Below are positions 1 to 32,000 of a stretch of DNA of 32,000 nucleotides, one piece after another (the first letter of the stretch is position 1; each line of letters opens with the position of its first letter). Under the pieces are notes generated by a model. It worked only from the letters and a program-made list of their open reading frames with translations. It made no database searches and was not told the origin of the DNA. Where the stretch lies: positions 1,630,691-1,662,690 of the forward strand of contig OY969559.1 in the NCBI GenBank assembly GCA_963701075.1, in the 5' to 3' direction. The translations under genes were made by a program, and so were the position numbers. Source of the DNA: an uncultured Nitrososphaerota archaeon. GTDB lineage: Archaea > Thermoproteota > Nitrososphaeria > Nitrososphaerales > Nitrosopumilaceae.

Positions 1-118
1 TGCCCTCATCGAAGAAAATTGCTGGAAATTCTGCAGCGTTCCAAATGTGAGTAAACCCAGATAACACTAGTAATCCTAAAAGGAACCAGTTAGCTCTTCT
101 AGAATTGATTTGGTACAC
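1..118 (-). CDS. 5' end of a membrane protein gene running off the left edge (possibly an ArnT/PMT-like GT-C glycosyltransferase N-terminus)
   Basis: Minus-strand frame is open from 127 to position 1, with GTG at 118-116. It translates as VYQINSRRANWFLLGLLVLSGFTHIWNAAEFPAIFFDEG: a basic stretch, a TM helix, then a loop ending in FDE, as in the first TM/loop of ArnT/PMT-type enzymes. It is too short and truncated to appear in the ORF track. Confidence 0.3.
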   Translation of the reverse strand, partial: MYQINSRRANWFLLGLLVLSGFTHIWNAAEFPAIFFDEG

Positions 119-240
119 TACTTGAATTCAAGTACACTGTTAAAATTGCTTGTCATTTCAATGACACGGTATAACTTTACTTCTGTCTGATTACAATCAT
201 GCCTCACAGGTCTGAATCAGGCAAAACCTGTTTTGATGGA

Positions 241-657
241 CTATTGCAGGAATCTTGGAATCTTTTTAGCAATATGCGATATAGATATTCTTCCAGGCCC
301 CAAAACGATTATTGTCAACAAGATGATAAATGCCAAGAGCTCAAGTTCTATTCCCGCGTTACCTGAAAATGATTTTAGCTTTTTTACATATACTATAGCC
401 CCAAGCATGTCAATTGCAATAAGACTGCTCGCTATTCTCGATAGCACTCCAACAATGAGAAGAATTCCTCCAATCAATTCCAGCAGGCCTATGAGAATTG
501 CCATATCGGCCGGAAGACCCAAACTTGAAAGAAACTTTCCAAATCCGCTACCAAACTTCATTTGACTGTGAACGATAAAGAAAACCCCCACTACAATTCT
601 CAATCCAAAATGTACAACATCATGTAGTATGTGCGTTCTAAGAGTGGCCTCAGCCAT
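241..657 (-). CDS. DoxX family membrane protein
   Basis: 138 aa with about four TM helices. The pattern LRIVVGVFFIVHSQMKF...LELIGGILLIVGVLSRIASSLIAIDMLGAI matches the DoxX layout (hG..K ... E..gg..L..G..tR.a). The plus-strand ORF 233-565 is its antisense shadow. Confidence 0.75.
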   Translation of the reverse strand: MAEATLRTHILHDVVHFGLRIVVGVFFIVHSQMKFGSGFGKFLSSLGLPADMAILIGLLELIGGILLIVGVLSRIASSLIAIDMLGAIVYVKKLKSFSGNAGIELELLAFIILLTIIVLGPGRISISHIAKKIPRFLQ

Positions 658-821
658 TTGTTATTATTTTTGTTTATAGTTATTATTAATCTTCGTAATC
701 TGTTTTTTATTAAAAAATTGTGTCAAATGACAGTCAAAGATTTTCATTTTCACGTTAACTGCATTTGGTTTTTGTTATTTACTACATTTCCATAAATTGG
801 TGAACGGTACAAAACATTTCC

Positions 822-1028
822 ATGAAATGTCCACCAATGGTTTATCAACGTACCGTACCATTCACATCTATGCCAAGAAAAGAATACAAAACCATTACCG
901 TGAAAAACGAGTCCTACGAGCAGTTCAAAAGAGCCGTCAGGGATGCAAAGAAAAAGGACAAGTCTCTTGACAATAGCACGTTTCTAAATTCTCTCATAAG
1001 TCAACACCACAAGTCCAGAAAGCCATGA
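822..1028 (+). CDS. small basic protein, possible ribbon-helix-helix DNA binder
   Basis: KTITVKNESYEQFKRAVRDAKKK looks like a beta-strand followed by a helix, as in RHH folds. The likely real start is the internal ATG at 870 (MPRKEY). Its stop overlaps the next ATG (ATGA at 1025-1028). Confidence 0.35.
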   Translation: MKCPPMVYQRTVPFTSMPRKEYKTITVKNESYEQFKRAVRDAKKKDKSLDNSTFLNSLISQHHKSRKP

Positions 1029-1240
1029 CAGAAAAACAAAGAAAACCAACACTTGAAGAGATGTGGAAGCAGATTAGTAGAATCCTTATTCCAATGGGCC
1101 AGATGCCAGACAAGGCAAGCATGGATTACAAGCAGGTGGAGGAACTTTATTCTAGTCTAATTGTAGCCGACAGGACATTCAAAGATCTTGTGCAGATTGC
1201 AATTTTTAAAAAAGAGATAAACGAAATAGAAAATGAGTAA
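1025..1240 (+). CDS. hypothetical small protein, translationally coupled to 822-1028
   Basis: 71-aa ORF with a 4-nt ATGA start/stop overlap with the upstream ORF. No recognisable motif. Confidence 0.35.
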   Translation: MTEKQRKPTLEEMWKQISRILIPMGQMPDKASMDYKQVEELYSSLIVADRTFKDLVQIAIFKKEINEIENE

Positions 1241-1301
1241 ATAGGAATTACTTACGCTCTTACGTCGAATTCTCTCAATGCGTGACAAATTTAACACATG
1301 A

Positions 1302-1658
1302 TTATAAAATCGATAGCATGGAAACTGTAGGATTGAAATCTGCCCAGAGTGTTGGCAGGTCTGTCTTGAACTGGGTCTTGTTATCATTGGTGACATCAGT
1401 TGCCACTATCTGCAGATCAGTTGTTATTTTTGAAGAATCAACGCTGATTGTAGTGCTATTGATGTTTGGTATGACACTTATTGCATCTCCAATGTAACCG
1501 GTAAGATAGTTTGCCTGACATGTTACTTATGCAAGTGTCGCATTCATGGAATCTTGTTGTACAGTGGCAGCTTTACTTTTTTGCGTGATTGGAGTCTGCG
1601 CAAATGCAGCTGCTGGAATGATCAACAAGGCATATGCCATCAACGAGACACATTGCAT
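1302..1658 (-). pseudogene. secreted Asn/Thr/Ser-rich protein interrupted by an in-frame TAA
   Basis: ATG at 1658 gives MQCVSLMAYALLIIPAAAFA/QTPITQK..., a classic signal peptide with an AFA-Q cleavage site. An in-frame TAA lies at 1529-1527. The same frame then stays open for 74 more codons (VTCQANYLTGYIGDAISVIPNINSTTISVD...LWADFNPTVSMLSIL) to the TAA at 1304-1302. Track ORF 1282-1497(+) is antisense to it. Confidence 0.35.
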
Positions 1659-1883
1659 CTTAGTATGCACGAATGGACTAGAGAGTTTGTTTTATAAAGA
1701 ATTGCTAAGCTTTGTTACTTAACAATGTTAATTTAGATTTTTATGAGTTTTTGAAATTGTACAAAATTTATCTGTGACTTTATTTGTCAAACTTTTTTTT
1801 AATTTATTGTGCAGCAATTTATTGCAACCAATCGCAATCATGTCTTGGAAAAAATATTTTCTTTGTTAAAATGTAGAACGGGT

Positions 1884-3126
1884 TTAATCTCTTCTGAGTG
1901 CCACCATTGGAGATAATCGTGATGCTTTCCAGGCAGGATAGATTCCTGCCATTATGCTAAGAGTCAATGACAACATCCAAACCTTGATCAAGTCCTCTGG
2001 CAAAAATATTGGCGGTATATGCGTAGAATCTCCCCCAGTAGGAGACGGAACCGTCATAATCATGCTAAGAAGATATCCTGCACCCATCCCTATTGCGATA
2101 CCAACACTTGCCCCTATTACTCCAATCAAAGCTGCTTCAACCAAGAACAGTGAGAGAATTGTTGTGTTTTGTGCGCCTATTGCTTTCATTGTACCAATCT
2201 CTTTTATCCTTTCACTAACAGAATTGTATAACGTGGTGACAATTCCAACAGCTCCGACCACTAACGCAATTATGCCAACCATTAGGATAAATGCATTATT
2301 TCCGCTTGCTGCCTGTTCACGTATTGCCATGACAGACTTTTGGCGTGTTTGTCCCAATAGTGGAACCATATTGGGTGGTTATCTCTTTCTGTACCGTATC
2401 AACATAATCAGGCGAATCTGCCATTATATACAATGTATCATACTTGTTTGATTTTTGTAATAGTTGATTTGCCGCATCAGGGTTTATGAATATAGAAGTG
2501 TCTGTGTATGAATCGCCAGTGGGTTTTACAATTGCCCTAACAATAAAATTTTTTACGTTGCTCTCCTGCTGTCCTGCAGAATTTGCATATGTGTATGTCA
2601 GCTTTACTGTTTGTCCTAGAACCACAAAAGGTGTTGTATCGCCCGGTGGATTTGCCACGGTGTCTCCAACAATTACTGCTGCACGATCAGCAGGGTTTAC
2701 AGATGAGCCGTCTACATACTGCAGGTTTGGCACCTTGACCTGTAATTTTGTGAGATCCATGCCAACAACTGTCACATGTTGTGTAGTTCCCTCTGTATCC
2801 ATCTCTACAGAACCCTGATACTTTGGTATGACATCGTCTACGAACGGAAGTGACTTGATTCTGTCTACTATAACAGCATTTAGGATAAGCGAGGAAGTAG
2901 TAGTGGTAGATGAAGCATACGAGTGCTGGCCTGAGCTGGCAAAGATAAGATTTGCTGCAAGCGTGTTGAACTGCTGCTCTAGAAATTCGGCCTGTCCTGC
3001 ACTGAGTCCGTTTAATACAACTACCAAGCTGCTTCCAAGAACTACCATCATCACAGTTAGAATTGTTCTGACTTTTCTGTCGACTAGTGCGTCAAAGGAC
3101 AGAGAAAATATATCGTGTATTTGCAT
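1884..3126 (-). pseudogene. FtsX/MacB-type ABC transporter permease, split by a frameshift
   Basis: ORF 2317-3126 has an N-terminal TM helix plus a large extracytoplasmic domain (RKVRTILTVMMVVLGSSLVV...). ORF 1884-2369 has the FtsX core (SVSERIKEIGTMKAIGAQNTTILSLFLVEAALIGVIG). The two overlap in different frames. Removing one T from the T4 run at 2338-2341 joins them as ...TNTPKSVMAIREQ.... No ABC ATPase gene is adjacent. Confidence 0.8.
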
Positions 3127-3390
3127 GGCTTGTTTTCCTTACCACAAGTTTTTGGCAGTGACCAAAAAGGGATGAGGTTTAGCATTACCAGATAAGATGT
3201 ATGTGGTTTTGCTGTAACTTGACAAATTGTTCATGATGACTTGCAGACCCTATTATTTAAAATGTCAAGAACGCAATTAAGTGTAATAGTACATTTATCG
3301 AAGGGTACTCAGAGATTGCAATTTTTCTGCAATATATTGCAAGCATTTTATCAATTGATTTGCTACAAGACTTTTTTCATTTGTCAGATG

Positions 3391-3645
3391 TCAGTTAAAG
3401 ATTACCTTTTTTCTCCACCCAGATACAAAGAGAGCTGTGCCAATTCCAACTGATATCATTCCGGCATATACCAGCATATGGCCTACAGTTTGTACTAGAT
3501 TTTCATTGCAGTGACAGCTAAAGGTCTTGCCTGATATCTGGGCAGGACAATGACAAACAACATCCGAGTATGATCCGTATCCGAGTACCGACATTAAAAG
3601 TCCCATAACAACAAGTATCGCACCAAGAGTTTTCATCTTTATCAC
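3391..3645 (-). CDS. small Cys/His-rich membrane protein
   Basis: 84 aa with N- and C-terminal TM helices flanking VVCHCPAQISGKTFSCHCNENL (CxC...CxC). The palindrome TTGATTGCAATCAA lies 52-65 nt upstream of the ATG. Confidence 0.5.
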   Translation of the reverse strand: MIKMKTLGAILVVMGLLMSVLGYGSYSDVVCHCPAQISGKTFSCHCNENLVQTVGHMLVYAGMISVGIGTALFVSGWRKKVIFN

Positions 3646-3696
3646 GTATATGACATAGCCCTCATTTAAAAAATCGGCTTGTCTATATTATAACAC

Positions 3697-3710
3697 TTGA
3701 TTGCAATCAA
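3697..3710. promoter_or_regulatory. perfect 14-bp palindrome TTGATTGCAATCAA, best copy of a recurrent TTGCAATCAA intergenic motif
   Basis: Read directly; the sequence is self-complementary. The same 10-mer recurs at 13072-13081, 19602-19611, 26554-26563 (all intergenic) and 5674-5683. Confidence 0.4.
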
Positions 3711-4199
3711 ATTTCCACAGCCCTTAATCCAAAGGTTGATCCTGTAGTACAGGATTACCAGACTGGATTGTTCTACACAATATCATGAATAACACGTCCA
3801 TCATCAGGGACAAATGAGAATTTTCATCAGGATTGTTCCCTGTCTTGTGATTGTTCCTGTTTCCGATTATGACTGCGTGAGACAGCATGTCAATATCAAC
3901 GGTTTCTAGACTTCGTTCCATGCGTATAATACCCTGTTTGAAAATAAAACGATTGTTGAACTGTGTTAGTGCACATTGTTCTTGAATGATGAGGCGGTAA
4001 TTTACAGGTTAACAGGCATAGAGTGGCATCATGATTACATCCAGTGATGTGGCATTTGAGAAAGTGTGGGTTTCTAGCAAGATCATCTCAGAGAAATGAT
4101 CAATTGATTATATCATGAATATTTTAAATGAAGAGTCAAGATAGTTTTTCCCAGATTTTTTTGACAAACGTCTGGTCTATTGAATTATAACATCCACAC

Positions 4200-4724
4200 A
4201 TGACTCTTTTTTTGAAGATGAGTCAAACTGTACAAAAAGACAAGATGTTGTTGCTCTCTTTTGTAGCAGCTGCTGTAACGGTAATTGCCGGAATAATGCA
4301 CTTGCAGATGGTTCCAATGTCCATATCGCATGACATTGGAGAGGGAATACTCTTTCTAGTCGGTGGCGCACTGCAAGTCTTTTGGGCAGTGCCTGTCATA
4401 AAACGATGGGGTATGATATGGCAAATTATTGGAATTGTTGGAACCGCAGTCTTTTCGATAATATGGTTTTCTACTCACATACATAGTCTGATAGGCGGTC
4501 ACGGAGGCAATATGCCTGGAATGATGCCAAGCAACATGTCGCAGGCATTTCATGGCAACATCACCGGAGGCAATTTCCCAAGAGGGCCTCCACCTACAGG
4601 AATTAGGAGCATACCCCAGATAGAATACCTGCAGATGGCATTCATTGTTTTGTATGCTGGCCTAAGCAAGATGATCTCAAATAAAAAGAAAGAAACTGCA
4701 ATACCTGATGTAAACAAAAAATAA
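4200..4724 (+). CDS. polytopic membrane protein with a His/Met-rich loop
   Basis: 174 aa with about four TM helices, then THIHSLIGGHGGNMPGMMPSNMSQAFHGN (nt 4476-4553). The start is uncertain (ATG at 4200, 4218 or 4245). Confidence 0.55.
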   Translation: MTLFLKMSQTVQKDKMLLLSFVAAAVTVIAGIMHLQMVPMSISHDIGEGILFLVGGALQVFWAVPVIKRWGMIWQIIGIVGTAVFSIIWFSTHIHSLIGGHGGNMPGMMPSNMSQAFHGNITGGNFPRGPPPTGIRSIPQIEYLQMAFIVLYAGLSKMISNKKKETAIPDVNKK

Positions 4725-4727
4725 GAC

Positions 4728-4988
4728 TTAGATGTAATCTTTTTTTGATATCAGACTGTTAACCCGTCTTATTATTCTACGAAATGTTGGATTTTCATCG
4801 CTGCCTTGTATCTCAAGCTTGCCGTCCTTGTAATAGTATACTGCAATTTTTCCGTCAATTGATACCATCTCAAACGAGTCTAGCATCGAATCATGGTATG
4901 AGGGGTATTGCGAGAGTATGAAATCTTTTGTAAGCGATCTCTTTACAGAATAAAACAGGTCTGGCGGCACCTTGTTGTAGTTTACCAT
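4728..4988 (-). CDS. hypothetical small soluble protein
   Basis: 86-aa ORF. IDGKIAVYYYKDGKLEIQG faintly resembles the YxSGKxxxQG strand-turn of the RNase HIII N-terminal (TBP-like) domain. That resemblance is weak and unverified. Confidence 0.45.
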   Translation of the reverse strand: MVNYNKVPPDLFYSVKRSLTKDFILSQYPSYHDSMLDSFEMVSIDGKIAVYYYKDGKLEIQGSDENPTFRRIIRRVNSLISKKDYI

Positions 4989-5068
4989 ATCATTGCCTTG
5001 CGTTCCATCATTTTTAGCGTTTTTTTGCCGTAAAATTGCCTCGAGTTTTCATTTCTTAATTTTTAATT

Positions 5069-5527
5069 CTACTGGTATGGTATGCACTGCTGTACATCAT
5101 GCAATCTTGCAATTGCATTTAACGCATTATTTTTGTAATCTTCATTTCTTGCAAGCCATGAAGCAATATCTGTTACAGTCACTATTCCCGCAAGACTGCC
5201 ATCTTGGCCCACAACTACAAGACGCCTTATGTTATATATCGACATCATGAGCGCTGCTTCGGAAATTATTTCGTTGGCCTCAATAGATATGATTGGATTT
5301 GACATTATCTTCTCCACAAGTACTTTGGACGGATTCAAATCCTGAGATACCACCTTAGTTACAATATCTCTTTCTGTAAGCATCCCTGCTGGTTGCGCCC
5401 TCTGTGTAACCACAATTGATCCAATCCCTAACTTTGTCATTATCTGCGAAGCCTCAAAGACACTTGAGTTTGTAGGAATGGTCTGGACAAATTCTGTCAT
5501 TATTTCCTTGACGGTTGATTCGCTCAT
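5069..5527 (-). CDS. CBS-pair domain protein
   Basis: 152 aa with two CBS repeats: VKEIMTEFVQTIPTNSSVFEASQIM...GSIVV...GMLTERDIV and VEKIMSNPIISIEANEIISEAALMM...RRLVVV...GIVTVTDI. Confidence 0.85.
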   Translation of the reverse strand: MSESTVKEIMTEFVQTIPTNSSVFEASQIMTKLGIGSIVVTQRAQPAGMLTERDIVTKVVSQDLNPSKVLVEKIMSNPIISIEANEIISEAALMMSIYNIRRLVVVGQDGSLAGIVTVTDIASWLARNEDYKNNALNAIARLHDVQQCIPYQ

Positions 5528-5593
5528 GCTGAGAAACTATTTTGGATACAAGATATTAATTCAGATATCTGAACAATCTGAGTCAGTGTTAAA

Positions 5594-5869
5594 TTAATTT
5601 AAGTTAAAAAAGTAAGCGGTGTAGAGAGGTAAATTGAGATTAGGCAGTAATGTCGTTTGGGTTCTCGATTTTCTTGCAATCAACTCTAGTACGAGCTCAA
5701 AATCTTGCAACCAGCCTTTTTGACGTATGCGACCACAGTCAATTTTTGCATATACCAACTCATGCCCAATAGGGCACTTGGTATCACAGTCTTTGCACTC
5801 TTTTTGAATTGCTTGAACATTTTGCATGTTCCAATTTATGATCATGCCCTTCTTGTAACCACTAAACAT
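5594..5869 (-). CDS. hypothetical Cys-containing protein
   Basis: 91-aa ORF containing CKDCDTKCPIGH...DCG. No family recognised, and it contains one copy of the TTGCAATCAA motif (5674-5683), so the coding status is uncertain. Confidence 0.3.
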   Translation of the reverse strand: MFSGYKKGMIINWNMQNVQAIQKECKDCDTKCPIGHELVYAKIDCGRIRQKGWLQDFELVLELIARKSRTQTTLLPNLNLPLYTAYFFNLN

Positions 5870-5950
5870 CAGTGCAATATCGTTTGCAAGAAGAAAAAGT
5901 AGGTCTAACTAATAATCTGAGATATTTTTGCAATATCTTTTGGTAACAAT

Positions 5951-5955
5951 ATGGT
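5951..5955. repeat. left copy of the 5-bp target site duplication ATGGT
   Basis: ATGGT directly abuts the left IS terminus. An identical ATGGT abuts the right terminus at 7041-7045. Confidence 0.85.
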
Positions 5956-7040
5956 TAGGAGTTACGCAGTTGACCTTCACAAGATAGCCTAAGGATTCAT
6001 TCCATAAATCTTAGATCCAAGACGATCCCCTCTTTGCAATGAACCAATCAAGATGTGATGTACTAGACTACATACAGTTCCTCATAGCATCCCAGAAGAC
6101 CTTTACATGTACAGAGGCTGCAAGATGCCAGCCCGTGGAGCTGTACAAAATCCCATCCCATGACTCCTTTACGCGCCTTCTACAACGACAGACTCAAGAC
6201 ACTGAGACGGTTTGGAAGGAAGCAAAGGCAATGATAGGAAGCGGGGGTGTTATTGTAGTCGACGATACCACTCTTGACAAGCCGTATGCCTCAAAGATGG
6301 ACCTTGTAACATGGCACTGGAGTGGCAAGCACAGATGTGTGGTCAAGGGAATAAACCTCATCACGCTTCTGTGGACAGATGGAAAAAAGCGCGTACCGTG
6401 TGATTGCAGGATCTACGACGCACCTGTCACAGGTCTTACAAAGAACGACCGCTTCCAGGAGATGCTGGTAAAGGCCAGGCAGAGAGGCATGAATCCGCTG
6501 TATGTGCTCTTTGACAGTTGGTACTGCAGCATTGGAAACCTCCATCTTGTCGCAAAGCTTGGATGGTATTTTCTGACAAGGCTGAAAAGCAACAGGACTG
6601 TCAGTCTGAAAGATGGTAAGAACGTGTCAGTGAGTAGCATGGAAATACCAAAGCATGGAAGAACAGTCTACCTCAAAGAGTACGGAACCATAAAGGTATT
6701 CAGGACAGTTTCCAAAAACGGAGACGCTGAGTACTGGGCAACAAACAATCTGTCAATGAATGCGGTAAGAAGGGAGGAGCTTGAAAAACATGGATGGTCA
6801 GTAGAGGTGTATCACCGTGGAATCAAGCAGTGCTGTGGTATTGAAAGGTCGCATGTCAGAAAGGCAAGATCGATAATCAGTCACATACTCTTGTCTGTCA
6901 GGGCTTTTCTGCGTCTTGAGGCATACCGGATAGAGACAGGGACGAGCTGGTATGAGGCAAAGAGTGCCATAATCCGGTATGCGATACGGAACTATCTATC
7001 CCGTCCGTTCTGTCATTTGGGCTCAACTGCGTAACTCCTA
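5956..7040 (+). mobile_element. 1,085-bp insertion sequence (IS4/IS701-like DDE type) with perfect 18-bp terminal inverted repeats
   Basis: IRL at 5956-5973 is TAGGAGTTACGCAGTTGA. IRR at 7023-7040 is TCAACTGCGTAACTCCTA, its exact reverse complement. There is a single transposase ORF, flanked by the ATGGT/ATGGT duplication. Family assignment is not verifiable here. Confidence 0.9.
6039..7034 (+). CDS. DDE transposase
   Basis: 331 aa. Candidate catalytic triad contexts are VIVVDDTTLDKPY, LYVLFDSWYCS and YHRGIKQCCGIERSHVRKARS (YxxR...E...K/R signature as in IS4-superfamily enzymes). The stop codon lies inside the right IR. Confidence 0.85.
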   Translation: MNQSRCDVLDYIQFLIASQKTFTCTEAARCQPVELYKIPSHDSFTRLLQRQTQDTETVWKEAKAMIGSGGVIVVDDTTLDKPYASKMDLVTWHWSGKHRCVVKGINLITLLWTDGKKRVPCDCRIYDAPVTGLTKNDRFQEMLVKARQRGMNPLYVLFDSWYCSIGNLHLVAKLGWYFLTRLKSNRTVSLKDGKNVSVSSMEIPKHGRTVYLKEYGTIKVFRTVSKNGDAEYWATNNLSMNAVRREELEKHGWSVEVYHRGIKQCCGIERSHVRKARSIISHILLSVRAFLRLEAYRIETGTSWYEAKSAIIRYAIRNYLSRPFCHLGSTA

Positions 7041-7960
7041 ATGGTAAAAGTGACTGGATTATTTCTAACAGAAATTGTACCGTGGTGTTGGCCAATTATG
7101 TTTTTACAACTTGGTAGGCCAAGTCCAGTCCCACGTTCTTTTGTGGTAAACAACGGTTCAAAAACCTTTGACAGTGATTCGTCAGGTATTGCAGGACCCG
7201 AATTTTGAATATCTATTTGGATCTCATCCTCTTTCTTGGCAAGCCTTATTGAAATTTCTCCAGCGGTTTTTTCTCCAATAGATTGAATTGCGTTTGTCAA
7301 TATGTTATAAAAGACAACTTCCAACTTTATTTTATCGCATTTTATCGAGATGTCATTTTCTGGAATTATTATTTTTATATTGGCTGGAACTGGAATTCCA
7401 TCCAATGAACTGCGAATTATATCCAATAGAGAATATTTTTCTATAATTAATGGCTGGGTTCTAGCAAAATCCAAGACACCTGTTATCAGCATATTCATTC
7501 TAGCAACAGAACGACTTATTCTTGAAAACTCCTCTAGCATATCCGAATTAAGCTTTCCTTTGTATTTTATGTTCATCAGGTCTACCGTATTTTGGATTAT
7601 TGAAATAGGGTTTCTCAGATCATGGCTCAGATCAGATGCCAGCTCGCCCAAAATTACTAGTTTTTCGTCTTTGATGTTTTTTTCGGTCTTAGTTTGTTGC
7701 ACCTTTGTAACAAATTCACATTTTAGACCAAGTGACTCGTGATGTTTCCAAATGGCCTCTTCACTAGGCGCCTCCAAGATACAGTATAGCTTGTCTTCAT
7801 TTTTGTTGTGAAATATTTCCAAATGCGTGACCCCAAAGCCATCCTTGGGTAAATTTACCGCTTTTTCCAGATCTTCCTGACTGAGATCTTTCATATTGTG
7901 GCCGTCTATGAAGATTGGCAATCGTATATCATAGCCGATTTTCTCATAAATATCTTTCAC
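7013..7960 (-). CDS. cytoplasmic sensor histidine kinase (DUF4242-like N-domain + HisKA + HATPase_c), 3' end replaced by the IS insertion
   Basis: H-box is LASDLSHDLRNPISII. N/G boxes are FYNILTNAIQS, IQNSGPAIP and TKERGTGLGLPSCKNII. The N-terminal part LPIFIDGHNM...GVTHLEIFHNKNEDKLYCILEAPSEEAIWKHHESLGL resembles DUF4242. No TM helix is present. The last 8 codons (RSYAVEPK) are read from the IS right end. The start is GTG 7960 or TTG 7921. Confidence 0.85.
   Translation of the reverse strand: MKDIYEKIGYDIRLPIFIDGHNMKDLSQEDLEKAVNLPKDGFGVTHLEIFHNKNEDKLYCILEAPSEEAIWKHHESLGLKCEFVTKVQQTKTEKNIKDEKLVILGELASDLSHDLRNPISIIQNTVDLMNIKYKGKLNSDMLEEFSRISRSVARMNMLITGVLDFARTQPLIIEKYSLLDIIRSSLDGIPVPANIKIIIPENDISIKCDKIKLEVVFYNILTNAIQSIGEKTAGEISIRLAKKEDEIQIDIQNSGPAIPDESLSKVFEPLFTTKERGTGLGLPSCKNIIGQHHGTISVRNNPVTFTIRSYAVEPK
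7041..7045. repeat. right copy of the 5-bp target site duplication ATGGT
   Basis: See 5951-5955. Confidence 0.85.
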
Positions 7961-8000
7961 ACATGAAGGTCTAGAAGTTCTCCGTGTTCAGTTTCAGGTG

Positions 8001-8663
8001 TTATTTTGCTATTTGATTATTAATTAGATATTCCAGAGCCCTCAAATTCTTCATTTGAGATCTCCCCATCTGCCAACCAGTTAGCATCATTGCGTAGCCA
8101 TGAAGGAATGTATGATATTGAATCCGATGTACTGTTTGTTTTTATGATTCCATAATCAATCAGATTCTTTATTCCATGAGAATAGTCTACATCTCTGATC
8201 TGGCCGTATGCCATAACTTTGAGGCATCTTTGAACCACAATGGGATTGTCTTTGATGGCACTACATCAGTTGATGATTGATTGGATGATTTTATTACTGA
8301 TTCGTAGGTCTCGCTTCTGGTGTAACCGTAGAGTTTTCCCCCAATAAATAATGCATAAAAGTCAAATGGATTGCCATCATCTTTTGGCACTGCCTTCCAA
8401 TAAGCCAAGAACTTGCCATCAGAATCAGTGGTAGTAATTGCCAAAATTATATCAGGTCGTGTATACGCCGTATCATCTTCGACGAATATGGCACGATTAG
8501 GAATTGGCGTTCCATCAGCATCAGTCAATACACCTGAGAATGTGGCGTTGTAACCTTCTCTCACGTCTCCGCCAACTAGATTTAGATGAAGTTTTGCGTA
8601 AGATACAGCATAGGCACTAGGCAATCCCAGCAATAGAATCGCAATTAGTAAGATTATTCGCAA
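8001..8663 (-). pseudogene. secreted protein with thaumarchaeal-type C-terminal W-rich repeats, frameshifted
   Basis: The signal peptide is MRIILLIAILLLGLPSAYA. ORFs 8187-8663 and 8020-8238 overlap in different frames. One motif unit is split across them: IPLWFKDASKLW | AYGQIRDVDYSHGIKNLIDYGII. The second unit, IPSWLRNDANWLADGEISNEEFEG.., appears to need another shift near 8031-8040 to read LEYLINNQIAK*. Confidence 0.6.
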
Positions 8664-8952
8664 TTTGAATTGTGGAAGATGTTTTATCTTATATTGTTGT
8701 CTTTGATAAATTCTCAGTCTTATTTTTACCCAAGTCTAAATTCCTGTTTAACTAGAGCAAATCCGATAAGACCAAGATTATGCTATTTTTGTGCAATTCC
8801 AGACCCACATTAGATGAGTGGTAAGGTATCTACCCAGATGAGTTTTACTGCACATTTTTTTATCAGTGTCTTCCATGATTGGTATCTTGAAAGTCTGGAA
8901 TTAGAAAATTAATCAAAAAAAGTTTTTTGTTGAAATCATTGGCACATGTATA

Positions 8953-9561
8953 TTGGTTATCGTTTCTGCTGGACCTGCAGTATTGAATGCAAAGTATGCG
9001 GGAATGTTTGGACCTTGGTTTCTTGCACTATGCCCGGCGGTCGGAGTTGGCTTGGCAATACGTGCATTTACCAAAATTTCAATGGCGCATTACAACCCTG
9101 CAGTAACAATTGGGTTTCTAATAACAAAACATATGCCACGAAACCTTCTTGGGTTATACCTTGCAGCAGAATGTATTGGTGCATTTTTGGGTATTCTTTT
9201 TGTCAAATATTTTATTGGCACACAGGCCAATATTGGTGCTAATGCGCCTAACTATGCATATCCCATACCGCTAATCTTTGTAGTAGAAGTTCTGGCTACT
9301 ATGTTCGTAATGGGAATTACTCTAATTGTTGTTCATGACAGAGGGCACCATGGACATGGATGGGCTGCGGTGGGTGCGGTCATCGGATTGGATATTTTCT
9401 TTTTTGGAACCGTATCAGGTGCATCCATGAATCCAATTAGATCGTTGGCATCGGCAGTAGCATCAGGTTACATAAACGACTTGTGGTTGTATCTGACTGC
9501 ACCGTTCATAGGTACTAGCATTATTGCATTGATATATCGAAAAAAGTTTAAAAAAAATTAG
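8953..9561 (+). CDS. aquaporin / MIP-family channel (annotated start truncates TM1)
   Basis: The first motif is HYNPAVTIGF and the second is SGASMNPIRSLA (NPI rather than NPA). The conserved TM1 motif FFVEIIGTCILV lies upstream of the TTG at 8953, in the same frame (open from 8905), but has no ATG/GTG/TTG start. An in-frame ATG at 8875 is separated from it by TAG at 8902-8904. Confidence 0.85.
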   Translation: MVIVSAGPAVLNAKYAGMFGPWFLALCPAVGVGLAIRAFTKISMAHYNPAVTIGFLITKHMPRNLLGLYLAAECIGAFLGILFVKYFIGTQANIGANAPNYAYPIPLIFVVEVLATMFVMGITLIVVHDRGHHGHGWAAVGAVIGLDIFFFGTVSGASMNPIRSLASAVASGYINDLWLYLTAPFIGTSIIALIYRKKFKKN

Positions 9562-9649
9562 TCTGGAATTTTTTCCAATGCAGTTAGGTGTTTGTAACAA
9601 GTATGACGGCTAGATGCGAGTCTGGTAAGACCCAAATCAACTGTGTGTC

Positions 9650-10972
9650 CTAATACGTATCAAGGTACTTTGTTATCTCCCATGGAGTAACTTCGATCTT
9701 AAACTCTTCCCACTCTTTTGTTTTAATTGCAAGATATTTTTCAAGCAAGCTGTTGCCAAGAGTTTCTATGACAAGTTTGTCGTTTTTCATCTCCGACAAT
9801 GCATCAAGTAGTGATGATGGCAGAACATTTACATGCCTTTTTTTAAGATCTTCGCTGTCAAAGTGATATACGTTTTCTTCTACAGCCTCTGGTGGAACAA
9901 GATTTCTCCTTATGCCATCAAGTCCTGCCTTGAGCATGACTGCAAAGGCAAGATACGGATTGCATGTAGGATCAGGACACCGCAATTCAACCCTTGCAGA
10001 CTTGTTTTGCCCAAACCATTTTGGAATTCTAATTAGCGAAGACCGGTTCATGCTTGCCCATGTGATATAAACAGGAGCCTCAAAGCCTGAGACCAGCCTC
10101 TTGTAAGAGTTTACAGTAGGACAAAGAATTGCACAGATTGCCCGTATGTGTTCCATCTGTCCTGCAATGAAGTTATAAGCTGTCTTTGAAAGATTGTACT
10201 TGTCGTTTTCGTCATAAAACAAGTTACTTTGAGACTTGTCAAAAAGGCTTTGATGTACATGCAACCCAGAACCTGCAAGTCCCATCATGGGCTTTGCCAT
10301 AAACGTTGCATGCAGCCCGTGTTTTTGGGCAATTTTTTTTACTGTATACTTTAGTGTAAGCAACCGGTCAGCTGTCTCGATTGCATGTGCATAGTTAAAG
10401 CCCACTTCATATTGGCCTGGCCCTACCTCGTGGTGCGAGGCTTCAGTATTAATGGAAAATGCACCAAGCGAGTTCATTATCTCTTTTAAGACAGAGTATG
10501 TCTCCGATGACGACAAGTCAAAATAGCCTCCCCCGTCTACAGGCAAAGTTTTAGATGCGTCATTTTTCTTAAATAGATAAAACTCTGGCTCAGGGCCAGT
10601 GTTGTACTCGTAGCCTAGTTTTGATGCCTCTAATACTGCCTTTTTTAAAATGAATCTTGGATCTCCTTCAAAAGAGGTTCCGTCCGATTTGTAAAGATCG
10701 CAGATGAACCTGGCAGTCTTGCCATTTTCAGAATCCCATGGAACTACACAATAAGTTGTCAGGTCAGGTTTTAGGAAGAGATCACTTTCTTGGATTCTTG
10801 CAAACCCCTCAATTGAAGAGCCGTCAAACCAGACTCCTCGTGTCAGGGCGCCTTCCAGTTCCCTTGTCGGTATTATCACTTCTTTGACAACGCCTAACAG
10901 ATCGCTGAATTGCAAGCTTACAAACCTGATTTCGTCAATTTTTGCCTGCTTTAGGATCTCTTCAATTTCCAC
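9650..10972 (-). CDS. glnA: glutamine synthetase, type I
   Basis: 440 aa. The N-terminal beta-grasp is IRFVSLQFSDLLGVVKEV...FDGSSIEGF. The catalytic domain includes NTGPEPEFYLF, HHEVGPGQYEV, MAKPMMGLAGSGLHVHQSL, NSYKRLV and RVELRCPDPTCNPYLA. Confidence 0.95.
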   Translation of the reverse strand: MEIEEILKQAKIDEIRFVSLQFSDLLGVVKEVIIPTRELEGALTRGVWFDGSSIEGFARIQESDLFLKPDLTTYCVVPWDSENGKTARFICDLYKSDGTSFEGDPRFILKKAVLEASKLGYEYNTGPEPEFYLFKKNDASKTLPVDGGGYFDLSSSETYSVLKEIMNSLGAFSINTEASHHEVGPGQYEVGFNYAHAIETADRLLTLKYTVKKIAQKHGLHATFMAKPMMGLAGSGLHVHQSLFDKSQSNLFYDENDKYNLSKTAYNFIAGQMEHIRAICAILCPTVNSYKRLVSGFEAPVYITWASMNRSSLIRIPKWFGQNKSARVELRCPDPTCNPYLAFAVMLKAGLDGIRRNLVPPEAVEENVYHFDSEDLKKRHVNVLPSSLLDALSEMKNDKLVIETLGNSLLEKYLAIKTKEWEEFKIEVTPWEITKYLDTY

Positions 10973-11099
10973 ATCTTTTCTTTGCGGGTAATGCTTAAAG
11001 TATTTTCCATATCATACTAGAGATATCATTTCTACTAGACTAGTTTAGCACCATCTTTCTTATTAGAGAGGATGACATAATGATATACAATGAAGTAAC

Positions 11100-11519
11100 A
11101 TGTCCCAAACCATAGACCCCAAGTCTATTGAAAGTAGCCTTTCAGTGGATGGAGTGGAGTTTGTGGGTTTTATCAGCAAGCTGGGACGTGTCATAGATTA
11201 TTCGTGTAAAAACGAGATCAACCTCACACAAGAGCAAAAAGAGACGCTGTTCATGACAACTTCGCTGAATCTGTCAATGCAAAGAGATTATGATGATGAT
11301 TTGGGGGCTGTTCAGTATATTGTTTCAGAGAGGAAGAATTCAAAGATTGTTTCAATACCTGCCCCTTTTGGGTCTATCATTTTGGTCATGAAAAAGAAGA
11401 CAAGGCCTTCCTTACTTGTAAAAAAGCTTTTGAAGGCAATTGACCATGCAAGGGGACTAGACGATAAGTTGCCAGGACTTAATTCAACGGTTATCGAAGA
11501 GGTAAAAGCATGTCTTTGA
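11100..11519 (+). CDS. hypothetical protein, roadblock/LC7-like by pattern
   Basis: 139 aa. VDGVEFVGFISKLGRVIDY ... LGAVQYIVSERKNSKIVSIPAPFGSIILVMKK follows the alpha-beta-beta ... beta-beta layout of roadblock/MglB domains. This is inference only. It overlaps the next gene by 10 nt. Confidence 0.45.
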   Translation: MSQTIDPKSIESSLSVDGVEFVGFISKLGRVIDYSCKNEINLTQEQKETLFMTTSLNLSMQRDYDDDLGAVQYIVSERKNSKIVSIPAPFGSIILVMKKKTRPSLLVKKLLKAIDHARGLDDKLPGLNSTVIEEVKACL

Positions 11520-11821
11520 GCATTTTGGAGCTTAGATATTTGATTCGAGATGCCATGGTTAACAGACAACTAGTGGAATTTAGATATGATAACCAGTACG
11601 TGCTTGGAGAGCCGCATGTCTATGGGATAAAGATTAACAAAGTGCACCTTTTGGTCTACCAGATAGACGGCCAAAACAACGCAAGGCTGCCAAGTTGGCG
11701 AGACATACAGGTTGAAAAAATTTCCAACCTTCGCTTACTTTGCTATCATTTTCAAGGCAAAAGGACAAGCGGGATAAACATTCAAAGAGACTTTGACAAA
11801 ATTTTGGAAATGGTATCATAA
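11510..11821 (+). CDS. small WYL-like domain protein
   Basis: 103 aa. RQLVEFRYDNQYVLGEPHVYGIKINKVHLLVYQIDG...LPSWRDIQVEKISNLRLL..HFQ fits the WYL pattern (v.f.Y....R.veP..l......yL.ay......wR.f.ldrI......e.F). Confidence 0.45.
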   Translation: MSLSILELRYLIRDAMVNRQLVEFRYDNQYVLGEPHVYGIKINKVHLLVYQIDGQNNARLPSWRDIQVEKISNLRLLCYHFQGKRTSGINIQRDFDKILEMVS

Positions 11822-12032
11822 CTAGAGTCTTTGAAATTAATTCAAAATAAAAAGAAAGGATTTTTCTTTATGTTTTTATGTTGCCAGAATTTCCGCCGTC
11901 TGGAGTGTTATAGTTACACCATTGGTTTGCAGATGTGGAAGACTAGAGCTGTTTGTATGCCAGAAACACTATCAGCGCGATAGCTGAAGTTTATCGCTGG
12001 CCGAGGCCTCCGATTCCTGCCATTGGCCCACC

Positions 12033-12416
12033 TTAGGGTCCACTATACGGTGTCACGATGTTGATTCCTTGGTCTGCTGTAACCCTTACTTGCAGATCAC
12101 TTCCACTTGGGGGAGAGAGCATGATTGTCTCGCCGGGATCAATTACCGGTACGAGGTCAGGTTTTGTGTTGTTTCCATAATCGACCCTTACATTAGTCAC
12201 AGGTTGGCGTCCAATGTTTTTTATCATAATATGAGTATAGGTCCCAAATTGTCCCGTAGAAACCATTGGATTGACTGACAATGCATACTCTTGTGTAGGA
12301 GTCAAGACCAAAAAGTAGAGTACACCTAACGCCGCAATTGCGCCTGATATGGTTACCATAATCAACATTTTATTCATTGTAACCCTTTTTCTTTTTTGAT
12401 ATTTATGCATGATCAA
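12033..12416 (-). CDS. membrane-anchored hypothetical protein
   Basis: The likely start is the internal MNKMLIMVTISGAIAALGVLYFLVL (single N-terminal TM), followed by a beta-rich about 85-aa domain. No family recognised. Confidence 0.5.
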   Translation of the reverse strand: MIMHKYQKRKRVTMNKMLIMVTISGAIAALGVLYFLVLTPTQEYALSVNPMVSTGQFGTYTHIMIKNIGRQPVTNVRVDYGNNTKPDLVPVIDPGETIMLSPPSGSDLQVRVTADQGINIVTPYSGP

Positions 12417-12450
12417 ACCTTAACGATATCACGATGTAAGAGACTTGATT

Positions 12451-12816
12451 TTAGTTTTGATTTTTCTTTATGGCATCATTTATCATTTTTGCTGCCATTT
12501 CGTTGTCGTCGACCTCAAAGACTATCTTTTTGTAAAACTCGTGGTTCAAAGATACTGTTATGCATCGGTCTTTATGATGCATCTCAAAGAATACAAGACC
12601 GTCTCCTGTCATGTACGTTCCATCTTTTATGATTCCAGGGATTCCAGTGCCTGCAACCTTCATTTGTTCAAAGACTCCCCACGGTACCTTTTCAGCTGAG
12701 GCAGACACGACATGGCTTAGCGGTATAGTTATTGTTCTTCGCATTGTTAAAATCACATCTACGCCGTGAATTTCAAAAACCAGGTTGTCACCTTCAATTC
12801 TTACTTTTCCAGACAT
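12451..12816 (-). CDS. hypothetical protein, bacterial PH-like domain by pattern
   Basis: 121 aa. LVFEIHGVDVILTMRRTITIPLSHVVSA...WGVFEQMKVAGTGIPGIIKDGTY...GLVFFEMHHKDRCITVSL resembles the small PH-like (bPH) family layout. Unverified. Confidence 0.45.
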   Translation of the reverse strand: MSGKVRIEGDNLVFEIHGVDVILTMRRTITIPLSHVVSASAEKVPWGVFEQMKVAGTGIPGIIKDGTYMTGDGLVFFEMHHKDRCITVSLNHEFYKKIVFEVDDNEMAAKMINDAIKKNQN

Positions 12817-13415
12817 TTGCTTGGTTTTATGATACTGTTTGCCTTGATTTTAATCTGCTGGATCTTTTGTCTTTTACTGGATACTGCAAGAAGTACATAA
12901 TGAAAGAGCATAGTTTCATTTCTTTTCATGTACTGTACATTTCATGATTTTAAAAAAACTATTCACTTGATTTTTTTGGTAAAATTTCAAGTCGTGTAAA
13001 ACTTTTTTACAAAAGATTTTATTTTTCAAAAATCATTTTTGGCGTGATTTTTCTCTAAAAAAACTTGTTTTTTGCAATCAAGTGTGTCAAACATATTTTG
13101 ACAACTTGTACACTAGATATTGAGCAGAACCTATATCAAGCTCAAATTTGACGGTTATAGTAGTTTTCATTTAAATATTTAAGTGAATTCGTCGTTTTAT
13201 GACCGTTTTACGGCCAGTTTCGTGCCTAAATCTGGCCGGAATTTTTGGGTTGAAATTTCTTTCACGACACCTTTACACCATTACATATGCATAACTTGTC
13301 CATAAGTATGTCGACAGAAAAATTTGGAGAAAAATTGTAATGTGGGAGAATTTTTGTTGTTCTGCTCTCATGTTTCAATACATATAAACAAGTTTACATC
13401 AAAATCTGTTGAAAA

Positions 13416-13847
13416 ATGTCCAACTACGGAATCCGGCACGATCCTAAAGTGCTCACGGTTGTAATTCTATCAATGTTGATGCCATCAGACCTTGGTAAAA
13501 AAATTCTAAAAGAATCTAATCTTGGAATTAGTGAAAAAACGCTTCAAAGAATCAAAAATGATATAAAAAATATAGGCGTTGCGCACATCATAGCGGAGGT
13601 ACACAAACTGTATTTGTTGACTACAGTAGATTCGTTAGTTGATGCAATAAAATTAAAAAATATCATGTTTGACATCATAAACAGCCCTAGTGCAGATAGT
13701 TTGGAAAAAATCAAGGCAGCACAAGTAGTAGTCAGTATCTTAAAAGGAATTCCCGGACTTTACGATCCTGAAATTGCCGAGTCAATACCATCGAAAGACA
13801 GCGCAGACAATTCGAGGTCTGAGGTAAGCCAGGCAGACAAGGAGTGA
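13416..13847 (+). CDS. hypothetical HTH protein, candidate small terminase / DNA-recognition subunit
   Basis: 143 aa with the HTH-like segment NLGISEKTLQRIKNDI. It sits directly upstream of the large-terminase remnant. The small-terminase assignment comes from position only. Confidence 0.4.
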   Translation: MSNYGIRHDPKVLTVVILSMLMPSDLGKKILKESNLGISEKTLQRIKNDIKNIGVAHIIAEVHKLYLLTTVDSLVDAIKLKNIMFDIINSPSADSLEKIKAAQVVVSILKGIPGLYDPEIAESIPSKDSADNSRSEVSQADKE

Positions 13848-13942
13848 AATAACAAGCTGGACATCAATCAGACAGACAAGGAGAGTCCCGAGGGCGGTCA
13901 AGATCCCAGCCATTGGACATCAGATAAAGGTGCAGGGATATT

Positions 13943-14645
13943 TTGAGGCAAACTCGTAAAGCCCTGAAAAAATATCATGACCAAAATAAACATGGAAAAA
14001 AGAAAGTCATTCCAGAGCCCATTCCTAAAAACATTCTTGAGTTTGTCAAAAATTACAGAATCATAAAAGGACAACCGTACTCGCTCAAAGGACGGGAATT
14101 TCTCATTCAGATATATTTGGATATAGTACAACAGATCAATATAGTTAAGGCAAGGCAGATGGGTCTTACCGAGTTTGCTATGAACTGGCTCTTGTTTCAT
14201 CTTTTGACGTATCAAGGCACATGTGGCTTGTATGTAGCAGATAGGGAATCCCATGTCTTAGCGTTTGCGGACCGCCTCCGTGAAGCTGATACTCAGTTCA
14301 GAGAAGCTAAAGCCGTGGATAGTTAGAATAACAAACGAGAGCGTCAAATTTGCAAATGGTTCAATTCTATACATGATTACGGGTTGGGGCAAGTTTGAAA
14401 AAGCTCGCTCATATCCGGTTGACTTTGCTGTAGTGGATGAGGTCCAGTCACTTGACCTTGAGGGACTGCCTGTGTTAAAGGAAACACTGTCAGCCTCATC
14501 CCACAAGAGACTCGTTGTGATTGGCACAGGCTCTGATCAAGGCGATCTCTGGTGGGATGAGTGGCACCGTGGAACTCAACTTAACTGGGTACCGGCTCAC
14601 GACAACACACCAAGATCTCAGGTATATGCGGCGGGCATAGGCTGA
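13943..14645 (+). pseudogene. large terminase (GpA-like) ATPase domain remnant, frameshifted and 3'-truncated
   Basis: ORF 13943-14326 contains IIKGQPYSLKGREFLIQIYLD...NIVKARQMGLTEFAMNWLLFHL...LYVADRESHVLAFADRL, a GpA-type Walker A region (k.aQ.G.TE..lNw). ORF 14265-14645, in another frame, contains VKFANGS...DFAVVDEVQSL (Walker B). About 235 codons remain in total. The nuclease half is absent. Confidence 0.65.
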
Positions 14646-14791
14646 TTGCGTAAAAAACAGCTGAAAATTAGTGAATTGGTTTTATCCAATCACTATTCCT
14701 ACTATTTGATAACCAAAATTATGTAGATCATCTTTTTTGAAAAAAGACTGGATTTGCGCATTTTCTTGATTTTGCTTGCAAGTGGATATAA

Positions 14792-15094
14792 TCACTCCAT
14801 CTTGGACTCGTCTGCAACAAAATGCTTCATGAGCGATATGATATACGACGAGGTGCGGATGTTCTCGTGGGCATAGCTTGTATGGATGAACCGCATTTTT
14901 TCATGCATTGAGAGTGCCTTGGTCCATATCTGCCTTGCAGTGGAGCGGTCAATTGTCCACAGTGTGTCGTCTGACGTGGTTACAATTATTCTTCCCCCAG
15001 AGTATTTTGCAAAAAATGGCTTGGTCTGGGTTGCAAACTGTTTTTGTGTGGCAAGGTTTGTTGTCATTGTACCCCAATACTCGTCGAATTTCAT
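14792..15094 (-). CDS. hypothetical protein
   Basis: 100-aa ORF with no motif recognised. It lies between the terminase remnant and the AT-rich module. Confidence 0.4.
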   Translation of the reverse strand: MKFDEYWGTMTTNLATQKQFATQTKPFFAKYSGGRIIVTTSDDTLWTIDRSTARQIWTKALSMHEKMRFIHTSYAHENIRTSSYIISLMKHFVADESKME

Positions 15095-15444
15095 GGTACG
15101 ATTATAGTATTTACTTTGATTTAACTAGTTTTGATGGTTTTTTCTGCATGGTGTTGTTTTTGGGGTATTGGTGCCAGGATGAAGGTTGTTTTTGGATATA
15201 TTGTGTTTGAACTCTAGTGGAAGATTTGTTGGGTGTTTTCGCCAGGACGACGGTGACACATCTCGCTTTCCGCGCCGTAAAATAATCAGGTAAGTAGGGT
15301 GAAAACCTGAAAAACCTTTTCCCAATTTTTTACTTTAATTAAAACAGATTTTGTTTAGGGATCAGAGATCCTATTTGTTAAAATGCATTATTCTTATCAG
15401 TTCTGTATTTGATTGAAGTTCAAATCGGAAGGTCTGGGTGCTGA

Positions 15445-15454
15445 TATAGGTTCA
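15445..15454. repeat. left copy of direct repeat TATAGGTTCA bracketing the AT-rich HNH/HTH module
   Basis: An identical 10-mer occurs at 17852-17861. The extended hand alignment gNTATAGGTTCAnnTTTTGnA matches at 18 of 22 positions. Confidence 0.45.
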
Positions 15455-15483
15455 CTTTTTGGATTCATGTTTTAAATAGATAA

Positions 15484-16017
15484 TTACAGGTTACTGGCAT
15501 CCTGACCCATCTGTCTTCTTCGTGTGACAATACCGTGACATGAAGGGCATAATGCTCTACAATTAGATTCGTCATTATTCGATCTATCACTGTCTTTATG
15601 ATCCCAATCCAAAATCGTAAGTAATCTACCACATATGGCGCACTTATGATCCTGTCTACGAATGGTTTTGATTTTTGTTTCCTCTGAGAAATCCAATCGC
15701 GGTATGTTTGTACGATCTTTTCTGATCTTTTTCTTTTTGTTTATTTTCAGGGGTTTGTATAGTTGAAGTAAATCATCTATCTCATTAACCAGTTCTTTAG
15801 TAAATTCTTTTTTTGTAACATTATTTATTTTAAAGAAGTTTGTTTTTACACTATTAATAATAGAAAAAAGATTATGTTGGGATTTTCTTTTAATTATTTT
15901 TTCAGCTGTTTTTTCAGAAAGATTTAAAGAAAAATCATCTGCTTCCCTCCATCCATTTTTGTATAACACATCCCATATTCGCGATTGAATTGATGATTTT
16001 AGATCAGCAAATGTCAA
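15484..16017 (-). CDS. HNH endonuclease with an uncharacterised about 110-aa N-terminal domain
   Basis: The C-terminal His-Me finger is HKCAICGRLLTILDWDHKDSDRSNNDESNCRALCPSCH. The TTG start overlaps the upstream TGA stop (TTGA at 16017-16014). Confidence 0.8.
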   Translation of the reverse strand: MTFADLKSSIQSRIWDVLYKNGWREADDFSLNLSEKTAEKIIKRKSQHNLFSIINSVKTNFFKINNVTKKEFTKELVNEIDDLLQLYKPLKINKKKKIRKDRTNIPRLDFSEETKIKTIRRQDHKCAICGRLLTILDWDHKDSDRSNNDESNCRALCPSCHGIVTRRRQMGQDASNL

Positions 16018-16391
16018 ACAGATTTTATTCCAAATTTTTTTGTTAGTTCTTTTTCTATATTTAATATCTTTACTTTTGTAGTTTTGTCATAGATTTTACC
16101 CTGTCTAGTAGTTTTTTTAACATAAATTAGATCCTCTGCAAGCAGTTCCCCTATTCTTGTAGATACATGTGGTTGTCTCATAGGCTTTAGTTTTTTAACT
16201 AACTCATTTACAGTTCTTTCCCCATCAACCGCCAAAAAGACTTTTACCCTATCCTTTGATTTACCGAAAAAAATCATCAAATCAGTTACTATTTCTTTTC
16301 TGTTTGCACGAAGTAGCAGATCAACGGATTTGTCTAGACCATCCACTTTATACCGTATTTCTCTAACATCTCGTTCTAAATGTTCTGTCAT
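16014..16391 (-). CDS. winged-helix DNA-binding protein
   Basis: 125 aa. RVKVFLAVDGERTVNELVKKL..PHVSTRIGELLAEDLIYVKKTTRQGKIY has a wHTH pattern (MarR/ArsR-like). Its N-terminal helix LDKSVDLLLRAN resembles the leader helix of the neighbouring mini-HTH paralogs. Confidence 0.6.
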   Translation of the reverse strand: MTEHLERDVREIRYKVDGLDKSVDLLLRANRKEIVTDLMIFFGKSKDRVKVFLAVDGERTVNELVKKLKPMRQPHVSTRIGELLAEDLIYVKKTTRQGKIYDKTTKVKILNIEKELTKKFGIKSV

Positions 16392-16394
16392 ATT

Positions 16395-16562
16395 TTATTC
16401 CTTAGATTTTGATTGTTTGATGTTTTTCGGAATGAATTCGTATAATGTTTTAGTACTCATTCCAGTAGCTTTCACTATATTTTCTATTGGTATTCCTTGT
16501 TTGACTAGTTGTATTATAAGTAATTTTTTGATAATGTTTAATTCTTTTTGTATATCATCCAT
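16395..16562 (-). CDS. mini-HTH protein, paralog 4 (55 aa, below the ORF-track cutoff)
   Basis: My translation is MDDIQKELNIIKKLLIIQLVKQGIPIENIVKATGMSTKTLYEFIPKNIKQSKSKE. The ATG lies 1 nt after the upstream stop, and its own stop lies 3 nt before the next ATG. Track ORF 16330-16614(+) is the antisense shadow. Confidence 0.5.
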   Translation of the reverse strand: MDDIQKELNIIKKLLIIQLVKQGIPIENIVKATGMSTKTLYEFIPKNIKQSKSKE

Positions 16563-16563
16563 T

Positions 16564-16764
16564 CTAATTCATCTTTCTCACTATTGCATGTACCTTATCT
16601 CTGTCAGTTTTTAGAAAATCCTTTATTTCAGATTCTTTCATACCTATTTTATACAATGTAATTACCTGATTTTTGAAATCGAGATCTTTTATTATATTTA
16701 CAAGTAGAGCTTTTGTTAAAAAGTCAAGTTTATTGGTTAAAATGGAAAACTGATCATCATTCAT
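16564..16764 (-). CDS. mini-HTH protein, paralog 3
   Basis: 66 aa with leader helix KLDFLTKALLVNII, then NQVITLYKIGMKESEIKDFLKTDRDKVHAIV (HTH). It has an ATGA overlap with paralog 2. Confidence 0.55.
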   Translation of the reverse strand: MNDDQFSILTNKLDFLTKALLVNIIKDLDFKNQVITLYKIGMKESEIKDFLKTDRDKVHAIVRKMN

Positions 16765-16961
16765 TTTTTATTCCTCAATTGTGAGAGGGTAGAATTTACA
16801 GTGTTTTGTGTCTTGTCCAAAATTTTTGCTATGTCTTTATTACTTATCCCCAACTTATGTAACAATAAAATTTGTTCGCCTGCATCTTTATCTTTTATCA
16901 ACCCAAATGCGAGGAGTTTGATTATAGTATCCAACTTTTGTAGAGTTTCTTTTTCATTCAT
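16761..16961 (-). CDS. mini-HTH protein, paralog 2
   Basis: 66 aa with KLDTIIKLLAFGLIKDK, then EQILLLHKLGISNKDIAKILDKTQNTVNSTLSQL (LuxR/sigma-70 region 4-like HTH). It overlaps paralog 1 by 8 nt. Confidence 0.6.
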   Translation of the reverse strand: MNEKETLQKLDTIIKLLAFGLIKDKDAGEQILLLHKLGISNKDIAKILDKTQNTVNSTLSQLRNKK

Positions 16962-17184
16962 TTGTTTTCACCTTTTTTGCTTTTGATTTTTCTTTTGCAA
17001 CCATATTAGTGGTCGTATCTAAAATATTGGCAATTTGTTGGTTTTCGTATCCTTGTGAAATGAGATAAATTATTTTCTCACCCATGGTTTTATTTTGAAA
17101 TTTTGATGGACTAAGCAATATTCCAATTATTGTTTCTAGTCTTTTATTAATATCTGTATTTTTCTCCTTACCTGATTCACTCAT
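16954..17184 (-). CDS. mini-HTH protein, paralog 1 (first gene of the operon)
   Basis: 76 aa with RLETIIGILLSPSK, then EKIIYLISQGYENQQIANILDTTTNMVAKEK. Confidence 0.6.
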   Translation of the reverse strand: MSESGKEKNTDINKRLETIIGILLSPSKFQNKTMGEKIIYLISQGYENQQIANILDTTTNMVAKEKSKAKKVKTNE

Positions 17185-17207
17185 AATATCATTATATTGT
17201 GACTAGT

Positions 17208-17220
17208 TATATTTAAATTT
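17208..17220 (-). promoter_or_regulatory. candidate TATA box for the HTH/HNH operon
   Basis: The minus strand reads AAATTTAAATATAA, 24-36 nt upstream of the ATG at 17184. That spacing fits a leaderless or short-leader archaeal promoter. Confidence 0.3.
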
Positions 17221-17304
17221 TGCACATGGTGTGAAATATGGTAATCCATTAAGCCTTAATTATTTAAAGAAAATAGGCATAAATTTAATAATTTTCTAAA
17301 AGTA

Positions 17305-17347
17305 ATATTACCATATTACCATATTTACATATTTACATATTTGTTAC
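17305..17347. repeat. five tandem copies of an 8-bp unit ATATT(T)AC(C) in the divergent control region
   Basis: The sequence reads ATATTACC ATATTACC ATATTTAC ATATTTAC ATATTTGTTAC. It is flanked by the inverted 8-mers ATGGTGTG (17226-17233) and CACACCAT (17355-17362). Confidence 0.8.
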
Positions 17348-17375
17348 ATAGCCACACACCATAAAATCCAATAAC

Positions 17376-17609
17376 ATGGTCATTTTAGTATCTCATATGT
17401 CAAAATCGAGAAAATCTGAAATAGAATTGTTGGAGGAAATGAATGAAAAATTAGGTAAATTAGTTGGCATTCTTGCCATTCAAGGAAAAAACGAAGATGA
17501 ACAAATTCGCATTTTGAAGGTTCTGGGGTTTAGCTCAAAACAAACGGGTAGTCTGTTAGGAATTGAAGACTCTGCCATTAGGCATAGAAAAGCATGGACT
17601 CAGAATTAA
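17376..17609 (+). CDS. mini-HTH protein, paralog 5 (divergent)
   Basis: KLGKLVGILAIQGKNEDEQIRILKVLGFSSKQTGSLLGIEDSAIRH has the same architecture as paralogs 1-3. The real start may be the ATG at 17397 (MSKSRK). Confidence 0.6.
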   Translation: MVILVSHMSKSRKSEIELLEEMNEKLGKLVGILAIQGKNEDEQIRILKVLGFSSKQTGSLLGIEDSAIRHRKAWTQN

Positions 17610-17625
17610 CTCAGACCCTGTTTTT

Positions 17626-17817
17626 TTATCCCTTTAACAAATCCGCCAATGTCTTTACTTTGGTTTTTTCGGGTTCTTCACTATTGATTCTATTCATTAT
17701 GGATTCTTTGACAAATGCTGATGGCGTACAACCATGTTTGTTGCAGGCATCAAGTAATTTACTATGTTCGTCTTCGTTTAACTTGGTAGACACAACTTTG
17801 TAGACCATGGTAGACAT
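17626..17817 (-). CDS. ribbon-helix-helix (CopG/Arc-like) protein
   Basis: 63 aa. VVSTKLNEDEHSKLLDACNKHGCTPSAFVKESIMNRI gives a beta-strand plus two helices. The start region is embedded in GGTAGAC repeats. Confidence 0.6.
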   Translation of the reverse strand: MSTMVYKVVSTKLNEDEHSKLLDACNKHGCTPSAFVKESIMNRINSEEPEKTKVKTLADLLKG

Positions 17818-17836
17818 TGGTAGACAGATGGTAGAC
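17785..17836. repeat. five phased (G/T)GTAGAC repeats (iteron/operator-like) spanning the RHH start codon
   Basis: Copies lie at 17785-17791, 17799-17805 (TGTAGAC), 17809-17815, 17819-17825 and 17830-17836, with spacings of 14, 10, 10 and 11 bp. Confidence 0.8.
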
Positions 17837-17851
17837 TAGAATATGCTTTGT

Positions 17852-17861
17852 TATAGGTTCA
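17852..17861. repeat. right copy of direct repeat TATAGGTTCA
   Basis: See 15445-15454. Confidence 0.45.
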
Positions 17862-18007
17862 AATTTTGAAAGATCTGAACTCTAAGGTTTACTCACTACA
17901 AACGAGTTCATTGATAAAGAGCAAAAATGGAATCCCCCCTCTTTGTGAGGAAAAACATGCTGTTGTCGTAAAACTTTAAGGGTGACATTTTCGGTGAAAA
18001 TTTTATC

Positions 18008-18562
18008 TTGGGATCTGTATTTGTGTCGCATAGTAAACACGATGTCGATATAGTGAATTATTTTGCCAAAATTTTTGCTAGATTGAAATTACAAGCACAT
18101 TTTATGGAACTAGAGGATCTAGCAGGAAAATATCAAGGTGCTAGAATATCTGACATAATTCGTTCAAATTTTGTTGAAGATACAAAGGCTGTAATAGTTC
18201 TATTAGGAGAAAACCTAGAACATCCTCCAACTCCTACTCCACAATATACGCATAACTGGGTAAATTTTGAAGTAGGTGTAGCAGCGGGTTCTAGCAAACC
18301 TGTGTGGGTTTTTGAAAAATTCGATGAAGTAATCCAATTTCCAATTCCCTATGTAACGGATTATTGTCAATACCATCTAGGCAATGTTGATGAGTTAAGA
18401 GGCATAGCGGATCTTTTAGAAAAACTATATCAACATAACCTTGTTGTCCAACCTGCAAGAATTCTAAAATGTCATCTATGCCAAGCCTCGTTCAGGCAAT
18501 GGAATAAAAATCAGACATGTATTAACTGCCCAGTATGCAGGCAATTCACTTGTGGCAGTTAA
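18008..18562 (+). CDS. TIR-like domain protein with a C-terminal zinc ribbon
   Basis: 184 aa with a TTG start. The N-terminal VFVSHSKHDVDIVNYFAKIF resembles the TIR betaA-alphaA region (vFISHs..D). Further matches are ARISDIIRSNFVEDTKAVIVLLGENL and NWVNFEVGVAAGSSKPVWVF (W...E context with Glu88). The C-terminus KCHLCQASFRQWNKNQTCINCPVCRQFTC provides CxxC...CxxCxxC. Confidence 0.55.
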   Translation: MGSVFVSHSKHDVDIVNYFAKIFARLKLQAHFMELEDLAGKYQGARISDIIRSNFVEDTKAVIVLLGENLEHPPTPTPQYTHNWVNFEVGVAAGSSKPVWVFEKFDEVIQFPIPYVTDYCQYHLGNVDELRGIADLLEKLYQHNLVVQPARILKCHLCQASFRQWNKNQTCINCPVCRQFTCGS

Positions 18563-18608
18563 TAATTATCCATGATGTTAATTTCTAAAATATCCTTCTG
18601 TTCTTCTC

Positions 18609-18971
18609 TTATTGCAACCTAGGATCATGACAGGTAGGAAGGTAAGAGAGATACGGCTTGGGGGTTCCATTACAGTCTTGTTTAATGATATTTATTGCAT
18701 GAATGCAGGTAGTAGAATTAGAAATTGTAGTGTGGGCACATTGGTTTAGAATGTTTTCCGTTTCGTTGTTAAGGTTATTGAATACTGTTGCGTTAATTGT
18801 TGTCTGACCGGTGTAATTGAGAATTTTTCCATCTAGGTGTGATGTTAATTGTTCGGTTTGATTATTGGCCTGTTGGGCTTGGGGAAGCTGAGATGGCAGG
18901 ACAAGTAGAATAATCACAATACCAACAACAAGACTTGCAACACTAGTGATGAGTTTGCCTACAGTTTTCAT
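18609..18971 (-). CDS. membrane-anchored/secreted Asn-rich protein with four Cys
   Basis: The N-terminal TM is LITSVASLVVGIVIILLVL. There are six N-x-S/T sequons (NQT, NYT, NAT, NET, NST, NGT) and four cysteines in the C-terminal half. Confidence 0.55.
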   Translation of the reverse strand: MKTVGKLITSVASLVVGIVIILLVLPSQLPQAQQANNQTEQLTSHLDGKILNYTGQTTINATVFNNLNNETENILNQCAHTTISNSTTCIHAINIIKQDCNGTPKPYLSYLPTCHDPRLQ

Positions 18972-19091
18972 TTAGTTTTTCCATAACCGCGAGTTGAGTA
19001 TTTACGGCGCTTTAAAAGGCGTAGCAAATCCGGTTCTGCTACAAACTCTTTTCCCAAATTTTTTAATTTTCAAATTTCGAACCTTGTTCCT

Positions 19092-19556
19092 TTATCTAGA
19101 TATCATAACTAAATATGCAATCGTGATTGCACCAAATGCGACAATAACTATGGTTGACAGATACACGATAGAAGGTCTTGGCACATAAATGCCCGCTTCA
19201 ATGGCTTTCTGAGCCCTGAGATAGTTTACGAGTGCATAAATTATTAACAAAATTCCAAGACCAATCATACTCATACCAAGCATAGTTGATGAGAAAGGAA
19301 CTGGTAGATTTGACGGGATTGTTTGATTTTTTGTCATAATGCCAAATTCCCTAAGAAAGAGACTGAATCTTGCGACCACAAAACCCAATCCCATAAGAGC
19401 AATGCAAGTGCGAAGCCATGCAAGAAAAGTACGCTCATTGGCAAGATGTTCGCTTGACCGATCAGATTTTTTATTTTCAGACAATTGTTTGAAGCTGAGA
19501 TGTTGTTTACAATATAAGGCTCTGGTTTTGTGATTGTACCATATAGTATTGCACAA
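19092..19556 (-). CDS. DUF202 (YidH-like) membrane protein
   Basis: The signature LANERTFLAWLRTCIALMGLGFVVARF is followed by two further TM helices. The start is uncertain: TTG at 19556, or an internal TTG giving (M)SENKKSDR. Confidence 0.75.
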   Translation of the reverse strand: MCNTIWYNHKTRALYCKQHLSFKQLSENKKSDRSSEHLANERTFLAWLRTCIALMGLGFVVARFSLFLREFGIMTKNQTIPSNLPVPFSSTMLGMSMIGLGILLIIYALVNYLRAQKAIEAGIYVPRPSIVYLSTIVIVAFGAITIAYLVMISR

Positions 19557-19671
19557 ATATCAGATGAAAGACGATTTACCATTTGTGAGAATTGGTAGTA
19601 ATTGCAATCAAGATTATCATTGCTGATAATTTACTAGATAACATATCAAGTCAAAATCATCATTTTTTGTC

Positions 19672-20235
19672 ATGATAAACAGATATGTCTTTTACATTGC
19701 AATTTTTGCAATCATATTTTATGGAATAAATTTTAGCCTAGTTTATGGATATACTGATGTAGGCCAACTTATTGCAAGCAAGTATTATCTTTCGCTAGAT
19801 AATAAAACATACACTATATTCTATTTCTTGCATAATCTGGATACATCAAATACCGACATGTCCAATCTGGATTATGCGGGAAAAATCTCATCAATATCAA
19901 TGGAACCCAACAAAAATGCAATGCTGATCTCACTTGATAATATCTCAACAAATGATGAGCTCTCCGTGGGTTTCAACAGTGCAATAATTTCAGCAGATAA
20001 TGGAAAATTCGTGGTTTTTGTAGATGGTGTTGAAAAAGGGTATGCCATATCAACAGCATTTGGAACTGACACGGTTATAACCGTCGTAACTCCAAACGGC
20101 ACTAGTAATGTGGAAATAGTAGGTACACATGCAGGTCCAGAATTTGGCCCAGTGGCATTATCAGTGCTTGCTATTTCAATAATATCCATCATGATTATTT
20201 CAACAAGAACTAGATTGAGATTTTCACAATTCTAG
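19672..20235 (+). CDS. PEFG-CTERM sorting-domain surface protein
   Basis: An N-terminal signal/TM is present. The C-terminus GPEFGPVALSVLAISIISIMIISTRTRLRF gives a PEFG motif, a TM helix and a basic tail, which is the thaumarchaeal archaeosortase-type sorting signal. Confidence 0.8.
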   Translation: MINRYVFYIAIFAIIFYGINFSLVYGYTDVGQLIASKYYLSLDNKTYTIFYFLHNLDTSNTDMSNLDYAGKISSISMEPNKNAMLISLDNISTNDELSVGFNSAIISADNGKFVVFVDGVEKGYAISTAFGTDTVITVVTPNGTSNVEIVGTHAGPEFGPVALSVLAISIISIMIISTRTRLRFSQF

Positions 20236-20281
20236 ATTATGTAGTTTCAAAACAAAAAATCTATGATGAATAAACATTAGA

Positions 20282-21202
20282 TCAGACTAGAATATCCCGT
20301 AAGCGAAAAGTTTTGGTAAGTGATTCAGATCTCATTCTTAGAGCCACGGTACTTATTCCAGCAGCATCTGCCATTTGTTTCTGAGTAAATCTTTCTCCAT
20401 TGTTTACAGATGATATGTAAAGTGCGGCAGCGGCCAATGCTATAGGGTTTTTCCCAGCTGCATAGCCGCTTTCCTTGGTCTTTGCTAGGATCACCAATGC
20501 ATCCCTTCTACTCTTTTCAGAGGTACCTACGTTACTTGCTATCCTATTGATAAAAAATGAAGAATCATAAGACTCTATTTTCAAATCAAGATCCTCAATC
20601 AACAGTCTGACATCTCTTGAAAGATCCTTTACGCTGATGTTCCCAGCTGTTGCAATATCTGGTATGGTTCTTGGTGTGCTAGACTGCCTACAGGATAAAT
20701 ATAGTGAAGCCAATGTCAAGCAATCAATCCTCCTGCCCCTGATTTTCTTGGTCTTTGCCTTTCTGTATATGTAAGCTGCTTCCTCAATTATCGGATCTGA
20801 CAAGCCAAGTTTTGTTCTTACGGTATTGAGTAGAGTAAACGCAGTTCTCATTCTTGCTTCAGAATTTCCAGATTTGCTGCGATTATCCCACATTCTTAGC
20901 CTGTCAAATGTCTGTTTCATTCCCCCTGATAGCGAGTGTCCCGTGGCATCTCTGTTTTCTTTGCCAATAATTGTTGACAATCCCATATCGTTTATTGCAA
21001 GTGTTGTTTTGGCACCAGTCCTAGATTTTTCAAAATACTCTTCACTGGTGAATGCCTGTTGTTCTGGCCCAGAAACGGGGGTCTTTTCAACTAGTACCAA
21101 GCCACAGTTGGAACACAAAATCTCTCCAGTGGCATCATCAGTTACGACTGAGCCTTTGCACTTTTCATTTAGACATTTTTCAATATCTGGTGAGGAACGC
21201 AT
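20282..21202 (-). CDS. tfb: transcription initiation factor IIB (TFB)
   Basis: 306 aa. The N-terminal Zn ribbon is CLNEKCKGSVVTDDATGEILCSNCGLV, followed by a B-reader/linker and two cyclin-like repeats (LASLYLSCRQSSTPRTIPDIA; LAAAALYISSVNNGERFTQKQMADAAGIS). Confidence 0.95.
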   Translation of the reverse strand: MRSSPDIEKCLNEKCKGSVVTDDATGEILCSNCGLVLVEKTPVSGPEQQAFTSEEYFEKSRTGAKTTLAINDMGLSTIIGKENRDATGHSLSGGMKQTFDRLRMWDNRSKSGNSEARMRTAFTLLNTVRTKLGLSDPIIEEAAYIYRKAKTKKIRGRRIDCLTLASLYLSCRQSSTPRTIPDIATAGNISVKDLSRDVRLLIEDLDLKIESYDSSFFINRIASNVGTSEKSRRDALVILAKTKESGYAAGKNPIALAAAALYISSVNNGERFTQKQMADAAGISTVALRMRSESLTKTFRLRDILV

Positions 21203-21347
21203 GTTAGAAATCAGGATAATAATAGGTCGTTTTTCTTATTTAAACACTGATAAATTTAGGTCGCCCTAATTTTTTTACATAAAAATAGGTACAATAGAAA
21301 TTGGTAATCAAAAAAATATTCTTATCAGAGGATGCAATCCTTATTTT

Positions 21348-23153
21348 GTGACTGAATACGAAGGACTGCGAACCGCAGATATTGTTGTCGAAGGTTTGCT
21401 TCGATGGGGAGTTGAAGTAATTTTTGGATTGCCTGGTGACGGAATTAATGGAGTATTCGAGGCATTACGACGCCGCAAAGAAAAGATCAAGTTCATTTTA
21501 GTCAGACATGAAGAGTCTGCAGCTTTTATGGCATGTGCATATGCCAAATACACAGGCAAGCTTGGTGCGTGTGTTGTAACCTCTGGACCAGGTGCCACAC
21601 ATCTTCTAACGGGATTGTATGATGCCAAAGCTGATGGAGCACCAGTAATTGCAATCACTGGAAATACCTACTCGGATATGATGGGCTCCAAGTATCAACA
21701 AGACATCAATCTCTTACAGCTGTTTTCAGATGTTACAGTTTACAATAACATGATAAATGGTCCTGAACATGCTGAATCTGTAATAGACATTGCATGCAGG
21801 GATGCTCTTGCGTTAAGGGGAGTAAGCCACATCACAATTCCAATTGACATTCAAGAAAGGAAACTAAAAGGAGAATATACAAGACATAATGTTGGCGGTC
21901 ATACCGCACATCTTCTTTCTCCAACAACAGCCAACAGGGTTCCAGACACAAGATTGCTTGAGAAAGCAGCAACAATTCTCAATTCCGGAAACAAGATAGT
22001 TTTACTGGTAGGACAAGGGGCTTTGAATGCAGGCGATGAGGTGATTGCAACTGCCAGAAAGCTTTCTGCCCCTGTAGTAAAGGCACTACTTGGCAAGGCA
22101 GTCATTTCTGACGATGATCCTTACAACATTGGTGGTCTTGGTCTTCTTGGAACCGAACCGGCAAGCGATGCAATGGTTCAAGCAGACACTCTGTTAATGG
22201 TTGGCACATCTTTTCCGTATATGGAATATCTGCCGAAGCCTGGAAGTGTAAGAGGGATACAGATCGATATATTTCCAGACAGGATTGGCTTGCGGTATCC
22301 TGTAGAGGTGGGGCTTGTGGGAGATGCAAAACTAACCCTTGTAAAGCTGTTACCACTTTTACGTCAAAAAGATGACAAGTTTCTCAAATCAAAGCAAGAG
22401 GCAATGAAAAAGTGGAACAAGCTGATGCATTCGTCTAATCCTTCTGCCAAACCAATCAAGCCACAATTAATTGCAACGGCAGTCTCGGAAGAATTAGCTG
22501 ATAATGCAATAATTTCAGCGGATAGTGGAACCAATACAATCTGGGCTGCACGTCACATCGATCTCAGAAAGGGGATGAAGTTCTCGTTATCAGGCACTCT
22601 TGGTTCCATGGCATGCGGACTGCCATACGCAATAGCAGCACAGATTGCATTTCCAGACAGGCAGTCAGTGGCATTTGTAGGAGATGGTGGATTTACCATG
22701 CTAATGGGTGAATTTGCTACCGCTGTGAAATATGATCTGCCGATCAAAGTAATCATAATCAAAAATGACATTTTGGGAATGATAAGATGGGAACAGATGG
22801 CATTTCTTGGAAATCCTGAATATGGCATAGAGTTTGCTCCAATTGATTTTGCAAAGTTTGCCGAAGCTTGTGGTGGCAAAGGTTATTCAATAAGAGAGCC
22901 AAGTGAAATTAAAAATGTGATTCATGAAGCCATGTCACAAACTAAACCAACTATTGTAGAAGCATACGTAGATCCGTTTGAACCTCCAATGCCTCCAAAG
23001 GTTGACATGAAATTCGTGAAAAATATGGCAGAGTCGTTTGCAAAGGGGCAGCCATATGCAAAAAGAATAGGATTGACAATTTTCAGAGATCAAGTACACG
23101 AGAAACTTGGAAAGATTCACAGTGACTCGGAAAAGAAATCAAAACAAGTTTGA
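21348..23153 (+). CDS. thiamine-diphosphate enzyme, pyruvate oxidase / pyruvate:quinone oxidoreductase (PoxB)-like
   Basis: 601 aa with a GTG start. The N-terminal PYR domain is GVEVIFGLPGDGINGVFEAL...VRHEESAAFMACAYAKYTGKLGACVVTSGPGATHLLTGLYDA. The TPP-binding motif is FVGDGGFTMLMGEFATAVKYDLPIKVIIIKN. Assignment within the family (Pox versus ALS-like) is inference. Confidence 0.85.
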   Translation: MTEYEGLRTADIVVEGLLRWGVEVIFGLPGDGINGVFEALRRRKEKIKFILVRHEESAAFMACAYAKYTGKLGACVVTSGPGATHLLTGLYDAKADGAPVIAITGNTYSDMMGSKYQQDINLLQLFSDVTVYNNMINGPEHAESVIDIACRDALALRGVSHITIPIDIQERKLKGEYTRHNVGGHTAHLLSPTTANRVPDTRLLEKAATILNSGNKIVLLVGQGALNAGDEVIATARKLSAPVVKALLGKAVISDDDPYNIGGLGLLGTEPASDAMVQADTLLMVGTSFPYMEYLPKPGSVRGIQIDIFPDRIGLRYPVEVGLVGDAKLTLVKLLPLLRQKDDKFLKSKQEAMKKWNKLMHSSNPSAKPIKPQLIATAVSEELADNAIISADSGTNTIWAARHIDLRKGMKFSLSGTLGSMACGLPYAIAAQIAFPDRQSVAFVGDGGFTMLMGEFATAVKYDLPIKVIIIKNDILGMIRWEQMAFLGNPEYGIEFAPIDFAKFAEACGGKGYSIREPSEIKNVIHEAMSQTKPTIVEAYVDPFEPPMPPKVDMKFVKNMAESFAKGQPYAKRIGLTIFRDQVHEKLGKIHSDSEKKSKQV

Positions 23154-23202
23154 ATCTACATAAATTATTGCCTTTTCTGCAAGAGAAATAGATGGAAAGT
23201 GA

Positions 23203-23778
23203 TTAGAATCCTGTGGCAAAGTTTGCCATCATATAGATAATTACGATTTGGAGCACAACCTGGCTTACAACTACTTTGAGATATCTTCTTGTCCATTTCT
23301 GAATTTTTTCTAAATTCGGCTCCGTCTTTCTGATCTCAAAATAGATACGAAGATTTGTAGGCAAAAGTATTCCAAGACCTTGCACTGTCATGGCTATGAC
23401 AATAATCACTACGGCAGAAATCCAGTAAACCGTGGGTGTACTGTATGTGAAAAGCCCCATCTTTGCAGCAAGGTAATAGCCAGCAGTACTTGTCACTGCG
23501 GTAACGGTACTCATGTAAAAGACCATCTTTGGCATCAGCCATGAGATGATCTCTTTTCTGGTTTGGAGGGTAACATGCCTGAATATGGGGCCCAGCATGA
23601 ATCCCATGAAAATGTCTGTTCCAGTCCACATGATTGCAGTGAAGACGTGAACATAATTCATCAAAAGGAAATTGCCAGTGAAAATTGCTACTAGCAGGAC
23701 ACCTATTGGTATCGCTACCCACAAGTTTGCACGTAAGGAAATGGAAGGAGGCTGCGATAAATTTGGGTTGGCGCTCAA
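23203..23778 (-). CDS. polytopic membrane protein, unknown function
   Basis: 191 aa with about five TM helices and a TTG start. Track ORF 23336-23722(-) is an alternative frame of the same region. Confidence 0.55.
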   Translation of the reverse strand: MSANPNLSQPPSISLRANLWVAIPIGVLLVAIFTGNFLLMNYVHVFTAIMWTGTDIFMGFMLGPIFRHVTLQTRKEIISWLMPKMVFYMSTVTAVTSTAGYYLAAKMGLFTYSTPTVYWISAVVIIVIAMTVQGLGILLPTNLRIYFEIRKTEPNLEKIQKWTRRYLKVVVSQVVLQIVIIYMMANFATGF

Positions 23779-23961
23779 TTTACTTGACCACTAGAACTGG
23801 TACCATGTTTTGCTGTTAAGGTCTTTGCTTCATTCATGAAATCCGTAGCTTGTTAATTTCTATTAGTGGATATTAGTCCAGATCAGAGGTCTTACAGGAC
23901 TCGAGAACATTAATCATGAAGTTTATCTAGAGAATTTCGGGTTTACTGGCATAATTCATGC

Positions 23962-24153
23962 CTAATCTCCACCAGTAGTGTCGCAAGCGCATAATCCATA
24001 TTCGTCAATCCTGCTTTTGCAGACGGCACAATCTTCTCCATAATATACCTCCCACGGCTCCTTCAAAAATGCACGAAAATGTTCATCAATTTCCTTTGGA
24101 ATTAGATTTTTTTCCCTTTCCAGTTCTGTTGTCAATGACCCTTTTGCAGCCAT
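23962..24153 (-). CDS. small Cys-containing protein downstream of sdhB
   Basis: 63 aa with a C-terminal CAVCKSRIDEYGLCAC (CxxC-x8-CxC). It is on the same strand as sdhB, 193 nt downstream. Confidence 0.45.
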   Translation of the reverse strand: MAAKGSLTTELEREKNLIPKEIDEHFRAFLKEPWEVYYGEDCAVCKSRIDEYGLCACDTTGGD

Positions 24154-24346
24154 AACTGACCTCTTTTACTTGCCGAGTTATTAAAAAACAGATTATGATT
24201 ATCATAGTTAGGAATCATAAATTGAGGTTTTCAGAGGCTATTCATCGAAGTATGATGACGCTCTAACCAAATCAAGACCTTTATTGTAGTAAGGCAAGGT
24301 TATGCGTCACACAAGAAATTTGAATTAAACCAAGACTGAGTCAGTT

Positions 24347-25114
24347 TTATTTGTCAAAACCTAACAAGTATCCTCGTAACAATTGTATGGCCATTGCTGG
24401 ATCTACCCCTTTTGGGCAGACATGACTACACGTTCCAGCAAAGTGGCATCTCCATATGCCATGCGATTCATCGACAACCTTCAACCTCTCTTTTTTTCCG
24501 TTGTCCCTACTGTCTGCAACATAACGATAGGCTTGTGCCAGACCCTGTGGTCCAATAAATGATTTGTCTGTTGCCATAGTGGGGCATCCTGAATTACACA
24601 AACCACATTTGATGCAATAAGAAAATTGTAGGTATTTTTCTACATCTTGTGGAGTTTGTAAAAATTCTTTCTTTCCAGATTCCAATTCCGAGTCATCACT
24701 AATTATGTACGGCTTCATTCTTTTATGTGTAGAAAACATTTGTTTGAAATCAACAGCCAGATCTCTTATCACGGGAAAATTAAACATGGGCTCAACTATA
24801 ACAGTATCAGAGTCTAACTCTGATATTTTTGTATAACAGGCAAGTCGTGGATAGCCATTTATTCTCATTCCGCAAGAGCCACATGATGCCTGCCTGCAGG
24901 AATATCTCACTCCAACAGAGTGATCCAAATTTTGTTTGACATAGAGAATCGCATCCAATACAGTTGTCCACTTTTGAACAGGAATCTTGTATTCACCAAA
25001 TTTTGGCAATACATCTGTGTTCGGATTGAATTGCGATATTTTCAGAGTTATCGTTTTAGTTGTGCTTGATGCAGCCAATTCATCTGATTTTGATGATGCT
25101 AAAACTTCTGCCAA
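24347..25114 (-). CDS. sdhB: succinate dehydrogenase / fumarate reductase iron-sulfur subunit
   Basis: The 2Fe-2S region is SCRQASCGSCGMRINGYPRLAC. The cluster motifs are CIKCGLCNSGCP and CHFAGTCSHVCPKGVDP. Confidence 0.9.
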   Translation of the reverse strand: MAEVLASSKSDELAASSTTKTITLKISQFNPNTDVLPKFGEYKIPVQKWTTVLDAILYVKQNLDHSVGVRYSCRQASCGSCGMRINGYPRLACYTKISELDSDTVIVEPMFNFPVIRDLAVDFKQMFSTHKRMKPYIISDDSELESGKKEFLQTPQDVEKYLQFSYCIKCGLCNSGCPTMATDKSFIGPQGLAQAYRYVADSRDNGKKERLKVVDESHGIWRCHFAGTCSHVCPKGVDPAMAIQLLRGYLLGFDK

Positions 25115-25314
25115 TCAAAACTCCTACCATTTGGCATGGTTACATGATGAGTTTTGCGATTATTATTGTTTTAGAATACAAAATCAATTAATCTAATCTC
25201 TGTTTGAAATTTTTTCTTACTGTTAAATTGCACTTGATTTCAATCACTAAAAATCACAATTCCAAGATTGATAATCATGTAAGAAGTTTAATACCGAAAC
25301 TCCGTATTCAACAC

Positions 25315-25743
25315 ATGCTTCAAAACAGATTCAAGAAGATTCTTGTGGCCCTAGATGGATCCATGCATTCCAGAAGAGGCCTTAACGAGGCAATATCACT
25401 TGCACGCCAGTCTGATGCAACTATAACTGCCATACATGTGATACCAGGTTTCCCAAAGACCTTTGGAACATCAAAGAAAGTGGAAAATCAAATGATGAAA
25501 AAAGTTAGAACATTCATTGAAGATGCAAGAATTAATGCTGGTAGACACGGACTAGAGTTTGAAGAAAGGATTGTTCGATCAAACGATACAGTAGCGGCAA
25601 TTTCAAATCATGCTAAAACAGGAAAATACGACATTGTAATCGTAGGCTCAAGAGGTCAAGGTGCCCCAAAATCTGAATATTTTGGCAGTGTGGCAAATGG
25701 CATTCTCCATGACTGCAGAACACCAGTACTTCTTGTAAAGTAA
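25315..25743 (+). CDS. universal stress protein (UspA family)
   Basis: From the ATG at 25315 the protein reads MLQNRFKKILVALDGSMHSRRGLNEAISLA...ITAIHV...DIVIVGSRGQG...FGSVANGILHDCRTPVLLV. The upstream part of track ORF 25204-25743 lacks Usp similarity. Confidence 0.85.
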   Translation: MLQNRFKKILVALDGSMHSRRGLNEAISLARQSDATITAIHVIPGFPKTFGTSKKVENQMMKKVRTFIEDARINAGRHGLEFEERIVRSNDTVAAISNHAKTGKYDIVIVGSRGQGAPKSEYFGSVANGILHDCRTPVLLVK

Positions 25744-25860
25744 AATTTGAATTAAATGCCCTAATGCACCAAAGAGGTCTGAATAATCCATTTTATTTTG
25801 TGATTATCAAAGTTAATACCCAAATTTTCATTTTAAATAAGAATAAATGGTATTCTTGGC

Positions 25861-26517
25861 ATGCCTTCCACTAAATCAAAAATTCACGTCCCAGATGGTT
25901 CTGACAGCATCCTGGCAGAAATAGAGCTCCTGAAATCAAAGAGAAAGAAAATCGAAAAGGATTTTGAACGACTACGCAGCAAACTTCTTAACAGAAAAAA
26001 AGTATACAAAATCAATTCATCCAATTGGGAGGATTGGAAAAAGTTAAGCATTGAATACGATGAAATCGAACAAATCATGAAGGATATCGATGAAAAGCTA
26101 CTAACTTTAAAAGGGCTCCAAGAAAAACTTCTAAAAAAACATATAAAATCAATCAATGAGACAAAAACTATCAAAATAAAGCGAGTATATGAAAAATACA
26201 AAAAAGACGATGGTTTTAGAATATTAATAGACAGGTTATGGCCACGAGGTTTAAGCAAAAACAAATCAAAAGTGGATTTATGGTTAAAAGATATTGCTCC
26301 AAGTGATGAATTGAGAAAGTGGTTCTCTCATGATCCTAAAAAATGGGATGATTTTAAAATGAAATACAAAAAAGAATTGAAAAGTAAACTAGAGCTAATT
26401 AGGAAGGTTGAACAAATAGAAAAAGAGAAAGGAATTGTTACGCTTCTCTACTCTGCAAAAGACGAAGAACACAACAACGCAATGGTTCTGAAGGAGATCC
26501 TAAAAAACAGAAAATGA
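25861..26517 (+). CDS. DUF488 family protein with a Lys/Glu-rich N-terminal extension
   Basis: The C-terminal about 115 aa, [60 protein letters not shown]...Y..EL, matches the DUF488 pattern. The first about 100 aa are heptad-like and K/E-rich. An internal start is possible. Confidence 0.7.
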
Positions 26518-26633
26518 CAAGTTGACTGATATTATCAAGAATTGCAGAACCGTTTGCAATCAATTGTAATCATAATTATCAAGGATAGGAACATTATTCT
26601 CTGTTTATATCCGATGTGTACTTGAGTTGATCA

Positions 26634-26798
26634 TTGACTGCCATCGATCTCAATAAAGAAGAAATTAAGATACTCATTGCAATAATGAAATTTTCAATAG
26701 ACGCTTGTCCATTGGGTAGTGTTAGTCAGGAGTTTGAGATTGATGCAGAAAAGCTTGAGAAGTTAATTGCAAAGATGGAGAAGGGGTTACAATCGTAA
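26634..26798 (+). CDS. miniprotein with ACP motif, paralog of 27579-27812 (not in the ORF track)
   Basis: A TTG start gives (M)TAIDLNKEEIKILIAIMKFSIDACPLGSVSQEFEIDAEKLEKLIAKMEKGLQS (54 aa). A gapless hand alignment to GLEEDEAETIISILNFCSTACPISEMNEHVKIDHRMIQKILQKMLESM gives 13 identities over 48 positions. Confidence 0.45.
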   Translation: MTAIDLNKEEIKILIAIMKFSIDACPLGSVSQEFEIDAEKLEKLIAKMEKGLQS

Positions 26799-27075
26799 AC
26801 CGCGTCTTGAATCCAAAAAAGCCTTGTTGATTATCAAACTTGAAAATCTACATCCTTCTTTAAGTTCAAAATCTGTTCAATAGTATTGGCAAGGACGCAA
26901 TTACCAAAGTATTTCAGGTATTGGCTATTTTAAAAGCGTCCGAGCCAAATTTAAGATAAAATAAGAAATACACTCGCTTGCATTTTCTTGCATTGTATTT
27001 AATATGACGGGTGTAAATTAAGATCAAGTCAGGGGTTACTGGCGTCAACTCCCCGTTGATAAACCACTATTAGTT

Positions 27076-27255
27076 TTATGAACCCCTGGACTGAATCATC
27101 TCATTATTCGGACAGGTTTGATCAAAGAAGTTTGACTCCCTTCTGATCCTTGACCAATTATGTATCGTAGTTTTACTTGCGAGTTTCCCCATCCTTCTCT
27201 TGTATCTACTTTTGTATCGTCTCTTTTCTTTCACATGATGTTTGCGTTTCTTCAT
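27076..27255 (-). CDS. possible very basic miniprotein (weak call)
   Basis: The ATG at 27255, 8 nt after the CDGSH stop, gives MKKRKHHVKEKRRYKSRYKRRMGK.... No homology recognised, so it may be non-coding. Confidence 0.25.
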   Translation of the reverse strand: MKKRKHHVKEKRRYKSRYKRRMGKLASKTTIHNWSRIRRESNFFDQTCPNNEMIQSRGS

Positions 27256-27262
27256 GGACAGT

Positions 27263-27487
27263 TTAGATGAAATTACTATAGGTAGCATCAGATTTCTTTA
27301 TTTCTATCCTTGCCCCGTCCTTGCCATACATGTAAAGTTTGCCAGATTCTTCTCCAGCGGTTTTTTTATGCGAGCCGTCGCAGAATGGTTGATTTTTACT
27401 TAAACCACACATGCAAATCCACTTTGATTCATTTCCTACTTTGATTTCCATTGGACCAGTAGCATCTTTCTTAACCAATCTTGTCAT
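27263..27487 (-). CDS. CDGSH iron-sulfur domain protein
   Basis: 74 aa containing CMCGLSKNQPFCDGSHKK, the C-x-C-x2-(S/T)-x3-P-x-C-D-G-(S/A/T)-H signature. Confidence 0.85.
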   Translation of the reverse strand: MTRLVKKDATGPMEIKVGNESKWICMCGLSKNQPFCDGSHKKTAGEESGKLYMYGKDGARIEIKKSDATYSNFI

Positions 27488-27578
27488 TTCTATAGTTGGT
27501 GTTAGTATTAATCAGATAAAAATTACACCCTAGTTCTTACAAGGCATCTGCCATCTGGTCGTATTTTCAGCCCTGTTT

Positions 27579-27812
27579 TTAACAATCTAACTTGACTGCA
27601 TTTGACAGATCATCTGGTTTCTGTTCGTGCAGTGTCATCGACTCTAGCATTTTCTGAAGTATTTTCTGAATCATCCTGTGGTCAATTTTTACATGTTCAT
27701 TCATCTCAGAGATTGGACAGGCAGTACTGCAGAAATTCAAGATTGAGATGATTGTTTCTGCCTCATCCTCTTCTAAACCAACTTGGATCTTAGCAGGTGA
27801 TCGTGCAGACAT
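27579..27812 (-). CDS. miniprotein with ACP motif, paralog of 26634-26798
   Basis: 77 aa. See the alignment under 26634-26798. No family recognised. Confidence 0.5.
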   Translation of the reverse strand: MSARSPAKIQVGLEEDEAETIISILNFCSTACPISEMNEHVKIDHRMIQKILQKMLESMTLHEQKPDDLSNAVKLDC

Positions 27813-27985
27813 GAATATGTTAATCCCTTCATAGAATTTAAGACGAAAAGACGATTCCTAACTATGATAATGACATACAAAAATATCGAGTTGATACTTT
27901 TGATGGGTATTGCAACATTAGTTGAAAACCCTCGGGGGAATTGATTAGTTAGTTTAGTGCCTCTTTAAAGATGATCAGCCCAAAT

Positions 27986-28201
27986 TTATAATAGATCAAG
28001 AAATTCTTTCTTGGTAAGACCGCAATCAGATATTATTTTCAATAATAATCCTTTGCCAAGTTCATTTTTTCGCGGAATTGCAGTCCAGACGCCTTCTCCG
28101 TTTTCTACTATAATGTGACTGCCAGATTGTCTTGTTGCATAAAATCCCTTTTTTCTTAATGCTTTGAGAACTTCTCTCCAACCTAGTACTGGTAGGCTCA
28201 A
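27986..28201 (-). CDS. hicA: HicA-type mRNA interferase toxin
   Basis: 71 aa. REVLKALRKKGFYATRQSGSHIIVEN...IPRKNELGKGLLLKIISDCGLTKKEFLDLL matches the HicA/YcfA pattern, including the G-S-H catalytic motif. The TTG start overlaps the hicB stop (TTGA). Confidence 0.85.
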   Translation of the reverse strand: MSLPVLGWREVLKALRKKGFYATRQSGSHIIVENGEGVWTAIPRKNELGKGLLLKIISDCGLTKKEFLDLL

Positions 28202-28405
28202 ACTGAAACAGTTACCAGATTAGAAGACTTTCTTTTTTTATCTTCCAAATAAGACAGGCAGAGCTTGATAGCTTCTTTTGTATCCTTTATTGCCTCAGAT
28301 TTGGTGTTTCCCTGTCCCCTCAGCTTGAGGTATTTCAAGGCAATATCCAACATAGAATTTACCATCTTTTTTTATTATCATGTTGTAATCTCTTCTTTGT
28401 GCCAT
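28198..28405 (-). pseudogene. hicB: HicB-type antitoxin (short UPF0150-like form) with a +1 frameshift in a G4 run
   Basis: Frame 1 reads MAQRRDYNMIIKKDGKFYVGYCLEIPQAEGTGKHQI*. A second frame continues RGQGNTKSEAIKDTKEAIKLCLSYLEDKKRKSSNLVTVSV*. Deleting one G from GGGG (plus-strand CCCC at 28316-28319) restores ...IPQAEGQGNTKSEAIKDTKEAIKL..., the canonical HicB core. Confidence 0.75.
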
Positions 28406-28568
28406 GAGTTATTGTAGTTGTTTTATTATATAAAACTGATACTTTTGAATTCACATGCCAGTTGATTAGGAAATTTCTCAATAGTTTAGTTCTCTGCAAA
28501 AACCAAAATTATCTTGAGGGGCCTTGTCTATTTAGATTAATTCCCCACTTTAAAACATGAACAAGTTG

Positions 28569-28590
28569 ATTTTAGATTCGAGTCTAAAAT
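28569..28590 (-). terminator. perfect 8-bp stem hairpin downstream of the FAD oxidoreductase gene
   Basis: ATTTTAGA-ttcgag-TCTAAAAT lies 38 nt after the stop at 28628, and a T-rich tract follows on the transcribed strand. The function is inferred. Confidence 0.3.
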
Positions 28591-28627
28591 AAAACTACAC
28601 TGGGACTTAGGATGACCTCAATTAACA

Positions 28628-29941
28628 TTAGTTTTCCGGTGTATCTTTTTGCCGGTACTTGGCCCATGCATTATTGATTGTGAAGACTAGCTGCTTGCCT
28701 ACAATATGTTCCATCCATGTCGGTATGAAAAATTTCCTGTTGGGCGAAAAATATCGATAAAATTTTTCACTATCAATCTCGTCGTTGTCAAGCACACTTT
28801 TTGCAGCAAAATCTCCGCAGAATGTGGCCCATGGCAGACCAACGCACCCAAGCACAAAGTGAGTCCAGGGTCTAGTAGGATCTCGGAGTACAGTAGGAAT
28901 GAGATCTCTTGTCATGTCTATGCGACCCTGCCAATATTGGATAAATCTCAAATTCCTAATTGATGGAATTTTTTCTTTTAAATTGTTTATCACTCGATTT
29001 ACGACTCGAGTAGTTGTGGTGTCATTTTTTGCATACGTCGTTAGCATATCTCCTCCGCCAACTAACAACCGCTTTGTTCCAGTTAGCCTAAAATAAGTAT
29101 AGACAAGATCAGAATCCCAGCACTGCAACGGCCCTTGTGGGAAGAGATTTGCAATATCATCGTCCCCTAACGGTTCACTGATAGAGAGAAAAGTCTGCGC
29201 ATGATACACATCTTCAGAGTATTTCGTTATCTCTTTTTTTGGCTTGTCAATGCAAAAGATGATCTTGTCTGCAGTGGCAGATCCAAGATGTGTGTGTACC
29301 GTATGGTCGTCATAGGAGAGCACTTCGGAGGATTCATAGATTTCTACCCCCTTGTCCAGGAGAACCTCCTTTATTCCCTGGGCATAAAGGAGGGGGTTTA
29401 CCCCATATGTTCCAGTGTACCGAATTGCTCCAGAGTATGCCTTTGAACCAAGAACAGATGGAACCTCGGGTTCTGTGTATACCATGCTAGAATACCCAAG
29501 ATTCTTACGTGCCTCTACCTCGTCTTGGACGTCTTTCCATCCGCTTGCACCTTTTCCTATGAAAAGACAATCCTGTGTCTGAAGATCGCATTCTATTTTG
29601 TGCTCTTTGATGTTGGATACCATTATTTCTACTCCCTTTGCAGCAACTTCCCACAAATCTCTTGCACCCGCGATACCGTACTTGCGTAACAATTGGGATA
29701 GCTCAAGCTCGCTGTCCGGAGTCAAAAAACCCGCACTCTTGCCTGTTGAGCTTCCACCACAAATATTTTTGTCAATTAAAACAACTTTACTTCCAGAACT
29801 TGCAAGTCTGAGCGCAGCTGCAAGGCCTGATGCACCTGCACCTACAACCAAGACATCTGTCTTGATGTCCCCCTTTAGTGGAGGTCTAATAGGTTCCTTT
29901 ACTCCCATAAGAGTAGTGAACCACCAATCCTGTAATATCAT
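28628..29941 (-). CDS. FAD-dependent oxidoreductase (DAO/glycine oxidase-like family)
   Basis: 437 aa. The N-terminal Rossmann motif is DVLVVGAGASGLAAALRLASSGSKVVLIDK, followed by GGSSTGKSAGFL. The substrate cannot be inferred. Confidence 0.85.
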   Translation of the reverse strand: MILQDWWFTTLMGVKEPIRPPLKGDIKTDVLVVGAGASGLAAALRLASSGSKVVLIDKNICGGSSTGKSAGFLTPDSELELSQLLRKYGIAGARDLWEVAAKGVEIMVSNIKEHKIECDLQTQDCLFIGKGASGWKDVQDEVEARKNLGYSSMVYTEPEVPSVLGSKAYSGAIRYTGTYGVNPLLYAQGIKEVLLDKGVEIYESSEVLSYDDHTVHTHLGSATADKIIFCIDKPKKEITKYSEDVYHAQTFLSISEPLGDDDIANLFPQGPLQCWDSDLVYTYFRLTGTKRLLVGGGDMLTTYAKNDTTTTRVVNRVINNLKEKIPSIRNLRFIQYWQGRIDMTRDLIPTVLRDPTRPWTHFVLGCVGLPWATFCGDFAAKSVLDNDEIDSEKFYRYFSPNRKFFIPTWMEHIVGKQLVFTINNAWAKYRQKDTPEN

Positions 29942-30191
29942 AAATTCTCAGGTGCCATACGCTAGACATTGACACTATTTGTGTCATGGTAATTCTCATT
30001 TTTACTGGATTAATGAATTCAAATGGTTGCAAAATATTGCGGGAATTGTTCATGATTTTGAAGAATATCTTTTACTGTATTGATCTTCAGATTCACATCA
30101 CTCTAGCTTTGTAAGGACAAACAATGGGAACCTGTTTGCCTTGTGTATATAGGTCTCTTGCCAGAATTTATGCAAAAAAATAGAGCGGCCT

Positions 30192-30785
30192 TCATACATA
30201 TTTCATTATTTTGTGTCTGAATGCCATCCATACTAAAAATGCAATAATTATGCCTGCCATGGCATCTTCCAGTATTGGGAAGACCGCCCTTTCGTTACTG
30301 GATATGTTTTGAGGCGGCTGCACTATGTTGACAGGTCCTGATGGCTGGGGGTTTTCATAGACATTGGTATCGTATGACACAGCAAGGTTCTTGTCTGCTA
30401 TCTTCTCAAGACTGATGGTTACAGGTCCTGCGTGGTCAAAGGCAAAATATTTGTAATCTCCGGCCTGGGTCGTGGTTCCAGAGATTCTTGCAAGTTCCTT
30501 GCCATCTTGCGATATCACAAATTGATAATCCACCATGGGTGTTATGGCACCTGTTTGACCGGTGTAGAATTGAAAGATGAACATGATTTTTTTATCAGTT
30601 ACCATATGGTGTGGCTCCCACGACATGTCAGCTTCATACTGACCGTCTGGCGTATACGCAATTATTGGAAATTCTGAATTCGTTGCGTTTGCGCCAGCTG
30701 TGCCGGTTTGTATTGGGTATAGCTGACCATACGCTACCGGTCCGCAAAGAACTGCCAATATGGAAATAACTAGCAACCATTTCAT
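30192..30785 (-). CDS. secreted, C-terminally membrane-anchored protein, unknown function
   Basis: The signal peptide is MKWLLVISILAVLCGPVAYG, followed by a beta-rich ectodomain and a C-terminal TM with basic tail, AGIIIAFLVWMAFRHK. Confidence 0.6.
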   Translation of the reverse strand: MKWLLVISILAVLCGPVAYGQLYPIQTGTAGANATNSEFPIIAYTPDGQYEADMSWEPHHMVTDKKIMFIFQFYTGQTGAITPMVDYQFVISQDGKELARISGTTTQAGDYKYFAFDHAGPVTISLEKIADKNLAVSYDTNVYENPQPSGPVNIVQPPQNISSNERAVFPILEDAMAGIIIAFLVWMAFRHKIMKYV

Positions 30786-31512
30786 GCCTTTTCATCAAAT
30801 ATCTTGGTTATCACTGGCTTTTGCCAGCGTTGTTTTTCATTAGTATGAAAAGTGTCTTCTAGATATTTACAGATTCAGCTTCATTCTCAAAACAATTGCA
30901 ATATTTTGCAATTTGCTTCTGATCGTGGACAATTATACCAATTGATGACTTGCAAATAGATGAACTAGATTGTTAATTTTAAAACCGCAAGGAACAGAGA
31001 ATGTTAAATCATATTTTCTACAACATAACTTGGAACCTAAAATAGGACTATATTGTAGCGCTACCCCCTCTCGATCCAAACCAAGAAACCTGTATCATTA
31101 TTATTACAAATCAGAGGGTTCAGACATGTAAGAGTTTGAATTTACAGTGATAATGGACTGTTTTTCATTTCTTTTAACTGTCAAAACTGGTAATCCACTT
31201 TGCGCTTTATATCCTATGAAGCCCATATGAAATTATGAATAATGAACCTTCAATAGATACAATCTGGTGGGTCATTGAAAAATTTGGAATTCAACGTAAG
31301 TTAATTGACCCACATCAAGATGTTGCTTACCATACTATTCATAATCTGTATTTGACTGTAAAAAATCAGAATTCATCAACCCAAAGAAATAGTGTTAAAA
31401 TTCAATTAAAACAACCGACAAGGTAATAGTTCCAAGAAAAAGCATATTTGTTAGAAACTCGTACCGTACTCGCTAAAATAGTGAATTCAGACCTGTAAGG
31501 GTCTACAAGTGT

Positions 31513-32000
31513 TTAATGACCCATATGCTGGCTTGACTGAAAGTTCATGAATTGTTGTATTGCATTAAGCAATTCAGTGTCGTTTGTAGTAAGAATTAGA
31601 ATCGAACCACCATCAATGTCTTTTATTGAATATTGGATCAAATTCTTCTTTGCGGTCATGACATCAGTGCCGGGAACAACTTGAGCATGAATGTAGAATG
31701 GTTTTGTAAAATTTCCCTGAGAAAACTCGTATTGTATGTCTTTGACATGAGATCTTATCTCGTTTATGGTCTTTGTGTCACTCATGTTTAATGACATTAT
31801 CATGATTTGACCTCCCGTGGGGGTAGCCATGAAATGATGATGAATCATAGATTGATTGAATCCCATGGCCATGTTGCCACGTTCCAACATGGCAGTTTGG
31901 TTGAATCCTGTTGTTATGTTTGATGTCGTCTCGTTGACGGTAGTAACTTTGGATCCAGTTTGTACAAAATTTATAGCTACCACAATTACGACCAAGATCA
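31513..32000 (-). CDS. membrane-anchored extracytoplasmic protein with a His/Met-rich segment (5' end off the window)
   Basis: The frame stays open to the window edge. A TM anchor VVIVVAINFV is followed by MAMGFNQSMIHHHFMATPTGGQIMIM and a C-terminal FQSSQHMGH. No family recognised with confidence. Confidence 0.55.
   Translation of the reverse strand, partial: ILVVIVVAINFVQTGSKVTTVNETTSNITTGFNQTAMLERGNMAMGFNQSMIHHHFMATPTGGQIMIMSLNMSDTKTINEIRSHVKDIQYEFSQGNFTKPFYIHAQVVPGTDVMTAKKNLIQYSIKDIDGGSILILTTNDTELLNAIQQFMNFQSSQHMGH

Follow-up and report, generated by a model that had tools for sequence, protein, structure and literature searches.

Six tightly packed genes in a metagenome-assembled genome (MAG) of Nitrosotalea, an ammonia-oxidising archaeon, raise the question of which genes form a unit and what that unit might do: four encode mini helix-turn-helix (mini-HTH) proteins (H1-H4), one a winged-helix (wHTH) protein (W5) and one an HNH protein, here termed the effector. 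The original prediction treated all six as one array of small DNA binders feeding into a nuclease, and suggested a targeting or immunity set, a virus early-gene regulatory cascade or a homing-endonuclease cassette. We analysed the 32,000-nucleotide stretch of DNA containing these genes (the window) together with related loci, and found that the conserved unit consists of the last two genes, W5 and the effector.

The gene models themselves proved sound. The six co-oriented genes span positions 17184..15484 on the minus strand, the ORF calls agree, and the junctions from H1 to the HNH gene are exactly those claimed, namely an 8-nt overlap, an ATGA overlap, a 1-nt gap, a 3-nt gap and a TTGA overlap (Table 1). 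All six ORFs are intact in a 79%-identical homologous locus (L007), with dN/dS ratios of 0.09-0.28 (H1 0.28, H2 0.10, H3 0.10, H4 0.11, W5 0.09 and HNH protein 0.10). Together with the pairwise E-values given below, these results confirm a tightly packed set of real and paralogous genes. The set is carried by a small low-GC accessory island of the Nitrosotalea chromosome, with a GC content of 29-34% at 15-18 kb and of ~36-47% in most remaining 1-kb bins of the window, and in loci with long flanks the flanking genes change between lineages. The best direct repeat flanking the island (TTGCAATCAAG, at 13072 and 19602) comprises 11 exact bases, which is chance level in 7 kb. No tRNA or Rfam matches occur in the window, and a promoter/terminator scan with a bacterial-type model, which is unsuited to an archaeon, did not exceed shuffled controls. 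The island also carries a small RHH gene.

Table 1 Coordinates of the features discussed, numbered from the first nucleotide of the window.
Feature	Position	Strand	Basis
TerL relic, large terminase subunit, ATPase domain only	13943..14645	+	frameshifted/split in window
HNH protein (effector), 177 aa, TTG start	15484..16017	-	ORF
HNH nuclease domain, residues 111-170, CxxC...CxxC zinc site, DH...N...N motif	15508..15687	-	PHROG, Pfam, Foldseek
Lysine-rich disordered linker, residues 92-110, C-terminal exchange point	15688..15744	-	pLDDT <50 at residues 94-101
Effector N-domain, residues 1-91, constant five-helix	15745..16017	-	AF2 helices 3-21, 29-43, 50-56, 61-64, 69-86
W5, MarR/ArsR-like winged-helix protein, 125 aa, long N-terminal helix	16014..16391	-	AF2, Foldseek
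H4, short divergent mini-HTH, 55 aa	16395..16562	-	HTH_7 2.9e-5; HTH_23 4.6e-5
H3, mini-HTH paralog, 66 aa	16564..16764	-	orthologs in L024, L012
H2, mini-HTH paralog, 66 aa	16761..16961	-	Sigma70_r4_2 1.9e-5; HTH_23 2.4e-4
H1, mini-HTH paralog, 76 aa, first of array	16954..17184	-	same-position orthologs in L007, L012, L025
Putative divergent promoter with candidate operator repeats, between H1 and H7	17185..17375	.	repeat analysis
H7, divergently transcribed mini-HTH paralog, 77 aa (70 aa from ATG 17397)	17376..17609	+	L007 ortholog, opposite strand
TIR-like protein with C-terminal zinc ribbon, neighbour	18008..18562	+	PADLOC ThsB 5.6e-5; weak Pfam TIR_2, ThsB_TIR

The proposed kinship between the first three mini-HTH proteins and a divergently encoded fifth paralog (H7) is supported by pairwise E-values of 7e-10 (H1-H2, 38% identity over 60 aa), 1e-9 (H2-H3, 30% over 54 aa) and 3e-6 (H2-H7, 36% over 45 aa). 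The shorter H4, likewise predicted to contain an HTH, matches HTH_7 above the cut-off (24.5 versus 23.8 bits); its pairwise similarity to the others is weak (E 0.017), and an iterative search from H4 retrieves H2-type proteins. These sequence comparisons make H1, H2, H3 and H7 true paralogs and place H4 as a distant relative in the same family. The match of H2 to Sigma70_r4_2 (24.6 bits) falls just below the gathering score of 25.7, and H1, H3 and H7 had no Pfam match with E < 0.01; we infer their membership of the HTH family from paralogy. The repeats reported between H1 and H7 at 17226-17362 are real, and comprise 8-nt tandem units (17305-17344), an inverted copy (17234-17245) and an outer inverted repeat (17226-17233 / 17355-17362). 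Four sequence blocks, ATGTGGTAAT, TATGCCTATTTTCTTTAA, ATTACCA..TTTCACAC and the TATA-like AAATTTAAATA, are kept in L007 and partly in L012.

A survey of related loci separated the array from the unit. Mini-HTH genes vary in number across ~35 related loci, where anywhere from 0 to 5 lie within 3 kb. In some loci all of them are on the opposite strand, and three (L008, L009 and L011) have no H1-H3-type gene co-directional with the W5-effector pair; L009 retains an H4-type gene directly upstream of W5, as do L007, L012, L024, L025 and L027. By contrast, an N-domain protein directly follows W5 in 29/29 loci with at least 600 nt of sequence downstream of W5, with gaps of mostly -4 to +16 nt and a 4-nt overlap in the window, where the two genes are translationally coupled. 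The varying count set against this invariant adjacency speaks against a six-gene array feeding a nuclease as the functional unit. Among HNH-type loci whose upstream flank is long enough to judge, however, none was seen without a mini-HTH gene, at least one lying within 3 kb in each. The layout of the pair, with adjacent small genes and the DNA-binding partner upstream, is that of type II toxin-antitoxin (TA) systems.

W5 is predicted to be a MarR/ArsR-type protein. Its AlphaFold2 model (pLDDT 85.7) contains a three-helix HTH (46-54, 61-67 and 73-85), a wing (89-103) and a long N-terminal helix (2-29), and Foldseek aligned it with TcaR, MepR, SqrR and BigR (prob 1.0, TM about 0.5, E 1.5e-3 to 2e-2). 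Pfam yielded nothing above threshold for the window protein, and more distant homologs bear MarR_2, HTH_20 or HTH_5. The suggestion that W5 begins with a leader helix like that of the mini-HTH proteins was not upheld, and homology between the two helices was rejected (hhalign probability 0.4%). Alignment of 42 W5 homolog clusters revealed 27 invariant columns at 51-88% identity, and on this sequence evidence W5 is far more conserved than the domains found at the effector C-terminus.

Three parts make up the effector: the N-domain, which is helical, ~90 aa long and constant; a linker rich in lysine; and a C-terminal domain that can be exchanged and that we refer to as the warhead. The TTG start of the effector gene is supported, since five homologous loci have ATG at this position and three have TTG, and residues 1-16 are conserved. 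The N-domain is modelled mostly with pLDDT >90 and is conserved among effectors with differing C-termini. It has no relatives in Pfam, PDB or BFVD, no detectable relation to known DNA-reader domains, and 44 representatives in 1.84 billion proteins. The identification of the last gene as an HNH nuclease stands, with matches to PHROG HNH families down to 3e-8, a Pfam HNH (PF01844) match at E 3e-4 (21.3 bits against a gathering score of 21.4), and catalytic and zinc residues C126, C129, D139, H140, N147, N152, C157, C160 and H161 invariant in 15 homologs. In the AF2 model this site lies on a β-β-α fold (strands 137-140 and 153-156, helix 158-169) which Foldseek matched to the HNH domains of EcoKMcrA, Cap5 and Cas5-HNH (prob 0.93-1.0), and profile match, site and fold together place the domain in the HNH superfamily. 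The HNH domain looks functional, because these residues are invariant and dN/dS is 0.10.

The warhead differs among relatives. Nitrososphaeria encode HNH at this position, and other relatives carry one of two PD-(D/E)xK-motif domains, a superfamily with no known match, or a CHAT protease. The 44 representative clusters are 98-501 aa long and have the N-domain at the N-terminus in 43/44 cases, followed by C-termini of at least five unrelated groups. A word-indexed protein search with the N-domain profile returned HNH-type members only; the other classes came from an exhaustive representative search. BLASTP and HMM coverage between the window effector and relatives of 251-279 aa is confined to residues 1-90, similarity between classes ends at the linker in alignments, and P0008 changes sequence there. 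Classes B and E, neither of which could be assigned to a family, are the commonest warheads. Class F shows the classic signature GRGRxD...IExK, and class C has the motif GVD...QxK; classes B and C have no Pfam match and no PDB sequence-profile match. The CHAT form (4/44 representatives) is recognised by Pfam above the cut-off (6.9e-8) and by the PADLOC models chat (2e-23) and SAVED_CHAT (1e-12). That HNH is only one of several exchangeable domains, among them the CHAT protease, argues against both a mini-HTH set that targets DNA for the nuclease and a homing-endonuclease cassette.

The component proteins gave no system-specific match to the known anti-phage defence systems in PADLOC-DB 2.0. 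It had no match for the N-domain or for classes B, C, E and F, and its other hits are generic (ZorE at 3e-5 and HEase for the HNH domain, HEC-01B at 2.7e-3 and Csa3/CasR for wHTH domains); one effector-family member matched the candidate defence protein PDC-M14B (1.5e-7). The original statement that no such system has been described agrees with our results, as the set has no curated family or defence-system model and a literature search found no paper describing it. The module is accessory, rare and patchy: of 185,579 species genomes, only 3 contain W5, namely a MAG of Nitrosopumilus and two of Bathyarchaeia. Its neighbourhood was surveyed at 19 loci with a total of 102 ORFs. In this raw count without background control, restriction-modification families lead (N6_N4_Mtase, ResIII, N6_Mtase, Eco57I and HSDR_N), and further neighbours include PIN/MazE, HEPN_Swt1, Fic/Doc, AlbA_2 and DUF4062/TIR-like genes. 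A defence label therefore derives from architecture and neighbourhood only, since W5 and the N-domain match no PADLOC, Pfam or NCBIfam family above threshold.

Based on this architecture, we propose that W5 and the effector form a rare, previously undescribed two-gene conflict module under HTH control, a reading to which we give about an even chance. Its function could lie either in defence or abortive infection or in addiction. The warhead would be toxic, and W5 may silence it as an operon repressor, through binding of the constant N-domain, or in both ways; infection, element loss or a comparable signal would then free the effector, which in its HNH form would cut DNA. W5 might also be a transcription factor only. 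H1-H4 and H7 appear to be ancient, variable, sigma-70-region-4-like DNA binders, which probably act through the conserved TGGTAAT-type repeats in the divergent promoter to set how the pair is transcribed. A regulatory cascade, as first suggested, is a viable role for them. More tentatively, and with doubts that outweigh our confidence, we suggest a new immune or addiction family of TACK archaea (Nitrososphaeria and Bathyarchaeia), in which W5 would be combined with a five-helix adaptor or sensor, swappable warheads and a mini-HTH array serving as a multi-input transcriptional gate.

The same genes could instead be the early or immunity control region of an integrated element that is cryptic, or of a provirus in decay, with the mini-HTH proteins and W5 as its switch and the effector serving the element's life cycle in DNA processing, host takeover or competitor exclusion. 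Regulatory regions of archaeal mobile elements also typically contain arrays of small HTH genes, and the low-GC island with its TerL relic and small RHH gene, the conserved repeats of the divergent promoter and the long co-directional runs of small DNA-binding genes elsewhere (for example nine genes in L054) are all consistent with such an origin, as is L013, which has a full TerL with PIN and AlbA_2 and resembles NitKor-E1. However, no integrase, replication or structural gene lies beside the cassette in any locus examined, and one would not expect an enzyme of the life cycle to switch between nuclease and CHAT protease domains on one N-domain. A viral origin was also rejected on the results from IMG/VR, where W5 was not found and scans with H1 and the effector gave a single generic HNH-domain match. 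TerL is confined to L013-type loci and, as a fragment, to the window, and is therefore rejected as part of the module. We consider an element origin the less likely reading, though by no means a remote one. The window's TerL relic and L013 look like NitKor-E1 as described by Krupovic et al. (2019, PMC6563490), an element with TerS and TerL as its sole virion genes, VapBC, a PD-(D/E)XK nuclease and wHTH genes, which occur in thaumarchaeal integrated elements; this comparison is by description. NitKor-E1 has a tyrosine integrase, a gene not seen beside the present cassette, and the study gives no account of a W5-effector pair.

The TerL relic could also mark the HNH protein as a terminase-associated nuclease (HK97-like) of a tailed provirus, and its HNH and homing-endonuclease matches in PHROG and PADLOC could point to a free-standing homing endonuclease equipped with regulators of its own. 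The relic lies ~840 nt from the HNH gene, its intact form in L002 (233 aa) matches phrog_675 (2.4e-25, positions 22-210 of 576), and BFVD matches are phage HNH proteins. Nevertheless, the PHROG, PADLOC and BFVD matches are confined to the HNH core of ~60 aa, the relic and the HNH gene are convergent, TerL is missing from most related loci, and no portal or capsid genes were found, so an HK97 gp74-like terminase-associated HNH was rejected. Homing fares no better, as no interrupted target gene surrounds the locus, the wHTH partner is obligate and the N-domain also carries a protease. The constant W5 and non-nuclease warheads fit neither model; the census largely refutes both, and a homing cassette or terminase helper is unlikely, to the point that we assign this reading only a very small probability.

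The effector could further be viewed as a modification-dependent type IV McrA-like restriction enzyme, whose N-domain would read foreign DNA and for which W5 would act as a C-protein-like timer. EcoKMcrA is the best PDB match of the model and shares the order of an N-terminal non-catalytic domain and a C-terminal zinc-bound HNH, and modular type IV enzymes show exchange of the kind seen here among HNH, Mrr-like D..QxK and PD-(D/E)xK motif domains. C-protein arrangements place a small HTH gene overlapping the nuclease gene, a layout which the pair mimics, and restriction-modification genes are common neighbours. The McrA match, however, covers the HNH part only (E 0.02, TM 0.28, rmsd 16.9 Å over the whole alignment), and the N-domain has no detectable similarity to that of McrA or to other domains that read DNA. 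McrA is encoded by one gene and is not known to have a wHTH partner, and protease forms do not fit a restriction enzyme. This explanation is, in our view, decidedly improbable.

Several other characterised systems come close to the pair. In type II TA and C-protein-nuclease pairs, as here, the gene of a potentially toxic enzyme is preceded and overlapped by that of a small DNA-binding protein; the present pair is also accessory and patchy, with PIN/MazE, Fic/Doc and restriction-modification neighbours. Here, however, W5 is constant and the toxic domain is exchanged; neutralisation, if any, must therefore use the shared N-domain or transcription. The pair matched no known TA family and, unlike C-protein pairs, has no methyltransferase. 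CBASS Cap5 (SAVED-HNH) and SAVED-CHAT similarly join a constant non-catalytic domain to HNH or CHAT, and the present HNH structurally resembles Cap5, and the CHAT domain of relatives matches SAVED_CHAT in PADLOC. The constant domain is, however, a 90-aa helical bundle and not SAVED, and the locus has a wHTH partner in place of a cyclase or signal-generating gene. Effector-associated-domain (EAD) and Death-like adaptors are said by Kaur, Burroughs, Iyer and Aravind to pair homotypically with the same domain on an NTPase partner. The W5-effector pair has no NTPase, and a homotypic adaptor was rejected because the N-domain is unrelated to W5 and the mini-HTH proteins (hhalign 0.2% and 0.5%); Pfam EAD and Death-like models did not match it. 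Common to both are a short constant adaptor, diverse effectors such as nucleases and caspase-like proteases, and rare, patchy loci (PMC8195603).

Ammonia-oxidising archaea and Bathyarchaeia have so far yielded very few defence or addiction systems. These lineages are abundant in soil, peat and sediment, and their viruses are barely characterised. W5 and the N-domain add two protein families that lie outside every curated library, and in their loci nature has in effect run a clean experiment in which one adaptor bears either nucleases or a caspase-like protease. Should the pair prove to be a working toxin or immunity module, its N-domain would represent a new fold for sensing or adaptor functions, and the ordered mini-HTH array would offer a tractable system in which to study the gating of a lethal effector by archaeal mobile islands. 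If it does not, the first reading is still corrected from a six-gene nuclease-targeting array to a two-gene pair.

The TIR-like gene beside H7 may be the counterpart of a divergent mini-HTH and DUF4062/TIR-like gene pair in relatives, an analogy of position in which direct homology went undetected, as an HMM of the relatives' DUF4062 group did not match the window protein. This divergent pair recurs in five loci (L009, L013, L044, L047 and L051).

The winged-helix (wHTH) gene W5 and the HNH gene directly downstream, whose product we term the effector, form the conserved core of the locus. A search of 5.8 billion proteins recovered 42 W5 homolog clusters; among 185,579 species genomes the gene occurs in three, a Nitrosopumilus MAG and two MAGs of Bathyarchaeia. 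It is also present at 30 metagenome loci and was not found in IMG/VR. ORFs were called in every non-redundant locus and scored with HMMs. In all 29 loci whose sequence continues for at least 600 nt beyond W5, this gene is immediately followed by an effector sharing its first ~90 residues with the window HNH protein. Genes for small helix-turn-helix (mini-HTH) proteins are variable: at least one lies within 3 kb in 19 of the 22 loci with sufficient upstream sequence, their number within that distance ranges from 0 to 5, and only 16 of 32 loci have a co-directional mini-HTH or H4-type gene directly upstream. L008, L009 and L011 lack an H1-H3-type gene on the strand of the pair, and L009 still carries an H4-type gene directly upstream of it. 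The gene arrangement described in the original prediction stands. One of the roles it suggested, a set of HTH proteins guiding the nuclease, does not hold in fixed form, since mini-HTH number and strand vary around a constant W5-effector pair, which is thus the fixed unit rather than the six-gene set.

The junctions of the six genes are as predicted from the sequence: H1 and H2 overlap by 8 nt and H2 and H3 by ATGA, H3 and H4 are separated by 1 nt and H4 and W5 by 3 nt, and W5 overlaps the HNH gene by TTGA. The TTG start of the effector is credible because homologous loci have ATG (five) or TTG (three) at this position and the following 16 residues are conserved among homologs. In L007, a locus with 79% nucleotide identity to that of the window, all six ORFs, including the small ones, are intact and in unchanged order, with dN/dS values of 0.28 (H1), 0.10 (H2), 0.10 (H3), 0.11 (H4), 0.09 (W5) and 0.10 (HNH). 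These sequence comparisons indicate that the six operon genes are real.

Features of the locus and its surroundings, in window coordinates
Feature	Position	Strand	Basis or remark
DDE transposase	6039-7034	plus	DDE_5 / DDE_Tnp_1
Glutamine synthetase	9650..10972		archaeal chromosomal gene
143/176-aa ORF preceding terminase relic	both within 13416-14645		
Terminase large-subunit ATPase-domain relic	13943-14645		phrog_675, 2.4e-25 for intact 233-aa form
100-aa ORF	14792-15094	minus	weak PQQ_2 match alone
HNH effector	16017..15484	minus	ORF list; TTG start
W5	16391..16014	minus	ORF list
H4, short mini-HTH	16562..16395	minus	ORF list
H3, mini-HTH	16764..16564	minus	ORF list
H2, mini-HTH	16961..16761	minus	ORF list
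H1, mini-HTH	17184..16954	minus	ORF list
H7, divergent mini-HTH paralog	17376..17609	plus	
Small ribbon-helix-helix (RHH) gene	17626-17817	minus	NikA-like, 1.4e-3
TIR-like gene	18008-18562	plus	PADLOC ThsB, 5.6e-5; C-terminal zinc ribbon
TFB	20282..21202		archaeal chromosomal gene

Paralogy of the small HTH genes was borne out by pairwise BLASTP (H1 and H2, 38% identity, E 7e-10; H2 and H3, 30%, 1e-9; H2 and H7, 36%, 3e-6). H4 is marginal in these comparisons; an iterative search started from it reaches H2-type proteins, which places H4 in the same superfamily as a divergent member. The HTH domain calls are consistent with profile searches (Sigma70_r4_2 and HTH_23 for H2, HTH_7 and HTH_23 for H4). 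The leader helix that W5 was thought to share with the mini-HTHs shows no detectable similarity to theirs (hhalign probability 0.4%). Since one-to-one orthologs of the paralogs occur in unchanged order in L007, L012, L024 and L025, the array is old and not a recent tandem duplication. In the 190-nt region between the divergent H1 and H7 genes, an 8-nt unit (ATATTACC / ATATTTAC) is repeated four to five times in tandem (17305-17344), an inverted copy lies at 17234-17245, and there is an outer inverted repeat (ATGGTGTG / CACACCAT). When aligned with L007 and L012, the region shows conserved blocks (ATGTGGTAAT, TATGCCTATTTTCTTTAA and ATTACCA..TTTCACAC) and, also conserved, a TATA-like AAATTTAAATA ~33 nt before the H1 start. 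The conserved repeat blocks are good candidates for operators of the HTH proteins.

Judged from its sequence relationships, the effector is a modular protein, in which a lysine-rich linker joins the N-domain to an exchangeable C-terminal domain (warhead). BLASTP between the window effector and 251-279-aa relatives aligns residues 1-90 only (28-34% identity, E 1e-10 to 8e-14). An exhaustive profile search of 1.84 billion representatives found the N-domain in only 44 proteins (98-501 aa), at the N-terminus in 43, and their C-termini cluster into unrelated groups. The warheads comprise the HNH form of the window; classes B and E, which are mutually related (hhalign probability 90%) and in which no known domain was recognised; class F, with a textbook GRGRxD...IExK motif; class C, with a GVD...QxK motif; CHAT (Pfam 6.9e-8, above cut-off; PADLOC chat 2e-23, SAVED_CHAT 1e-12); and singletons, one of which has a weak NERD match and another a match to the PADLOC candidate PDC-M14B (1.5e-7).

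The AlphaFold2 model of the window effector (pLDDT 82) has a five-helix N-domain (residues 3-86), a disordered linker (94-101) and an HNH domain (112-169). Foldseek matched only the HNH part (to McrA, Cap5, Cas5-HNH and phage HNH proteins), and Pfam, NCBIfam, PADLOC, PDB and BFVD contain no relative of the N-domain. The HNH assignment is upheld by PHROG HNH families (down to 3e-8), with a Pfam HNH score 0.1 bit below the gathering cut-off, and none of the catalytic or zinc-binding residues varies among 15 homologs. A 170-aa variant, P0008, from ENA contigs of up to 36,951 nt, is the counterpart of window positions 15484-16017. Its first ~100 residues are 100% identical to the window effector; at the linker the sequence changes to an unrelated tail of ~70 residues, which has a CxxC...CxC pattern, lacks the HNH motif and is encoded neither in the window nor in any retrieved locus. 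A very recent exchange of warheads, a fusion by deletion or an artefact of assembly could explain P0008. W5 has 27 invariant columns over 24 sequences (51-88% identity), and its model (pLDDT 85.7) shows a MarR/ArsR-like winged-helix fold and a long helix at the N-terminus, matched by Foldseek to TcaR, MepR and SqrR (probability 1.0). Since W5 is constant across loci while warheads change, any action of W5 on the effector would have to be exerted via the shared N-domain or via transcription.

A short constant domain bearing unrelated nuclease-type and protease warheads is a conflict-system signature; the same holds for a small, obligatory DNA-binding partner, a very rare and patchy distribution, and neighbourhoods rich in defence genes. 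These features lead us to read the W5-effector core, with moderate confidence, as a module of two genes for defence, abortive infection or addiction, for which the mini-HTH genes would provide variable transcriptional control. It is conceivable, if doubtful, that the cassette is instead the regulatory region of a cryptic integrated element, for which NitKor-E1 is the nearest described context (PMC6563490), and that the effector serves the element itself. A type IV restriction enzyme of the McrA kind, accompanied by a controller protein, would fit the nuclease warheads but not CHAT, and is unlikely. Warhead exchange also contradicts a terminase-helper or homing HNH, as do gene orientation and the absence of TerL from most loci, making this role highly improbable. 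The design principle of the putative defence or addiction module is already known; the set itself is undescribed, as originally proposed, with W5, the N-domain and the whole system covered by no curated family (Pfam, NCBIfam, PHROGs, PADLOC) and no description found in the literature.

The 15-18 kb stretch and the genes that adjoin the operon, namely the terminase relic, the RHH gene and the TIR-like gene, are an accessory island. GC content is 29-34% in this stretch, whereas most 1-kb bins elsewhere in the window have ~36-47%. The window also holds archaeal chromosomal genes, among others TFB and glutamine synthetase. Copies of the region with 99.8-100% identity sit on 1.5-1.9 Mb contigs, and NCBI assigns the W5 protein to a Nitrosotalea sp. 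MAG. The terminase relic and the preceding ORF are frameshifted in the window and L001; both are intact in L002 and L003, two other assemblies of the same strain, and the frameshifts may therefore be sequencing errors. The RHH and TIR-like genes are divergently transcribed, and a mini-HTH plus DUF4062/TIR-like pair occupies the equivalent divergent position in five related loci. The cassette itself showed neither an integrase nor a transposase. The DDE transposase, ~9 kb from the locus, is flanked by genes for a CBS-domain protein and a histidine kinase. An imperfect direct repeat (13072-13089 / 19602-19619; TTGCAATCAAG exact over 11 nt) flanks the low-GC island and is a possible short attachment site, the match being no better than chance for the region size. 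The 100-aa ORF downstream of the HNH gene has 87.6% nucleotide identity to L011 2277-2478; the adjacent HNH gene is less conserved (74%).

Among loci with long flanks, the flanking genes vary between lineages, for example succinyl-CoA ligase and flavodoxin, Nramp and an ABC transporter, PdxST and IleRS, or the E3 and E2 genes of 2-oxoacid dehydrogenase. DNA methylases and restriction subunits are the commonest Pfam families nearby (N6_N4_Mtase, ResIII, N6_Mtase, Eco57I, MmeI_Mtase and HSDR_N; 102 larger ORFs from 19 loci, counted without a background control). PADLOC identified type II and III methyltransferases, MADS components and PDC-M34B among neighbouring ORFs, and PIN/MazE, HEPN_Swt1, Fic/Doc and AlbA_2 are present at individual loci. 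In the Bathyarchaeia-type locus L018 (1791-10514), a ~6-kb cassette with mini-HTH genes, HTH_28, W5 and a class B effector, in which no integrase was detected, lies between the 2-oxoacid dehydrogenase E3 and E2 genes. At two unrelated loci (L054 3591-7138 and L055 5820-9504), genes for an Mre11-like phosphoesterase and a Rad50/SbcC-like ATPase adjoin the module, which could reflect coincidence, an insertion preference or a functional link.

What the first reader, a model, noticed from the sequence alone, without database searches (positions are those of the whole stretch)
18008..18562. Stand-alone TIR-like domain fused to a zinc ribbon, adjacent to the mobile module: candidate archaeal defence effector
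The N-terminal 130 aa follow the TIR pattern: VFVSHSKHD, then a helix, then AVIVLLGEN, then NWVNFEVGVAAG, then PVWVF. Glu88 sits in the W...E context, at roughly the position where, from memory, prokaryotic TIR NADases carry their catalytic Glu. The C-terminus carries a CxxC...CxxCxxC ribbon that could sense nucleic acid or mediate oligomerisation. None of the usual partners is nearby: no ThsA-like SIR2/SLOG, Argonaute, STING or cyclase gene. It is either a minimal single-gene system or works with the neighbouring RHH/HTH/HNH genes. To my knowledge no TIR-based immunity has been characterised experimentally in ammonia-oxidising archaea.
Basis: partly seen in the sequence, partly recalled or inferred. 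Interest (0 to 1): 0.7.

Follow-up and report, generated by a model that had tools for sequence, protein, structure and literature searches.

The report
Stand-alone archaeal TIR–zinc-ribbon defence candidate
This Nitrosotalea gene encodes a small, previously unannotated protein with an NAD-cleaving-type TIR immune domain fused to a zinc ribbon; it belongs to a sizeable, so far archaeal family that sits alone in defence and mobile-element islands, making it a credible but untested single-gene antiviral candidate.

Summary
ORF 18008-18562 (+), 184 aa, TTG start, is a real gene, recorded at NCBI as a hypothetical protein of Nitrosotalea sp. It has about 70 close homologs and about 500 family representatives. 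An AlphaFold model (pLDDT 93.8) matches solved TIR domains best (SPARTA TIR-APAZ, TIR-STING, ThsB2, SpbK, AbTir). A family profile hits mainly TIR chains in the PDB (E 1.7e-4) and no NDT enzymes. W84 and E88 are invariant and align with AbTir's functional WxxxE motif (W204/E208). Wider-family members carry Pfam TIR_2 hits, and one is named a TIR protein by NCBI. The C-terminal ribbon has four conserved Cys (CxxC...CPxC), so it holds one zinc site and is not a RING. No ThsA, Argonaute, STING or cyclase gene was found nearby. Across 64 non-redundant loci no neighbour family recurs in more than two. Of 11 annotated contexts, 7 hold known defence genes, 3 hold mobile-element genes and 1 is housekeeping. 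The most likely function is a self-contained TIR NADase acting in abortive-infection-type immunity, with the zinc ribbon as sensor or assembly module. Activity, trigger and product are all untested. It is a new variant of a known kind, of moderate interest.

The parts
18008..18562 (+). Complete gene for the 184-aa TIR-zinc-ribbon protein (TTG start; stop codon included)
   Evidence: ORF list. The identical 184-aa product is called in two NCBI Nitrosotalea MAGs. 70 homologs share the same N-terminus.
18008..18445 (+). TIR-like catalytic domain (residues 1-146): strand 3-7, helix 13-26, strand 29-32, helix 43-52, strand 59-66, helix 78-94, strand 99-104, strand 118-122, helix 127-142
   Evidence: AlphaFold2 model with pLDDT 93.8 and pTM 0.90. 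Foldseek top PDB hits are TIR domains. A3 profile hits on solved TIRs at E 1.7e-4 to 5e-3.
18017..18043 (+). First-strand and following-loop motif VFVSHSKHD (residues 4-12); F5 invariant, S7/H8/S9/D12 nearly invariant
   Evidence: Alignments A1 and A3. It aligns with the 'FISHS..D' start of AbTir, SpbK and 8btn.
18257..18271 (+). WxxxE motif on the third (C) helix: W84 (18257-18259) to the putative catalytic E88 (18269-18271)
   Evidence: Invariant in A1, A3 and A4. 206 of 216 family sequences have WxxxExG. It aligns with AbTir 'DWTNYEL', whose W204/E208 are the functional residues (PMC10641520).
18455..18559 (+). C-terminal four-Cys zinc ribbon (residues 150-184): C155-x2-C158 ... W165 ... 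C174-P-V-C177-R178
   Evidence: C155, C158, C174, P175, C177 and R178 are invariant. 173 of 183 full-length members have C..C...CxxC. The model shows short beta hairpins at pLDDT above 80. Only weak, half-RING-like profile hits.
17970..17981 (+). Possible archaeal BRE/TATA-like element (AAAACTTTAAGG) about 30 nt upstream of the start codon, which would imply a leaderless or near-leaderless mRNA. This is inference only.
   Evidence: Read directly from the sequence. No tool covers archaeal promoters, and the sigma-70 scan is not informative.

Best explanation
The gene encodes a self-contained, single-protein immune effector of the TIR class. Shown by the searches: the N-terminal 146 residues adopt a TIR fold, and the C-helix carries an invariant WxxxE motif (W84/E88). 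This motif aligns with the one that binds and cleaves NAD+ in AbTir and is conserved across enzymatic TIRs such as SARM1. Inferred: the protein is normally inactive. During virus or mobile-element invasion a cue promotes TIR-TIR oligomerisation, either sensed directly by the C-terminal four-Cys zinc ribbon or acting through ribbon-mediated assembly. Oligomerisation completes the composite active site around E88. NAD+ is then hydrolysed or cyclised, which depletes NAD+ and/or makes a cADPR-type nucleotide and arrests the infected cell (abortive infection). Also shown: no partner gene is needed in cis, and the gene moves as a single unit among defence and mobile-element islands of Nitrososphaerota and other archaea.
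For: Fold: the AlphaFold2 model has pLDDT 93.8 and pTM 0.90. Foldseek top PDB hits are SPARTA TIR-APAZ, TIR-STING, EcThsB2, SpbK, MyD88, BtpA and AbTir (E 1e-4 to 3e-2, probability about 1.0). Sequence: PADLOC ThsB models score E 5.6e-5 and 1.2e-4. The broad N-terminal profile A3 hits mainly TIR chains (8btn 1.7e-4, SpbK 6.3e-4, AbTir 8.8e-4, SARM1 4.9e-3) and no NDT chain among 48 hits. Wider-family members carry precomputed Pfam TIR_2/PF10137, and one is named a TIR protein by NCBI. ThsB_TIR exceeds its gathering score in P0151. Catalytic motif: W84 and E88 are invariant at every depth of alignment and are aligned to AbTir W204/E208. Stand-alone status: no partner in the window. No neighbour cluster occurs in more than 2 of 64 non-redundant loci. 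Defence context: of 11 annotated neighbourhoods, 7 hold recognised defence genes: HEPN/AbiV, BrxC/D-like ATPase with methylase, two type I RM systems, a DISARM-like helicase-PLD-DUF1998 trio, an OLD-like ATPase, and McrBC/Vsr/UvrD-PDDEXK. Three hold mobile-element genes and one is housekeeping. In bulk, transposases, type I RM subunits, HEPN_AbiV, integrases and GajB-like helicases top the neighbour list. Distribution is patchy: only 8 loci among 185,579 species genomes, though that scan was limited to two peptide patterns.
Against: There is no biochemical or phenotypic evidence of any kind. The window protein itself is well below Pfam's TIR thresholds (13 bits against 28). Query-normalised TM-scores are modest (0.41-0.52). 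Related flavodoxin-like folds (PurE, DNPH1, viral NDTs) appear only slightly lower in the lists. Defence-island association is counted from 11 annotated contexts without a formal genome-wide background. One context (L006) lies between housekeeping operons. Not all TIR domains are enzymes. Neither the role of the zinc ribbon nor any oligomerisation was tested. An unlinked effector elsewhere in the genome cannot be excluded.
Confidence: 0.5

Rival explanations
1. It is an orphan ThsB-like signal generator. The TIR domain senses infection and makes a cADPR-isomer or His-ADPR-type messenger. That messenger activates an effector (ThsA-like SIR2/SLOG, Macro or other) encoded elsewhere in the genome, so the gene is half of a split Thoeris-like system rather than a self-sufficient effector.
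For: The best defence-library matches are ThsB models. EcThsB2 is among the top structural matches. ThsB_TIR passes its cut-off in a distant member. The protein is small, as ThsB proteins are, and has no obvious second effector domain.
Against: No ThsA-type gene lies in the 32-kb window or recurs among 456 neighbour ORFs of 64 loci. The one nearby SIR2 (L001, 239 aa) has only the SIR2 domain and sits among housekeeping genes. From established knowledge, characterised Thoeris systems keep thsA and thsB adjacent.
Confidence: 0.17
2. It is a non-immune nucleotide or nucleoside N-glycosidase or transferase of the NDT/DNPH1-like branch of the same fold superfamily. It would act in nucleotide salvage or detoxification, with the zinc ribbon as a structural appendage.
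For: The E88 region (FEVGVAAGxxKPVWVF) gives weak Pfam Nuc_deoxyrib_tr hits in 28 of 50 members (best E 0.006). DNPH1 and viral NDTs appear among the fold matches. Two contexts include NAD or nucleotide metabolism genes: NAPRTase and NUDIX in L005, and PRPP synthase in L001.
Against: NDT scores are far below the cut-off (13 against 28.8 bits). The family profile hits 20 or more TIR chains and no NDT or DNPH1 chain in the PDB. The N-terminal FxSHSxxD motif is TIR-type. The patchy distribution, single-unit mobility and defence or mobile-element neighbourhoods are not what a salvage enzyme shows.
Confidence: 0.08
3. It is cargo of the adjacent provirus or mobile element. It would serve the element through superinfection exclusion, addiction, or counter-defence such as destroying host signalling nucleotides or NAD+, rather than serving as a host-owned immune gene.
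For: In the window it abuts a decayed provirus remnant: terminase fragments, HNH, HTH and RHH genes. Other copies are flanked by transposases (L003, L005) or lie near a solo Cas1 with a recombinase-type HTH gene (L016).
Against: There are no relatives in 2.9 million IMG/VR viral contigs and no meaningful PHROGs match. No att repeats, tRNA or integrase link it to the remnant. Most other copies sit beside host-type defence systems, not inside virus genomes. Superinfection exclusion would in any case use the same TIR mechanism.
Confidence: 0.12
4. It is a non-enzymatic TIR scaffold. The domain would mediate protein-protein assembly, as animal TLR/MyD88 TIRs do, with the zinc ribbon binding a nucleic acid or protein partner and no NAD+ chemistry.
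For: MyD88 and TLR TIRs are among the structural and sequence matches. The ribbon shows weak half-RING-like similarity.
Against: The catalytic-type Glu and the preceding Trp are absolutely invariant across a family that otherwise diverges to about 25% identity. That is the pattern expected of an active site. There is no conserved partner to be scaffolded.
Confidence: 0.07

Closest known systems
Bacterial TIR NADases with the C-helix WxxxE motif (AbTir of Acinetobacter baumannii; BtpA/TcpB)
   Same: Same fold. The same FxSHxxxD first-strand motif. The same W-x3-E motif, aligned residue for residue. In AbTir, W204/E208 bind substrate and E208A served as the inactive control (PMC10641520).
   Different: Sequence similarity is only at profile level (E about 1e-3). 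This family replaces the helix after the fourth strand with a conserved FPIPYVTDY loop, adds a C-terminal four-Cys zinc ribbon, has no N-terminal coiled-coil region, and is archaeal where sources give a taxon.
Thoeris ThsB (TIR-like, Pfam PF08937; EcThsB2 structure 8v6t)
   Same: It is the best match in the defence-system library (PADLOC ThsB1, E 5.6e-5). It is a structural match. Size is similar, and both are TIR-only enzymes without a second catalytic domain.
   Different: No adjacent ThsA effector in the window or in any of 64 loci. ThsB has no zinc ribbon. The Thoeris membership test therefore fails on operon architecture.
SpbK (Bacillus subtilis ICEBs1 single-gene TIR abortive-infection protein; 9phb)
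   Same: A single-gene TIR defence protein in which a non-TIR part of the same polypeptide does the sensing. It matches by both structure and profile (E 6.3e-4). It is the closest functional analogy for a one-protein sensor-effector. SpbK's biology is stated from my own knowledge.
   Different: SpbK is 290 aa with an N-terminal sensing region before the TIR. Here the extra module is a 35-aa C-terminal zinc ribbon. There is no sequence relationship outside the TIR core.
SPARTA TIR-APAZ, TIR-STING and CRISPR-associated Cat1
   Same: They include the top Foldseek hits (SPARTA and TIR-STING; Cat1 appears). These TIR NADases are activated by oligomerisation, which is the mechanistic model adopted here.
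   Different: Those TIRs are fused to or partnered with APAZ/Argonaute, STING or CARF sensors and depend on guide nucleic acids or cyclic nucleotides. None of those modules or partner genes is present here.
Archaeal TIR NADase TcpO of Methanobrevibacter olleyae (Essuman et al. 2018, Curr Biol)
   Same: It is the precedent that archaeal TIR domains can cleave NAD+. This is from my own knowledge; the paper could not be read here.
   Different: It comes from a different archaeal phylum and has a different architecture. It was not compared here because no sequence was available.

Membership tests
TIR domain superfamily (Pfam TIR_2 PF13676 / ThsB_TIR PF08937) | Flavodoxin-like alpha/beta fold with a five-stranded parallel sheet that superposes on solved TIR domains | tested here: met
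   AlphaFold2 model at pLDDT 93.8 with five strands alternating with helices. The top Foldseek PDB hits are TIR domains at probability 1.0, E 1e-4 to 3e-3.
TIR domain superfamily (Pfam TIR_2 PF13676 / ThsB_TIR PF08937) | Significant sequence or profile match to TIR models | tested here: met
   The window protein alone is sub-threshold in Pfam (TIR_2 13 bits against 28). However, PADLOC ThsB scores E 5.6e-5. The family profile A3 hits mainly TIR chains in the PDB from E 1.7e-4. Distant members reach TIR_2 27.6 bits and ThsB_TIR 23.0 bits against a 21.2 cut-off. Many wider-family members carry precomputed PF13676. The feature is met at family level, not by the single sequence.
TIR domain superfamily (enzymatic TIRs) | Catalytic Glu on the C helix within a WxxxE motif | tested here: met
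   W84 and E88 are invariant in A1, A3 and A4. 206 of 216 sequences have WxxxExG. The motif aligns to AbTir W204/E208.
TIR domain superfamily (enzymatic TIRs) | NAD+ glycohydrolase or cyclase activity that depends on the Glu and on oligomerisation | not testable with these tools
   This needs purified protein, E88A and W84A mutants, and product analysis.
Thoeris defence system | thsB adjacent to a thsA effector gene (SIR2-SLOG or TM-Macro) | tested here: not met
   No such gene in the window. None recurs in 64 loci and 456 neighbours. The single SIR2 near L001 is a 239-aa SIR2-only protein among housekeeping genes.
SPARTA / CBASS TIR-STING / Pycsar TIR effectors | Partner Argonaute, STING domain, or an adjacent nucleotide cyclase | tested here: not met
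   These domains are absent from the protein and from the neighbours.
Nucleoside 2-deoxyribosyltransferase / DNPH1-like (Pfam PF05014) | Profile match above the family threshold and relatedness to solved NDT/DNPH1 enzymes | tested here: not met
   13 bits against a 28.8 cut-off, matching only a 20-residue stretch. The best in the family is E 0.006. No NDT or DNPH1 chain is among 48 PDB profile hits. Fold-level resemblance exists (DNPH1 E 2.7e-2, viral NDTs about 1e-3), as expected for the shared superfamily.
RING finger (C-terminal module) | Eight zinc ligands in a cross-brace binding two zinc ions | tested here: not met
   Only four Cys are conserved (C155, C158, C174, C177). Profile hits to RINGs cover only the second half (E about 5e-3, Cys-biased). 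The model shows beta hairpins typical of a zinc ribbon.
DUF4062 TIR-like NADases (Swarozyc; bioRxiv 10.64898/2026.05.01.722283) | Match to Pfam DUF4062 | tested here: not met
   No DUF4062 hit for the window protein at E up to 10, and none among the 25 most frequent families over 50 members.

The most novel reading that the evidence does not exclude
The family could be the smallest self-contained sensor-effector TIR immune protein yet seen, at about 185 aa. The 35-residue zinc ribbon would itself recognise a viral nucleic acid or protein and nucleate TIR filament assembly. That would give ammonia-oxidising and other archaea a one-gene, horizontally mobile NAD+-based abortive-infection system that is absent from current defence catalogues. 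Alternatively, it could emit a new TIR-derived signal read by an effector not yet recognised.
Probability: 0.3. Interest if true: 0.65.

Novelty: new variant of a known kind. Interest (0 to 1): 0.5.

Why it matters
Ammonia-oxidising archaea drive a key step of the global nitrogen cycle, and to my knowledge their antiviral repertoire is largely uncharted. In the searchable literature here, TIR domains in Thaumarchaeota appear only in passing, as 'eukaryote-like' domains. This work delimits a family of about 500 clusters, archaeal where sources give a taxon, whose Nitrosotalea clade is invisible to Pfam. It shows that the family carries the enzymatic TIR signature and that it travels alone through defence islands. 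If confirmed experimentally, it would add a minimal single-gene TIR system to the archaeal immune repertoire. It would also offer a compact model for how a tiny accessory module switches on a TIR NADase. If it turns out to be an ordinary TIR NADase, the gain is a corrected annotation for several hundred hypothetical proteins.

Tried and rejected
- Single-sequence phmmer against the PDB gave only noise (DNA ligase, E 0.23).
- The full-length family profile was dominated by Cys-biased RING hits.
- The narrow N-terminal profile A2 found nothing. Only the broadened profile A3 reached the TIRs.
- A conserved convergent 120-aa downstream gene was suspected from the window and L001. It was rejected because the two share no similarity.
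- A link to the 239-aa SIR2 near L001 was rejected as a ThsA candidate: it has the SIR2 domain only, sits in a housekeeping context, and is not recurrent.
- Viral origin: no relatives in IMG/VR and no meaningful PHROGs family.
- Element boundaries: no tRNA, no att-like direct repeats, and no integrase in the window.
- Rfam found nothing in the window.
- The bacterial promoter scan was uninformative for an archaeon.
- Source names for divergent members were absent. The taxonomic range therefore rests on the few named hits: Nitrosotalea, Thaumarchaeota, Nitrososphaerota, Bathyarchaeota, Hadesarchaea and one 'Micrarchaeota' MAG.
- Essuman et al. 2018 could not be read.

Full report
**Observation.** The ORF exists exactly as described: 18008-18562 on the + strand, 184 aa, with a TTG start. 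The TTG start is supported in two ways. Homologs begin at the same position. Two NCBI metagenome-assembled genomes call the identical 184-aa product, named 'hypothetical protein WAN47_00210 [Nitrosotalea sp.]'. That also confirms the ammonia-oxidising-archaeon origin. The gene is not a chance ORF. The large protein database holds 70 homologs at E 1e-19 to 1e-121, and none has a precomputed Pfam domain. An exhaustive profile search of 1.84 billion cluster representatives finds 498 relatives at E<=1e-3 and 338 at E<=1e-10. Most of those listed keep the same two-domain form of about 190-220 aa.

**Conservation.** In 50 close homologs (42-79% identity) the invariant residues are E34, L66, W84, E88, G90, E103, P112, Y119, C155, C158, C174, P175, C177 and R178. 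In a broad N-terminal alignment that reaches 25% identity, the invariants reduce to F5, T81, W84, E88 and P114. S7, H8, S9, D12, G90 and A92 are nearly invariant. In 38 divergent full-length members the four ribbon cysteines remain invariant or nearly so. Across the 216 sequences collected, 206 have WxxxExG, and 173 of the 183 that are at least 170 aa have the C..C...CxxC pattern. The conserved ribbon is a four-Cys CxxC...CPxC(R), which is one zinc site. C171 and C182 of the window protein are not in the invariant or >=90% lists.

**Is it a TIR domain?**
- The single sequence is well below Pfam thresholds: TIR_2 13 bits against 28, ThsB_TIR 12.4 against 21.2, Nuc_deoxyrib_tr 13 against 28.8. 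It does match PADLOC ThsB models at E 5.6e-5 and 1.2e-4.
- An AlphaFold2 model built on the family alignment is very confident (pLDDT 93.8, pTM 0.90). It shows strands alternating with helices, followed by short ribbon hairpins.
- Foldseek against the PDB returns TIR domains first: SPARTA TIR-APAZ, TIR-STING, EcThsB2, SpbK, MyD88, BtpA and AbTir. Other flavodoxin-like folds (PurE, DNPH1) follow only slightly lower. Against viral models, TIR and nucleoside 2-deoxyribosyltransferase proteins are mixed at E about 1e-3.
- Sequence profiles separate the two branches of the superfamily. The broad N-terminal profile hits 8btn 'TIR domain-containing protein' (1.7e-4), SpbK (6.3e-4), AbTir (8.8e-4), 7uxr (1.3e-3), SARM1 (4.9e-3), TLRs and Cat1. 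No NDT or DNPH1 chain is among its 48 hits.
- The printed alignments place the family's W84/E88 on AbTir 'DWTNYEL' and on 8btn 'LWMPWELG'. [quoted passage not shown] They contact the substrate analogue, and the E208A construct served as the inactive control (PMC10641520).
- Divergent members reach TIR_2 at 27.6 bits and exceed the ThsB_TIR cut-off. Many wider-family proteins carry precomputed PF13676/PF10137, and NCBI names one 'toll/interleukin-1 receptor domain-containing protein [Candidatus Bathyarchaeota archaeon]'.
- Conclusion: the domain is a divergent but genuine TIR domain with the enzymatic signature. The Nitrosotalea clade is a branch that current models miss.

**The C-terminal module.** Profile hits to Cbl-b and RNF8 RINGs (E about 5e-3) and to Prok-RING_4 and IBR in some members cover only the second half of a RING (C..C..W..CPxCR) and are cysteine-biased. 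With four conserved ligands and predicted beta hairpins, the module is a single-zinc ribbon, not a RING.

**Partners and context.**
- Pfam scans of the 40 largest window ORFs found no SIR2/SLOG, Macro, Argonaute, STING or cyclase gene.
- Upstream lies a decayed provirus remnant. Two ORFs (13943-14326 and 14265-14645) are frameshifted fragments of one terminase large subunit, matching phrog_675 positions 22-101 and 125-210 of 576. Beside them are an HNH endonuclease (15484-16017), several small HTH genes and a divergent RHH gene.
- Downstream are a membrane or secreted protein gene, DUF202, a PEFG-CTERM protein, TFB and a TPP enzyme.
- There is no tRNA, att-like repeat or integrase to tie the TIR gene to the remnant.
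- The 11 distinct annotated contexts break down as follows:

| Context type | Count | Loci and genes |
|---|---|---|
| Recognised defence genes within about 7-8 kb | 7 | L001: HEPN_AbiV, HEPN, DUF4145. L003: BrxC/D-like ATPase and N6/N4 methylase between two transposases. L007: type I RM plus helicase and methylase. L017: DISARM-like DEAD helicase, PLD and DUF1998. L018: type I RM plus a small HNH. L019: OLD-like TOPRIM ATPase. L020: McrBC, Vsr and C5 methylase, UvrD-PDDEXK |
| Mobile-element genes only | 3 | L005: transposase. L016: solo Cas1 and an HTH_7 gene. The window: provirus remnant |
| Between housekeeping operons | 1 | L006 |

- I then clustered 456 neighbour ORFs from 64 non-redundant loci. 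No neighbour family occurs in more than two loci.
- In a bulk scan of 148 neighbours no Pfam family exceeds 3 occurrences. The recurrent families are mostly transposases, integrases, type I RM subunits, HEPN_AbiV, UvrD/GajB-like helicases and mad2, with a few housekeeping types.
- The close family was found in only 8 loci among GTDB species genomes, although that scan was limited to two peptide patterns. The taxa were Thaumarchaeota, Nitrosotalea, Nitrososphaerota, one Micrarchaeota MAG and one Bathyarchaeota. It was found in no IMG/VR viral contig.
- This is the pattern of a horizontally mobile, stand-alone accessory gene that lands in defence islands.

**Mechanism.**
- Shown: the TIR fold, the invariant WxxxE aligned to a validated catalytic pair, the conserved four-Cys ribbon, the absence of a conserved partner, and the defence and mobile-element neighbourhoods.
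- Inferred from established TIR biology (SARM1, AbTir, SPARTA, TIR-STING, SpbK): the protein is an NAD+-cleaving enzyme whose composite active site forms on oligomerisation. The ribbon supplies the sensing or assembly function that separate domains or partners supply in other systems. Activation during infection depletes NAD+ and/or emits a cADPR-type product, arresting the cell.
- Confidence: about 0.9 that it is a TIR-fold protein with a catalytic-type Glu, about 0.6 that it is defence-related, and about 0.5 for the full stand-alone NADase model.
- Rivals are an orphan ThsB-like signal generator with an unlinked effector, provirus or mobile-element cargo, an NDT-like metabolic glycosidase, and a non-enzymatic scaffold. 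Each is set out with its own tests in the rival-explanations section.

**Comparison with what is known.** It works most like single-polypeptide TIR abortive-infection proteins such as SpbK. By sequence it is nearest to ThsB/TIR_2-type bacterial TIRs. It fails Thoeris membership because ThsA is absent. It fails SPARTA, CBASS and Pycsar membership because the partners are absent. It also fails NDT, RING and DUF4062 membership. Searches of the held literature found no description of a TIR-zinc-ribbon family or of TIR-based immunity in ammonia-oxidising archaea. TIR domains in Thaumarchaeota are mentioned only in passing, as 'eukaryote-like' domains. An archaeal TIR NADase precedent (TcpO; Essuman et al. 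2018) is cited from my own knowledge, because the paper was not readable here.

**Verdict.** This is a new variant of a known kind: a TIR NADase-type immune domain in a new, compact, stand-alone architecture. Interest is moderate at 0.5. It would not surprise a specialist, because TIRs are common in prokaryotic defence, but the family is well defined, experimentally tractable and currently unannotated, in an ecologically important archaeal lineage.

Noticed in passing
window 17785-17836: Five copies of (T/A)GGTAGAC(A), most about 10 nt apart, straddle the start codon of the divergent RHH/NikA-like gene (17626-17817, minus strand). They look like an operator or iteron array of the mobile module rather than part of the TIR gene.
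   Followed up: partly
window 13943-14645 (+): Two overlapping ORFs (13943-14326 and 14265-14645) are frameshifted fragments of one terminase large subunit (phrog_675 positions 22-101 and 125-210 of 576). With the HNH endonuclease at 15484-16017 (-) and a row of small HTH genes at 16395-17184 (-), this is a decayed tailed-provirus remnant in a Nitrosotalea genome.
   Followed up: partly
window 18455-18559 (residues 150-184) and family alignment A1: The ribbon motif C-x2-4-C-N-A-x-Y-x2-W-x6-8-C-P-V-C-R resembles the second half of a RING finger. Hits include Cbl-b and RNF8 RINGs at E about 5e-3 and Pfam Prok-RING_4 at 8.4e-5 in some members. Only four ligands are conserved, so it may be a half-RING or treble-clef derivative.
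   Followed up: partly
P0166, P0195, P0177, P0199 (wider family); P0196; P0208: Some family members have extra parts: unannotated N-terminal extensions of about 135-190 aa (P0166 and P0195 are clearly related to each other), a C-terminal cupredoxin/plastocyanin-like domain (P0196), or a roughly 330-aa C-terminal extension (P0208). These fusions might point to sensors or localisation.
   Followed up: no
L001 7089-7997 and 8587-8949; L016 5202-6098 and 7566-7964: Two loci share both an unannotated roughly 300-aa gene upstream and a 120-132-aa convergent gene downstream of the TIR gene. This is the only hint of a locally conserved mini-neighbourhood, and it is absent from the other 62 loci.
   Followed up: partly
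L016 3642-4625: A solo Cas1 gene lies next to an HTH_7 recombinase-type gene and large unannotated genes, about 2.4 kb upstream of a family member. This may be a casposon-like element in a thaumarchaeal contig.
   Followed up: no
L007 7385-7954 and L027 5364-5930: An RNase_H_2 (PF13482) gene sits 47 bp upstream, divergently oriented, of the TIR gene in two otherwise different loci.
   Followed up: no
window 25861-26517 (+): A DUF488 protein (Pfam DUF488-N3 subclades) with a roughly 100-aa N-terminal extension. It appears unrelated to the finding.
   Followed up: no
window 6039-7034 (+): A DDE transposase (DDE_Tnp_1 / ISC1217-like) lies next to a histidine kinase. This insertion sequence is a second sign of mobile DNA in the window.
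   Followed up: no
window 17932-17956 (-): A terminator-like hairpin followed by a T-run lies on the minus strand in the intergenic region just upstream of the TIR gene. Its significance in an archaeon is unknown.
   Followed up: no
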